A DNA stretch of 41,729 nt from an uncultured Candidatus Saccharibacteria bacterium (GTDB taxonomy: Bacteria > Patescibacteriota > Saccharimonadia > Saccharimonadales > CAYVSP01), in the NCBI GenBank assembly GCA_964540115.1, contig CAZILM010000003.1:1-41729 (forward strand), in the 5' to 3' direction. Both the position numbers and the translations under genes were made by a program. Shown one piece after another: positions 1-41,729 of this stretch (positions are counted from its first letter, which is position 1; each line of letters opens with the position of its first letter). A model generated the notes under the pieces. That model did not search any database. It was not told where the DNA came from and saw nothing but the letters and a program-made list of their open reading frames with translations.

Positions 1-62
1 CTACGAAGGCATAAGCCAGCAGATTTACAGTCTGCCGTGTTTGACCGCTTCACTATCCCTGC
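1..62 (-). tRNA. tRNA-Tyr (anticodon GTA), 3' part truncated by the window edge
   Basis: Reverse complement reads GCAGGGA-TA-GTGAAGCGGTCAAACAC-G-GCAGA-CTGTAAA-TCTGC, then a long variable arm begins (TGGCTTATGCC...). This is the class II layout of bacterial tRNA-Tyr. The T arm and acceptor 3' strand lie outside the window. Confidence 0.7.
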
Positions 63-192
63 TCGTCGATGTGTGATGGTACGGTTACCGAATTGTTGAC
101 TAAACAAGTTCGCTCAACAATTCTATCAACCTTACCAAGCCATCTCCTCTCAAATTCGCGAATCCTCTCGCAAATTTGTAAGGGAACATTAT

Positions 193-268
193 TGGAGCCG
201 ACGGAGGGAGTCGAACCCACGACCCGCTGTTTACAAAACAGCCGCTCTGGCCACTGAGCTACGTCGGC
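193..268 (-). tRNA. tRNA-Thr (anticodon TGT), CCA encoded
   Basis: Reverse complement GCCGACG-TA-GCTC-AGTGGCCA-GAGC-G-GCTGT-TTTGTAA-ACAGC-GGGTC-GTGGG-TTCGACT-CCCTC-CGTCGGC-T-CCA. It folds as a full cloverleaf with one U-U mismatch in the T stem. Confidence 0.85.
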
Positions 269-333
269 AAGATAACAGTAGTAAAGTGTAGCAAAAACAG
301 ATACAATTTGCTAATATACGCCAGTTATTTCAG

Positions 334-408
334 GCCGTTGTAGCTCAGTGGTAGAGCACCTCCATGGTAAGGAGGGGGTCACGAGTTCAACTCTCGTCAA
401 CGGCTCCA
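334..408 (+). tRNA. tRNA-Thr (anticodon GGT), CCA encoded
   Basis: GCCGTTG-TA-GCTC-AGTGGTA-GAGC-A-CCTCC-ATGGTAA-GGAGG-GGGTC-ACGAG-TTCAACT-CTCGT-CAACGGC-T-CCA. Perfect cloverleaf. Confidence 0.9.
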
Positions 409-449
409 GTATTGAATAATAAGTTTTAATCTGTTAGACTCTACAAATT

Positions 450-653
450 ATGGCAAAAAAAGGTGACAAGCGTAAGATTGTTGGATTGGTCAGCGAAGAA
501 AGCGGAGACCGACATTATTACACGATGAAAAACACTGTAAATACGACGGACAAGTTACGTCTGCGTAAATATGATCCAACCTTGCACAAGCACGTTTGGT
601 ATTCGGAAACCAAGAAAAATCTCGGACGCAACGAAGTCAAACCAAAAAAATAG
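450..653 (+). CDS. rpmG: 50S ribosomal protein L33 (Cys-less form)
   Basis: 67 aa, MAKKGDKRKIVGL...YYTMKNTVNTTDKLRLRKYDP..HKHVWYSETK matches the L33 pattern. Its position next to tRNA-Thr/tRNA-Trp and upstream of secE-nusG is the classical context. Confidence 0.9.
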   Translation: MAKKGDKRKIVGLVSEESGDRHYYTMKNTVNTTDKLRLRKYDPTLHKHVWYSETKKNLGRNEVKPKK

Positions 654-698
654 ACTAGTTTGCTAACAAAAAGGTACAATTAACCTCGTTCCCACCCT

Positions 699-773
699 AG
701 GGGCATAGTACAACGGCTAGTATGAGGGTCTCCAAAACCCTAGATCGTGGTTCGATTCCACGTGCCCCTGCCA
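699..773 (+). tRNA. tRNA-Trp (anticodon CCA), CCA end encoded
   Basis: AGGGGCA-TA-GTAC-AACGGCTA-GTAT-G-AGGGT-CTCCAAA-ACCCT-AGAT-CGTGG-TTCGATT-CCACG-TGCCCCT-G-CCA. Confidence 0.9.
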
Positions 774-788
774 TAATTAACGTCATAT

Positions 789-1091
789 ATGTTTCACAAT
801 AAAACCAGAATTGGTTCGTCACATAACAAACAGGTTACAGTAAAAACAGTTATGCTGGCTGTTGACAATTACGAGGGTGCGACTTACAAAATTCTGGCAG
901 CAGGCTACGATGCCAGCCACATATCTTACGACCAACTACATCACAGCGCTTCTAGGTTAGCGACGCTAAAGGCGCTAGCTGACGAAGGTAAGCTGACTGT
1001 GCAAGCAAGTGAACGTAACATGATATGTGAGATTGCTCAAGAGGTTGGCGAGATTGTTCTCACTGAACAACAGGTAAATCGAGCGTCTTAA
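789..1091 (+). CDS. hypothetical protein (100 aa)
   Basis: Open frame only. No Shine-Dalgarno and no recognisable motif; the start is uncertain. Confidence 0.35.
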   Translation: MFHNKTRIGSSHNKQVTVKTVMLAVDNYEGATYKILAAGYDASHISYDQLHHSASRLATLKALADEGKLTVQASERNMICEIAQEVGEIVLTEQQVNRAS

Positions 1092-1138
1092 AACAATAGG
1101 ATTGCACCTAATTTCATGAATTGTTATAAAATATATGG

Positions 1139-1804
1139 ATGTCCAAGATTTCTTTGAACAAACCGACCCTGATAACACTATATGGCTTTCCTGGCGCGGG
1201 TAAAACATACTTTGCCAGACAATTATGTGAAAATATCAATGCGGCGCACGTTCAGTCCGATCGTATAAGAGGCGAACTATTTGATAATCCGCGTTATGAC
1301 AAGCGCGAAAACGACATAGTGACGCACCTAATGGACTACATCACCGAAGAATTTTTGAGCGCTGGCGTAACTGTGGTGTATGACACCAATGCTATGCGCT
1401 CCACACAACGCCGCTCGTTGCGTGATTTGGCGCGTAAAACAAAAGCCGAGCAAATACTTATTTGGCTTCAAATTGATCATAATTCGGCGATGCAGCGTAT
1501 TCTAAAGCGCGACAAGCGTAAAATTGACGATAAGTACGCCGCTCAGCAAACCAAAAAGGAATTTGATAACTACATAAGCGGCATGCAAAATCCGGCACTC
1601 ACAGAGGATTACATAGTCATCAGCGGTAAGCACACCTTTAATACACAAAGGAACGCAGTGCTAAAGCGCATGTATGAATTAGGAATGCTCACTGCAGAGG
1701 CTGCTCTCACCAAAGTCACCAAGCCAGAGTTAGTTAACCTTATACCCAGTAATCCCGCAGCCGGCAGGGTAGACATGAGCCGCCGCAACATCGTTATCCG
1801 CTAA
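1139..1804 (+). CDS. P-loop ATPase / small-molecule or polynucleotide kinase-like protein (AAA_33/zeta-like fold)
   Basis: Walker A motif GFPGAGKTY near the N-terminus, and a size of 221 aa typical of stand-alone P-loop kinases. Confidence 0.7.
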   Translation: MSKISLNKPTLITLYGFPGAGKTYFARQLCENINAAHVQSDRIRGELFDNPRYDKRENDIVTHLMDYITEEFLSAGVTVVYDTNAMRSTQRRSLRDLARKTKAEQILIWLQIDHNSAMQRILKRDKRKIDDKYAAQQTKKEFDNYISGMQNPALTEDYIVISGKHTFNTQRNAVLKRMYELGMLTAEAALTKVTKPELVNLIPSNPAAGRVDMSRRNIVIR

Positions 1805-1812
1805 AACTACCC

Positions 1813-2508
1813 ATGACAGTTAAAATATTTGATGTCGAAGGCATTGGTCCTGTTAAGCTGCAAAAGCGCCGCGGCACAAAGCACTTGAAAGTCGCTTTAA
1901 GTGCACAAGGAGAAATCAAAGTAAGCTTGCCTGCGTGGGTACCCTATAAACTTGGGTTAGAGTTCACCCGCAGTAAAAAGGACTGGATTCTTGAACACCG
2001 TTCATTGCCAATTTCGTTAGCAGATGGCCAGTCAATCGGAAAAGCCCACCGGCTGCAATTTATCCATGGTAAATCCGAAAAAGTGAGCTCAAGACTCAAC
2101 GATAACCTGGTACGAGTTACTTATCCGGTGAATAACTCAGTAACTGACCAAGTAGTACAAAAGGCCGCACAGCGAGGTGCAATTAAGGCCTTACAGAAAG
2201 AAGCCGATGCGCTCTTACCAGATCGTTTGAGTTCCCTGGCAACAAAGAACGGCTATAAGTATCAAAGTGTGCAGATAAAGCATTTACGTTCCAAGTGGGG
2301 CAGTTGTAACCATAAGGCAGAGATTACTCTCAACCTTTTCCTAATGACGCTGCCTTGGGAGCTTATAGACTACGTTTTACTTCATGAATTAGTGCACACT
2401 AAAGTATTAAGGCACGGCAAGCCGTTCTGGTCGGAAATCGGCTCCAAAGAACCGAAAGTGCAAGCTTTACGCAAACGACTTCGTAGCTACCAACCGACAT
2501 TTCAATAG
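1813..2508 (+). CDS. YgjP-like (DUF45 / M48-type) zinc metallohydrolase
   Basis: The C-terminal segment WGSC...ITLNLFL...DYVLLHELVHTKVLRHGKPFW contains the HExxH motif in the context typical of the YgjP/DUF45 family. Confidence 0.8.
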   Translation: MTVKIFDVEGIGPVKLQKRRGTKHLKVALSAQGEIKVSLPAWVPYKLGLEFTRSKKDWILEHRSLPISLADGQSIGKAHRLQFIHGKSEKVSSRLNDNLVRVTYPVNNSVTDQVVQKAAQRGAIKALQKEADALLPDRLSSLATKNGYKYQSVQIKHLRSKWGSCNHKAEITLNLFLMTLPWELIDYVLLHELVHTKVLRHGKPFWSEIGSKEPKVQALRKRLRSYQPTFQ

Positions 2509-2541
2509 TTTGTCTGATAGTTCTTATGTAATAATAACTCC

Positions 2542-3645
2542 ATGCCCCAAACGCCTCTATCAACTGGCACTATAAGTGAAAATCTTGAGCATGAGCGCCT
2601 CACAAGTCTAGTTAACAGCATGGCAGACGGCGTAATTGCTGTAGATGAAAAAAGTAAAGTAGTGCTTTATAATGGGGCCGCTTTAAACATCCTGGACTTG
2701 AACAGTTCTATTACCGGTAAATCACTCGGCAGCGTACTAAAGCTGGTCGACAAAAACAAAGAAGCCGTTGATGTCGAAGCACTTATTCGGGTGACTAAAA
2801 CTGCAACAACTAATCGCGATTGGCGCCTGATTTATAGCGATGGCAGTGTTATTAATCTTTACTTAAGCATCGCACCGGTTCATCTAGGCTATGGTCGTGA
2901 CGGCGAACGTGGCTATGTGGTGATGTTGCGCGATATTACCCGGGAGAAATCGCTTGAAGAAGAGCGAGATGAATTTATAAGCGTGGTCAGCCATGAACTA
3001 CGCACACCGATTGCAATAGCCGAAGGCAATATTAGTAACGCTCAATTTATTGTTGAAAAAAAGGGCAGTCTAGGTGAAGTTAACACCGCGTTGCAACAAG
3101 CTCATGACCAGATTAACTTCTTAAGCGGCATGATAAATGACCTGGCGACTCTTTCTCGGGCAGAACGGGGCAAATTGAACGTTGAAGCTGAAAACATAAA
3201 TGTGGCTGAACTGCTTCAAGAACTCCAGAAGGCCTATAGCCAACAATCTACAGAAAAAAACCTGGAACTAAAAACCGCTATAGACCCTAAGCTGGCACTT
3301 CTTAAGTCCAGCAGACTGTACGTCCGGGAGATACTACAGAACTTTATTACCAATGCCATCAAATATACCGAAAAAGGCAGCGTGACTCTGGGAGCCATTG
3401 CAAAGAGCAACGGTGTTGAATTCTACGTTCAGGACACCGGCATAGGTATTAGTCGTGGTGATCAGCAAAAGGTGTTTGGTAAATTCTTTAGAAGCGAAGA
3501 TTACCGCACACGTCAAACCAATGGAACCGGTCTAGGATTGTATGTAACGACTAAGCTAGCTAGGCTGCTACATGCCGAAATCAACCTTCAGAGCGAATTG
3601 AATAAAGGCTCACTTTTTAGAATATTTGTGCCTAATCTGGAGTAA
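2542..3645 (+). CDS. soluble PAS-domain sensor histidine kinase
   Basis: N-terminal PAS-like region (MADGVIAVDEKSKVVLYNGAA...), H-box SHELRTP, N box (ILQNFITNAIKYT) and G boxes (DTGIGI, GTGLGL). No transmembrane segment is visible. Confidence 0.85.
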   Translation: MPQTPLSTGTISENLEHERLTSLVNSMADGVIAVDEKSKVVLYNGAALNILDLNSSITGKSLGSVLKLVDKNKEAVDVEALIRVTKTATTNRDWRLIYSDGSVINLYLSIAPVHLGYGRDGERGYVVMLRDITREKSLEEERDEFISVVSHELRTPIAIAEGNISNAQFIVEKKGSLGEVNTALQQAHDQINFLSGMINDLATLSRAERGKLNVEAENINVAELLQELQKAYSQQSTEKNLELKTAIDPKLALLKSSRLYVREILQNFITNAIKYTEKGSVTLGAIAKSNGVEFYVQDTGIGISRGDQQKVFGKFFRSEDYRTRQTNGTGLGLYVTTKLARLLHAEINLQSELNKGSLFRIFVPNLE

Positions 3646-3651
3646 CCCCCG

Positions 3652-3680
3652 TTGACGTTAGAAAAGACTAGTGGTATATT
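3652..3680 (+). promoter_or_regulatory. sigma-70-type promoter upstream of secE
   Basis: TTGACG (3652-3657), 17-nt spacer, TATATT (3675-3680). Confidence 0.55.
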
Positions 3681-3692
3681 GACACGAGCGGA

Positions 3693-3715
3693 ACTACCAT
3701 AATGGTAGTTTTTTA
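3693..3715 (+). promoter_or_regulatory. 5'-UTR stem-loop plus U-tract directly upstream of the secE Shine-Dalgarno
   Basis: ACTACCA-TAA-TGGTAGT (7 bp) followed by a T-run, then AATTTCAGGAGA and the ATG at 3730. Confidence 0.45.
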
Positions 3716-3729
3716 ATTTCAGGAGAAGT

Positions 3730-4125
3730 ATGGCAGAGAAGAAAAGACGGCTTAAACCAGCTGAAACCGTGCGCGCTAGGGCCGAAAAAGCAGCTAGTGC
3801 ACCAGTTAAGCCTAAGCGTGTACGCAAGACCGCCGGAAAAGTAGCACGTCCGTTTAAGGCCGCCTCCAGTGTCGGTAAAAAAGAATATTACCTGCCAATT
3901 CCAGATAACAAAGTCGGGCGCTTTCTGAACAAGCGTCGACACATAATTCCCAGTTATTTCCGCAAAAGCTGGCAAGAGTTAAAAATGGTCACCTGGCCCG
4001 GCCGCCGTGAGACATGGAAATTAACTCTAGCAGTTATCACTTTCGCTGTGTTATTTGGCGTTCTAATTGCGATTACCGATTATGGACTGGATAAAATCTT
4101 TAGAAAGGTGTTATTAAAATCATGA
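3730..4125 (+). CDS. secE: preprotein translocase subunit SecE with a basic N-terminal extension
   Basis: The C-terminal ELKMVTWPGRRETWKLTLAVITFAVLFGVLIAITDYGLD is the canonical SecE transmembrane segment. The gene lies immediately upstream of nusG and overlaps it by 4 nt (ATGA). Confidence 0.85.
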   Translation: MAEKKRRLKPAETVRARAEKAASAPVKPKRVRKTAGKVARPFKAASSVGKKEYYLPIPDNKVGRFLNKRRHIIPSYFRKSWQELKMVTWPGRRETWKLTLAVITFAVLFGVLIAITDYGLDKIFRKVLLKS

Positions 4126-4664
4126 ATAAGCGTTATGACACAACTAAACAATGGTATGCCATTCATACCTATAGCGGTTATGAAGAAAAAGTAGCTGAAA
4201 GTATTCGTCAGCGTGCCGACAGTCTGGACATGAAAGATAAGATATTCCAGGTATTGGTGCCGAAAGAAAAAATGATTGAAGTCAAAAATGGTAAGCGCAA
4301 GGTTGTTGAGAAACGCATTTTCCAAGGCTATGTGCTCGTACAAATGAAGCTGAGTGAAGATGCCTGGTACATTGTGCGCAATACTCCATCTGTTACAGGC
4401 TTCGTTGGCAGTGGCACTGAACCCACACCGATTGATACTGATGAAATTGAAAAAATCATGAAGCGGATGGGTCGGGCTGAGCCTAAACACAAGATTGACT
4501 ACAAACTTGGCGACGTGGTCAACATTACTGATGGACCTTTTAAAGGTTTTGATGGTTCGATCAACGAAATTGACATTCAAAAAGGCAAATTAAAAGTCTT
4601 GGTTAATATGTTCGGCCGGGAAACTCCAGTTGAACTCGACAGCTTACAGGTGAAAAGGGTATAA
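4122..4664 (+). CDS. nusG: transcription termination/antitermination factor NusG
   Basis: WYAIHTYSGYEEKV (NGN domain) and GDVVNITDGPFKGFDGSINEID (KOW motif); 180 aa. Confidence 0.95.
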   Translation: MNKRYDTTKQWYAIHTYSGYEEKVAESIRQRADSLDMKDKIFQVLVPKEKMIEVKNGKRKVVEKRIFQGYVLVQMKLSEDAWYIVRNTPSVTGFVGSGTEPTPIDTDEIEKIMKRMGRAEPKHKIDYKLGDVVNITDGPFKGFDGSINEIDIQKGKLKVLVNMFGRETPVELDSLQVKRV

Positions 4665-4666
4665 CA

Positions 4667-4972
4667 GTGCCAGAGTTCGAGGTTGAATGTATTAGTAAAC
4701 TTTTAGACAGTGGTGATATAGCGACCTTAGCGGAAAGAGCCGCCTGCGATATCCCTACATCTGATGCTCCAAGACCAGCTCGTAGCATAAATTCGTTTCC
4801 GATACTGAAGTGTGCAAACTGCAGAATCGGTGGTATCAACGATAATATACCTTGTGATCCTGGAATTTCTCCTCTATTTGTAGTTAGCAACGAAAAATAT
4901 TTACGCCATAGGATTATAAACTCCTGCACTATGATAGAGAGTGGACAAGAGGACGGTAATCTAGTAGACTAG
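4667..4972 (+). CDS. questionable small Cys-rich hypothetical protein (101 aa, GTG start)
   Basis: The GTG lies 2 nt after the nusG stop. The product has six Cys, including a KCANC CxxC pair, but no recognisable family. An antisense ORF of similar length also exists, so coding status is unresolved. Confidence 0.25.
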   Translation: MPEFEVECISKLLDSGDIATLAERAACDIPTSDAPRPARSINSFPILKCANCRIGGINDNIPCDPGISPLFVVSNEKYLRHRIINSCTMIESGQEDGNLVD

Positions 4973-4983
4973 TCTTTTGTTAA

Positions 4984-5013
4984 TTACTCCAAAGGGAGTT
5001 TTTTTATGCCAGA
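4984..5013 (+). repeat. direct repeat copy 1 (hairpin ACTCC-AAAG-GGAGT, T6, ATG)
   Basis: About 25 of roughly 30 positions are identical (hand alignment, one indel) to 5387-5417 upstream of rplK. Confidence 0.6.
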
Positions 5014-5377
5014 ATCAGATGACCCAAGAATCGATCAATTCGTAAACGTCGAAGCTGACGCGGCATCTATTAATCAAGCTAAATTGCTAGGCAGAGTTGC
5101 TATCGACACAGTTGGTAGCGTCGGCTTAACAACACTTTCTTACATTGGTTTTCAGAAAACTCAAGTCGCTTCTGAACTTGCGCGTTCAATGGATAAATGG
5201 ATTCAGTACGGAACGGGAACGGCAGTCACACTGGGAGCTGGAGCAGGCGCATTGTGGTGCGGAAGTAAGTTGCTGAAACATGGTACTGAGCTAGGAAACG
5301 CTTGGGCAACTTCTTACAAATCATGGCTTGATCAAAGACGTGCCAGTAGACAACAGGGGTCAGATAATGTACACTAG
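5006..5377 (+). CDS. hypothetical small protein with probable hydrophobic/Gly-rich helices (123 aa)
   Basis: GGAG lies 7 nt upstream of the ATG. The hydrophobic stretches VAIDTVGSVGLTTLSYIGF and GTGTAVTLGAGAGALWCG are present. No family was recognised. Confidence 0.5.
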   Translation: MPESDDPRIDQFVNVEADAASINQAKLLGRVAIDTVGSVGLTTLSYIGFQKTQVASELARSMDKWIQYGTGTAVTLGAGAGALWCGSKLLKHGTELGNAWATSYKSWLDQRRASRQQGSDNVH

Positions 5378-5386
5378 GGTAGTTAC

Positions 5387-5417
5387 GCACTCCTAAAGGA
5401 GTCTTTTTTATGGCAGA
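5387..5417 (+). repeat. direct repeat copy 2 (hairpin ACTCC-TAAA-GGAGT, C, T6, ATG) = rplK translation-initiation region
   Basis: See copy 1 at 4984-5013. Confidence 0.6.
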
Positions 5418-5841
5418 GAAGAAAATTACAGCTAATTTAAAGATGAAAATTCGCGGCGGACAGGCCAGCGCAGCGCCGCCTGTTGGTAGCACACTGGGTC
5501 AGTACGGCGTAAATATGATGGATTTTATTAATCCTTTCAATGAGCAAACCAAAGACCAGATGGGCAAGAACCTTACCGTACATATTGCTATTTATGAAGA
5601 TCGCACTATGACTTTTCGGGTGGTTGGCGAGCCAACCGATGATTTGATCCGGGCAAAACTAGGCATAGACAAAGGTTCCGGACGCCCAAACACCGAAAAG
5701 GTTTCCAAGAAACTTAGCCAAAATGCCCTGACAGAGATAGCAGAAGCTAAGGCAAATGATATGAACACCCAAGATGTCGAAGCCGTCAAGAAAATGGTGG
5801 CCGGCACAGCTCGCAGCATGGGCGTAGAGGTAGAGGGTTAG
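5410..5841 (+). CDS. rplK: 50S ribosomal protein L11
   Basis: KMKIRGGQASAAPPVGSTLGQYGVNMMDFINPFNEQT is the L11 N-terminal signature; 143 aa. Confidence 0.95.
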   Translation: MAEKKITANLKMKIRGGQASAAPPVGSTLGQYGVNMMDFINPFNEQTKDQMGKNLTVHIAIYEDRTMTFRVVGEPTDDLIRAKLGIDKGSGRPNTEKVSKKLSQNALTEIAEAKANDMNTQDVEAVKKMVAGTARSMGVEVEG

Positions 5842-5843
5842 AT

Positions 5844-6083
5844 ATGACTACTTTAGGTCCAGAATCTGAATCGCCTTTCACTGAAGTCGACAATCATGTT
5901 GTCCGGGCAGATGAACAGCAGCCAGCAGGTGACTTGCTAGCCCAAGATTTACCCCAGCCTCTTATCTCTATAACAGGCACCGGCCCAGAGTTGCCTGGCT
6001 TAAACGCAGTATATTGGGCAAGCGATGAACATCAACGCAAAGTGATTGCTGCAAAAAGGCAAATTCGCTCAAGACAACAGTAA
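5844..6083 (+). CDS. questionable hypothetical protein (79 aa) in the rplK-rplA spacer
   Basis: The ATG is 2 nt after the rplK stop, with GAGGG 6 nt upstream. The product is acidic and Pro-rich with no recognisable family. Confidence 0.3.
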   Translation: MTTLGPESESPFTEVDNHVVRADEQQPAGDLLAQDLPQPLISITGTGPELPGLNAVYWASDEHQRKVIAAKRQIRSRQQ

Positions 6084-6135
6084 ATTAAATTGTGGGAGGC
6101 CTTTAAACAGCCGCTATTACCACGAAGGAGTAGAT

Positions 6136-7131
6136 ATGGCAGAAGCTAAGAAAAGTGTGAAGAAAGTAGCTGAAAAGGCGATAAAAAAGGATAAAACTGT
6201 AAAAGCTAAGGAGAAAGAGCATGGGATTATTCAAGAAAGTGTTAGCGCTGAGAATGAGGCAAGTCCACAAGACGAAGAAATAACCTCCAAGACCTCGGAG
6301 ACGGCTAAGGCAGGCCGCCGGAGTGCCAAGGCCCAAAAGGAGACTGAAGAAAAAGAAGCTAAAGAAGAGCGGAAGGCTAGCGCGAAGGAAGAAAAAGTCG
6401 AAGCAAAACCGAAGCAAACCCATAAGCCAGCACGATCAAAGCTAGAGCGCAGCGGTAAGAAATATCGTAAAGCAGCCGAACTAATCGAACAGGGAAAGGA
6501 ATACAAGCTGGAAGATGCGTTGGCTTTAGCCATCAAAACCAGCCCCGTCAAATTTGACGCAACAGTTGAACTGCACATAAATTTAGCTGTCGATCCTAAA
6601 CAGGCCGACCAAAACGTGCGTGGAACCGTTGTACTACCCGGTGGAACCGGCAAGAGCAGCCGTGTTGCAGTAGTTGCCGATGCCAGCGAATCTACTAAAG
6701 CTAAAGCGGCCGGAGCCGACATAAGCGGCGCAGATGAAGTATTTGCTTTATTAGATAAAGAAAAGCTGGACTTTGACATTTTGATTGCTCACCCATCACA
6801 GATGCCTAATCTCGGTAAATATGCTCGTCTGCTTGGGCCAAAAGGTTTGATGCCTAACCCAAAGAGCGGCACCGTAACTACAGATATAACTAAAGCTGTT
6901 AAGGAGGCCAAAGCCGGGCGGGTTGAATACCGCGTTGATACAACGGGTATTATTCACGTCGGTATCGGCAAAGTCAGTTTTGGAGCTGATAAACTTACCC
7001 AGAACGCTACAGCTATACTAACCAACCTGAAGTCTAATAAGCCAGCCTCAGTAAAGGGCGCCTTAATTTTGCGCGCTTTTGCCACAACAACCATGGGTCC
7101 TAGCATTCCGCTTTCCATAAGCGACGTGTAA
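6136..7131 (+). CDS. rplA: 50S ribosomal protein L1 with a roughly 105-aa Lys/Glu-rich N-terminal extension
   Basis: The start is placed at the ATG at 6136, preceded by GAAGGAG (6124-6130). The L1 core begins around [30 protein letters not shown]...[16 protein letters not shown], and no in-frame Met lies between 6136 and that core. Confidence 0.9.
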
Positions 7132-7140
7132 AATAATTGG

Positions 7141-7788
7141 ATGAACAATATTCAGCCTGGTTACGTCATAGCCTTCGACGGTCCGGATGGTGTTGGCAAG
7201 ACTACCCAGCTACGTCTACTGGCTGAAGCCCTGAAAAAAGCCGGACGCGTTGTCCACACAACCAGGCATAACGGTGGTTCGCCGATTGGTGAAGCCTTAC
7301 GCGCAGTTTCGTTATCACCTACTGAACGCAGCGCTGAGACCGATTTCTATATATCATTAGCGATGGGTCAAGCTTTGTCTGAGGAAGTACAACAGCGCAC
7401 GAAAAAAGGCGAAATAGTCCTGATCGACCGCAGCCCTCTAGCAGTGGTTGCTTATCAGGCCTATGGCAGCCAGCTTAAGGACAAACAAGCCGCTTTTGAA
7501 GCCTGTAGCAGGCTTTTTTCGAGCGAAGCTATAAACACGCTCATCTTTCTCAATACCTCACAACAAATCATTGATAAGCGACGTGATGAACGTAATACTA
7601 CTGACTATTTCGAAAGTAAGGGTAAAGCCTTCCATGATCGGGTACGCAATGGCTATGAAGCAGCTTTGGCATCTTTGCGCCAGACTAACCCAGCCGTGGA
7701 GATCGTCACAGTCGATGCAACCGGTAACATAGATGAAATTAGCGAGACGATTGAACAAGCCCTAAAGCCACTTATTACCAAAGTTTAG
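7141..7788 (+). CDS. tmk: thymidylate (dTMP) kinase-like protein
   Basis: P-loop FDGPDGVGKTTQ at the N-terminus, a DRS motif at the position of the DRY motif, 215 aa. Confidence 0.8.
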   Translation: MNNIQPGYVIAFDGPDGVGKTTQLRLLAEALKKAGRVVHTTRHNGGSPIGEALRAVSLSPTERSAETDFYISLAMGQALSEEVQQRTKKGEIVLIDRSPLAVVAYQAYGSQLKDKQAAFEACSRLFSSEAINTLIFLNTSQQIIDKRRDERNTTDYFESKGKAFHDRVRNGYEAALASLRQTNPAVEIVTVDATGNIDEISETIEQALKPLITKV

Positions 7789-7808
7789 TTGTAATTTTCA
7801 AACCTTAC

Positions 7809-7838
7809 TTGCTAGTAAGTCAAGTTGTTCCGTACAAT
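7809..7838 (+). promoter_or_regulatory. candidate promoter for dcd
   Basis: TTGCTA, 18-nt spacer, TACAAT (7833-7838). A GGGAG Shine-Dalgarno lies upstream of the GTG at 7864. Confidence 0.45.
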
Positions 7839-7863
7839 ATAGTAACGAAAAAGGGAGCGTGGT

Positions 7864-8574
7864 GTGGTATACAGTAACACACAGATTAGACAGGCTATTA
7901 AAGAGGGGCATATTATCTGTGAACCCTTTAATCCTAAGCACGTAGCACACGCCAGCCTTGACGTTACATTAGGGCATTATTATTACCGTACCGAGAGATC
8001 AAAAGACCACCCGGTTTATAACCCTTTCGACGAAGGTGATGTGCAACGTTATTTTGAGGGTGCCATCAAAGCAGTACCACATAAAAAATGGTGCGACGAA
8101 AATGGTGTAAAGCCACTCAAGGGAATTCCTGCCAAACACCCGATTATTCCACTTCGCCCGGGAGAACGGATACTTGCTCATACTCATGAATTTTTCGGTA
8201 TCAAACCACCGGGTGCTTACGAACTAAAATCCCGCTCCAGCTGGGGTCGTAATGGTATTGCAGTTTGTTTTGACGCCGGCTGGGTTGACCCGGGCTATAT
8301 AAACCGACTAACTCTGGAAATTTACAACCTGAACGAGAAAGAGATTATGTTGCTGCCGGTTGGGGAGCGCATCGGTCAAGCTGTCTTCCACCATACCGGT
8401 CCTGTGGAGGGAAATTACGGCGAGGGACGCCACGGTGGCTTTAGTGGCAAATACCAGAGTGGCACCAACTTAAAAGAGCTTATAAGAACCTGGCAACCGG
8501 AAGACATGCTGCCCAAAGCCTATCTGGACAGACGAAGTGCACCCAAGAAAATCAGGGGGCTCAAAGGTGACTAA
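7864..8574 (+). CDS. dcd: dCTP deaminase family protein (GTG start)
   Basis: ASLDVTLG near the N-terminus, GWVDPGY, and LEIYNLNEKEIMLLPVGERIGQAVF are typical of the dCTP deaminase/dUTPase beta-barrel family; 236 aa. Confidence 0.8.
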   Translation: MVYSNTQIRQAIKEGHIICEPFNPKHVAHASLDVTLGHYYYRTERSKDHPVYNPFDEGDVQRYFEGAIKAVPHKKWCDENGVKPLKGIPAKHPIIPLRPGERILAHTHEFFGIKPPGAYELKSRSSWGRNGIAVCFDAGWVDPGYINRLTLEIYNLNEKEIMLLPVGERIGQAVFHHTGPVEGNYGEGRHGGFSGKYQSGTNLKELIRTWQPEDMLPKAYLDRRSAPKKIRGLKGD

Positions 8575-8610
8575 CCAATTCCTTACACAACGCCTTGGTG
8601 GGAGGAATTA

Positions 8611-10965
8611 ATGAGCAATAAACGAGGCATTTTTTTGACCATCGAGGGAACTGATGGTTCGGGTAAGGGTACCCAGTTCAAACTGCTTGCCAATCGCTTA
8701 AAAGAGCTGGGCTATGAAGTCGCTACATTTGATTTTCCACAATACGATTCACCGTCTAGCTATTTCGTAAAAGAGTATCTAAATGGCAGTTACGGCTCAT
8801 CAGACGAAGTCGGACCTTACACCGGCTCGCTTTTCTTTGCTCTTGACCGCTACGAGGCATCAGCGGCTATAAATCAAGCTCTGGAAGAGGGTAAAATCGT
8901 ACTCTCCAACCGATTCACCGGCTCAAACATGGCGCACCAGGGTACCAAGTTTGAGCATCCTGAGGAACGCCGGGGATTCTTCATCTGGTTAGATAATTTA
9001 GAGTTCCAGATGCTGCATATACCGCGTCCTGACAAAAGTTTTATTTTACGTGTGCCTGCGGATATAGCCCAAAAAAGGGTAGATCAAAAGACTGATAGAA
9101 CTTATACAGACAAGAAACGTGATCTTCACGAAGCAGATCTAGGCCATCTAAAGCGTTCAGTTCAGGTCTACGACGATCTGGCGTCACTCTTTCCAAAGGA
9201 TTTTGTGGTCGTAAACACCGTAAACGATAGTACAGAGCTTGACGTGCAAAGCGTGCAATTAATGTTATGGAACCAAATTGAGCCACTTTTGCCAACCAAG
9301 CCGTCTAGCCATTCGAAAAAACCGTATAAAGCACCGCAAGCGCAAAACCCTTACACGAATAAGGATGCCGAAGGCCGTTATCAAATTACTGAAGCCGGAA
9401 AGAATTGGTTACGCGATGCCGTGACCAGTATTGACGGCTCTGTTTACGCTACATACAACAAACTGGAGAGCTTAACCGCAGCGGCGGCCATGGCGCGGCT
9501 GAGCCGGCGAGGCGACGACATGCGGATTACCGTTCTTGACGAGTTTGCTCAGGGCATCGACGAGGCTAAAGGGAAGGGTATACGCCGAGACGAGAAGCTC
9601 TTGCACCGTGTCATAACGGCTTATGGGGATGATTCTGTCCAGCAGCTAGTCGGTCAGCACATTGTAGTAGAGGGAGCTTCGAATTTATTGACCAAAAAAC
9701 TGGAGTGGGGCAGATTGGCGGCCTATCTGGAGCAATCCACGCGCTACATTTACTTTGATCAACCTGATAATGAGGGCAAATACCGCTACTACACACCCAA
9801 GCACCTGGATGAGAAGACAAAGAGAGCTTACGACACAGCAATGGATAAGATTTTTAAGCTGTACTCTTCGATGGTACACACTCTAACCGATTATCTTAAA
9901 GACAGGTCTAGTGTGCCAGAGGAAGAGCGAGATGCCGCCTGGCAAGGTGCTATACGTGCTCAAGCTTGCGATGCCGTTCGACCGGTACTGCCAGTTGCTA
10001 CCAAAGCCACTGTTGGCATTTATGGATCAGGCCAGGCCATTGAGAGTCTTATCATGCACCTTATGAGCGACGATTTACCAGAGGCTAAAGAAGTTGGGCA
10101 ACAAATCTTGGACGAAGCCCGCAAAGTGATTGGCACCTTTTTGGAACGTGCTGACAAACCGGACAGGGGCGGAGCCACAATTGCATATTTATCAAACACC
10201 AAAAGAGCAGTCAAAGAATTGGCCGCAAAATACCTGCCGGACAAACACAGCAACGCACTGGAAGCCGTTCAGCTAACTGGTGTTTGGCCGCGTAACGAAC
10301 TGGATCTGGTGCCTGACATGCTTTATGAACATAGTGGCCTGTCATTGCGCGAAATTACCGAAGAAGTTAATCAGTGGCCTTATGACAAAAAAATTAACGT
10401 TTTCCAAGCCTATATAGGTGAGCGCTTAAACCGGCGGCATAAACCAGCTAGAGCGCTTGAAAAGGCGCACTACAGCTGGGATTTACTTTGTGACTACGGT
10501 ATTTTTCGTGACTTGCAGCGCCACCGTATGGTTGACGATTTAGAGTGGCAACTACTGACTCCTCGTTATGGATATGATATTCCGGACTTAATTGAGGAAA
10601 CAAACCTTACCGACGAATTTGAGCAATGCTTTGATCTAAGCTTGGATTTATACAGTAAACTTCAAGCGGCCGGCTATGCACTTGAGGCGCAGTACGCCAC
10701 ATTACTGGGCCATAAAATGCGTTGGAAAATTACCTATAACGCCCGGGAGGCCTTCCACTTGCATGAACTACGCACGAGTCCGCAGGGTCACCCGACCTAT
10801 CGAAAATTAGTCTTGCAGATGCATGAAAAGCTGGCCGAAGTTCACCCAATGCTAGCAGACGCCATGATATTCGTAAATAAAGGTGAGGATCCGGAGTTAT
10901 CGCGACTGGCTGCTGAACGCTACACCCAATTTAAACTTCAACAGATCGACGCAGAAACAAGGTAG
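8611..10965 (+). CDS. thyX: fusion protein: N-terminal thymidylate kinase + C-terminal tandem (two-lobed) flavin-dependent thymidylate synthase ThyX
   Basis: Residues 1 to about 225 carry IEGTDGSGKGTQ, ALDRYE and a lid region, as in Tmk. The first ThyX-like lobe has YGDDSVQQL...EGASNLLTKKLEWGRLAAYLEQSTRY. The second lobe has GIFRDLQRHRMVDD...TPRY and AFHLHELRTSPQGHPTYRKL (RHR motif and C-terminal ThyX helix). The whole is a single uninterrupted 784-aa frame. Confidence 0.8.
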   Translation: MSNKRGIFLTIEGTDGSGKGTQFKLLANRLKELGYEVATFDFPQYDSPSSYFVKEYLNGSYGSSDEVGPYTGSLFFALDRYEASAAINQALEEGKIVLSNRFTGSNMAHQGTKFEHPEERRGFFIWLDNLEFQMLHIPRPDKSFILRVPADIAQKRVDQKTDRTYTDKKRDLHEADLGHLKRSVQVYDDLASLFPKDFVVVNTVNDSTELDVQSVQLMLWNQIEPLLPTKPSSHSKKPYKAPQAQNPYTNKDAEGRYQITEAGKNWLRDAVTSIDGSVYATYNKLESLTAAAAMARLSRRGDDMRITVLDEFAQGIDEAKGKGIRRDEKLLHRVITAYGDDSVQQLVGQHIVVEGASNLLTKKLEWGRLAAYLEQSTRYIYFDQPDNEGKYRYYTPKHLDEKTKRAYDTAMDKIFKLYSSMVHTLTDYLKDRSSVPEEERDAAWQGAIRAQACDAVRPVLPVATKATVGIYGSGQAIESLIMHLMSDDLPEAKEVGQQILDEARKVIGTFLERADKPDRGGATIAYLSNTKRAVKELAAKYLPDKHSNALEAVQLTGVWPRNELDLVPDMLYEHSGLSLREITEEVNQWPYDKKINVFQAYIGERLNRRHKPARALEKAHYSWDLLCDYGIFRDLQRHRMVDDLEWQLLTPRYGYDIPDLIEETNLTDEFEQCFDLSLDLYSKLQAAGYALEAQYATLLGHKMRWKITYNAREAFHLHELRTSPQGHPTYRKLVLQMHEKLAEVHPMLADAMIFVNKGEDPELSRLAAERYTQFKLQQIDAETR

Positions 10966-11350
10966 CTAGTTTAAGTCGTTTAGGACCTGACGTTTCGACC
11001 GGTTTACCCCTATAAAGCAATCCGTAAACTACACCATCGTCATAAGCTTGTACTTGTTTTTCAACCGTACAACTTGGGGTTTCTACAAAAACATTTGGTC
11101 TTTTTTCAGGTGTCGCCTTCCAGCCATGCTGTCGAGCGGCCTCTAAAGAAAGCGCAACGAAAGTATCGTGCGCCTCTCGATGTCCCTCATGTGTCATAAC
11201 AAAGTAGGCGCTGAAATCGTCTTTCTCACCGTTCGCAAAGCGTACTAGATTTTCAGCCATGCCGCTTCCGACTGTTTGCGGGTCTACTCCAGATGTTTCC
11301 TGCGCTGATGCAGGGTCCTTATCAGGTACTTCGCTCGTTGTAACACTCAT
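10931..11350 (-). CDS. hypothetical protein (139 aa)
   Basis: ORF with GGAAG upstream of the ATG. Its 3' end overlaps the thyX fusion 3' end by 35 nt (convergent). No family was recognised. Confidence 0.45.
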   Translation of the reverse strand: MSVTTSEVPDKDPASAQETSGVDPQTVGSGMAENLVRFANGEKDDFSAYFVMTHEGHREAHDTFVALSLEAARQHGWKATPEKRPNVFVETPSCTVEKQVQAYDDGVVYGLLYRGKPVETSGPKRLKLATLFLRRSVEV

Positions 11351-11529
11351 GTGGTCGCTTCCGGCTTAAAAAACCGGTTCCTTCTTGTGATGGAGCCGGT
11401 CATTTTGCTTGGTTATTTACTCGTGAAACTTGGCTCCAACTTACTGTTAGGCAATAAACACCTTACCGTAAGGACGGCAAGAGTTAACCTTGTGTAGTAA
11501 ATCGGAAACTTTGTTTATCACGAGTACGG

Positions 11530-11558
11530 AATGTACGCCTCAAAAAAGAGCTTGTCAA
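11530..11558 (-). promoter_or_regulatory. candidate promoter for the 10931-11350 gene (long leader)
   Basis: On the minus strand: TTGACA (11558-11553), 17-nt spacer, TACATT (11535-11530). This implies a 5' UTR of roughly 170 nt. Confidence 0.4.
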
Positions 11559-11616
11559 GCTGAAGCTTTGGTTGTAACGTAATTATTATTATGGTTTCAC
11601 ACGTAGCGAAGCGATT

Positions 11617-11745
11617 AGGACTAGTCCTCGGCCTAAAAGGGCTGTGCTTCAGTTATGTTGAAGCCTGATCCGCTAAGCGCGGACTAGCACAGCCCAAAGA
11701 ATCAGGCTTCAGCAAGGAGTCTGTTTTTAATTTAAGGAGATTGAT
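11617..11745 (+). promoter_or_regulatory. structured leader RNA with interleaved helices (riboswitch/attenuator candidate)
   Basis: - Palindrome AGGACTAGTCCT at 11617-11628.
- 9-bp helix GGGCTGTGC (11639-47) / GCACAGCCC (11687-95).
- This helix encloses the hairpins CTTCA/TGAAG and TCCGC/GCGGA.
- An 11-bp alternative helix TGAAGCCTGAT (11659-69) / ATCAGGCTTCA (11701-11) crosses the first helix. Confidence 0.4.
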
Positions 11746-11952
11746 ATGAGTTTAGAGAATAGCGGCCAGACAGCTGGAGGCGATAAGTTTGTAGCTGGTG
11801 GAGTAGAGATAGCCCGGACGGTAGTATCGGAATCCTGCGAAGTTGAGCCCGTAGAAATGCCAAAAATTGTCTACGCTGGAACCGAAGGAGTCAGGGACGT
11901 GCCAGATCAAGTTAGCATGCCAACAGGACCACGAGCTTTCCTTATAGCTTGA
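11746..11952 (+). CDS. hypothetical small protein (68 aa)
   Basis: AAGGAGA lies 6 nt upstream of the ATG. No family was recognised. Confidence 0.4.
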   Translation: MSLENSGQTAGGDKFVAGGVEIARTVVSESCEVEPVEMPKIVYAGTEGVRDVPDQVSMPTGPRAFLIA

Positions 11953-12063
11953 CAATAGCTGCAAACGGCGGATGATAGATTTATGGCTTTAATGAACGTA
12001 ATTATTAAGATTAACGTGAACCACGCAAACGCGGGGCAGTAGAGTCTATTAAATAGAAACGTA

Positions 12064-12087
12064 ACGGCCCCGAAAGGGGCCGTTTTT
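12064..12087 (+). terminator. intrinsic terminator-like hairpin
   Basis: ACGGCCCC-GAAA-GGGGCCGT (8 bp, GNRA loop) followed by TTTTT. It lies about 110 nt after the 11746-11952 ORF and directly before the Shine-Dalgarno of the next ORF. Confidence 0.6.
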
Positions 12088-12103
12088 AATTTAGGAGAAG
12101 AAA

Positions 12104-12340
12104 ATGAACACAATACTAACTCCGGCAGAACTACTTGATCCCTTTACGGGGGAGTGGACGCCGTTGCGAGCCAACCTGGAAAAGGTTTCACTACCACGTC
12201 TTGTTGGAAGCGTCGTGGAAATAGTAGAGGCACCTGGACTGCCTAAATCACAAGAGAATAGGCCGACAGTTCAGCGGGTGGCTGTAGGCAATTCGTGGAT
12301 GGCAGACTGTTTAAGCCGCCCACCTGCACGGAGATCCTGA
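12104..12340 (+). CDS. hypothetical small protein (78 aa)
   Basis: AGGAGA lies 7 nt upstream of the ATG. No family was recognised. Confidence 0.4.
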   Translation: MNTILTPAELLDPFTGEWTPLRANLEKVSLPRLVGSVVEIVEAPGLPKSQENRPTVQRVAVGNSWMADCLSRPPARRS

Positions 12341-12369
12341 TTGACACCTATCAACAGATAAGATACAAT
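12341..12369 (+). promoter_or_regulatory. near-consensus sigma-70 promoter of the rplJL operon
   Basis: TTGACA (12341-46), 17-nt spacer, TACAAT (12364-69). Confidence 0.65.
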
Positions 12370-12375
12370 TCCGCC

Positions 12376-12552
12376 GTTACCAAAGACAGCGACTGTCGTT
12401 AAAGGCTTAATTTGTCGCCGAGGTGCACTCAAATCTATTTGTTTTGTGAGCACATATGAAAGCTTCTTGGTAACCGGGAAGCTTTTTTGGTACCAGGCAG
12501 TAATTTAACGGTCGAGAATTTCTGCCCGAACTCATAAATGTAGGAGAAAAAT
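12376..12552 (+). promoter_or_regulatory. rplJ leader (probable L10(L12)n autoregulatory leader) with an attenuator-like hairpin
   Basis: A roughly 180-nt untranslated leader with helices GACAG/CTGTC, GTGC(A)CTCA/TGAGCAC and GGCAG/CTGCC. The hairpin AAGCTTC-TTGGTAACCGG-GAAGCTT is followed by TTTTT. Position and length fit the known L10 leader class. Confidence 0.5.
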
Positions 12553-13083
12553 ATGGCTCTTACCAAAGAGAAGAAAAACGCCGTAATTGACCAAGTCGGC
12601 CAATTACTAAGTGATTCTAAAATGACAGTTGTGGCTGCTTATCAAGGTACGCCAGTTAAAGCTATGCAGACTTTGCGGCGCGATGCCAAAGAGAATGGTA
12701 CAACTATTAAAGTTGTTAAAAACCGCCTGGTAATGCAAGCCTTAAAACAATCAGACGTTTTTAAGGAAGCAGATACCAGTGCGCTGAACGGTATGTTACT
12801 CTACGCCTTCAACAGTGAAGATGAGGTAGCACCAGCTCAAGCATTGGCTAACTTCGCTAAAGCACAGCCAACCATGGAATTTGTTGGCGCATACACAGCC
12901 GAAGGGCAGTTCTTAGGCGCAGAAGACGTTAAGTCACTCGCCAGCCTGCCGACCAAGGAACAATTACGCGGCCAGCTAGTCGGTATGCTTGGTGCGCCAT
13001 TAAGTGGTTTTGTTAACGTAATGGCCGGTAATGTGCGCGGTGTATTAACCGTTCTAAATGCTAGAGCCGAATCAATAGGATAA
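12553..13083 (+). CDS. rplJ: 50S ribosomal protein L10
   Basis: 176 aa, MALTKEKKNAVIDQV...TVVAAYQGTPVKAMQTLRR; upstream of rplL. Confidence 0.95.
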   Translation: MALTKEKKNAVIDQVGQLLSDSKMTVVAAYQGTPVKAMQTLRRDAKENGTTIKVVKNRLVMQALKQSDVFKEADTSALNGMLLYAFNSEDEVAPAQALANFAKAQPTMEFVGAYTAEGQFLGAEDVKSLASLPTKEQLRGQLVGMLGAPLSGFVNVMAGNVRGVLTVLNARAESIG

Positions 13084-13095
13084 GAAAGGATAGAT

Positions 13096-13605
13096 ATGGC
13101 AGACGAAGAAGTAAAGAATGAAGCAACTGAAGCTAAGGCCGAGGAAGTAAAGCAGGAGAAACTAGCAGAAGAGAAGGCTGAAGCCAAGGAAGAAAAAGCA
13201 AATAAGAAGGCCGAGAAAGTTGAAGTTCCTAAGGAATTCGAGAAGCTTGTTGGTGAGTTGGACAAAATGTCAGCTCTTGAAATCAGCAAATTTGTTAAAT
13301 TCCTGGAGGAATACTGGGGCGTAAGCGCCGCAGCACCGGCTGTAGCCGTGGCTGCAGCTCCTGGCGGAGAAGCTGCTCCAGCTGAGGAAACTAAGAGCGA
13401 GTACGACGTAGTACTTAAAGATGCCGGCGCCCAAAAGGTAGCTGTCATCAAAGCGGTAAAAGACATTACCAATCTAGGTCTTGGTGAAGCCAAGGCAATT
13501 GTAGATGGTGCACCTAAGACGGTTCTAGAGAAAGCCAAAAAAGACGACGCCGAGGCTGCCAAAAAAGCCTTAGAAGATGCCGGCGCTACAGTTGAGTTAG
13601 CTTAA
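13096..13605 (+). CDS. rplL: 50S ribosomal protein L7/L12 with a roughly 44-aa Lys/Glu-rich N-terminal extension
   Basis: The core reads [35 protein letters not shown]...[26 protein letters not shown]...[12 protein letters not shown]. It is preceded by [44 protein letters not shown], with no alternative in-frame start codon. Confidence 0.95.
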
Positions 13606-13624
13606 AAATTACTCAGCTTCACCT

Positions 13625-13662
13625 GAATAGCTCATTCGTTCTAACGGATGAGCTATTTATTT
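13625..13662 (+). terminator. intrinsic terminator after rplL
   Basis: AATAGCTCAT (13625-34) / ATGAGCTATT (13647-56), a 10-bp stem followed by a T-rich tail (TATTTA). Confidence 0.65.
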
Positions 13663-13801
13663 AGCCGACTACTTATAGGTTATAGACTAAGTTTATCCAC
13701 AACCATTGACTTGATTTTTTGACACAAGGAATGTCACGTGGTACGGTAGGGCGAGAAAGTGTATCTAAATAAACACTTACAAGGGTTGAGAGAATACTGA
13801 T

Positions 13802-14311
13802 ATGGCAGAAGTACCAGAAAAGCAAATCAAGCGCTTGCGTGCCTTGATTGAAGAGGCTGAAACCAGCCTGGCGGCGGCTAAAGAGTTGCTGGTTAGTTTA
13901 GTTGGCGAAGATCCGACAGTAACAGCCACAGATAAAGATGAAAATATCGGCAAGGTGATTGAGGGTGTGTTTGACGGCCAGAACATGGTTGGTTCAGATG
14001 GTAAGACCTACCCAGTTCCGGCTAACTACGCCAGCAAGTCAAAATTAGTTCAGGGTGATATATTGAAACTGACAATAGCCGACGACGGCGCTTTTTTGTA
14101 TAAGCAAATCGGGCCTATCCCGCGCAAGCAAGTAGTTGGGGTTTTGGAACAAAAAGAGGGCCACTACTTCGTTGTTGTCAACGGTAAACAGTACCGTGTA
14201 TTACTTGCCAGCGTAACTTACTTTAAGGCCAAGCCTGGGGATCAAGTAAGTGTCAATGTACCGGAAGATGACTCAGCTGCTGAATGGGCGGCATTAGAGG
14301 CGGCTCTATAG
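13802..14311 (+). CDS. hypothetical protein with an N-terminal coiled-coil-like helix and two similar beta-rich halves (169 aa)
   Basis: Starts MAEV.... The segments GVFDGQNMVGSDGKTYPVPANYASKSKLVQGDILKLTI and GVLEQKEGHYFVVVNGKQYRVLLASVTYFKAKPGDQVSVNV look like an internal duplication. No family was recognised. Confidence 0.55.
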   Translation: MAEVPEKQIKRLRALIEEAETSLAAAKELLVSLVGEDPTVTATDKDENIGKVIEGVFDGQNMVGSDGKTYPVPANYASKSKLVQGDILKLTIADDGAFLYKQIGPIPRKQVVGVLEQKEGHYFVVVNGKQYRVLLASVTYFKAKPGDQVSVNVPEDDSAAEWAALEAAL

Positions 14312-14450
14312 CCACCTAAAATTCAACGTTAAATTGCAAAACCTTAGGATTTGTTTTTTATAATACTATGTTTGCTTAATAACTGAATTTTAATTCGTAG
14401 CTTATTTACAACAATTTATAGCAACCCTAACGAGTATAATTAGCCTACAC

Positions 14451-15884
14451 ATGGGAAAAGCTTTATACCGAAAGTATCGTTCGAAGTCTCTCGATGAGAT
14501 TGTCGGACAACAACATATCACTAAAACTCTGGAGAATGCTCTAAAAAAGGGTAGTATTTCTCATGCTTATTTGCTGACCGGACCGAAAGGTGTGGGCAAG
14601 ACTAGTGTGGCGCGCATTCTTGCACACGCCGTCAATAACCTACCGTACGACGAGAATACGACAAACATCGACATTATTGAAATTGATGCGGCCAGCAATC
14701 GCCGAATAGATGAAATTCGTGACTTACGCGATAAAGTGCACATAACGCCATCCAGCGCTAAATACAAAGTCTATATTATTGATGAAGTCCATATGCTCAC
14801 TCGAGAAGCTTTCAATGCTCTCCTTAAAACCCTTGAAGAGCCACCAGAACACGCTATTTTCATATTAGCCACCACCGAATCTCACAAGCTTCCGGAAACG
14901 ATTGTCAGCCGCACCCAACGCTTCACATTCAAGCCTATCGAACCAGTCGAAATAGCAACTCACCTAAGGGTCATAGCCGATAAAGAAAAGATCAAAATAA
15001 GTGATGAAGCTTTGCAGCTTATTGCTGAACATGGAAGTGGTAGTTTCCGTGACAGCATAAGCCTGCTTGATCAGGCCAGCAACTTCGACAACCAGGTCGA
15101 GTTAGCTGATATTGAGCACCTGCTCGGGATTGCACCGGATAAAGCAGTGGCAAGTTTGTATGAGAATGTAGCTTCAGGAACGGCAAAAGAGCTCCTGGCT
15201 TCGCTTGCAAAACTAAGAGAACAGGGCTTCACCTCGGCGTCGATTGCCAAGCAGTTGGCTTCTAACATTCGCGAGGAAATAATTGAGGAAAGACCGGTTT
15301 TACCGTCAAGTCAGTTAACTCCGTTACTTGGTCAGCTACTAGATGTACCAGGCGCCCACGAACCGGATAGTTTTTTAGAATTAGTTCTACTGTCTCCAGT
15401 TATGAAGCGTATAAACACTGTGGAGCCAATACAGTCTTTGTCTAAGATAGCTGAGAAGTCGCCTACTACCGAACCAGTCAAGCCAACCACTGTGACTACA
15501 CCAGAACCTGAGCCAGTAGGGCAAATTGAGGATGTAGCTGCAGACGAATTGACGACAGTTTGGCCTCAGATACTTGCAACCCTAAAAAAACGCCACAATA
15601 CTCTTTACAGCGTGGTGCGCATGGCAGAGCCTAGCTGGGTAAATGACCGACTACTGCTTAAATTTACGTTCCCGTTTCATCAGAAACGCCTAAATGACAC
15701 CCAGAACCAAACGATCTTGTCAGAAGTGATTACCGAGGTAACCGGCCAAAACATGAAGTTTGAATCAGTCGTCGATAAGAGCGCTCAGCCGCCTGCCACG
15801 GGTGCTGAAGAGACTAAAGTGGATAATGAACCTGCTTTGGACACCATTAGCAATATATTTGGCAACACCGAACTGTTAGAGTAG
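14451..15884 (+). CDS. dnaX: DNA polymerase III subunit gamma/tau
   Basis: YRKYRSKSLDEIVGQQHI, Walker A GPKGVGKTS, IIDEVHMLT and SRTQRF (sensor motifs); 477 aa. Confidence 0.9.
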   Translation: MGKALYRKYRSKSLDEIVGQQHITKTLENALKKGSISHAYLLTGPKGVGKTSVARILAHAVNNLPYDENTTNIDIIEIDAASNRRIDEIRDLRDKVHITPSSAKYKVYIIDEVHMLTREAFNALLKTLEEPPEHAIFILATTESHKLPETIVSRTQRFTFKPIEPVEIATHLRVIADKEKIKISDEALQLIAEHGSGSFRDSISLLDQASNFDNQVELADIEHLLGIAPDKAVASLYENVASGTAKELLASLAKLREQGFTSASIAKQLASNIREEIIEERPVLPSSQLTPLLGQLLDVPGAHEPDSFLELVLLSPVMKRINTVEPIQSLSKIAEKSPTTEPVKPTTVTTPEPEPVGQIEDVAADELTTVWPQILATLKKRHNTLYSVVRMAEPSWVNDRLLLKFTFPFHQKRLNDTQNQTILSEVITEVTGQNMKFESVVDKSAQPPATGAEETKVDNEPALDTISNIFGNTELLE

Positions 15885-15892
15885 GGGTATAT

Positions 15893-17254
15893 ATGGATGC
15901 CGATAAAGCCAAAATTCCACCGCAGAACACAGAAGCCGAAGCCAGTCTGCTTGGAGCTTTATTAATTGATTCCGACGCTATCGTAAAAGTTGCCGATATT
16001 ATTACGGCTGATGACTTCTACGATGAACGCCACCGGCGCATTTTTGAAGCGATCGGACAATTGTATGAGAAGCATAGTCCAATTGATGTACTAACTCTAT
16101 CCGATCAGCTCAAAGCCGAAGGTCTACTAGAAACCATTGGCGGAGCCGCTTACTTAACCGAACTTACTAATTTTGTGCCGACAGCAGCACACGTTGAACA
16201 ATATGCCGAAATTGTTGCCCAGAAAGCCCTAAGGCGACGCCTGATAAAGACTTCGCAGAATATTATTGAGCTAGGTTACGATGAAGGCCGCAATCTGCGC
16301 GAACTGATAGAAGAAGCAGAAAGCCGGCTATTTGATGTTAGCCAACGCCACGTTAAGCAAGACATCACAAGCTTGGAAGCCATTTTAACTGAAAGTTTTG
16401 ACCGCCTGGACGAACTACATAAAGATAAAGGAAAGATTAGAGGCGTTCCGACTGGCTTTAAGGATATGGATCAAGTTCTAGCCGGTTTGCAACGCTCAGA
16501 CCTGTTTGTGCTGGCCGCACGGCCTTCTATGGGTAAAACTGCTCTAGCGCTCAATATTGCCCACAATGTGGCTTTACAGGCCGAATTACCGGTCTTGTTG
16601 TTCAGTCTGGAAATGAGCAAAGAGCAGCTGGTAGACCGTATGCTCGCTATGGAGTCAGGAGTGGACGCCTGGGCACTTAGAACCGGAAACCTGACTGACA
16701 CTGATTTTGAGAAGATCGGTCAGGCCATGGGTTCTTTAAGCGAAGCGCAAATTTACATTGATGATTCACCCGGTATTACGGTTGGAGATTTGCGTACAAA
16801 GGCTCGACGCGAAGCACATCGCAGACCGCTTGGCCTGATCATCGTTGATTATCTACAGCTTATGAGTGGCGGTTCACGATTTAGCGGCGAGGGCAACCGG
16901 GTGCAGGAAATTTCTGAAATTTCCCGTGGCCTTAAAGGGATAGCCCGAGAATTAAATGTACCTTTAATGGCTCTTAGCCAGCTGAGCCGCTCAGTCGAAA
17001 GCCGCAGCCCTCAAATACCACAGCTGGCTGATTTGCGTGAATCCGGTTCAATTGAACAAGATGCCGATGTAGTGGCGTTTATTTACCGCGAGGAATACTA
17101 CAATCCGGACACTGAAAGAAGAAACATAACGGACATTTTCATCAAGAAGCATCGTAACGGCCCGACCGGTAATGTGGAGTTGTATTTTGACAGAGAAAAA
17201 CAACGCTTTAAAACACTAGACACAAAACATGCCGAGCCGTTCACGGCGGAATAA
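15893..17254 (+). CDS. dnaB: replicative DNA helicase DnaB
   Basis: PPQNTEAEASLLGALL (DnaB N-terminal signature), Walker A ARPSMGKTA, IVDYLQLM, and LSQLSR...ADLRESGSIEQDAD. Confidence 0.95.
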   Translation: MDADKAKIPPQNTEAEASLLGALLIDSDAIVKVADIITADDFYDERHRRIFEAIGQLYEKHSPIDVLTLSDQLKAEGLLETIGGAAYLTELTNFVPTAAHVEQYAEIVAQKALRRRLIKTSQNIIELGYDEGRNLRELIEEAESRLFDVSQRHVKQDITSLEAILTESFDRLDELHKDKGKIRGVPTGFKDMDQVLAGLQRSDLFVLAARPSMGKTALALNIAHNVALQAELPVLLFSLEMSKEQLVDRMLAMESGVDAWALRTGNLTDTDFEKIGQAMGSLSEAQIYIDDSPGITVGDLRTKARREAHRRPLGLIIVDYLQLMSGGSRFSGEGNRVQEISEISRGLKGIARELNVPLMALSQLSRSVESRSPQIPQLADLRESGSIEQDADVVAFIYREEYYNPDTERRNITDIFIKKHRNGPTGNVELYFDREKQRFKTLDTKHAEPFTAE

Positions 17255-17261
17255 ACGCTCA

Positions 17262-17270
17262 TGCTATAAT
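17262..17270 (+). promoter_or_regulatory. extended -10 promoter element
   Basis: TGCTATAAT (TGnTATAAT), 11 nt upstream of AAGGAGAG. Confidence 0.45.
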
Positions 17271-17292
17271 TCGACTGATTAAGGAGAGTTAC

Positions 17293-17370
17293 ATGCCGGG
17301 CCCGAGCCTGCCATTGGTTAGAAAAGTGGCAACGGGAATAAAGACATATAATTATTCTAAATACATATGA
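17293..17370 (+). CDS. 25-aa upstream ORF (MPGPSLPLVRKVATGIKTYNYSKYI), stop overlapping the next gene's start (ATGA)
   Basis: Strong AAGGAGAG lies 4-5 nt upstream of the ATG. The downstream 393-aa gene has no Shine-Dalgarno of its own. This ORF is below the ORF-track size cutoff. Confidence 0.35.
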   Translation: MPGPSLPLVRKVATGIKTYNYSKYI

Positions 17371-18548
17371 AACGTATCCGCAATTTTATTGTTAAATCAT
17401 GGCGACCGCTGCTTTTCGGTCTATTAGCCGTAGCATTAGCGGTTTTGATTATTGCTTATAGACTGAAAACTCTTCCAGGCGGTGTCAGTAATGATGAGGC
17501 AAATGCGTTAACCGCTTCAAGTTCATGGCGGCTTATACTAGACAATCCTCTGTTTTTGCCGCACAAACTTATGCTTTACGTGCTTCAAGTAGGCGGTTTT
17601 CGCCAGCTTTATGTCTTGCGTATAGTTAGCATTCTCTGGGCGTTACTCTTCATCCTATTTTTTTTCATGGTCCTCAAACACTGGTTCACGACCAGGATTT
17701 CTTTGCTTGGAACGCTGATGTTCGCAACGTCCAGCTGGTACCTAGTGTTGGCTCGTTCTTTAACCCCGGATGTACTGTTGTCTAGCTTGGTAATACTGAT
17801 GGCGGTTGGTGGTTGGCTAAGATTTGGAAGAGCGCGAGCTTTGCCATTACTACTAGCGGCCGTGGTGGCCGCTTTGATTTGCTACATACCTGGGATGCTC
17901 TGGTTCATGCTAGTTGCAGCAGTTTGGCAACGAAAGGCCATAAGCCAATCTTTGCAGGAAGTAGGAGTCGTAACTTCAATACTAGGAGCTTTTTTATTCT
18001 TACTGTTGATAGTGCCACTAATCTATTCAGTAGTGAAATCGCCAGCAATAGGTCAGACACTTATCGGTTTGCCGGCTGAGCTGCCAACCTGGCGGGTATT
18101 AAGTCAAAATCTGGTCAATATTCCGTTAGCTGTTTTCTTGAGGTCGCCGATTAATCCGACGCACTGGGTCGGTCGCTTGCCGCTTTTTGACATATTTAGC
18201 TCTACTATGTTCTTACTTGGTTTGTATAGCTTTTATTATAGGCGGCAACTGGACCGGGCAAAACTGCTAATTGGCCTGCTGGTTTTAGGAGCAATTCTAA
18301 TCGCTCTGGGCGGTACCGTTGGCATGGCAGTATTGCTACCTACCCTTTACATTATTGTTACAGCTGGTATAAATCTGATGCTGCAACAGTGGCTAACGGT
18401 ATTCCCGCGAAACCCGGTAGCACGCGTGCTTGGAGCCACTTTATTAGTAGTTGCGATATTGATGTCCTGTGCTTATCAGACGCAGCGTTATTACAATGCC
18501 TGGCAACACTCGCCCCAGACAGCACAGACGTTTAACCACAGACTGTAA
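17367..18548 (+). CDS. polytopic membrane protein, GT-C-fold (ArnT/PMT family 39/83-like) glycosyltransferase candidate
   Basis: About 10 hydrophobic helices, with a DE pair in the first predicted external loop (GGVSNDEANAL) as in GT-C enzymes. The assignment is by architecture only. Confidence 0.5.
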   Translation: MKRIRNFIVKSWRPLLFGLLAVALAVLIIAYRLKTLPGGVSNDEANALTASSSWRLILDNPLFLPHKLMLYVLQVGGFRQLYVLRIVSILWALLFILFFFMVLKHWFTTRISLLGTLMFATSSWYLVLARSLTPDVLLSSLVILMAVGGWLRFGRARALPLLLAAVVAALICYIPGMLWFMLVAAVWQRKAISQSLQEVGVVTSILGAFLFLLLIVPLIYSVVKSPAIGQTLIGLPAELPTWRVLSQNLVNIPLAVFLRSPINPTHWVGRLPLFDIFSSTMFLLGLYSFYYRRQLDRAKLLIGLLVLGAILIALGGTVGMAVLLPTLYIIVTAGINLMLQQWLTVFPRNPVARVLGATLLVVAILMSCAYQTQRYYNAWQHSPQTAQTFNHRL

Positions 18549-18583
18549 ACTTTGTTACAATAACTAGAGTTAAAGGAGATTTT

Positions 18584-18877
18584 ATGAGTCGTTTTGATCA
18601 AGCTAAGATGCTGCTTAAAGTCAAAAAACTGCAAAAGGAACTTCAGAAGATGGTCATCGAGACGGAGCAAGGCGACGGCGCCGTGCGAGTCGAAATCACC
18701 GGTGAACAAAAGATTAAAAAAATACACATTGATCCAGATTCAGTCGACCTCGAAGACATTGGTGAGCTGGAGCGATGGATTGAGGATGCTGTAAAAGACG
18801 CAATTACCCAAAGCCAAAAAGTGGCTGCAGAGAAGATGCAGCCAATGATGGGCGCTTTAGGCGAGCTCGGACTTTAG
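18584..18877 (+). CDS. ybaB: YbaB/EbfC family nucleoid-associated protein
   Basis: 97 aa, LKVKKLQKELQKM...GDGAVRVEITGEQKIKKIHIDP; directly upstream of recR as in most bacteria. Confidence 0.9.
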   Translation: MSRFDQAKMLLKVKKLQKELQKMVIETEQGDGAVRVEITGEQKIKKIHIDPDSVDLEDIGELERWIEDAVKDAITQSQKVAAEKMQPMMGALGELGL

Positions 18878-18891
18878 AGTTCGCGAACAAA

Positions 18892-19497
18892 ATGAGTGTT
18901 TTACCACCCGCATTGCAGGATTTGATTGAAGCGTTCGGGTCACTACCCGGGGTAGGGCCACGCTCGGCTGAGCGTTACGCATACTTTGCCTTAAAAAACG
19001 ATCCAGCAAAGTCCAGGCAGTTATCCAGTGCGCTGGATAAACTTCATGGCAGCATAGCGCTTTGCCAAAAAACCTTTGCCTTGGTGGAAAAAGGTCAAAA
19101 ATTTTCACCTCTATACACCGATCCTAGAAGAGACAAGAAGCTGATTGCCGTCGTGGCTGAGTCTTTTGATATCGTTGCACTGGAAAAAACCGGCCAGTTC
19201 AGTGGCACATATCATGTGCTCGGTGGTCTTGTTTCGCCAATTGATGGTATTGGTCCTGAACAGTTGCATATTAAAGAATTACTTAAACGCATCGAAGAAG
19301 ACAAAGTTATAGAAATCGTGCTGGCTACCAACGCCAGCGTAGAGGGTGAGTCAACCGCACTTTATATTCAGCAACAAATTGGAAAACGGAAAGTTAAAAT
19401 TACCCGCCTAGCGCGCGGTTTGCCGATTGGAGTTGACCTTGAATACGCCGATCAAATTACGTTAACCAGAGCATTGGAAGGACGCCAGCTCTTATGA
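18892..19497 (+). CDS. recR: recombination protein RecR (zinc-finger cysteines largely absent)
   Basis: LIEAFGSLPGVGPRSAERYA (HhH), DPRRD, TGQFSGTYHVLGG and VIEIVLATNASVEGESTALYI (Toprim). Only one Cys remains where the CxxC...CxxC motif is expected. Confidence 0.9.
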   Translation: MSVLPPALQDLIEAFGSLPGVGPRSAERYAYFALKNDPAKSRQLSSALDKLHGSIALCQKTFALVEKGQKFSPLYTDPRRDKKLIAVVAESFDIVALEKTGQFSGTYHVLGGLVSPIDGIGPEQLHIKELLKRIEEDKVIEIVLATNASVEGESTALYIQQQIGKRKVKITRLARGLPIGVDLEYADQITLTRALEGRQLL

Positions 19498-20507
19498 CGA
19501 CCGAACATGACCAAAAACAGTTGCAGGACCTCATCGAAAACGCTACAAAAATTGTTATCATGCAGGCCGATAATCCGGATGCCGACAGTTTGGCCAGTGC
19601 TCTGGCTTTGGAACAGATCTTTGATGAGATGGGCAAAGAGCCTTTTTTGTACTGTGGCGTCGATGTTCCGGGCTACCTACATTATCTACCCGGTTGGGAT
19701 CGGGTAGATAGTGAGGTGCCAACAAAGTTTGATCTTAGTATTATAGTTGATACCAGTGCTGATAGTCTGTTTACGTCGCTTGAGAAATCTGGACAGAAGC
19801 AGTGGGTGGCAGCAAAACCGTGCATTGTTATTGACCACCACGACGTCGAAAACACCATTCCTTTTGCAAGCGTGGTCTGGAATAAGCGTGCTGTTGCAAC
19901 AGGTGAAGTTATCTATGAACTTGCTCGTGTTCTAAATTGGCCCTTGAACCAGATAACTAATGATATGCTAACTTCTTCAATTATGTCCGATAGTTTGGGC
20001 CTGACCAGCGAGGGTGTTACGGCTCGAAGTGTTGAGATTGTTGCCGAACTGGTCAAAGCGGGAGTCAGCATTGCCAGACTGGAAAGCAGTCGTCGTGAAT
20101 TAATGCGAAAATCACCGGAGTTATTGAGATACAAGGGAGAACTCCTGCAACGAATAGAATATTTTGACGATAATCGCATTGCCATCATTGCAATCCCCTG
20201 GGAAGAAATTGAAAAATATAGTCCTTTGTACAACCCTTCGATGCTGGTTATAGATGAAATGCGCTGGAGTGAGGGAACAGACATAGCTATTGCTTTTAAG
20301 GTCTATAGAGACGGGAAAATTACTGCTAAGATACGCTCTAACTATGGCAAGGGCATCGCCGGTAAAGTTGCAGAGTACTTTGGTGGTGGTGGCCATCCCT
20401 ACGCCAGTGGTTTCAAGCTGACTAGCGGTTTACCGTTTGAAGAAGTAAAGACTCAGACTATCAAGGTAGTGAGCAAGTTACTTGCTAAACTTAATAAAGA
20501 AAAATGA
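19494..20507 (+). CDS. DHH/DHHA1 family phosphoesterase (NrnA-like nanoRNase/pAp phosphatase)
   Basis: DNPDADSLAS (motif I-II), VIDHHD (DHH) and GGGGHPYASG (DHHA1); ATGA overlap with recR. Confidence 0.8.
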   Translation: MTTEHDQKQLQDLIENATKIVIMQADNPDADSLASALALEQIFDEMGKEPFLYCGVDVPGYLHYLPGWDRVDSEVPTKFDLSIIVDTSADSLFTSLEKSGQKQWVAAKPCIVIDHHDVENTIPFASVVWNKRAVATGEVIYELARVLNWPLNQITNDMLTSSIMSDSLGLTSEGVTARSVEIVAELVKAGVSIARLESSRRELMRKSPELLRYKGELLQRIEYFDDNRIAIIAIPWEEIEKYSPLYNPSMLVIDEMRWSEGTDIAIAFKVYRDGKITAKIRSNYGKGIAGKVAEYFGGGGHPYASGFKLTSGLPFEEVKTQTIKVVSKLLAKLNKEK

Positions 20508-21910
20508 AACTATATAACACTCTAACCAAGACGGTTGACGAATTTAAACCCCAGCAGCCGCCACGGGTCACGTTGTATAGCTGTGGCCCAACCGTCTATG
20601 ACCACATCCATATTGGTAATCTCAGTAGCTTTATTTACGCCGACACGCTTAGGCGGGTATTAACTGCAAGTGATTACGACGTTAAGCAGGTTATGAACTT
20701 TACTGACGTGGACGATAAAACAATTCGACGCAGCCAGGAACAACATCCCGAACTAGACCCGGCAGAGGCTCTCAAAGAACTCACCAGCGAGTATAGCCAG
20801 CTTTTTCTAACCGATATGGAGGCTATCGGCAATGATGTCGAGGGACTAAAGTTCGTTAAGGCCACTGACAGTATCGCGCAAATGCAAAAACTGATTAGAT
20901 CATTATACAAAGAAGGCTTTGCCTATATTGCTGATGACGGTGTCTACTTTTCCATAGAAAAGTATAAAAGTAGTGGAAAGAAATACGGCCGATTACTTGA
21001 ACTCAAAACCGCCAACAGTAGTGAGGCAAGAATCAATAACGACGAATATGATAAAGAGTCAATCCATGATTTTTCACTATGGAAACTACGCAAAGACAAC
21101 GAACCGGCATGGGACTTTGAGCTTGATGGTCACGAATTATTAGGACGTCCCGGTTGGCATATTGAATGTTCAGCTATGTCAGTTGGGGCTCTAGGGCAGC
21201 CATTTGATATACATACAGGAGGAGTTGACTTAGTATTCCCTCATCATGAAAACGAAATTGCACAGAGTACAGCTGGAACCAATAAAGATTATGCAAACTT
21301 CTTTGTGCACAATGAGCATTTACTTGTAGACGGTAAAAAAATGAGTAAATCTTTAGATAATTTCTACACGATGGAAGATGTTAAAGAAAGAGGTTTTGAC
21401 CCTCTGGCATTACGTTTGCTTGTCTTGCAATCGCACTATCGCAGCCAATCCAATTTTACTTGGGAAAATTTAGAAGCAGCTCAAAACCGTCTAAATTCTT
21501 ACAGGCAAATGTCTGTAATGAGGCACCAGATAGTAGGACAACAGGGGGTAGCTGAAGAAGACTTAGATAACTACATTACGTCCTTGCGGCTTGCCTTAGA
21601 AAATGACTTAAACACTGCTCAGGCTTTAAGCATACTGAGCCAAGTAGCCGAAAAGATAATAACAATTGGCGTTACTGATACGTCAATTGAAACATTTATA
21701 AAATTCCTGGAGTTGATCGACGACCTGTTTGGCCTACAATTATCAGCCATGAACGACATATCCGATGACCAGAAACAGATGATCGTCGAACGTGAAAAAG
21801 CACGAAAATCTAAAGACTGGAGCAAGTCAGACGAACTACGAGAACAGTTAGAGTCTCAGGGCATTGGATTACGGGATATGTCTTATGGTTCGCACTGGTA
21901 TCGTACTTGA
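20504..21910 (+). CDS. cysS: cysteine--tRNA ligase
   Basis: HIGN (HIGH motif), KMSKS, and the WHIECS zinc/cysteine-binding region; 468 aa. Confidence 0.95.
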   Translation: MKLYNTLTKTVDEFKPQQPPRVTLYSCGPTVYDHIHIGNLSSFIYADTLRRVLTASDYDVKQVMNFTDVDDKTIRRSQEQHPELDPAEALKELTSEYSQLFLTDMEAIGNDVEGLKFVKATDSIAQMQKLIRSLYKEGFAYIADDGVYFSIEKYKSSGKKYGRLLELKTANSSEARINNDEYDKESIHDFSLWKLRKDNEPAWDFELDGHELLGRPGWHIECSAMSVGALGQPFDIHTGGVDLVFPHHENEIAQSTAGTNKDYANFFVHNEHLLVDGKKMSKSLDNFYTMEDVKERGFDPLALRLLVLQSHYRSQSNFTWENLEAAQNRLNSYRQMSVMRHQIVGQQGVAEEDLDNYITSLRLALENDLNTAQALSILSQVAEKIITIGVTDTSIETFIKFLELIDDLFGLQLSAMNDISDDQKQMIVEREKARKSKDWSKSDELREQLESQGIGLRDMSYGSHWYRT

Positions 21911-23020
21911 CTAGCCATCATCGCTTGTAGGATCAGTCACCGGCTCTAACATTTTTTTACGATTTAGATAATCTAAAACTAATATCTTCAAACAGCCCGC
22001 AACCGGAATGGCCACCAATCCGCCAAGTAACCCACCAAAACTTACGCCGATAATCACGGATGTTAAGACCAGTAGCGGCGACAGATCGGTGTGGCTGGCC
22101 TGAACACGTGGCTGGATTACATAATTTTCTATCTGCTGATAAAGAATGTAATAGGCCAGCACAATAATAGCTGCGCCAGGGGAATGGAAAAGCGCTATGG
22201 TACTGACGATAATCGCGCCAATGGTATGTCCCACCAAAGGAATCAAACCACAAATAAAAATCACAAACATAAGTGCGATTGGATAGCTTACATTAAGTAT
22301 CAAAAGAGGTATTACAATCATCACCGAAGCTAAGGCTGCTAGCAGCACCTGTCCGTTTACATAGCCTTTGACTACTCGGTACATATCGACAGCTATTTCC
22401 TGAACGTCCTTTTCTTTACTGTTCGGGATCAGACGTTTAAGAAAATCCAGCCAGGTGGGTCCTTCAATAAGCATCATAAACGTCAAAACCAAAACCGTTA
22501 ATACTGAGAAAATACTGCTGGTCACACGGGTAAATGTACTAACGGCTGAGCTGCTAAGGTTATCTAACCGATCAGACAATTGGCCCGAAAACTTATTGAC
22601 CTGGTCTTGCAGTTTATATTTGCGCACAAATTTTCCAACTGAAGAGTCTTGATTACGAACGTCTTCAATCAAGCCTGGAGCCTGATGGATAAAATTATTC
22701 GTCTGCCTTACTGTCGGGGGAACAATACTGGCCAAGAAGCCGATCAACAGACTAATGATAACCAAAAAGGAAAGAGTGGTGGCAAGTGTTCGGCTACCTT
22801 TTTTGCTGCCAGGTAGGCGCCCGGCTAGCCAGTGCACTGGCGCGTTTAGAGCCAAAGCTAAAAAGAAAGCTACAAATATAAGAACCAGGGCATGTGAAGC
22901 ACGGCGGGCACCTTCCAGAAGCAGCAATGACAGAATTACTACAGACATGATACGCACTATCGTAGCGTTGGAAATTGTTATTTCTAGGTCGCCCCGTTTG
23001 GTTTTAAAGAAAGAAAACAT
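21911..23020 (-). CDS. AI-2E (PerM/UPF0118) family transporter
   Basis: 369 aa, about 8 transmembrane helices, and the characteristic C-terminal segment QQIENYVIQPRV...LSPLLVL. Confidence 0.8.
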   Translation of the reverse strand: MFSFFKTKRGDLEITISNATIVRIMSVVILSLLLLEGARRASHALVLIFVAFFLALALNAPVHWLAGRLPGSKKGSRTLATTLSFLVIISLLIGFLASIVPPTVRQTNNFIHQAPGLIEDVRNQDSSVGKFVRKYKLQDQVNKFSGQLSDRLDNLSSSAVSTFTRVTSSIFSVLTVLVLTFMMLIEGPTWLDFLKRLIPNSKEKDVQEIAVDMYRVVKGYVNGQVLLAALASVMIVIPLLILNVSYPIALMFVIFICGLIPLVGHTIGAIIVSTIALFHSPGAAIIVLAYYILYQQIENYVIQPRVQASHTDLSPLLVLTSVIIGVSFGGLLGGLVAIPVAGCLKILVLDYLNRKKMLEPVTDPTSDDG

Positions 23021-23068
23021 GGGTTTATTATCGCATGTTTTAGGCCTAGTACAATGCGTCTATTTATC

Positions 23069-23968
23069 TTAAGAAAGCAGTCTACGGACCTTCATTGGTA
23101 ATAACTGCCCGTCAAAGTCATAGTCAAGTGTCCCTATGCCATGGCCTTTTACGCGGGAGCGGGCTTCAAGAACTTCTTCATAGATAACACGCAAATGCTG
23201 GTCGATCAGGTGTGAATCAAGTACTTTATTAGACCTATAAGTAACACTGCACAGTGGCAAAGCGACTTGTTGCTTGCAATTGTCTAGCTTCATTAGCGAA
23301 GACAGAGCCATAAAATAAGTGCGCGTATCATTATTGCGCCAAAGTGCTATTTTTTCAGCCGCCACACCAGGAGTCAGGCCGCTATCTTTAAGGCTGCGGT
23401 GTGTATAGAAACGTCGAAGCATAGCTGGTTGAAAACTGGTGTTACGCATCAAGCTGCTTAGAAGGGGGCTAGCTAGCAAACGAGCTCCAAATCCATATAA
23501 AAGCCGGCGATTACTGACAACAGTCATATCATCATAGCGGGCTAGACCGTTAAGACTCACAACCAGATCAACTTTTCTAGCTAAATCAGGATAACGCTGC
23601 AGCATGCGGGTGGCGATAACGAAACCGAAACCAATTCCAACAATAGTAAGACGCCGGCGTTTATAGCGTAGTTTTACAAGGGCCGCTAGATAATCGGCAA
23701 ATGCATCAAGTGTAGGTTTGCGACCAATCTTATAGAAACTTGACATGCCGCCGAAGCCGGGTAAATCCGGCATCGTAACGCTGCCGTAGCTATTAAGCTC
23801 TAAGGCAAACTGACCCCAGTGTTCCAGGCTAGATTGCAGTCCATAAACCAGGAAAATGTCTCTTTTTTTGGCAGATGGAGATGGCAAGTAGAGCATCCGT
23901 CCACGCAAGCCATTTATTATCAAAGGCTTAGTAGAATTCTCCAGTTGTCGTTGGTTGTTTTTTGCCAT
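23069..23968 (-). CDS. alpha/beta-hydrolase fold protein
   Basis: The start is placed at the ATG at 23968 (MAKNNQRQ...). The GIGFG segment sits in nucleophile-elbow position in an alpha/beta-hydrolase-like layout. The catalytic Ser is not obvious, so the function is open. Confidence 0.6.
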   Translation of the reverse strand: MAKNNQRQLENSTKPLIINGLRGRMLYLPSPSAKKRDIFLVYGLQSSLEHWGQFALELNSYGSVTMPDLPGFGGMSSFYKIGRKPTLDAFADYLAALVKLRYKRRRLTIVGIGFGFVIATRMLQRYPDLARKVDLVVSLNGLARYDDMTVVSNRRLLYGFGARLLASPLLSSLMRNTSFQPAMLRRFYTHRSLKDSGLTPGVAAEKIALWRNNDTRTYFMALSSLMKLDNCKQQVALPLCSVTYRSNKVLDSHLIDQHLRVIYEEVLEARSRVKGHGIGTLDYDFDGQLLPMKVRRLLS

Positions 23969-24095
23969 GGTGGTGCTAACTCTAAAATAAAAATACAATT
24001 GAGACAACCCTATTGTTGCACCTGTTAGATTTTAATGGAAAAAGATGAAGCAATAGCTAAAATAGCACTGAATCGCTATTATTAACTCTGAAGTT

Positions 24096-24806
24096 ATGAA
24101 AAAAAGATTATTGATTTTCGCCATTTTTTCCTCAGTAATCGTTGGAGGATTCATACTCTGGCACAATAAAGGAAATGTTAGCAAAGATGGTTCTGGGGCG
24201 TCTTCTAAAGTAGTAAACAACAATTTCAACAAGAGCCAGTACTCACTAGATGGGCCGGATAGTCTGTGGGTGGTTGTTAACAAAAAACGTGCGCTCAACC
24301 CGTTAGCATACGCGCCATCGGACTTAGTGGATATAGGCAACGGGCAAACCATGCGCCGCGACGCCGCATCAGCGTTTGCAGTCCTTTTAGCCGATGCTAA
24401 ATCTTCCGGATACAACCTTCTAGCCGAAAGTGGCTACCGCTCCTTTCAGGCGCAAGCAAATGTTTATAAGCGAGAGGTCCAGTCCTTCGGCCAGGCAAAA
24501 GCTGACACCGAGAGCGCCAAAGCCGGTTATAGCGAGCATCAGACCGGTTGGGCTGTGGATATCGGCAGCCCCGGCTGCTACGAAGATTGCTTTGGAGCAA
24601 CCAAGTCAGCAACATGGCTTAAAGCCAATGCCTATAAATATGGTTTTCTTTTGCGTTACCCGTTAGATAAAGCTGATGTAACCGGCTATCGCAACGAGCC
24701 GTGGCATTTTCGCTTTATCGGAAAAGATCTCAGTACGGAAATGCATAATCAAAACATAGAAACCCTGGAAGAATTTTTTGAATTACCGGCAGCTACTACT
24801 TATTAA
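24096..24806 (+). CDS. VanY-type (M15B) zinc D-alanyl-D-alanine carboxypeptidase, membrane-anchored
   Basis: N-terminal transmembrane helix, SEHQTGWAVDI (SxHxxGxAxD) and EPWHFRF motifs. Confidence 0.85.
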   Translation: MKKRLLIFAIFSSVIVGGFILWHNKGNVSKDGSGASSKVVNNNFNKSQYSLDGPDSLWVVVNKKRALNPLAYAPSDLVDIGNGQTMRRDAASAFAVLLADAKSSGYNLLAESGYRSFQAQANVYKREVQSFGQAKADTESAKAGYSEHQTGWAVDIGSPGCYEDCFGATKSATWLKANAYKYGFLLRYPLDKADVTGYRNEPWHFRFIGKDLSTEMHNQNIETLEEFFELPAATTY

Positions 24807-26037
24807 TAATATGAGATGCACGCCAACTTAGTGCTGGAGGTGACAGGGCAGCATTGAGTTTTAGCGGCACATTTTTTTCGCTACCGAAGTTTTTTATCAC
24901 AATATTGCCAACAACAGCTCCTTTAGGCATAGGAGCGTTAATCTCATTCAGGCTCACTCTAGCAATAGGCAGTTTGGCAGTCCAGACAAGCATTTTGACT
25001 TCGTCTGACGCAATTGCAACCGCCTTTGAACCCCACTGTGTAGAGTAGGTTCCGGCCGGCGCATCCTTTTTTACAAGAGTTACCTCGCGAAAACCTGGCA
25101 CTGCTGAGCGTAGTAGCGTAGCGCTATCTCGCATTGCTTTATTCAAATCCGTGGCACCCATAACAGCGCCAATCAGTGTAATTTTTTGACCATTGGGATA
25201 AGTTTGCGTTGAAGAAAATAAGAAACAGCCGCCAGCTTCGGTAGTATTGCCGGTTTTAATGCCATTAATGCCGTTTTGGCTAAGCAACCAATTAGTGTTT
25301 CGAATCTCACCTACCACAGGTATAACGGCCGAAGTTTGCGCCACAACGCTGGCAATTACCGGTTGCTGCATGGCAGCCTCCGCCAGTAACACCAGATCAT
25401 GCGGGGTGCTGGTTGTACCGGGTGCAAAGCCACTGGCATCTTTAATTTTTGTTTGGGTCATGTGTAATGATTGAGCCAGTTGGTTTGCTTGTTGTACATA
25501 GGCGTCTTCGGAACCGAAAGCCCAACGGCTCAAGCTGTAGGCAATATTATTAGCGGATGGTAGAAGCATGGCTTGCAGTGCCTGATATTCACTTATCTGT
25601 TCACCATAATTTACGGCTACAACCGAACCATCTTGGGCGACGTAACGATTATAAGCATCGATATCAGTTTGATCGAGCGTCAGCGTGGGGCCCTGCTCAC
25701 CAATCTTCAATGGTTTTTTCTGGAGCACAGCGTAAGCAGTCATGATTTTTGCAACGCTAGCTGTCGGTGATATGCTTTGTGCTCCGGATTCGCCCAATAC
25801 ACCGTAGCCAACCGCCCCGATTGCAGCCTGCCCGCTGTTTGGCCATGACAAGGTAGGCGCTTCATCCATGGCAGCACTAAGTGGAATTTGCTGTGCCACA
25901 ACAGCCGGTAAAGGTTTTGCAAAAGCCACAGCTACAAAACCGGCCAGAAATACAATCAGCACAAAAACTACAAGCCAGCTAGTCCGGCGTTTTTTCTTTA
26001 GTGGCTTCTTAAACTGCGACGGTTCAATTATGCGCAT
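24796..26037 (-). CDS. serine-type D-Ala-D-Ala carboxypeptidase (PBP5/DacA-like, S11)
   Basis: SVAK (SxxK), PSANN (SxN) and KTGNT (KTG) motifs in the correct order, with an N-terminal membrane anchor. Confidence 0.85.
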   Translation of the reverse strand: MRIIEPSQFKKPLKKKRRTSWLVVFVLIVFLAGFVAVAFAKPLPAVVAQQIPLSAAMDEAPTLSWPNSGQAAIGAVGYGVLGESGAQSISPTASVAKIMTAYAVLQKKPLKIGEQGPTLTLDQTDIDAYNRYVAQDGSVVAVNYGEQISEYQALQAMLLPSANNIAYSLSRWAFGSEDAYVQQANQLAQSLHMTQTKIKDASGFAPGTTSTPHDLVLLAEAAMQQPVIASVVAQTSAVIPVVGEIRNTNWLLSQNGINGIKTGNTTEAGGCFLFSSTQTYPNGQKITLIGAVMGATDLNKAMRDSATLLRSAVPGFREVTLVKKDAPAGTYSTQWGSKAVAIASDEVKMLVWTAKLPIARVSLNEINAPMPKGAVVGNIVIKNFGSEKNVPLKLNAALSPPALSWRASHIINK

Positions 26038-26152
26038 GCGTTCACTAAAGTATAACCTTTATATGGTTTGTACATAAACCACTTGACAACAGTTAACCGT
26101 AGGCAGACACTAAAACCAGAAAGTTTTACTCCTTACAAAAACCGGAAATAAC

Positions 26153-26629
26153 ATGAAACAGTTATCACTAAAAAAGAGGTCTGAGCCAAACCGCCGAATC
26201 GGTACGGTCGGAAGGGGACACGAAAAGCTTCATGCTATCGACTTGGCAGCGCATCCCAGTCTTGAGGATTTTGCTGCGTTGTTTGACCGAAAGCTAGGCG
26301 AATCACAGAGAATGCAGATCAAAGATCTAGGCCATCGAGCCATTATATCTTTTAGCCAAGAAAGTTTTGGGGAAGTCAGATCACTATTACAATATGACGT
26401 ATTAAATCCACGCACACACCAACTAGAAAATATCGCCAGGAGCTTGTTTTTGCTTAGTGCGTGGGCAACAGAGATTGTTGGAAGTCCTATGGCTGGACAA
26501 AGGCACTGGTTTGACTATGATCCAGAGTCCGGGAATAAGGGCATAACAATAGAGTACGGAACGCATCCGCTCATACCGGGTGATTACGCCGTGTTTGATC
26601 AATTACAAGCACTGCTCAACGCAACCTAA
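26153..26629 (+). CDS. hypothetical protein (158 aa)
   Basis: ORF only. No Shine-Dalgarno and no recognisable motif. Confidence 0.45.
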   Translation: MKQLSLKKRSEPNRRIGTVGRGHEKLHAIDLAAHPSLEDFAALFDRKLGESQRMQIKDLGHRAIISFSQESFGEVRSLLQYDVLNPRTHQLENIARSLFLLSAWATEIVGSPMAGQRHWFDYDPESGNKGITIEYGTHPLIPGDYAVFDQLQALLNAT

Positions 26630-26683
26630 ACTTGTTACGCCAGTAATAATCATCTAAAATCAATCTGTTCAAGCTTTCAATAA

Positions 26684-26758
26684 TGGGACGTCGCCAAGTG
26701 GTAAGGCACCAGTTTTTGGTACTGGCATTCGTAGGTTCGAATCCTACCGTCCCAGCCA
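26684..26758 (+). tRNA. tRNA-Gln (anticodon TTG), CCA encoded
   Basis: TGGGACG-TC-GCCA-AGTGGTAA-GGCA-C-CAGT...loop TTTTGGT...-GTAGG-TTCGAAT-CCTAC-CGTCCCA-G-CCA. The U1-A72 pair and overall sequence closely parallel bacterial tRNA-Gln. Confidence 0.9.
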
Positions 26759-26765
26759 ATAAATT

Positions 26766-26774
26766 TGATAATAT
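26766..26774 (+). promoter_or_regulatory. extended -10 element positioned for a leaderless ABC-transporter mRNA
   Basis: TGATAATAT (TGn + TAATAT), then 6 nt to the A of the ATG at 26781. No Shine-Dalgarno is present. Confidence 0.4.
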
Positions 26775-26780
26775 AATTGA

Positions 26781-27770
26781 ATGAGTAGCGATTCAGTGAC
26801 AAAAAACGCCCTTGAAGTCAAGAATTTGACTAAGTCTTTTGGCGACGTGAAAGTCCTTAGAGGCATCAATTTTAGTGCTAAACCTGGTACTATCTTGGCT
26901 TTGCTCGGGCCAAATGGAGCCGGCAAAACTACGACCATCCATATTCTAAGCACTCTACTAAAACCCGATGCCGGTGAAGTCCACATAATGGGCTACGACG
27001 TCGTTAAACAACCGGAACAAGTCCACGCCTGTATTGGACTGACCGGCCAATACGCGGCAGTTGATGAATACCTAACGGGAGAAGAAAACCTGCATTTAAT
27101 GGGCGGTTTGTACCGGCTCAGTAAAGAAGACACTAAAAGGCGAACTAAAGAGCTTCTAGAGCAATTTGACCTGGTAGGTGCCGCTAAACGACCGGTTAAA
27201 ACCTATTCGGGCGGAATGAAACGCCGGATTGACCTGGCAATGAGCCTGATAGCTATGCCGCCGGTTATATTCCTGGATGAACCAACAACAGGGCTGGATC
27301 CGCGCAGCCGTTTAACAATGTGGGAAATGATAAAGCAACTAGCTAAATACGGCACGACCATTTTACTAACCACCCAATACATGGACGAAGCTGATCAACT
27401 GGCTGACAATATTGTAGTTATTGATAACGGTAAGGTTATTGCCGAAGGTACATCAGCCAGCCTAAAATCCAGGATCGGATCGGATCGTTTAGAGCTAACC
27501 ATATCTATTAATAGCGATTTTGAGAAGGCTAAAAAGGTCCTCACTGGTAATGCCCAACAAGCCGACCTTGAGCGCCGCGCTATTAGTATTGCCGGTAAGG
27601 GCGGAGCGCGTAAAGTTAAAGAATTATTACAAAATATGGAAGATGAGGGTATAGAGGTGGAGACTATATCATTACAGAGCCCGACCTTAGACGATGTCTT
27701 TCTAACTCTCACAGGCCATGCCGCTTCTAGCGAAAAAGTTGACTCTAAAAAGGCCAAGAAGGAAAAGTAA
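26781..27770 (+). CDS. ABC transporter ATP-binding protein (DrrA/ABC-2 exporter type)
   Basis: Walker A GPNGAGKTT, signature YSGGMKRR, Walker B IFLDEPTTGLD, and the H-loop region. Confidence 0.9.
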   Translation: MSSDSVTKNALEVKNLTKSFGDVKVLRGINFSAKPGTILALLGPNGAGKTTTIHILSTLLKPDAGEVHIMGYDVVKQPEQVHACIGLTGQYAAVDEYLTGEENLHLMGGLYRLSKEDTKRRTKELLEQFDLVGAAKRPVKTYSGGMKRRIDLAMSLIAMPPVIFLDEPTTGLDPRSRLTMWEMIKQLAKYGTTILLTTQYMDEADQLADNIVVIDNGKVIAEGTSASLKSRIGSDRLELTISINSDFEKAKKVLTGNAQQADLERRAISIAGKGGARKVKELLQNMEDEGIEVETISLQSPTLDDVFLTLTGHAASSEKVDSKKAKKEK

Positions 27771-28586
27771 ATGGCAGTAATATCTTTAATATCTGACGTA
27801 AAACCTCAGGAAAAATCAGCCTGGTTCTGGCGTTTCCGCGACACCTGGCTGATGACCAAGCGTAGCATTACGCATATTGTACGCAGTTTTGACCAGCTTT
27901 TTTCTCTGATAATGTTCCCCGTCATGTTCATGCTACTAAATCGATATGTGCTTGGCGGCGCTATTCATACCGGCATTGCTTACGCCAATTACTTGTTTGC
28001 CGGTATTCTGGTGCAAACCCTGGCCTTTGGTGCCAACTACACCACAATTAACCTGGCAGTAGACATGAAAGAGGGTATTGTGGACCGTTTTCGGTCTTTA
28101 CCCATGAGAACCAGTGCTTTATTGGTGGGCCATATTACTGCAGACATGGTGCGCAATGTCATCTCCGCCATTATCATTATTGCCATCGGCTATCTGGTCG
28201 GTTTTCGACCAAACGCCAGTGCAACTGACTGGCTGCTTGTAGCGGGGCTTTCTTTACTTTTTACTTTGTCGATATCGTGGCTATCGGCCATTTTAGGCCT
28301 CATGGTTAAGAGCCTGGAAGCGGCCCAATGGATTGGTTTTGTCGTGATTTTCCCACTGACGTTCATCTCAAGCGCCTTCGTACCAACCGACACAATGCCG
28401 CCGGCTCTGCAGGCTTTCGCTGAAAACCAGCCCTTAACTCATGTCATAAACGCCGTACGATCCTTATTGGTCGGGACGCCTATGGGTAATTCTGGCAAAT
28501 TAGCTGTCATCTGGTGTGTGGGCATTATCGCGGTTTGTGCGCCAATCGCCATAAGAATGTTCCGTCGCCGCGGTCCGACTAAGTAG
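27771..28586 (+). CDS. ABC-2 type transporter permease
   Basis: Abuts the ATPase gene. It has six hydrophobic helices and a size and layout typical of ABC-2 permeases. Confidence 0.8.
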   Translation: MAVISLISDVKPQEKSAWFWRFRDTWLMTKRSITHIVRSFDQLFSLIMFPVMFMLLNRYVLGGAIHTGIAYANYLFAGILVQTLAFGANYTTINLAVDMKEGIVDRFRSLPMRTSALLVGHITADMVRNVISAIIIIAIGYLVGFRPNASATDWLLVAGLSLLFTLSISWLSAILGLMVKSLEAAQWIGFVVIFPLTFISSAFVPTDTMPPALQAFAENQPLTHVINAVRSLLVGTPMGNSGKLAVIWCVGIIAVCAPIAIRMFRRRGPTK

Positions 28587-28609
28587 AAGACTGGATAGAG
28601 CTTAGGTCT

Positions 28610-29047
28610 CTAGCTCGCCGAGGGGTTGTTTTCCAGGGCGTTAACATCTTCTTTTTGATCAGCCGGTTTTAGAATGTTATCAACTAGAATATCCAGCTGA
28701 TTGTCGTTGAGCTTAGACTTTTCAGCGTAGCCTTCAATGCCCAGATTACGCAATCCAGCTGGCGCATCCGCTTCATTTAAGGCTGAGACTATGAGCACCG
28801 GAATTTTTTGCCCCCATTCGCTGGAGCGCATTATTTTCAGAACCTGGTCGCCGGCAATTACCGGCACCATCAAATCAAGTAAAACTAGATTTGGCATTTC
28901 CTTTTGAATAAGAGCCAGCGCTGTTTTGCCATCATTAGCCACAAAACAGGTGTAACCCAGTAGCTCCATGCGGGTTTTATATATGTCGGCCAGCTCTACC
29001 TTGTCTTCGACAATTACAATTTTCTGAGTTTTACCAAATGCGTCCAT
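28610..29047 (-). CDS. receiver-only (CheY-like) response regulator
   Basis: IVIVEDK..., LVLLDLMVP (phospho-acceptor Asp), LIVSALNE and a Lys region. There is no output domain; 145 aa. Confidence 0.85.
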   Translation of the reverse strand: MDAFGKTQKIVIVEDKVELADIYKTRMELLGYTCFVANDGKTALALIQKEMPNLVLLDLMVPVIAGDQVLKIMRSSEWGQKIPVLIVSALNEADAPAGLRNLGIEGYAEKSKLNDNQLDILVDNILKPADQKEDVNALENNPSAS

Positions 29048-29092
29048 AATATGATTCTAGCATAAGCCTTTTATGCAATGTTAATTCTACAA

Positions 29093-29121
29093 TTGCGAAT
29101 GTTTAATTTGATTACTATTCT
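29093..29121 (+). promoter_or_regulatory. candidate promoter of a short leader/sRNA
   Basis: TTGCGA (29093-98), 17-nt spacer, TATTCT (29116-21). Confidence 0.35.
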
Positions 29122-29203
29122 GTATAGGTAATTTAGGATCGCGACACATCTGCCACCTAGTGTAAGCCGCGATGAGGAGGACGAATGACTATATAGATTT
29201 ACT

Positions 29204-29236
29204 GGCCAATACGCCGTAGGCGAATTGGCCTTTTTT
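29204..29236 (+). terminator. strong intrinsic terminator/attenuator hairpin
   Basis: GGCCAAT-A-CGCC-GTA-GGCG-A-ATTGGCC (11 bp) followed by TTTTTT. No protein gene ends upstream on this strand. An AAGGAG Shine-Dalgarno and an ATG at 29272 follow. Confidence 0.6.
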
Positions 29237-29271
29237 GTTTGTATGCGAAATTAAGTACTAAAGGAGACAAT

Positions 29272-29592
29272 ATGTCATCAGTAGCTATCAAAACATTGCC
29301 GTGGGGTGGAGAGGTTTATCTGGAAATTCCTCTGCACAAAAATTCATCCAATAAATTCTATGCCTGTCATGGTAAAACCGTTGAGGGCAGAGAATACATT
29401 GAATTTACAAAATTTGGCCCTAAGCCAAATACTGAAGGCGAAACCTATACCCAAAAGCTTAGACTCTTTAGTCCGGTACAATGGGCTCAATTGAAGCACT
29501 GCGTAGAAAGCGACCTTGCCGGTTCAATCGGTTGGGACATGGCAGCTGGTCAACAGGAATTTGAAAAACAAACCGATGCCAAGAAATCTTAG
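29272..29592 (+). CDS. hypothetical protein (106 aa from the Shine-Dalgarno-preceded ATG), weak resemblance to PC4/YdbC-like ssDNA-binding fold
   Basis: AAGGAGA lies 6 nt upstream of the ATG at 29272. The segment REYIEFTKFGPKPNTEGETYTQKLRLFSPVQWAQLKHCVESDL resembles the PC4-type pattern. This is recalled from memory only and was not searched. Confidence 0.5.
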   Translation: MSSVAIKTLPWGGEVYLEIPLHKNSSNKFYACHGKTVEGREYIEFTKFGPKPNTEGETYTQKLRLFSPVQWAQLKHCVESDLAGSIGWDMAAGQQEFEKQTDAKKS

Positions 29593-29605
29593 CCTATAAA
29601 CACCG

Positions 29606-29645
29606 GCCGGATGGAGTCAACACCTAAGCTCCATCCGGCTTCATA
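29606..29645 (+). terminator. terminator-like hairpin
   Basis: GCCGGATGGAG (29606-16) / CTCCATCCGGC (29629-39), an 11-bp stem with a weak T tail. Confidence 0.45.
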
Positions 29646-29738
29646 ATAAAAGAATAGTGCTTATCTTTATAGTCATGAAAGATTCTTTACGTTTGTGACA
29701 CTTTGTGATACTGTATACGAGACTAAGGAGTTCACCTA

Positions 29739-30086
29739 ATGATTACTTATAAAATCGACAAACAAGCCCATGCGAAGATCAACAACCAGATCCGTGATAT
29801 GAAACCAGTCTTGGCCGAGATTGTTCCCACCCTGCAGATGTTACAGGAATTATTAAAAGAACATGAAGGCGCAATTTCCTCGCCAAGCATTAATAACTAC
29901 AGGGCCGAATTACAGGAATCACTCCGAAAAACAATAGCTTTCGCTGACGACATTGCTGAGCCTACACAGAAGCTTATAGCCGTCAGTGAGCAAGCTGCTA
30001 AGCACCTGGCCGCAATTGAAGAGCATTTTGGTGGAGTATTGCGCGAAAAAAGTACTTCTGAACCTACAACGAAAGTAATAGAGTAA
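29739..30086 (+). CDS. hypothetical all-helical small protein (115 aa), WXG100-like helical-hairpin layout
   Basis: AAGGAG Shine-Dalgarno. Two long predicted helices are separated by a central HEGAISSP turn at the position where WXG100 proteins carry W-x-G. Confidence 0.5.
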   Translation: MITYKIDKQAHAKINNQIRDMKPVLAEIVPTLQMLQELLKEHEGAISSPSINNYRAELQESLRKTIAFADDIAEPTQKLIAVSEQAAKHLAAIEEHFGGVLREKSTSEPTTKVIE

Positions 30087-30089
30087 GAC

Positions 30090-30368
30090 ATGATTCTAAT
30101 GAATCATCAAAAGGAAACCAAATTGGTTTTGAAGAGTGACCCTTTGCAAGGAATTCTTTTCAAAGTCGACCCGGTTAATCTGCGTAATCAGGCCATGAAG
30201 CGTTCAAATAGAAAGATTGGGCAACATCTAAACTTTTTCCAAAAACTCCCAGAATTAAAAATGGTAAAATCACGCCTTAATCGACATAACAAGCTTATAA
30301 GTGATGTTACGTCTCAGTCAAACGACAGTGCCGACGTATACCGAAGACTAAAAATAGACATAAAATAA
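30090..30368 (+). CDS. hypothetical basic small protein (92 aa)
   Basis: ORF starting 3 nt after the previous stop. No motif was recognised. Confidence 0.35.
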   Translation: MILMNHQKETKLVLKSDPLQGILFKVDPVNLRNQAMKRSNRKIGQHLNFFQKLPELKMVKSRLNRHNKLISDVTSQSNDSADVYRRLKIDIK

Positions 30369-30492
30369 CTCCTTAAACCGGTTATGCTTTATAATAATCT
30401 TTACTTTTTGTATTGTTTATGTGACTATAAGACTTAAGAATAAAAACCAATTGCAGAAATGTTAATTCAAGCAATTAAGAAAGGGGTAGAAG

Positions 30493-31044
30493 ATGAGGAA
30501 AGTATTACAAATTTTAACAGGTGTGGTTGTTTCGTGCGGGCTAATGGCCGGCGTTGCTGCCGCCCAAAGCGCATCTTGTAGCGTTGTGAACACAGGTCCT
30601 AATTCCAATAATACCTGTACTGTAAATACGAATAACACCTTAACGGTAACTTGCACAAATACTGCCAACGTAGTTTACGTTAATGGTCAGAGTTCGAATT
30701 CAGGCAGTGCCACAGTAACAGCCAACACAAGTGGTGGCTACAGTGTCAGCGGAAATGCCGTGAATCAAAATAGCACCAACACCGCATTGGATCTAGGTTG
30801 TGCAGCAGCACCAGCAGCTGCTACCACTACTGCTCCAGCAACTGGTGGAATGGGTGGTGGAACCACAACTCCAGCCACTACTACTGCAACCGCAGCACCA
30901 GCACCGGTCAAGGCTTTGCCAAACACTGGCACAAGTGAAGTTGTTACAATAACAGCAATCGCTACCGCCACACTAGGTGCCGCAGCAATGGTCAGTCAGT
31001 TCGCTAAGAGTGCTTATCGCCGCCGTCTTCAGAAGCAGCTCTAA
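30493..31044 (+). CDS. LPXTG-type (LPNTG) cell-wall-anchored surface protein with one TGPxSxN module
   Basis: Signal peptide (…GVAAAQS), the module VVNTGPNSNNTCTV...NSGSATVTANTSGGYSVSGNA, an Ala/Pro/Thr linker with TGGMGGG, LPNTG at 30916-30930, a hydrophobic helix, and a YRRRLQKQL tail. Confidence 0.85.
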   Translation: MRKVLQILTGVVVSCGLMAGVAAAQSASCSVVNTGPNSNNTCTVNTNNTLTVTCTNTANVVYVNGQSSNSGSATVTANTSGGYSVSGNAVNQNSTNTALDLGCAAAPAAATTTAPATGGMGGGTTTPATTTATAAPAPVKALPNTGTSEVVTITAIATATLGAAAMVSQFAKSAYRRRLQKQL

Positions 31045-31073
31045 GTATTCCTTAGGTAAAAAAGCGAGCCATC

Positions 31074-31673
31074 ATGTTTTTTCAAAAAGCTCGTTACGTA
31101 ATCAGCGTGTCAGGTATTAACCTGGCACTGCTGTTTTTTGTAGTTTATTTAATTAGCCCTGGCACATTCAAACGTTCTCCAGCTAACACCTCCTTAGTTA
31201 GTGCGGAAGCAGTGAATAGGGTTGTCAGGGCGTCGCTTCCACCACCAAAAGCGATTACCGTCGGCAAGCCGGTTAGACTGACGATAACGAGGCTAAATAT
31301 AGATTTGCCAATAGAGGATGGCATTTATAATCCTGAGGATGGCAGCTGGTCACTTAGTGGTTACCATGCACAATTTGCCTATCCAAGCGCACCAGCAAAT
31401 GACAGCGAGGGAAATACTTTTATATACGGTCATAACAATAAAAACGTCTTCGGTCCTTTGAAGAAAATTGAAGAAGGGGATATGGTTCAGATATTCACAG
31501 ATAATGGCCACGTATTTTCGTATAAGTTTGAAGATGCTGTAAATGTTAAGCCGGATGACACATCAGTCTTTAGCTATAAAGGCCCTCCGATTTTAACCAT
31601 ACAAACTTGCAGCGGTAACTGGAATGAATGGCGACGCATGTTTCGCTTCTCCTTCGTGAAAGTGGAAGCCTAA
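31074..31673 (+). CDS. sortase (transpeptidase)
   Basis: N-terminal membrane anchor, LTITRLNIDLPIEDG, catalytic His in FIYGHNN, Cys in LTIQTCSG, and Arg in WRRMFRF. Confidence 0.85.
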   Translation: MFFQKARYVISVSGINLALLFFVVYLISPGTFKRSPANTSLVSAEAVNRVVRASLPPPKAITVGKPVRLTITRLNIDLPIEDGIYNPEDGSWSLSGYHAQFAYPSAPANDSEGNTFIYGHNNKNVFGPLKKIEEGDMVQIFTDNGHVFSYKFEDAVNVKPDDTSVFSYKGPPILTIQTCSGNWNEWRRMFRFSFVKVEA

Positions 31674-32833
31674 TGCTTGATAGCATAGCTGCCGGCACTT
31701 TCTGGCTATCAATTATGTTCGGCATTGGTCTTGGAGTCGTCGGTATAACAGGCGCAAATATTTATGATTTTAAAACGACTAAAGAGCGGAAAGCCAGTCT
31801 GCGCCATCCGTATGCTCGAAAACTTCGCCGCCGCCCTGTTTTAAGTGTCATCATTTTGTCACGCAACAATTCTGCAGAAATCCAAGCTTGTTTATTAAGT
31901 GTGCTGCGTAGCAACTACCGAAAAATTCAGATAATCATAGTCGACAGAGCATCCACAGACGGCACTCAGGGCATTGTTAAGCAGATGATCGTGAAATACC
32001 CGTCACGTGGCATTAAACTGATTGCAAAGCGTCTAAATAGTAATGAAGCCCAGTCTATTAAACAGGCACGCAGATATGCTAGCGGAGATATCACCTTTAC
32101 TATATCCGCTAACAATACCGTAGAAAAAACTACCCTCCGCAATCTAAGTTATCATTTTATAACTAATCCCAGGTTAGAGCACATTTATGCGAGACTGGTG
32201 ATACAGTCAGATCCTTCCTTAACAGGCCTCGGGCAAAAAATGGCACAAAATACTGCTAACTGGCTACAAAAAACAGCGTTTAGAGCATGTGACTACCGAC
32301 CACTCCTACAAGCCAGCAGGGTAGGCAAGAATTCTGCTCACAGAAGCAAATATTATACAGATGTAGTTGTGTTCCAGTCTTCCGTAAGTCACTTTCGTCG
32401 ACTATGGATCAAAGAGTATAACCGCTTGCTTAATAGGAAACGGAACACGCAGAGAACCCAACCTTTGTTTCCTAAAAATTCTCATACTCTATTCAGGAAA
32501 TCTGTGTACTTGGTGATTTTAGTTCAGGCTTTTTTGATACCTTACCTGGTCTATATCGCAGTCTCATTTGATAACCCGCTGTACTTGTTCCTGGCGTGGT
32601 CGGTTTTTTCAGTTTTAGCGGCTGTAATGATCTGGTCAGAGGAAGAAACATTTCTAACTAAGCTGAGAGCTAGCCTGTATATACCAATGCTTTATTGTTT
32701 ATTCTGGTTTTACTGCACGCTGCAACTGTCTATTTTACTAGCAGTTATCGTGTCCGCCGTTAGCAAGCGTTTAGTGTCTGCTTTTAAAGAATTATTATTA
32801 GTGCTTTTAGGGTCGACTAAAAAGACGGCTTAA
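31673..32833 (+). CDS. membrane GT2-like (glycosyltransferase family 2 fold) protein with degenerate DXD
   Basis: The start is taken at the ATG overlapping the sortase stop (TAATG). LSVIILSRNNSAEIQACLLSVLRSNYRKIQIIIVDRASTDGT is the GT2 N-terminal signature. ISAN replaces the usual D-x-D. There is one N-terminal and several C-terminal transmembrane helices. Confidence 0.7.
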   Translation: MLDSIAAGTFWLSIMFGIGLGVVGITGANIYDFKTTKERKASLRHPYARKLRRRPVLSVIILSRNNSAEIQACLLSVLRSNYRKIQIIIVDRASTDGTQGIVKQMIVKYPSRGIKLIAKRLNSNEAQSIKQARRYASGDITFTISANNTVEKTTLRNLSYHFITNPRLEHIYARLVIQSDPSLTGLGQKMAQNTANWLQKTAFRACDYRPLLQASRVGKNSAHRSKYYTDVVVFQSSVSHFRRLWIKEYNRLLNRKRNTQRTQPLFPKNSHTLFRKSVYLVILVQAFLIPYLVYIAVSFDNPLYLFLAWSVFSVLAAVMIWSEEETFLTKLRASLYIPMLYCLFWFYCTLQLSILLAVIVSAVSKRLVSAFKELLLVLLGSTKKTA

Positions 32834-34953
32834 GAGATCAGCCTGAAACGTGATATTAAACGTTCGCCGAGCAGCATCAGTAGTCCCGCCGAAACAGTCA
32901 CCAGGCTAAGCGTCCAGTTCTTATTGTAGTGAAGACCGCCAGCTACCGCGCTAGCTGGTAGACTGTCTTTACTGGTCAAAACAGCGGCCACTGGTTGAGG
33001 TGATTGAGTGTTAGAACCGCCGCCGCTTGCAGCACCGCCTACAAAATTTGTACTACCCGCGCCTGAATTATGGATACTTGCCTGGTAAGGCATAAAGCCA
33101 AAGACACCGGGACTTGTCGCCGGCGCTGCCGCTGAGGTACTGCTACCACTTCCGCCGCCCATGCCACCAGTGGTGGCCGGTGCATTACCATACGGTGTGT
33201 TGACGCCGAAGCTTCCATGCCACGTACCAAACACGTTAATAAACAGCACCCCGAACCAATCAGACACAGAGAATGTGCTGTCAATCATATTTAAGACATT
33301 GACACCTGTAGTAGCCTTGCCAGACTTGGCATCACCGGCATTGGTGTTATTGGTCGCAGCAGCGTCGCCGCTGGCAGCATTAACATTCACATTGTTATTT
33401 ATCTGACTATTTTCGTCTATGCCGACGTTTACATTGCGATCTCCATTGCTATTAATGGTGTTTGTGGAGCCGGCTCCGGTTGCTACAACTGCATTAGTGC
33501 CAGCCGGAGCGTTAAGGATCAGGCCAACCCAATCGCCAAGCACATTAACGAATACTACTAGCGCATTCTTAGCAACAACTTGTTTACCAGTAAGATTAAG
33601 TAGTACAAGCTTGTTATCGGTTGCACCAGTAGTGGCACTGCCGGCATTGGTGTTATTAGCTACGGTAGCGTCGCCCGATACAGCGCCTGACGTGACCTGA
33701 TTGGTTATCTGCCGGTTAGTGTTTACATCAACGTCAACTGACGTATTACCGTTAGCATTAATGGTGTTATTAGATTGGGGCCCGGTAGCGGCGATGATAG
33801 CCTGCAAGAGACCTGGCGGCAGAAGAATATCGCCTTCCAGATCACCATTTATGTTCAGAATACCAACGAACGACTGGTTGGCATAAATAGCTGAATTAAT
33901 CATATTAATAAGATTAACGAGAGCCGTAGCATCACCCGACGTCGCCGAGCCACCATTTGTATTGCTGTCGACCATAGCATCGCCGCTAGTGGCACTGACC
34001 TGTATATCATTATTAATAGCGGCATCTTCTGATACGTGGATATCTACATTCCCATTGCTGGCTGCAGAATTCAGCAAGCTTGGATCAATCATTAAGTCTC
34101 CCTGCACATTTCCATTGATATCAGCTATGAAAGTTGCAATTTGTTCACTACCTAATGAACCCCATGTAGATTGCAGCATGTTCAGGATATTCGCGATGGC
34201 CTGGGCATCACCGGATGTGGCATTACCTCCGTTAGTGTTGCCCTGCACAAAAGCATTGCCGCTACGAGAATCTGATGTTATTACGTTACTTATAGCACCG
34301 TTGAAAAAGAGATCAAAAGCCCCGTTGCTGGTGCCGTTTAAATTAATACCATTATTCGATGATGGTCCGGTATTGCTTATGCTGGCATTGGCCCCAAAGC
34401 CACCACCAGGTGGTTTGGCAACTGAGCGCGTATTAGCTACGTAGGTTCCCGACGCCGGGCTGAATACCCAATCTGTCGTATCCCACATGTGTGTCTGCGG
34501 GTTGTAACTGTAATTTTGCGGTGTTTTGGGCTTGGTTTGGTGGGTAACGGGATCCCAGCTATATAGATCATTCTCCCACATGCCGGTTGCTGCATTGTAT
34601 TGATAAGTAGAGCCATCTACACCATTCGGCTGGGTCGGTCCGGTTGGCGATTGCGGGCCGGTTGGAGTGGTCGGTCCAGTTAGGCTTGGGGTTTGCGTAT
34701 CAGTTGGTGTGCTGGCTGAGGAAGTATCCGCCGGCGTGCTGTCTGTCGGCGTGGTGGCAGATGTATCGGTTGGAGTGTCAACAGTTTCAGCTGGCGTAGA
34801 TTCTGCTGATTGCGAAGTGTTATCAGCAGGATCAGTGACAGTTGGATCTGTTGATGTGTCGGCCAGCGCTACAGCTGGGTAAAAGAAAATCTGCAACACG
34901 ATCATGAGACCGATTACACTATCTTTCAAAATGTGCGACAGCTTTCTTGGCAC
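32830..34953 (-). CDS. large secreted/anchored repeat protein (707 aa) with at least 4 TGPxSxN-type modules
   Basis: GTG start with AAGGAG upstream. In order, it has a signal/anchor helix, a Thr/Pro/Asp-rich spacer and short YxYNxxTxMW repeats. Then come modules such as ISNTGPSSNNGINLNG...GNTNGGNATSGDA, IAATGPQSNNTINANG...NNTNAGSATTGA and VATGAGSTNTINSNG...NNTNAGDAKSGKA. It ends with a TGGMGGG linker and a C-terminal hydrophobic helix plus basic tail. Confidence 0.8.
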   Translation of the reverse strand: MPRKLSHILKDSVIGLMIVLQIFFYPAVALADTSTDPTVTDPADNTSQSAESTPAETVDTPTDTSATTPTDSTPADTSSASTPTDTQTPSLTGPTTPTGPQSPTGPTQPNGVDGSTYQYNAATGMWENDLYSWDPVTHQTKPKTPQNYSYNPQTHMWDTTDWVFSPASGTYVANTRSVAKPPGGGFGANASISNTGPSSNNGINLNGTSNGAFDLFFNGAISNVITSDSRSGNAFVQGNTNGGNATSGDAQAIANILNMLQSTWGSLGSEQIATFIADINGNVQGDLMIDPSLLNSAASNGNVDIHVSEDAAINNDIQVSATSGDAMVDSNTNGGSATSGDATALVNLINMINSAIYANQSFVGILNINGDLEGDILLPPGLLQAIIAATGPQSNNTINANGNTSVDVDVNTNRQITNQVTSGAVSGDATVANNTNAGSATTGATDNKLVLLNLTGKQVVAKNALVVFVNVLGDWVGLILNAPAGTNAVVATGAGSTNTINSNGDRNVNVGIDENSQINNNVNVNAASGDAAATNNTNAGDAKSGKATTGVNVLNMIDSTFSVSDWFGVLFINVFGTWHGSFGVNTPYGNAPATTGGMGGGSGSSTSAAAPATSPGVFGFMPYQASIHNSGAGSTNFVGGAASGGGSNTQSPQPVAAVLTSKDSLPASAVAGGLHYNKNWTLSLVTVSAGLLMLLGERLISRFRLIS

Positions 34954-34995
34954 ACCAGACTCCTTTATTTACGTAAGTATTTGGCCCACCTGTTA

Positions 34996-35045
34996 GACGT
35001 AAGGAGGAGTAGGGTATTGAAAAACCATACCCCTCCGTAAACGTC
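34996..35045 (-). promoter_or_regulatory. intercistronic long hairpin between the 195-aa and 707-aa repeat-protein genes
   Basis: GACGT/ACGTC, GGAG/CTCC and GGGTAT/ATACCC helices around a 9-nt loop. No U-tract follows on the coding (minus) strand. Confidence 0.4.
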
Positions 35046-35091
35046 TCTTCTAAACAACTCTCCTAAACAAGCCGGTAAAGGCTAGCTAGAA

Positions 35092-35679
35092 TTAGTTGCT
35101 CATGTTCAAGCTGGTGCTTGTGTTGTTTGTGTTAGAAGCACTACCGCTGGTAGCTGAGCCACCGTTGGTGTTGCTGCTGACGTTAGCTGTACCAGAGTTT
35201 GATGTCTGGGTGCTAAAGTTACCAACAAATGCATTGTTTGTTGAGCTAACAGTAACAGTGTTGTTACCATTAAACGTTACCTGGTTGTTTGAGCTTGGGC
35301 CTGTGGTGTTAATGGAAGCGCTATCGCTACCAGTGTTACCAGCTGCTGCAGCCATAGCTACGGCGTTGGCGCCAGCGTTGCTCATAGTAACGCTCGTGCT
35401 GTTGGAGTTGCTGTTGCTGGTTGAGCCACTAGTAGCACCACCGGCATTGGTGTTGCTGCTTGTGTTGGCTGAACCAGAGGCTGCGTTTTGCGCTTGCGCG
35501 TTAAAAACGCCTGCTCCGTTGGATGTAGTAACACTTGTGCTGTTACTTCCATTAAATGTTATTAGGTTTGTTGAACTTGGCCCGGTTGTACCAATGTTTC
35601 CGGTTTGCGCTGCGGCGACGCCGGCACTGAGGCCAACACCCAAGACCGCTACTGCAAAGGCTCGTAGTAACTTTTTCAT
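35092..35679 (-). CDS. secreted protein made of two 73-aa TGPxSxN modules (195 aa)
   Basis: The start is taken at the ATG at 35679, preceded by GGAG. The signal peptide MKKLLRAFAVAVLGVGLSAGVAAAQ resembles that of the LPNTG protein. There is no LPXTG and no transmembrane helix at the C-terminus. Confidence 0.8.
   Translation of the reverse strand: MKKLLRAFAVAVLGVGLSAGVAAAQTGNIGTTGPSSTNLITFNGSNSTSVTTSNGAGVFNAQAQNAASGSANTSSNTNAGGATSGSTSNSNSNSTSVTMSNAGANAVAMAAAAGNTGSDSASINTTGPSSNNQVTFNGNNTVTVSSTNNAFVGNFSTQTSNSGTANVSSNTNGGSATSGSASNTNNTSTSLNMSN
35095..35313 (-). repeat. coding repeat unit 2 (73 aa, INTTGPSSNNQVTFNG...NTNGGSATSG...LNMSN)
   Basis: See unit 1 at 35377-35595. Confidence 0.75.
35377..35595 (-). 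repeat. coding repeat unit 1 (73 aa, IGTTGPSSTNLITFNG...NTNAGGATSG...VTMSN)
   Basis: 43 of 73 residues are identical to unit 2 in a gap-free hand alignment. Confidence 0.75.
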
Positions 35680-35786
35680 AAAGTTACTCCTTTCTTTAAA
35701 TTTAGTTGGTTGGTAATTTTCTCGGGTGTTCACCCGACCTTCGACGCCTGTTATTTAGGCACCAAAGGTCGAAGGAACAGGCGACG

Positions 35787-36311
35787 CTACATACTATTAA
35801 ACTCCGTATGATTTACAGTCCCATTGGATGTAGTTGTGGAGCTGGAGGAGAATGTATTAACCTGGGTGGAAGTATTACCGCTGTTGTTAGAATTCTGCAC
35901 ATCGACTGTTGTGGTGCCGTTTTCGTTGGTGACTGTCTTGTGTACCGAACCATTCTGTGGCACCGGCACAGTCTCGCCATTGACACTTACAGAAGTTGAG
36001 CCCTCAGAATTGGCAGAAACATTAGTGGAATTACTAGTAGTAGTGGTCGATGAGGCATCGCTTTTTTGATCGGCGGGCGGGGTTGGTTGCTCCGGCAACG
36101 AATCCGAAAATGAATTCACAGCTGTATTACTTACCGCGGCTTGAGTTGCAGGCTTATTATGGACTGAAACCGCCAGACCAGCAGCTCCAATGAGCAGGGC
36201 TAGAGATAGTGCGGTTGTTTTAGGGTGCTTTGTTAAGAGATTGTGAGGGAGCATGGTAATAGAGGCACTGCTAGCGCGTTTTTTCGGTGTTCGTGCTTTG
36301 CCCCAGAACAA
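35787..36311 (-). CDS. N-terminally membrane-anchored Ser/Thr/Asn-rich protein (start uncertain: TTG 36311 or ATG 36254)
   Basis: GGAGGAG lies 5 nt upstream of the TTG at 36311. The product has a basic N-terminus, a transmembrane helix (TTALSLALLIGAAGLAVSV), then an S/T/N-rich ectodomain. The longer 226-aa ORF from the track starts at a TTG without a Shine-Dalgarno. Confidence 0.55.
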   Translation of the reverse strand: MFWGKARTPKKRASSASITMLPHNLLTKHPKTTALSLALLIGAAGLAVSVHNKPATQAAVSNTAVNSFSDSLPEQPTPPADQKSDASSTTTTSNSTNVSANSEGSTSVSVNGETVPVPQNGSVHKTVTNENGTTTVDVQNSNNSGNTSTQVNTFSSSSTTTSNGTVNHTEFNSM

Positions 36312-36567
36312 AATAGCTCCTCCTTTTTGCCACCCATGACTAGTACTAAATATAAGTGGATTTGACGGATAGTCAATAGTCACGTAGCGAGAATTTTTAT
36401 CATGGTTCAGTATCTGGCGTTCTAGCGTGAATTTTTCAGAGGTACAATACTGTTGTGCTTTAGTCAACTTTCGTAAATACTACAACAATTTTTCTGTGAA
36501 TTATCTCGCAGCATAAGCGTGTTAGAAAAAGTAGAATATCGTTGCAGACTCAAGATAGGGGGAGAAA

Positions 36568-36714
36568 ATGAAAAGGTCAAAAATACTAACAACACCGACA
36601 CGCATAAACGAGGTCGACTTCGACAATCTGTTCGAAGACGGTGAAGACTGGCAACAGAAGGCAGAACGCCTCCAGGCCAGACGCTGGCGCAAGCTCAAGC
36701 AACAACTTATCTGA
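36568..36714 (+). CDS. 48-aa small protein (MKRSKILTTPTRINEVDFDNLFEDGEDWQQKAERLQARRWRKLKQQLI), not in the ORF track
   Basis: GGGGGAG lies 5 nt upstream of the ATG, and the composition is balanced and non-repetitive. The overlapping 109-aa antisense ORF (36522-36851) is Cys/Ser/Arg-rich and lacks a Shine-Dalgarno. Confidence 0.45.
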   Translation: MKRSKILTTPTRINEVDFDNLFEDGEDWQQKAERLQARRWRKLKQQLI

Positions 36715-36836
36715 CAGTAACTGACTAGCCATAGACTAGAGCGTTCAGATTCGAGACACGTGTTGCTTCTGTTTCTCTCTTTATCGACTCCGTTATAGGC
36801 TATAATAACGGGTATTAAATATTGAGGAGTGAGAGC

Positions 36837-37745
36837 GTGAAAACCCGGCACTACATAATTCTATTTATCATTCTAATTATCAGTTATGTTGGCCTAACAT
36901 TACTTCCGGCACCGGATCCCAAGGCTCTTGTCCAATACAACTTATCAGTTTCACAAGCACGTTTGTTAAGTCTGACCATCGTATTGCCAGTCGTTGCCAT
37001 ATGGTTAGTCGCAATGTATGGTTTCGTAAAGATCAAAGACTATGCGCAGTTAATTAAGAACTCTAAAGACGGGGCCGCTTTGAACACAATTAGCACCGGC
37101 TTACTTTTTCTGGCATTAGGTTCGCCATTTAGCGCAGTACTAACAAGCGTGAGCGCTCAACTTGTAAAAAGACATCCCGATTGGCTGGCCGCTACTACAA
37201 TTATTAATAACTATATAACGTTGATAATTATGGCTCTCGGTATGTTCTTTATTGCTAAGGGAGCCGAGCAACTAGTAAAGCTGGTTGGTAAAAAATCTGG
37301 TAACAATGAACAAAGGTTACTGGTCCTATTATTCATAGTATTGAGCACGCTTTACAGTTACTTCCTGATTTCACAACCGATACAGACACCAGCCGGTCAG
37401 CGCATTTATTACATGTCTCACATAATGGTTCTGCTCACGCTGGCTATTCCATATCTTTATTATTGGTATCGCGGCCTACTGGGAGCATATTACCTGTACT
37501 GGTACCAGAAAAACGTGCCCGGCCGCGTCTACAAAGGATCGCTCAGTTATGTAGCGGGCGGCATTTTTACGGTCATAATGACCTCTATATTAGTCAGGGG
37601 ACTGGTAACGATATCGGCAAGAATCAGCACGCTAGGACTTCCACCAATCTTACTCATTATCTATTGCTTATTACTAATCTCAGGTTTGGGCTACGTTTTG
37701 ATTGCGATTGGCGCCAAAAAGCTACGCAAAATTGAGGAGGTCTAG
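36837..37745 (+). CDS. polytopic membrane protein (about 8 TM), hypothetical
   Basis: The start is taken at the GTG at 36837, 7 nt after GAGGAG. Multiple long hydrophobic helices are present, and a Tyr/Trp-rich loop (YLYYWYRGLLGAYYLYWYQ). Confidence 0.65.
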   Translation: MKTRHYIILFIILIISYVGLTLLPAPDPKALVQYNLSVSQARLLSLTIVLPVVAIWLVAMYGFVKIKDYAQLIKNSKDGAALNTISTGLLFLALGSPFSAVLTSVSAQLVKRHPDWLAATTIINNYITLIIMALGMFFIAKGAEQLVKLVGKKSGNNEQRLLVLLFIVLSTLYSYFLISQPIQTPAGQRIYYMSHIMVLLTLAIPYLYYWYRGLLGAYYLYWYQKNVPGRVYKGSLSYVAGGIFTVIMTSILVRGLVTISARISTLGLPPILLIIYCLLLISGLGYVLIAIGAKKLRKIEEV

Positions 37746-37747
37746 CC

Positions 37748-38008
37748 ATGGAGCAAGGCCAGCGTCTTTATAAGCAAATGGTGGACATCAGCCGGGATTA
37801 TTTAGGACCGGCCGCTGAGCGATTTATTAATCGTCAGGTGACAACCCACCTTCATAAAGAGCCGTCCGACCTCTCAAGCAGGGATGTACCAACTCTGGTA
37901 GATTGGATAAAACTGGCTTTTGCTCTTCTAACCAATGATGATGCCCTGGTAAATGAATATGCCGATCGTCTCCTTACACTCTCCAAAAAGAAGAGCGCGA
38001 AAGTCTAG
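37748..38008 (+). CDS. hypothetical small soluble protein (86 aa)
   Basis: GAGGAGG lies 7 nt upstream of the ATG. The gene sits between the membrane protein and the histidine kinase. Confidence 0.55.
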   Translation: MEQGQRLYKQMVDISRDYLGPAAERFINRQVTTHLHKEPSDLSSRDVPTLVDWIKLAFALLTNDDALVNEYADRLLTLSKKKSAKV

Positions 38009-38014
38009 GTCTTT

Positions 38015-39187
38015 ATGCCGAGGTCAGTAGCCAGCAAACAACCCCAGTCTGCGAAATCATTCAGCAAGCACGACAAAGCGCGAGCGGATGCCTTATTCCT
38101 TAGTATTGGCGAGGGGGCTTTCGTTACTGACGGGCAAGGACGTATTAGTCGCATTAATCACGTTGCGCTGGAGCTTTTGGGATTTGAAGAAAGCGAACTT
38201 GTCGGCCAGTGGTATCCCGGCATTATAGTTGCTGAAGATAGTGCCGGCAAAGTTTTCCATAATTTAGAGAGGCCAATCACTAGAGTGTTCCTGACCGGAA
38301 AGTCGGTCAGCGCGCGCTTATATTATAGGCGCAAGGACGGCACACGCATACCGGTATCGTTAACTGTTTCGCCGGTGATATTAAAAGGAAAGCCTGTTGG
38401 TGCCATAGAAGTCTTTAGGGACATCAGCCACGAACTGGCCTTGGAGCAGGCTAAGGATGATTTTATCTCGATTGCCTCTCACCAACTTAGAACACCTGCT
38501 ACGGGCGTAAAACAGTACGTCGGCATGCTACTAGAAGGTTATGTAGGCAAACTACCGGCCGAACAACAATTACTCTTGACCAAAGCTTACGAGAGCAATG
38601 AGAGGCAACTTAAGATAATTGACGACCTGCTCAAAGTCGCCCGGGTTGATGCCGGTTTCATTAGCCTACAAACCGAAACGGTTGATTTGATCCAACTACT
38701 CCAAGACGTTATATATGAACAGCTGGGCAAAATTGAAAAACGCCACCAGACAATTAAATTCCAGCATACAGCCAAGAGCCTAAAACTTAATATCGATTCT
38801 GCTTTGATGCGCATGGTGTTTGAGAATTTAATAGATAATGCCAGCAAGTATACGCCGGAAGGGAAGGGTTTAAGGGTCCGAATTGTCAAAACTAGCAAGT
38901 CAGTTGTCATTAGTTTTAACGACGAAGGTGTTGGCATTGCGAAAAGAGACATTGGCCAGCTCTTCCAGAAATTTGCCCGATTTAATGACAGCATCACTCA
39001 CGCCGCTGAGGGTAGCGGGCTGGGTCTCTACTGGGCTAAGCAAATAGTAGATCTGCACAATGGCACAATCTCGGTCACTTCTCGATTGCACAAAGGTTCG
39101 ACATTTGTAATACAACTACCGGTAAATCGGGACGGACTTGCACAGAGCGAGGGCACGAAGGTACTATTAAGTGAGAAAGAAGGATAA
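38015..39187 (+). CDS. soluble PAS-domain sensor histidine kinase
   Basis: PAS-like region (GEGAFVTDGQGRISRINHVALELLGF...), H-box SHQLRTP, N box (NLIDNASKYT) and G boxes (DEGVGI, GSGLGL). No transmembrane segment. Confidence 0.85.
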   Translation: MPRSVASKQPQSAKSFSKHDKARADALFLSIGEGAFVTDGQGRISRINHVALELLGFEESELVGQWYPGIIVAEDSAGKVFHNLERPITRVFLTGKSVSARLYYRRKDGTRIPVSLTVSPVILKGKPVGAIEVFRDISHELALEQAKDDFISIASHQLRTPATGVKQYVGMLLEGYVGKLPAEQQLLLTKAYESNERQLKIIDDLLKVARVDAGFISLQTETVDLIQLLQDVIYEQLGKIEKRHQTIKFQHTAKSLKLNIDSALMRMVFENLIDNASKYTPEGKGLRVRIVKTSKSVVISFNDEGVGIAKRDIGQLFQKFARFNDSITHAAEGSGLGLYWAKQIVDLHNGTISVTSRLHKGSTFVIQLPVNRDGLAQSEGTKVLLSEKEG

Positions 39188-39193
39188 ATATTA

Positions 39194-39592
39194 ATGGCCC
39201 ACATCCTGATTGTTGAAGATGATCAAGTTCTGAACGATGCTTATAAGTTGATACTGACCAAAGAGGGACATGAAGTAAAAGTAGCGCATGACGGTGTTGA
39301 AGGACTAAAATGCCTCAAAGGCTACACACCTGATGTGATACTTCTGGATTTACTGATGCCGAATCTTGATGGCATTGGTTTTTTGAAAAAGTACCAAAAG
39401 ACGTATAGCGACCGTAAGGATACCAAAGTCGTAATTTTGACCAATCTGGATCAGGACAAAGAAATACAAGCGGCCCTCGAACTTGGAGCCTACAAGTATA
39501 TTGTCAAAGCCCGCACATCACCTAAACAACTGGCAATCAACGTAAACCATCTAGTAAATAGGAATATCGACAAAAGGTCCGAAGACTCCTAA
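39194..39592 (+). CDS. receiver-only response regulator
   Basis: ILIVEDD, VILLDLLMP (acceptor Asp), ILTNL, and a KYIVK Lys. No output domain; 132 aa. Confidence 0.85.
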   Translation: MAHILIVEDDQVLNDAYKLILTKEGHEVKVAHDGVEGLKCLKGYTPDVILLDLLMPNLDGIGFLKKYQKTYSDRKDTKVVILTNLDQDKEIQAALELGAYKYIVKARTSPKQLAINVNHLVNRNIDKRSEDS

Positions 39593-39596
39593 AAGT

Positions 39597-40283
39597 TTAT
39601 CCGCTAAAATCGGGGCGGTTGATGCCAATCAGGCGCATAGATTCGTAGTCATCATCCAGTAAATCATTCAACTTGTCGGTTCTGACAATATAATTTTGGC
39701 GGTTATAAGTAATGACGCCGGTTTTTTCCAGTCGCTTTAGTTCGATTCCGGTGGTTTCACGCGTTAAACCCATAAAGTTTGCTAAGTCCTGCTGTGTTAG
39801 AGGCAAAGAAATCTTAACGAGGTCTTTTTTTACGTCCCGGCCAAAGCGAACGCAAAGAAAATAAATAGTATGAAGTACCTTATCGGCCGCTTTGGATTGC
39901 TCAAGCGCATTGATACGCATTTGATAATTCAAATAGCGCGATACAAAATAGTCAAAATATTCATACAATAATTTGGGGTTAGCCTGAATAAAGCTTATGA
40001 ATTCAACCCTCGGGACGCAATAGACACTTACATCAGTGAATGCTTCGTAGAAATACTGTGTGCTACGCAATTTTGCGAACACCCAGCCCATCGGGAAAGT
40101 TTCCATTTCGACATCAAAAGAAATTGGCTTTTCCTGGCCTTCGCTAGTTAAGTTATAGGTCTTAACAACACCCTTTTTAATCAGGTATGCACAAGAAGGG
40201 ACCTCGCCTTCGAAGAGGATGATTTCGCCTTTTGTAAAATGTTGAACCCGGTAATTGTCCAGAAAGTGTTTGAGTGTCTCCAC
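39597..40283 (-). CDS. Crp/Fnr family transcriptional regulator (GTG start)
   Basis: N-terminal cNMP-binding-type beta-roll (FTKGEIILFEGEVPSCAYLIKKGVV) and a C-terminal HTH (LTQQDLANFMGLTRETTGIELKRLEKTGVI). Confidence 0.85.
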   Translation of the reverse strand: METLKHFLDNYRVQHFTKGEIILFEGEVPSCAYLIKKGVVKTYNLTSEGQEKPISFDVEMETFPMGWVFAKLRSTQYFYEAFTDVSVYCVPRVEFISFIQANPKLLYEYFDYFVSRYLNYQMRINALEQSKAADKVLHTIYFLCVRFGRDVKKDLVKISLPLTQQDLANFMGLTRETTGIELKRLEKTGVITYNRQNYIVRTDKLNDLLDDDYESMRLIGINRPDFSG

Positions 40284-40391
40284 GATGCTCCGTTTTTACT
40301 TTAAGTTACTCTAGGGGCAATATCGTACGGCTATCATTACTAATTATGAACTATACAACAAATTTGGATTACTTGATTAGATTTAGATGTC

Positions 40392-40931
40392 TTAAGTATC
40401 TTTTTCTGCAGATGCGCCGACAGATTTTCTTCCGGTGTAATAACTCCTTATTTGAAACAGAAAGTAGAGCCCCATCGCGCTGACGATTAAGCTCAATATA
40501 AAGCGTCCAAAACCGCCATACTCGCTAAACGATATAATCAGCCCATAAGCTACATTGACCAATGCGGCGTAAAAGAGCAGGTCCCAGCCTGTCTTTTTTC
40601 TAGCGCGTGTGCGCGGAAATGCCAACACTAGCATAAGCCCTTCAATAACAAGAGTAAGGACGCCAAGCCAGATTGCACTGCTCATTCGTTGGGTGCTAAT
40701 GGTAGTACCATTTAAGGCTTGCGTAAGACTATTTACGTAACTATTAACGTAATGTGCCCAATGCCAGACTGACCAAGCCGTCCAAAGCGCAAACACACCA
40801 AGTACCAAATTAACCCATGGCAGGTATTCGACAATTGTTTTGCGAGCGTTTTGGGGAAGTTGAAGCGGAAAATTTTTACTTACATCATCCAGTTTTGTCT
40901 CAAGCGTGGTGATTGCGCCCATAGAAGTCAC
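40392..40931 (-). CDS. hypothetical membrane protein (4 TM, 179 aa)
   Basis: GGAGGTGA Shine-Dalgarno; four hydrophobic helices. No family was recognised. Confidence 0.55.
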   Translation of the reverse strand: MTSMGAITTLETKLDDVSKNFPLQLPQNARKTIVEYLPWVNLVLGVFALWTAWSVWHWAHYVNSYVNSLTQALNGTTISTQRMSSAIWLGVLTLVIEGLMLVLAFPRTRARKKTGWDLLFYAALVNVAYGLIISFSEYGGFGRFILSLIVSAMGLYFLFQIRSYYTGRKSVGASAEKDT

Positions 40932-41014
40932 CTCCAGTAATAGTTAATAACCAAAGCATACTGCGGTTCACTCTCTTTGCGCAAGTGCTAGCTCTTTGCT
41001 GGACTTACACAACT

Positions 41015-41044
41015 TTGCTTAGACAAGTGTATGTCTCGTACAAT
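41015..41044 (+). promoter_or_regulatory. candidate promoter of the helicase gene (near-leaderless)
   Basis: TTGCTT, 18-nt spacer, TACAAT (41039-44), then 9 nt to the ATG at 41054. No Shine-Dalgarno. Confidence 0.45.
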
Positions 41045-41053
41045 ATCAAAACA

Positions 41054-41729
41054 ATGGAGAGATTCGACGAAGCCTACAGGCAATTGAACTCGGCTCAACG
41101 ACAAGCCGTTGACTCGATTGACGGCCCGGTTCTGGTGGTCGCCGGGCCTGGTACTGGCAAAACGCAATTACTTAGCCTCCGGCTGGCTAATATTTTACGC
41201 AAAACCGATACTCACCCGAATAATATTCTGTGTCTAACCTACACCGAGTCTGGTAAGGAAGCGATGCAAAACCGTCTGGCAGAATTTATCGGCAAAGCCT
41301 CAAAGCAAGTAGAGGTTCACACTTTTCATGGATTCGGCAGGGGATTAATCAGCCGTTTTGAGGATTACTTTCCGGAGCTTATTGGCTTTCGGCCGGCTGA
41401 AGACTTAATGCTATATGAGACACTGCTAGCTTGTTTAGAGCAACTGCCACGGGATAATCCCCTAAGCAAAAAGGCATACGGTCAATTCGTCTACCAAAGT
41501 GATGCCCAAAACCGCATTAGCCAGTTAAAGCAAGCCGGTATATCACCAACGACTGCTAAATTAACGGCTCAGCAGGACATAGCCTGGAGTAGGACAACCG
41601 GCAGTAAATTGACAGCGTCGTTTAATGAGGCAGGGCGGCTTTCGCCCAAGTCGTTAATAATGTTAACTAATAGTGTTGCCGCATTTTCCGGAGAAGAGCC
41701 TGCTTCGGAATTAGGTAAAATCTGTCTAA
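41054..41729 (+). CDS. UvrD/PcrA/Rep-family ATP-dependent DNA helicase, N-terminal part (runs off the window)
   Basis: My own translation is open from 41054 to the window end. It reads LNSAQRQAVDSIDGPVLVVAGPGTGKTQLL (motifs Q/I, Walker A), ILCLTYTESGKEAM (Ia) and VHTFHGF. It is absent from the ORF track because no stop lies within the window. Confidence 0.85.
   Translation, partial: MERFDEAYRQLNSAQRQAVDSIDGPVLVVAGPGTGKTQLLSLRLANILRKTDTHPNNILCLTYTESGKEAMQNRLAEFIGKASKQVEVHTFHGFGRGLISRFEDYFPELIGFRPAEDLMLYETLLACLEQLPRDNPLSKKAYGQFVYQSDAQNRISQLKQAGISPTTAKLTAQQDIAWSRTTGSKLTASFNEAGRLSPKSLIMLTNSVAAFSGEEPASELGKICL

Follow-up and report, generated by a model that had tools for sequence, protein, structure and literature searches.

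Gram-positive bacteria display surface proteins through sortase-dependent LPXTG anchoring, by a housekeeping sortase or a dedicated one with its substrate encoded nearby, and Spa-type pili are likewise assembled by sortases. In Streptomyces, the long chaplins carry a sortase signal, the short ones are secreted, and they form a surface amyloid layer. Curli (CsgA/CsgB) and Fap contain imperfect Asn/Gln/Gly/Ser/Ala-rich repeats with glycine turns. In Candidatus Mycosynbacter amalyticus, the 39-55 kDa Pam pilins are Ig-like, have two domains each and rely on donor-strand exchange and PapD-like chaperones, with no sortase (bioRxiv 10.64898/2026.03.03.709456). We analysed a locus at positions 30493-36311 of a 41,729-nucleotide stretch of DNA (the window) from an uncultured Candidatus Saccharibacteria bacterium. 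It holds six genes, with A, B and C on the plus strand and D, E and F converging on them from the minus strand:

30493..31044, plus: gene A, LPNTG single-module protein, 183 aa (ORF, HMM)
30493-30564, plus: A signal peptide, ending AAA/Q (cut between A and Q)
30580-30792, plus: A module (HMM, 55 bits)
30793-30915, plus: A Ala/Pro/Thr linker, containing TGGMGGG at 30841-30861
30916-30930, plus: A LPNTG, residue 142
30931-31041, plus: A hydrophobic stretch and RRRLQKQL tail
31045..31134, plus: two stem-loops directly 3' of A (MFE -29.6 kcal/mol, z = -4.1)
31074..31673, plus: gene B, membrane-anchored sortase, 199 aa (Pfam PF04203)
31431-31433, 31608-31610 and 31632-31634, plus: B catalytic residues H120, C179 and R187
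31673..32833, plus: gene C, membrane GT2-like protein (PF00535)
32830..34953, minus: gene D, 707 aa (four module HMM matches, AlphaFold2)
34861-34953, minus: D signal peptide
34639-34860, minus: D Ser/Thr/Pro-rich region
34414-34617, minus: D Trp-rich hairpin repeats
34066-34383, 33796-34065, 33490-33795 and 33178-33489, minus: D four extended modules
32914-33177, minus: D disordered linker, with TGGMGGG at 33151-33171
32833-32913, minus: D C-terminal transmembrane helix and basic tail
34956..35094, minus: stem-loop, E-D intergenic (MFE -42.1 kcal/mol, z = -2.1)
35092..35679, minus: gene E, secreted two-module protein without anchor, 195 aa
35608-35679, minus: E signal peptide
35377-35601, minus: E module 1
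35320-35376, minus: E linker
35095-35319, minus: E module 2
35682..35789, minus: 17-bp stem-loop, F-E intergenic (MFE -32.5 kcal/mol, z = -3.3)
35787..36311, minus: gene F, N-terminally membrane-anchored Ser/Thr/Asn-rich protein, 174 aa
36349..36376, minus: best sigma-70-like promoter match upstream of F (TTGACT, 16 nt, TATATT)

The cluster is a real, uncharacterised envelope system of tiny-genome CPR bacteria. Genomic neighbourhood comparison shows it to be kept across environmental Saccharibacteria/Saccharimonadales genomes, and the architecture is retained in distant orthologues. A sequence-only reading of the window had described the six open reading frames, the LPNTG and the sortase motifs as we find them, and had placed the locus in a tiny-genome cell; the source is indeed a Saccharibacterium, and complete chromosomes of related Saccharibacteria measure 0.76-1.19 Mb. 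From 177 matched genomes, 80 loci were kept, and these include no homologues from cultivated host-associated Saccharibacteria. The explanation we consider best, with somewhat more confidence than doubt, is a multi-anchor envelope assembly of Saccharimonadia based on an all-beta module of ~75 residues that had not been described before. None of the three outcomes that the sequence-only reading had named against itself (a known-family match, disorder only, no linkage) was found.

Genes A and B resemble Gram-positive sortase-dependent LPXTG display. A begins with a Sec signal peptide, continues with a single module and an Ala/Pro/Thr linker, and ends with LPNTG followed by a hydrophobic stretch and basic tail, just as had been read from the letters, and lies directly upstream of a triad-intact membrane sortase, which starts 29 nt past its end. 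The pairing is conserved: in sortase loci, A lies immediately upstream in 23/33 and C immediately downstream in 24/33. Of 54 A orthologues, 46 have LPxTG; Cys positions are conserved in the A family as well. B matches the Pfam Sortase family PF04203 (E = 1.8e-17, 63.7 bits, cut-off 26.6), the solved structures closest to it are those of class A sortases (E ~1e-8), and H120, C179 and R187 do not vary among 22 orthologues. Unlike in the known display systems, B falls below the cut-off of every NCBIfam sortase class model (class A-F), the passenger module belongs to no family, two more paralogues are otherwise anchored, and the sortase is coupled to a GT2-like gene that is probably dead. As in Spa-type pili, the sortase adjoins genes for several secreted surface proteins; unlike in those pili, LPXTG occurs in A only, there is no class C sortase signature and Pfam finds no CnaB or Ig-like pilin domain here. 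Beyond the signal peptide, E lacks lysine and therefore a pilin-motif nucleophile. With the Pam system the locus shares its restriction to CPR/Saccharimonadia, previously unannotated Sec-exported proteins and components with C-terminal membrane-helix anchors (bioRxiv 10.64898/2026.03.03.709456), but protein sizes and domain patterns differ from those described for Pam.

To define the module, we built a profile HMM from the E family and used 200 shuffles of each protein as controls. Seven copies in window proteins match at 29-77 bits, one in A (55 bits), two in E (53-77 bits) and four in D (29-50 bits), whereas the best shuffle of any protein reaches at most 9.2 bits. Gene F gives no match, and a six-frame translation of the whole window yields none outside A, D and E. 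These counts agree with the earlier ones of one in A, two in E, at least four in D and none in F, and the 43/73 identical residues between the two E units were recovered exactly on recount. The module is rich in Asn, Thr, Gly and Ser; the claim that it has almost no charged or aromatic residues holds for E and A here, but not for their orthologues or for the D modules. About 3,000 cluster representatives carry it. Searches against Pfam, NCBIfam, PHROGs and PDB sequences, and with Foldseek against the PDB and BFVD, returned nothing significant, in line with the initial failure to place the module in a named family, and we found no paper describing it; the module is previously undescribed. A and D also share the TGGMGGG linker noticed at the outset (residues 117 and 595, respectively), and a short linker motif, GG[MRKQ]G[AG], is common to the two.

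A, D and E are module-built surface proteins that are each held differently, with A predicted in the wall through a dedicated sortase, D in the membrane and E free. We find support for the earlier view that A, D, E and F are all exported and that A carries the window's only canonical sorting signal. The proposal of one anchored base plus secreted partners is incomplete: anchoring takes three forms, with the wall for A, a C-terminal helix for D and an N-terminal helix for F, and E is the only one of the four without an anchor. D is held in the membrane by its C-terminal helix (residues 681-706 in the AlphaFold2 model), which follows a disordered stalk of ~90 residues and is conserved among D orthologues, of which 1/90 has LPxTG. 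More than 1,000 D homologues have ~700 aa. The D modules are enlarged, each with an additional hydrophobic sub-domain, and AlphaFold2 gives them a four-fold repeated all-beta structure with cores above pLDDT 90. The E modules are bare, without this sub-domain. E has 97 close homologues of ~195 aa, and conservation in its family is position-specific, with 9 invariant residues, 8 of them Gly; E-like proteins carry 2-9 modules, with no anchor in 136/136 representatives examined. Modelled alone, E is poor (pLDDT 55.7, AlphaFold2), which fits a need for partners but could stem simply from a shallow alignment of 74 sequences. F has a conserved core, V-x-V-N-G-Q-x-[IV]-x-V-P-x-N-G-S, in an alignment of 58 orthologues.

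Stem-loops follow the genes for the small proteins. For the region after F, 86% of 58 loci have a z-score below -2; for E the figure is 79% of 86 loci, compared with 16% after D, and for A it is 46% of 48 loci, compared with 14% after B and 0% after C; in the window at large, hairpins follow 2/33 genes. None of 200 shuffles was as stable as the F-E stem-loop. One post-A stem-loop spans the sortase start codon; the other (31107-31128) precedes a T-run that lies within the 5' end of B, and a terminator-like match occurs in this region. Alternatively, the hairpins that follow F, E and A may simply be terminators, each ending a transcription unit of its own.

In the assembly that we favour, A, D, E and F would be exported through Sec, and the sortase would cut A at LPNT/G (between T and G) and join it to peptidoglycan. 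E would probably be retained through module-to-module beta association with anchored A and/or D, since it lacks an anchor and its modules lack the completing hydrophobic sub-domain of D. A heteromeric surface layer or short appendage spanning membrane, wall and exterior may result, in which the conserved stem-loops would cause the small subunits to be made in larger amounts than D and the sortase. C may be a catalytically dead polysaccharide-synthase relic that is retained as the membrane partner of the sortase and performs no glycosylation. Contact with a host cell, proposed in the sequence-only reading, is a speculative role for such a structure, though plausible in an episymbiont.

The linkage data bear on whether these genes form one system. 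E lies directly upstream of D in 72/72 loci and F upstream of E in at least 49/72, and the A-sortase-GT2-like unit adjoins D in 22/49 loci, with the sortase within 3.5-7 kb and in convergent or co-directional orientation depending on the locus. Other genomes therefore show linkage among these genes and also with the sortase, which is frequent and not obligatory. In the other 27/49 loci, the 3.5-7 kb around D contain no sortase, so the two units are separable, at least genomically. The A-sortase-GT2-like operon, self-contained with one sortase and its only substrate, and the F-E-D set of envelope proteins could accordingly be independent units that share a domain without co-assembling, much as unrelated proteins share Ig-like domains; D is near in 10/22 sortase loci and not in 12/22, and the two units, encoded on opposite strands, have promoter regions of their own. 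We regard this as unlikely, though less so than the other alternatives, given that the units stay adjacent in ~45% of loci despite orientation changes, that the rare module is common to the two and otherwise absent from the window, and that A and D share the linker motif. A little more doubtful is a functional-amyloid or beta-solenoid fibre, in which E polymerises as its Asn/Gly/Ser-rich strand-turn-strand units stack and A or D nucleates and tethers it. The E-family alignment shows a conserved alternating N/Q/A/G pattern with SG-x-A and NT-x-GG turns, anchored paralogues accompany secreted ones with 2-9 modules per protein, the hairpins suggest excess E, and there are sporadic sub-threshold matches to the YdcK beta-solenoid repeat and to CsgH (curli-inhibitor family). 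Like curli and Fap, the locus has an anchored paralogue that could nucleate a secreted one; by analogy with chaplins, it pairs wall-anchored and unanchored secreted paralogues with one or two small beta-rich units each. However, Pfam finds no curli, Fap or chaplin match, and the top PDB Foldseek match, the FapC amyloid, is not significant (E = 0.58, probability 0.01, TM 0.04-0.10). Secretion genes of the CsgG or FapF type are absent, and the envelope resembles that of Gram-positive bacteria. Chaplin units are hydrophobic, in contrast to this hydrophilic, Asn/Ser/Thr-rich module, and chaplins offer no counterpart to the large four-module, membrane-anchored D. The stacked beta-solenoid or fibre of the sequence-only reading stays unproven, because the confident all-beta cores are those of D and E is modelled poorly; moreover, the D strands are 17-21 residues long, unlike solenoid rungs, and the D model has no structural neighbour in Foldseek.

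A glycoprotein or exopolysaccharide system, with C glycosylating the Ser/Thr/Asn-rich proteins or making a polymer bound to them, appears improbable. C does match GT2 (PF00535, E = 8.7e-15, 55.5 bits), has the N-terminal helix, GT-A domain and C-terminal helices of processive synthases (PgaC/IcaA, NodC, cellulose and hyaluronan synthases), with PgaC_IcaA as best NCBIfam match and an N-terminal part resembling PgaC, and is translationally coupled to the sortase, its ATG at 31673 overlapping the sortase stop (TAATG) as first described; N-x-S/T and Ser/Thr residues abound in the modules. Its alignment to PDB 6YV7, though, places S-A-N at the DAD of the DxD site, and TED and QxxRW are missing too. 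Among 17 orthologues, 16 are degenerate and one (L028) retains the full signature of D, DAD, TED and QRYRW; several A-B loci lack C altogether. Since its catalytic motifs are lost, a glycosylation role for C is unlikely, as judged from sequence. Least probable, and largely refuted, is that these are disordered mucin-like low-complexity polypeptides and the module a compositional artefact. The extreme N/S/T/G/A composition, high HMMER bias terms and poor E model would suit that explanation, but same-composition shuffles stay below 10 bits, Gly/Asn columns stay invariant in 74 sequences sharing 30-57% identity with the E of this window, and the D cores are confidently modelled.

The promoter candidate upstream of F is a consensus match only, and the region has just as many matches of this kind as expected by chance. 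An alternative start for C is the ATG at 31628. F starts with TTG at 36311, with AAGGAGG 6-7 nt upstream, and an AAGGAG-type Shine-Dalgarno sequence lies 6-7 nt upstream of the E start (35679).

The six open reading frames (ORFs) of the sortase cluster were found at the positions proposed by the earlier sequence-only reading and are designated A to F. Three encode proteins with an Asn/Ser/Thr/Gly-rich "TGPxSxN" unit of about 75 residues, referred to here as the module.

30493-31044, + strand: A, with a Sec-type signal peptide ending in AAA just before Q, one module, an Ala/Pro/Thr linker, LPNTG at residue 142, a 26-residue mostly hydrophobic stretch and an RRRLQKQL tail
31074-31673, + strand: B, the sortase
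31673-32833, + strand: C, a GT2-like protein
32830-34953, - strand: D, 707 aa, four modules
35092-35679, - strand: E, 195 aa, two modules
35787-36311, - strand: F, N-terminally anchored

The starts of F (TTG, 36311), E (ATG, 35679) and D (GTG) each lie 6-7 nt after an AAGGAG-type ribosome-binding site, the F and E starts being those originally chosen. A combines the three hallmarks of LPXTG proteins, namely a C-terminal LPXTG motif, a hydrophobic segment and a positively charged tail, and a scan of the whole window bears out that no other ORF carries a canonical sorting signal. Its scores against the anchor profiles fall slightly under cut-off (PF00746, 14.9 bits, cut-off 20; TIGR01167, 14.3 bits, cut-off 15.9). 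LPxTG is retained in 46 of 54 A orthologues, with E, N, A, K, S, D, Q, V or F at the variable position. Three orthologues from related loci in other genomes (L033:9607-10122, L034:10230-10751, L041:9750-10301) instead have P-V-G-[AG]-V-x-A-G before the hydrophobic tail, which could be a variant sorting signal.

The sortase gene starts 29 nt downstream of A, and its product matches Pfam PF04203 (peptidase C60; 63.7 bits vs cut-off 26.6, E = 1.8e-17). The catalytic residues described as intact from the sequence alone, H120 (YGHNN), C179 (IQTCSG) and R187, are present and invariant in 22 orthologues. Against NCBIfam sortase classes A-F, B scores far under every cut-off (best class D, 37.2 bits vs 165), and its nearest solved structures are class A sortases (E = 2e-8). 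Judged by its motifs and profile scores, B is a bona fide sortase outside every curated class, with one clear substrate. B would join A to peptidoglycan.

As initially noted, the ATG of C overlaps the sortase stop codon. C carries a GT-A domain (PF00535, 55.5 bits vs cut-off 23.3) in a processive-synthase layout, with PgaC/IcaA as its best NCBIfam match. Its DxD site reads S-A-N where a phmmer alignment places the DAD of PDB 6YV7, and a motif check found TED and QxxRW absent or degenerate; LDAD, TED and QRYRW are all kept in just one of 17 C orthologues (L028:9729-11015). These losses suggest that C is a pseudo-glycosyltransferase derived from a PgaC-type synthase, and they weaken any glycosylation model. 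C may be kept for a function other than catalysis and perhaps partners the sortase, to which it is translationally coupled, in the membrane. The convergent C and D genes overlap by 4 nt at their stop codons (32830-32833), so that, in this genome, the two operons have no space for terminators between them; in orthologous loci the gap is 30-65 nt.

To define the module, we derived profile HMMs from the first and the second unit of the E family. They match A once (55 bits), E twice (53-77 bits) and D four times (29-50 bits; residues 191-252, 300-344, 387-448 and 491-550), in agreement with the proposal that three of the exported proteins share the module and F lacks it. The best score from 200 composition-preserving shuffles per protein was at most 9.2 bits, and a six-frame translation of the 41.7-kb window gave no match elsewhere. 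The two units of E are identical at 43 of 73 residues, as originally counted by hand. The E-family alignment (74 sequences, 30-57% identical to the window's E) follows the pattern TTGPxSxNxV ... VxNxN ... VxNxNxQxAxSGxAxVxxNTxGGxAxSGxAxNxN ... VxN, in which glycines are invariant and Asn, Thr, Gln and Ala near-invariant. On the strength of this alignment and the shuffles, the module is a position-specific pattern and compositional noise is excluded. The modules had also been called nearly charge-free, which holds for this genome but not for the orthologues, where many Asp, Glu, His, Arg and Lys occupy variable positions.

The family is broad. Among 1.84 billion proteins, the E-family profile retrieved 3,015 cluster representatives (50% identity) at E <= 0.001; E-like representatives have 2 to 9 modules per protein, and a named member belongs to the Parcubacteria group. 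More than 1,000 proteins of about 700 residues are homologous to D, none of them named or with a Pfam domain. Pfam, NCBIfam and PHROGs searches of A, D, E and F gave nothing, which places the module outside named families, as had been suspected. Likewise, no Pfam family was detected in seven diverse E-family members, and comparing PDB sequences with profiles of the E family, the D family and the Trp repeats of D returned nothing meaningful. A lead towards the FecR domain (PF04773) was not upheld: only 2 of 74 E-family members match (P0144 at 28 bits, cut-off 24), the window's E does not, and hhalign of the E family with E. coli FecR gave a probability of 0.8%. We found no description of the module or cluster in the searched literature on sortases and surface proteins of Saccharibacteria, CPR bacteria or Patescibacteria, and the Southlakia Tn-seq paper makes no mention of a sortase. 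A and D also share the string TGGMGGG (30841-30861 and 33151-33171), an instance of a linker motif, GG[MRKQ]G[AG], that is carried by 29 of 54 orthologues of A and by 13 of 91 of D. The A/D similarity at DNA level is confined to the motif, so that recurrence of a linker motif was preferred to recent gene conversion.

Relatives were detected in 177 genomes in a scan that represented each species by a single genome. The best 80 are nearly all labelled Candidatus Saccharibacteria, Saccharimonadales or Saccharimonadia, some of them complete chromosomes of 0.76-1.19 Mb, and the cultivated oral lineages are absent from these 80. Orthologues that are just 39-45% identical still lie in the gene order of the window. 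E lies directly upstream of D in all 72 loci with enough flank, and F was recognised upstream of E in at least 49 of these, a lower bound given its poor conservation. A sortase follows within 3.5-7 kb downstream of D in 22 of 49 loci, convergent or co-directional. When metagenomes were searched from the sortase side, A was immediately upstream of the sortase in 23 of 33 cases, C immediately downstream in 24 of 33, and D nearby in 10 of 22, the misses being mostly the most distant sortases. These genes are thus linked to the sortase and to one another in other genomes, as expected of the single system that the sequence-only reading had proposed. By these counts they form two conserved units, F-E-D and A-B-C, that adjoin about half the time. 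We regard the cluster as a real, conserved and previously undescribed envelope system built on a new domain family. The following genes flank the cluster and are not conserved in the related loci L001 or L002:

28610-29047, - strand: response regulator
36822-37745, + strand: unannotated 307-aa multi-pass membrane protein
38015-39187, + strand: PAS histidine kinase
39194-39592, + strand: second response regulator

The cluster had been pictured as one anchored base with secreted partners. A does carry the sole canonical signal, but this picture missed a C-terminal anchor in D: the C-terminus of D orthologues consists of a variable linker, a transmembrane helix and a basic tail in which ...GER... 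is frequent, and residues 681-706 of D are helical in the AlphaFold2 model. D was rejected as a second sortase substrate, since its orthologues do not keep the "LPASA" and only 1 of 90 has LPxTG. In F, a basic cytoplasmic stretch precedes an N-terminal helix, and neither LPXTG nor a C-terminal helix was found in E or in 136 E-like representatives with 2-9 modules. The exported proteins of the cluster are therefore anchored to the wall (A), to the membrane by the C-terminus (D) or the N-terminus (F), or not at all (E). In three loci (L020:5327-5929, L043:5237-5854, L056:5473-6075), the slot of F upstream of E holds an A-like module protein with a plain C-terminal membrane helix (...WSWVP...SKYK...) and without LPxTG. 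Four cysteines of A (C29, C42, C54 and C103), inside and flanking the module, are conserved in the A family, with the C103 position kept by 80% or more of the orthologues. Cysteines are missing from E, which suggests that disulfide stapling of the module is limited to the wall-anchored A.

We modelled D with AlphaFold2 from a 72-sequence alignment. In the model, a signal helix leads into a disordered Ser/Thr/Pro-rich stretch (32-105) and a Trp-rich hairpin region (110-180, pLDDT 71-88), followed by four repeats with cores above pLDDT 90, a disordered linker of about 90 residues and the terminal helix. Each repeat joins the 60-residue module to a hydrophobic extension of about 40 residues (e.g. 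WFGVLFINVFGxWxGSFGV) that is not found in E or A. With these repeat cores, disorder without any repeated fold is ruled out for D; E modelled alone was poor (pLDDT 55.7), and the TGPxSxN segment is of low confidence in D as well. According to DSSP, each repeat has one 17-21-residue strand followed by short strands joined by SGD, NTN and SG turns, a predicted layout that does not look like short solenoid rungs. The beta-solenoid or fibre suggested earlier is neither shown nor excluded by the models. In Foldseek searches, the D model had no match in PDB or BFVD with E <= 0.001 (TM <= 0.35); the top PDB match, the FapC amyloid (E = 0.58, probability 0.01), was insignificant, as were matches to an antifreeze beta-helix and tail fibres. 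The modelled repeat is a candidate new beta fold without a recognisable relative in the libraries searched.

The hairpin region of D comprises three Trp/Tyr-rich hairpins in tandem:

34414-34617, - strand: hairpins of pattern Y-x-Y-N-x-x-T-G-x-W-[ED], D residues 113-180

No other part of D is as well conserved (70% mean column identity), and W126, W133, N151 and W157 are invariant. Kelch and OCRE domains were considered and rejected, as matches were sub-threshold and at motif level (Y-N-P-x-T-x-W); a Kelch propeller has six blades and D only three hairpins. From its conservation, the region is a candidate ligand- or glycan-binding domain, and its invariant Trp and Asn residues suggest a conserved ligand, possibly a glycan, over a variable host receptor.

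In its working, the cluster most resembles sortase-dependent surface display. In sortase-assembled (Spa-type) pili, every pilin has LPXTG and a Lys-containing pilin motif, and assembly uses a class C sortase. Such pili were rejected, as LPXTG is missing from E and D, E is free of Lys beyond its signal peptide and B has no class C match. Chaplins and curli share with the cluster the logic of anchored and secreted paralogues; a chaplin, curli or Fap amyloid was nevertheless rejected, as there was no such Pfam match and FapC was insignificant by Foldseek. Serine-rich repeat glycoprotein adhesins, also rejected, have long, simple Ser-rich dipeptide repeats, an accessory SecA2/SecY2 system and active glycosyltransferases in their locus. 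The repeats here are structured modules of 75-100 residues, the GT2-like protein is degenerate, and no accessory-Sec (SecA2/SecY2-type) Pfam match was found in the six cluster and ten flanking gene products.

CPR bacteria account for a large part of bacterial diversity, and their lifestyle appears to be one of attachment to other cells. To our knowledge, few of their surface structures have been identified, so far type IV pili and the recently described Pam pili. The Pam pili of Ca. Mycosynbacter are built from 39-55-kDa two-domain Ig-like pilins by donor-strand exchange, with PapD-like chaperones and no sortase (bioRxiv 10.64898/2026.03.03.709456). These published sizes and architecture set them apart from the cluster proteins. 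The locus thus adds a further conserved envelope protein set that no annotation resource names and defines a new domain family with about 3,000 cluster representatives, of which the Parcubacteria group supplies at least one.

In the assembly we propose, a long stalk would carry the four modules and the Trp-rich domain of D past the wall. E, which has no anchor and whose modules are incomplete relative to those of D, would be held by module-to-module association with A and/or D, and together A, D and E may form a heteromeric surface layer or short appendage. More speculatively, and in our estimate improbably, the cluster would represent a new class of CPR-specific heteromeric surface structure, in which E and its 2-9-module relatives polymerise by beta-stacking of a fold without known relative, nucleated and tethered at two levels of the envelope, by sortase-anchored A in the wall and helix-anchored D in the membrane, with the Trp-rich hairpins of D binding a conserved glycan of the host or of the cell's own wall. 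If true, episymbiotic Saccharibacteria would have a third apparatus for attachment, beside type IV pili and Pam pili. The role in host attachment put forward earlier is plausible but unsupported. A, D, E and the sortase are concrete targets in environmental Saccharimonadales and open work on CPR surface biology.

Predicted RNA stem-loops follow the genes for the small exported proteins:

31045-31134, + strand: stem-loops after A, -29.6 kcal/mol, z = -4.1, one hairpin covering the sortase start
34956-35094, - strand: stem-loop after E, z = -2.1
35682-35789, - strand: stem-loop after F, 17-bp stem, -32.5 kcal/mol, z = -3.3

Across related loci, z < -2 was reached after F in 86%, E in 79% and A in 46%, compared with 16% for D, 14% for B and 0% for C. 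Such structures follow 2 of 33 genes of the window, the other one coming after ORF 13096-13605. The simplest reading is that the stem-loops may act in attenuation or transcript stabilisation, so that more of the small proteins is made than of D and the sortase, which fits structural subunits; they could instead be plain terminators after F, E and A. Rfam detected no known RNA element within the cluster. Elsewhere in the window, an L10 leader (RF00557; 12362-12497, +) precedes ORFs 12553-13605 (probable rplJ-rplL by position); ORF 13096-13605, two ORFs after this leader, is probably rplL. The window also contains four tRNA genes (196-268, 334-405, 699-770 and 26684-26755).
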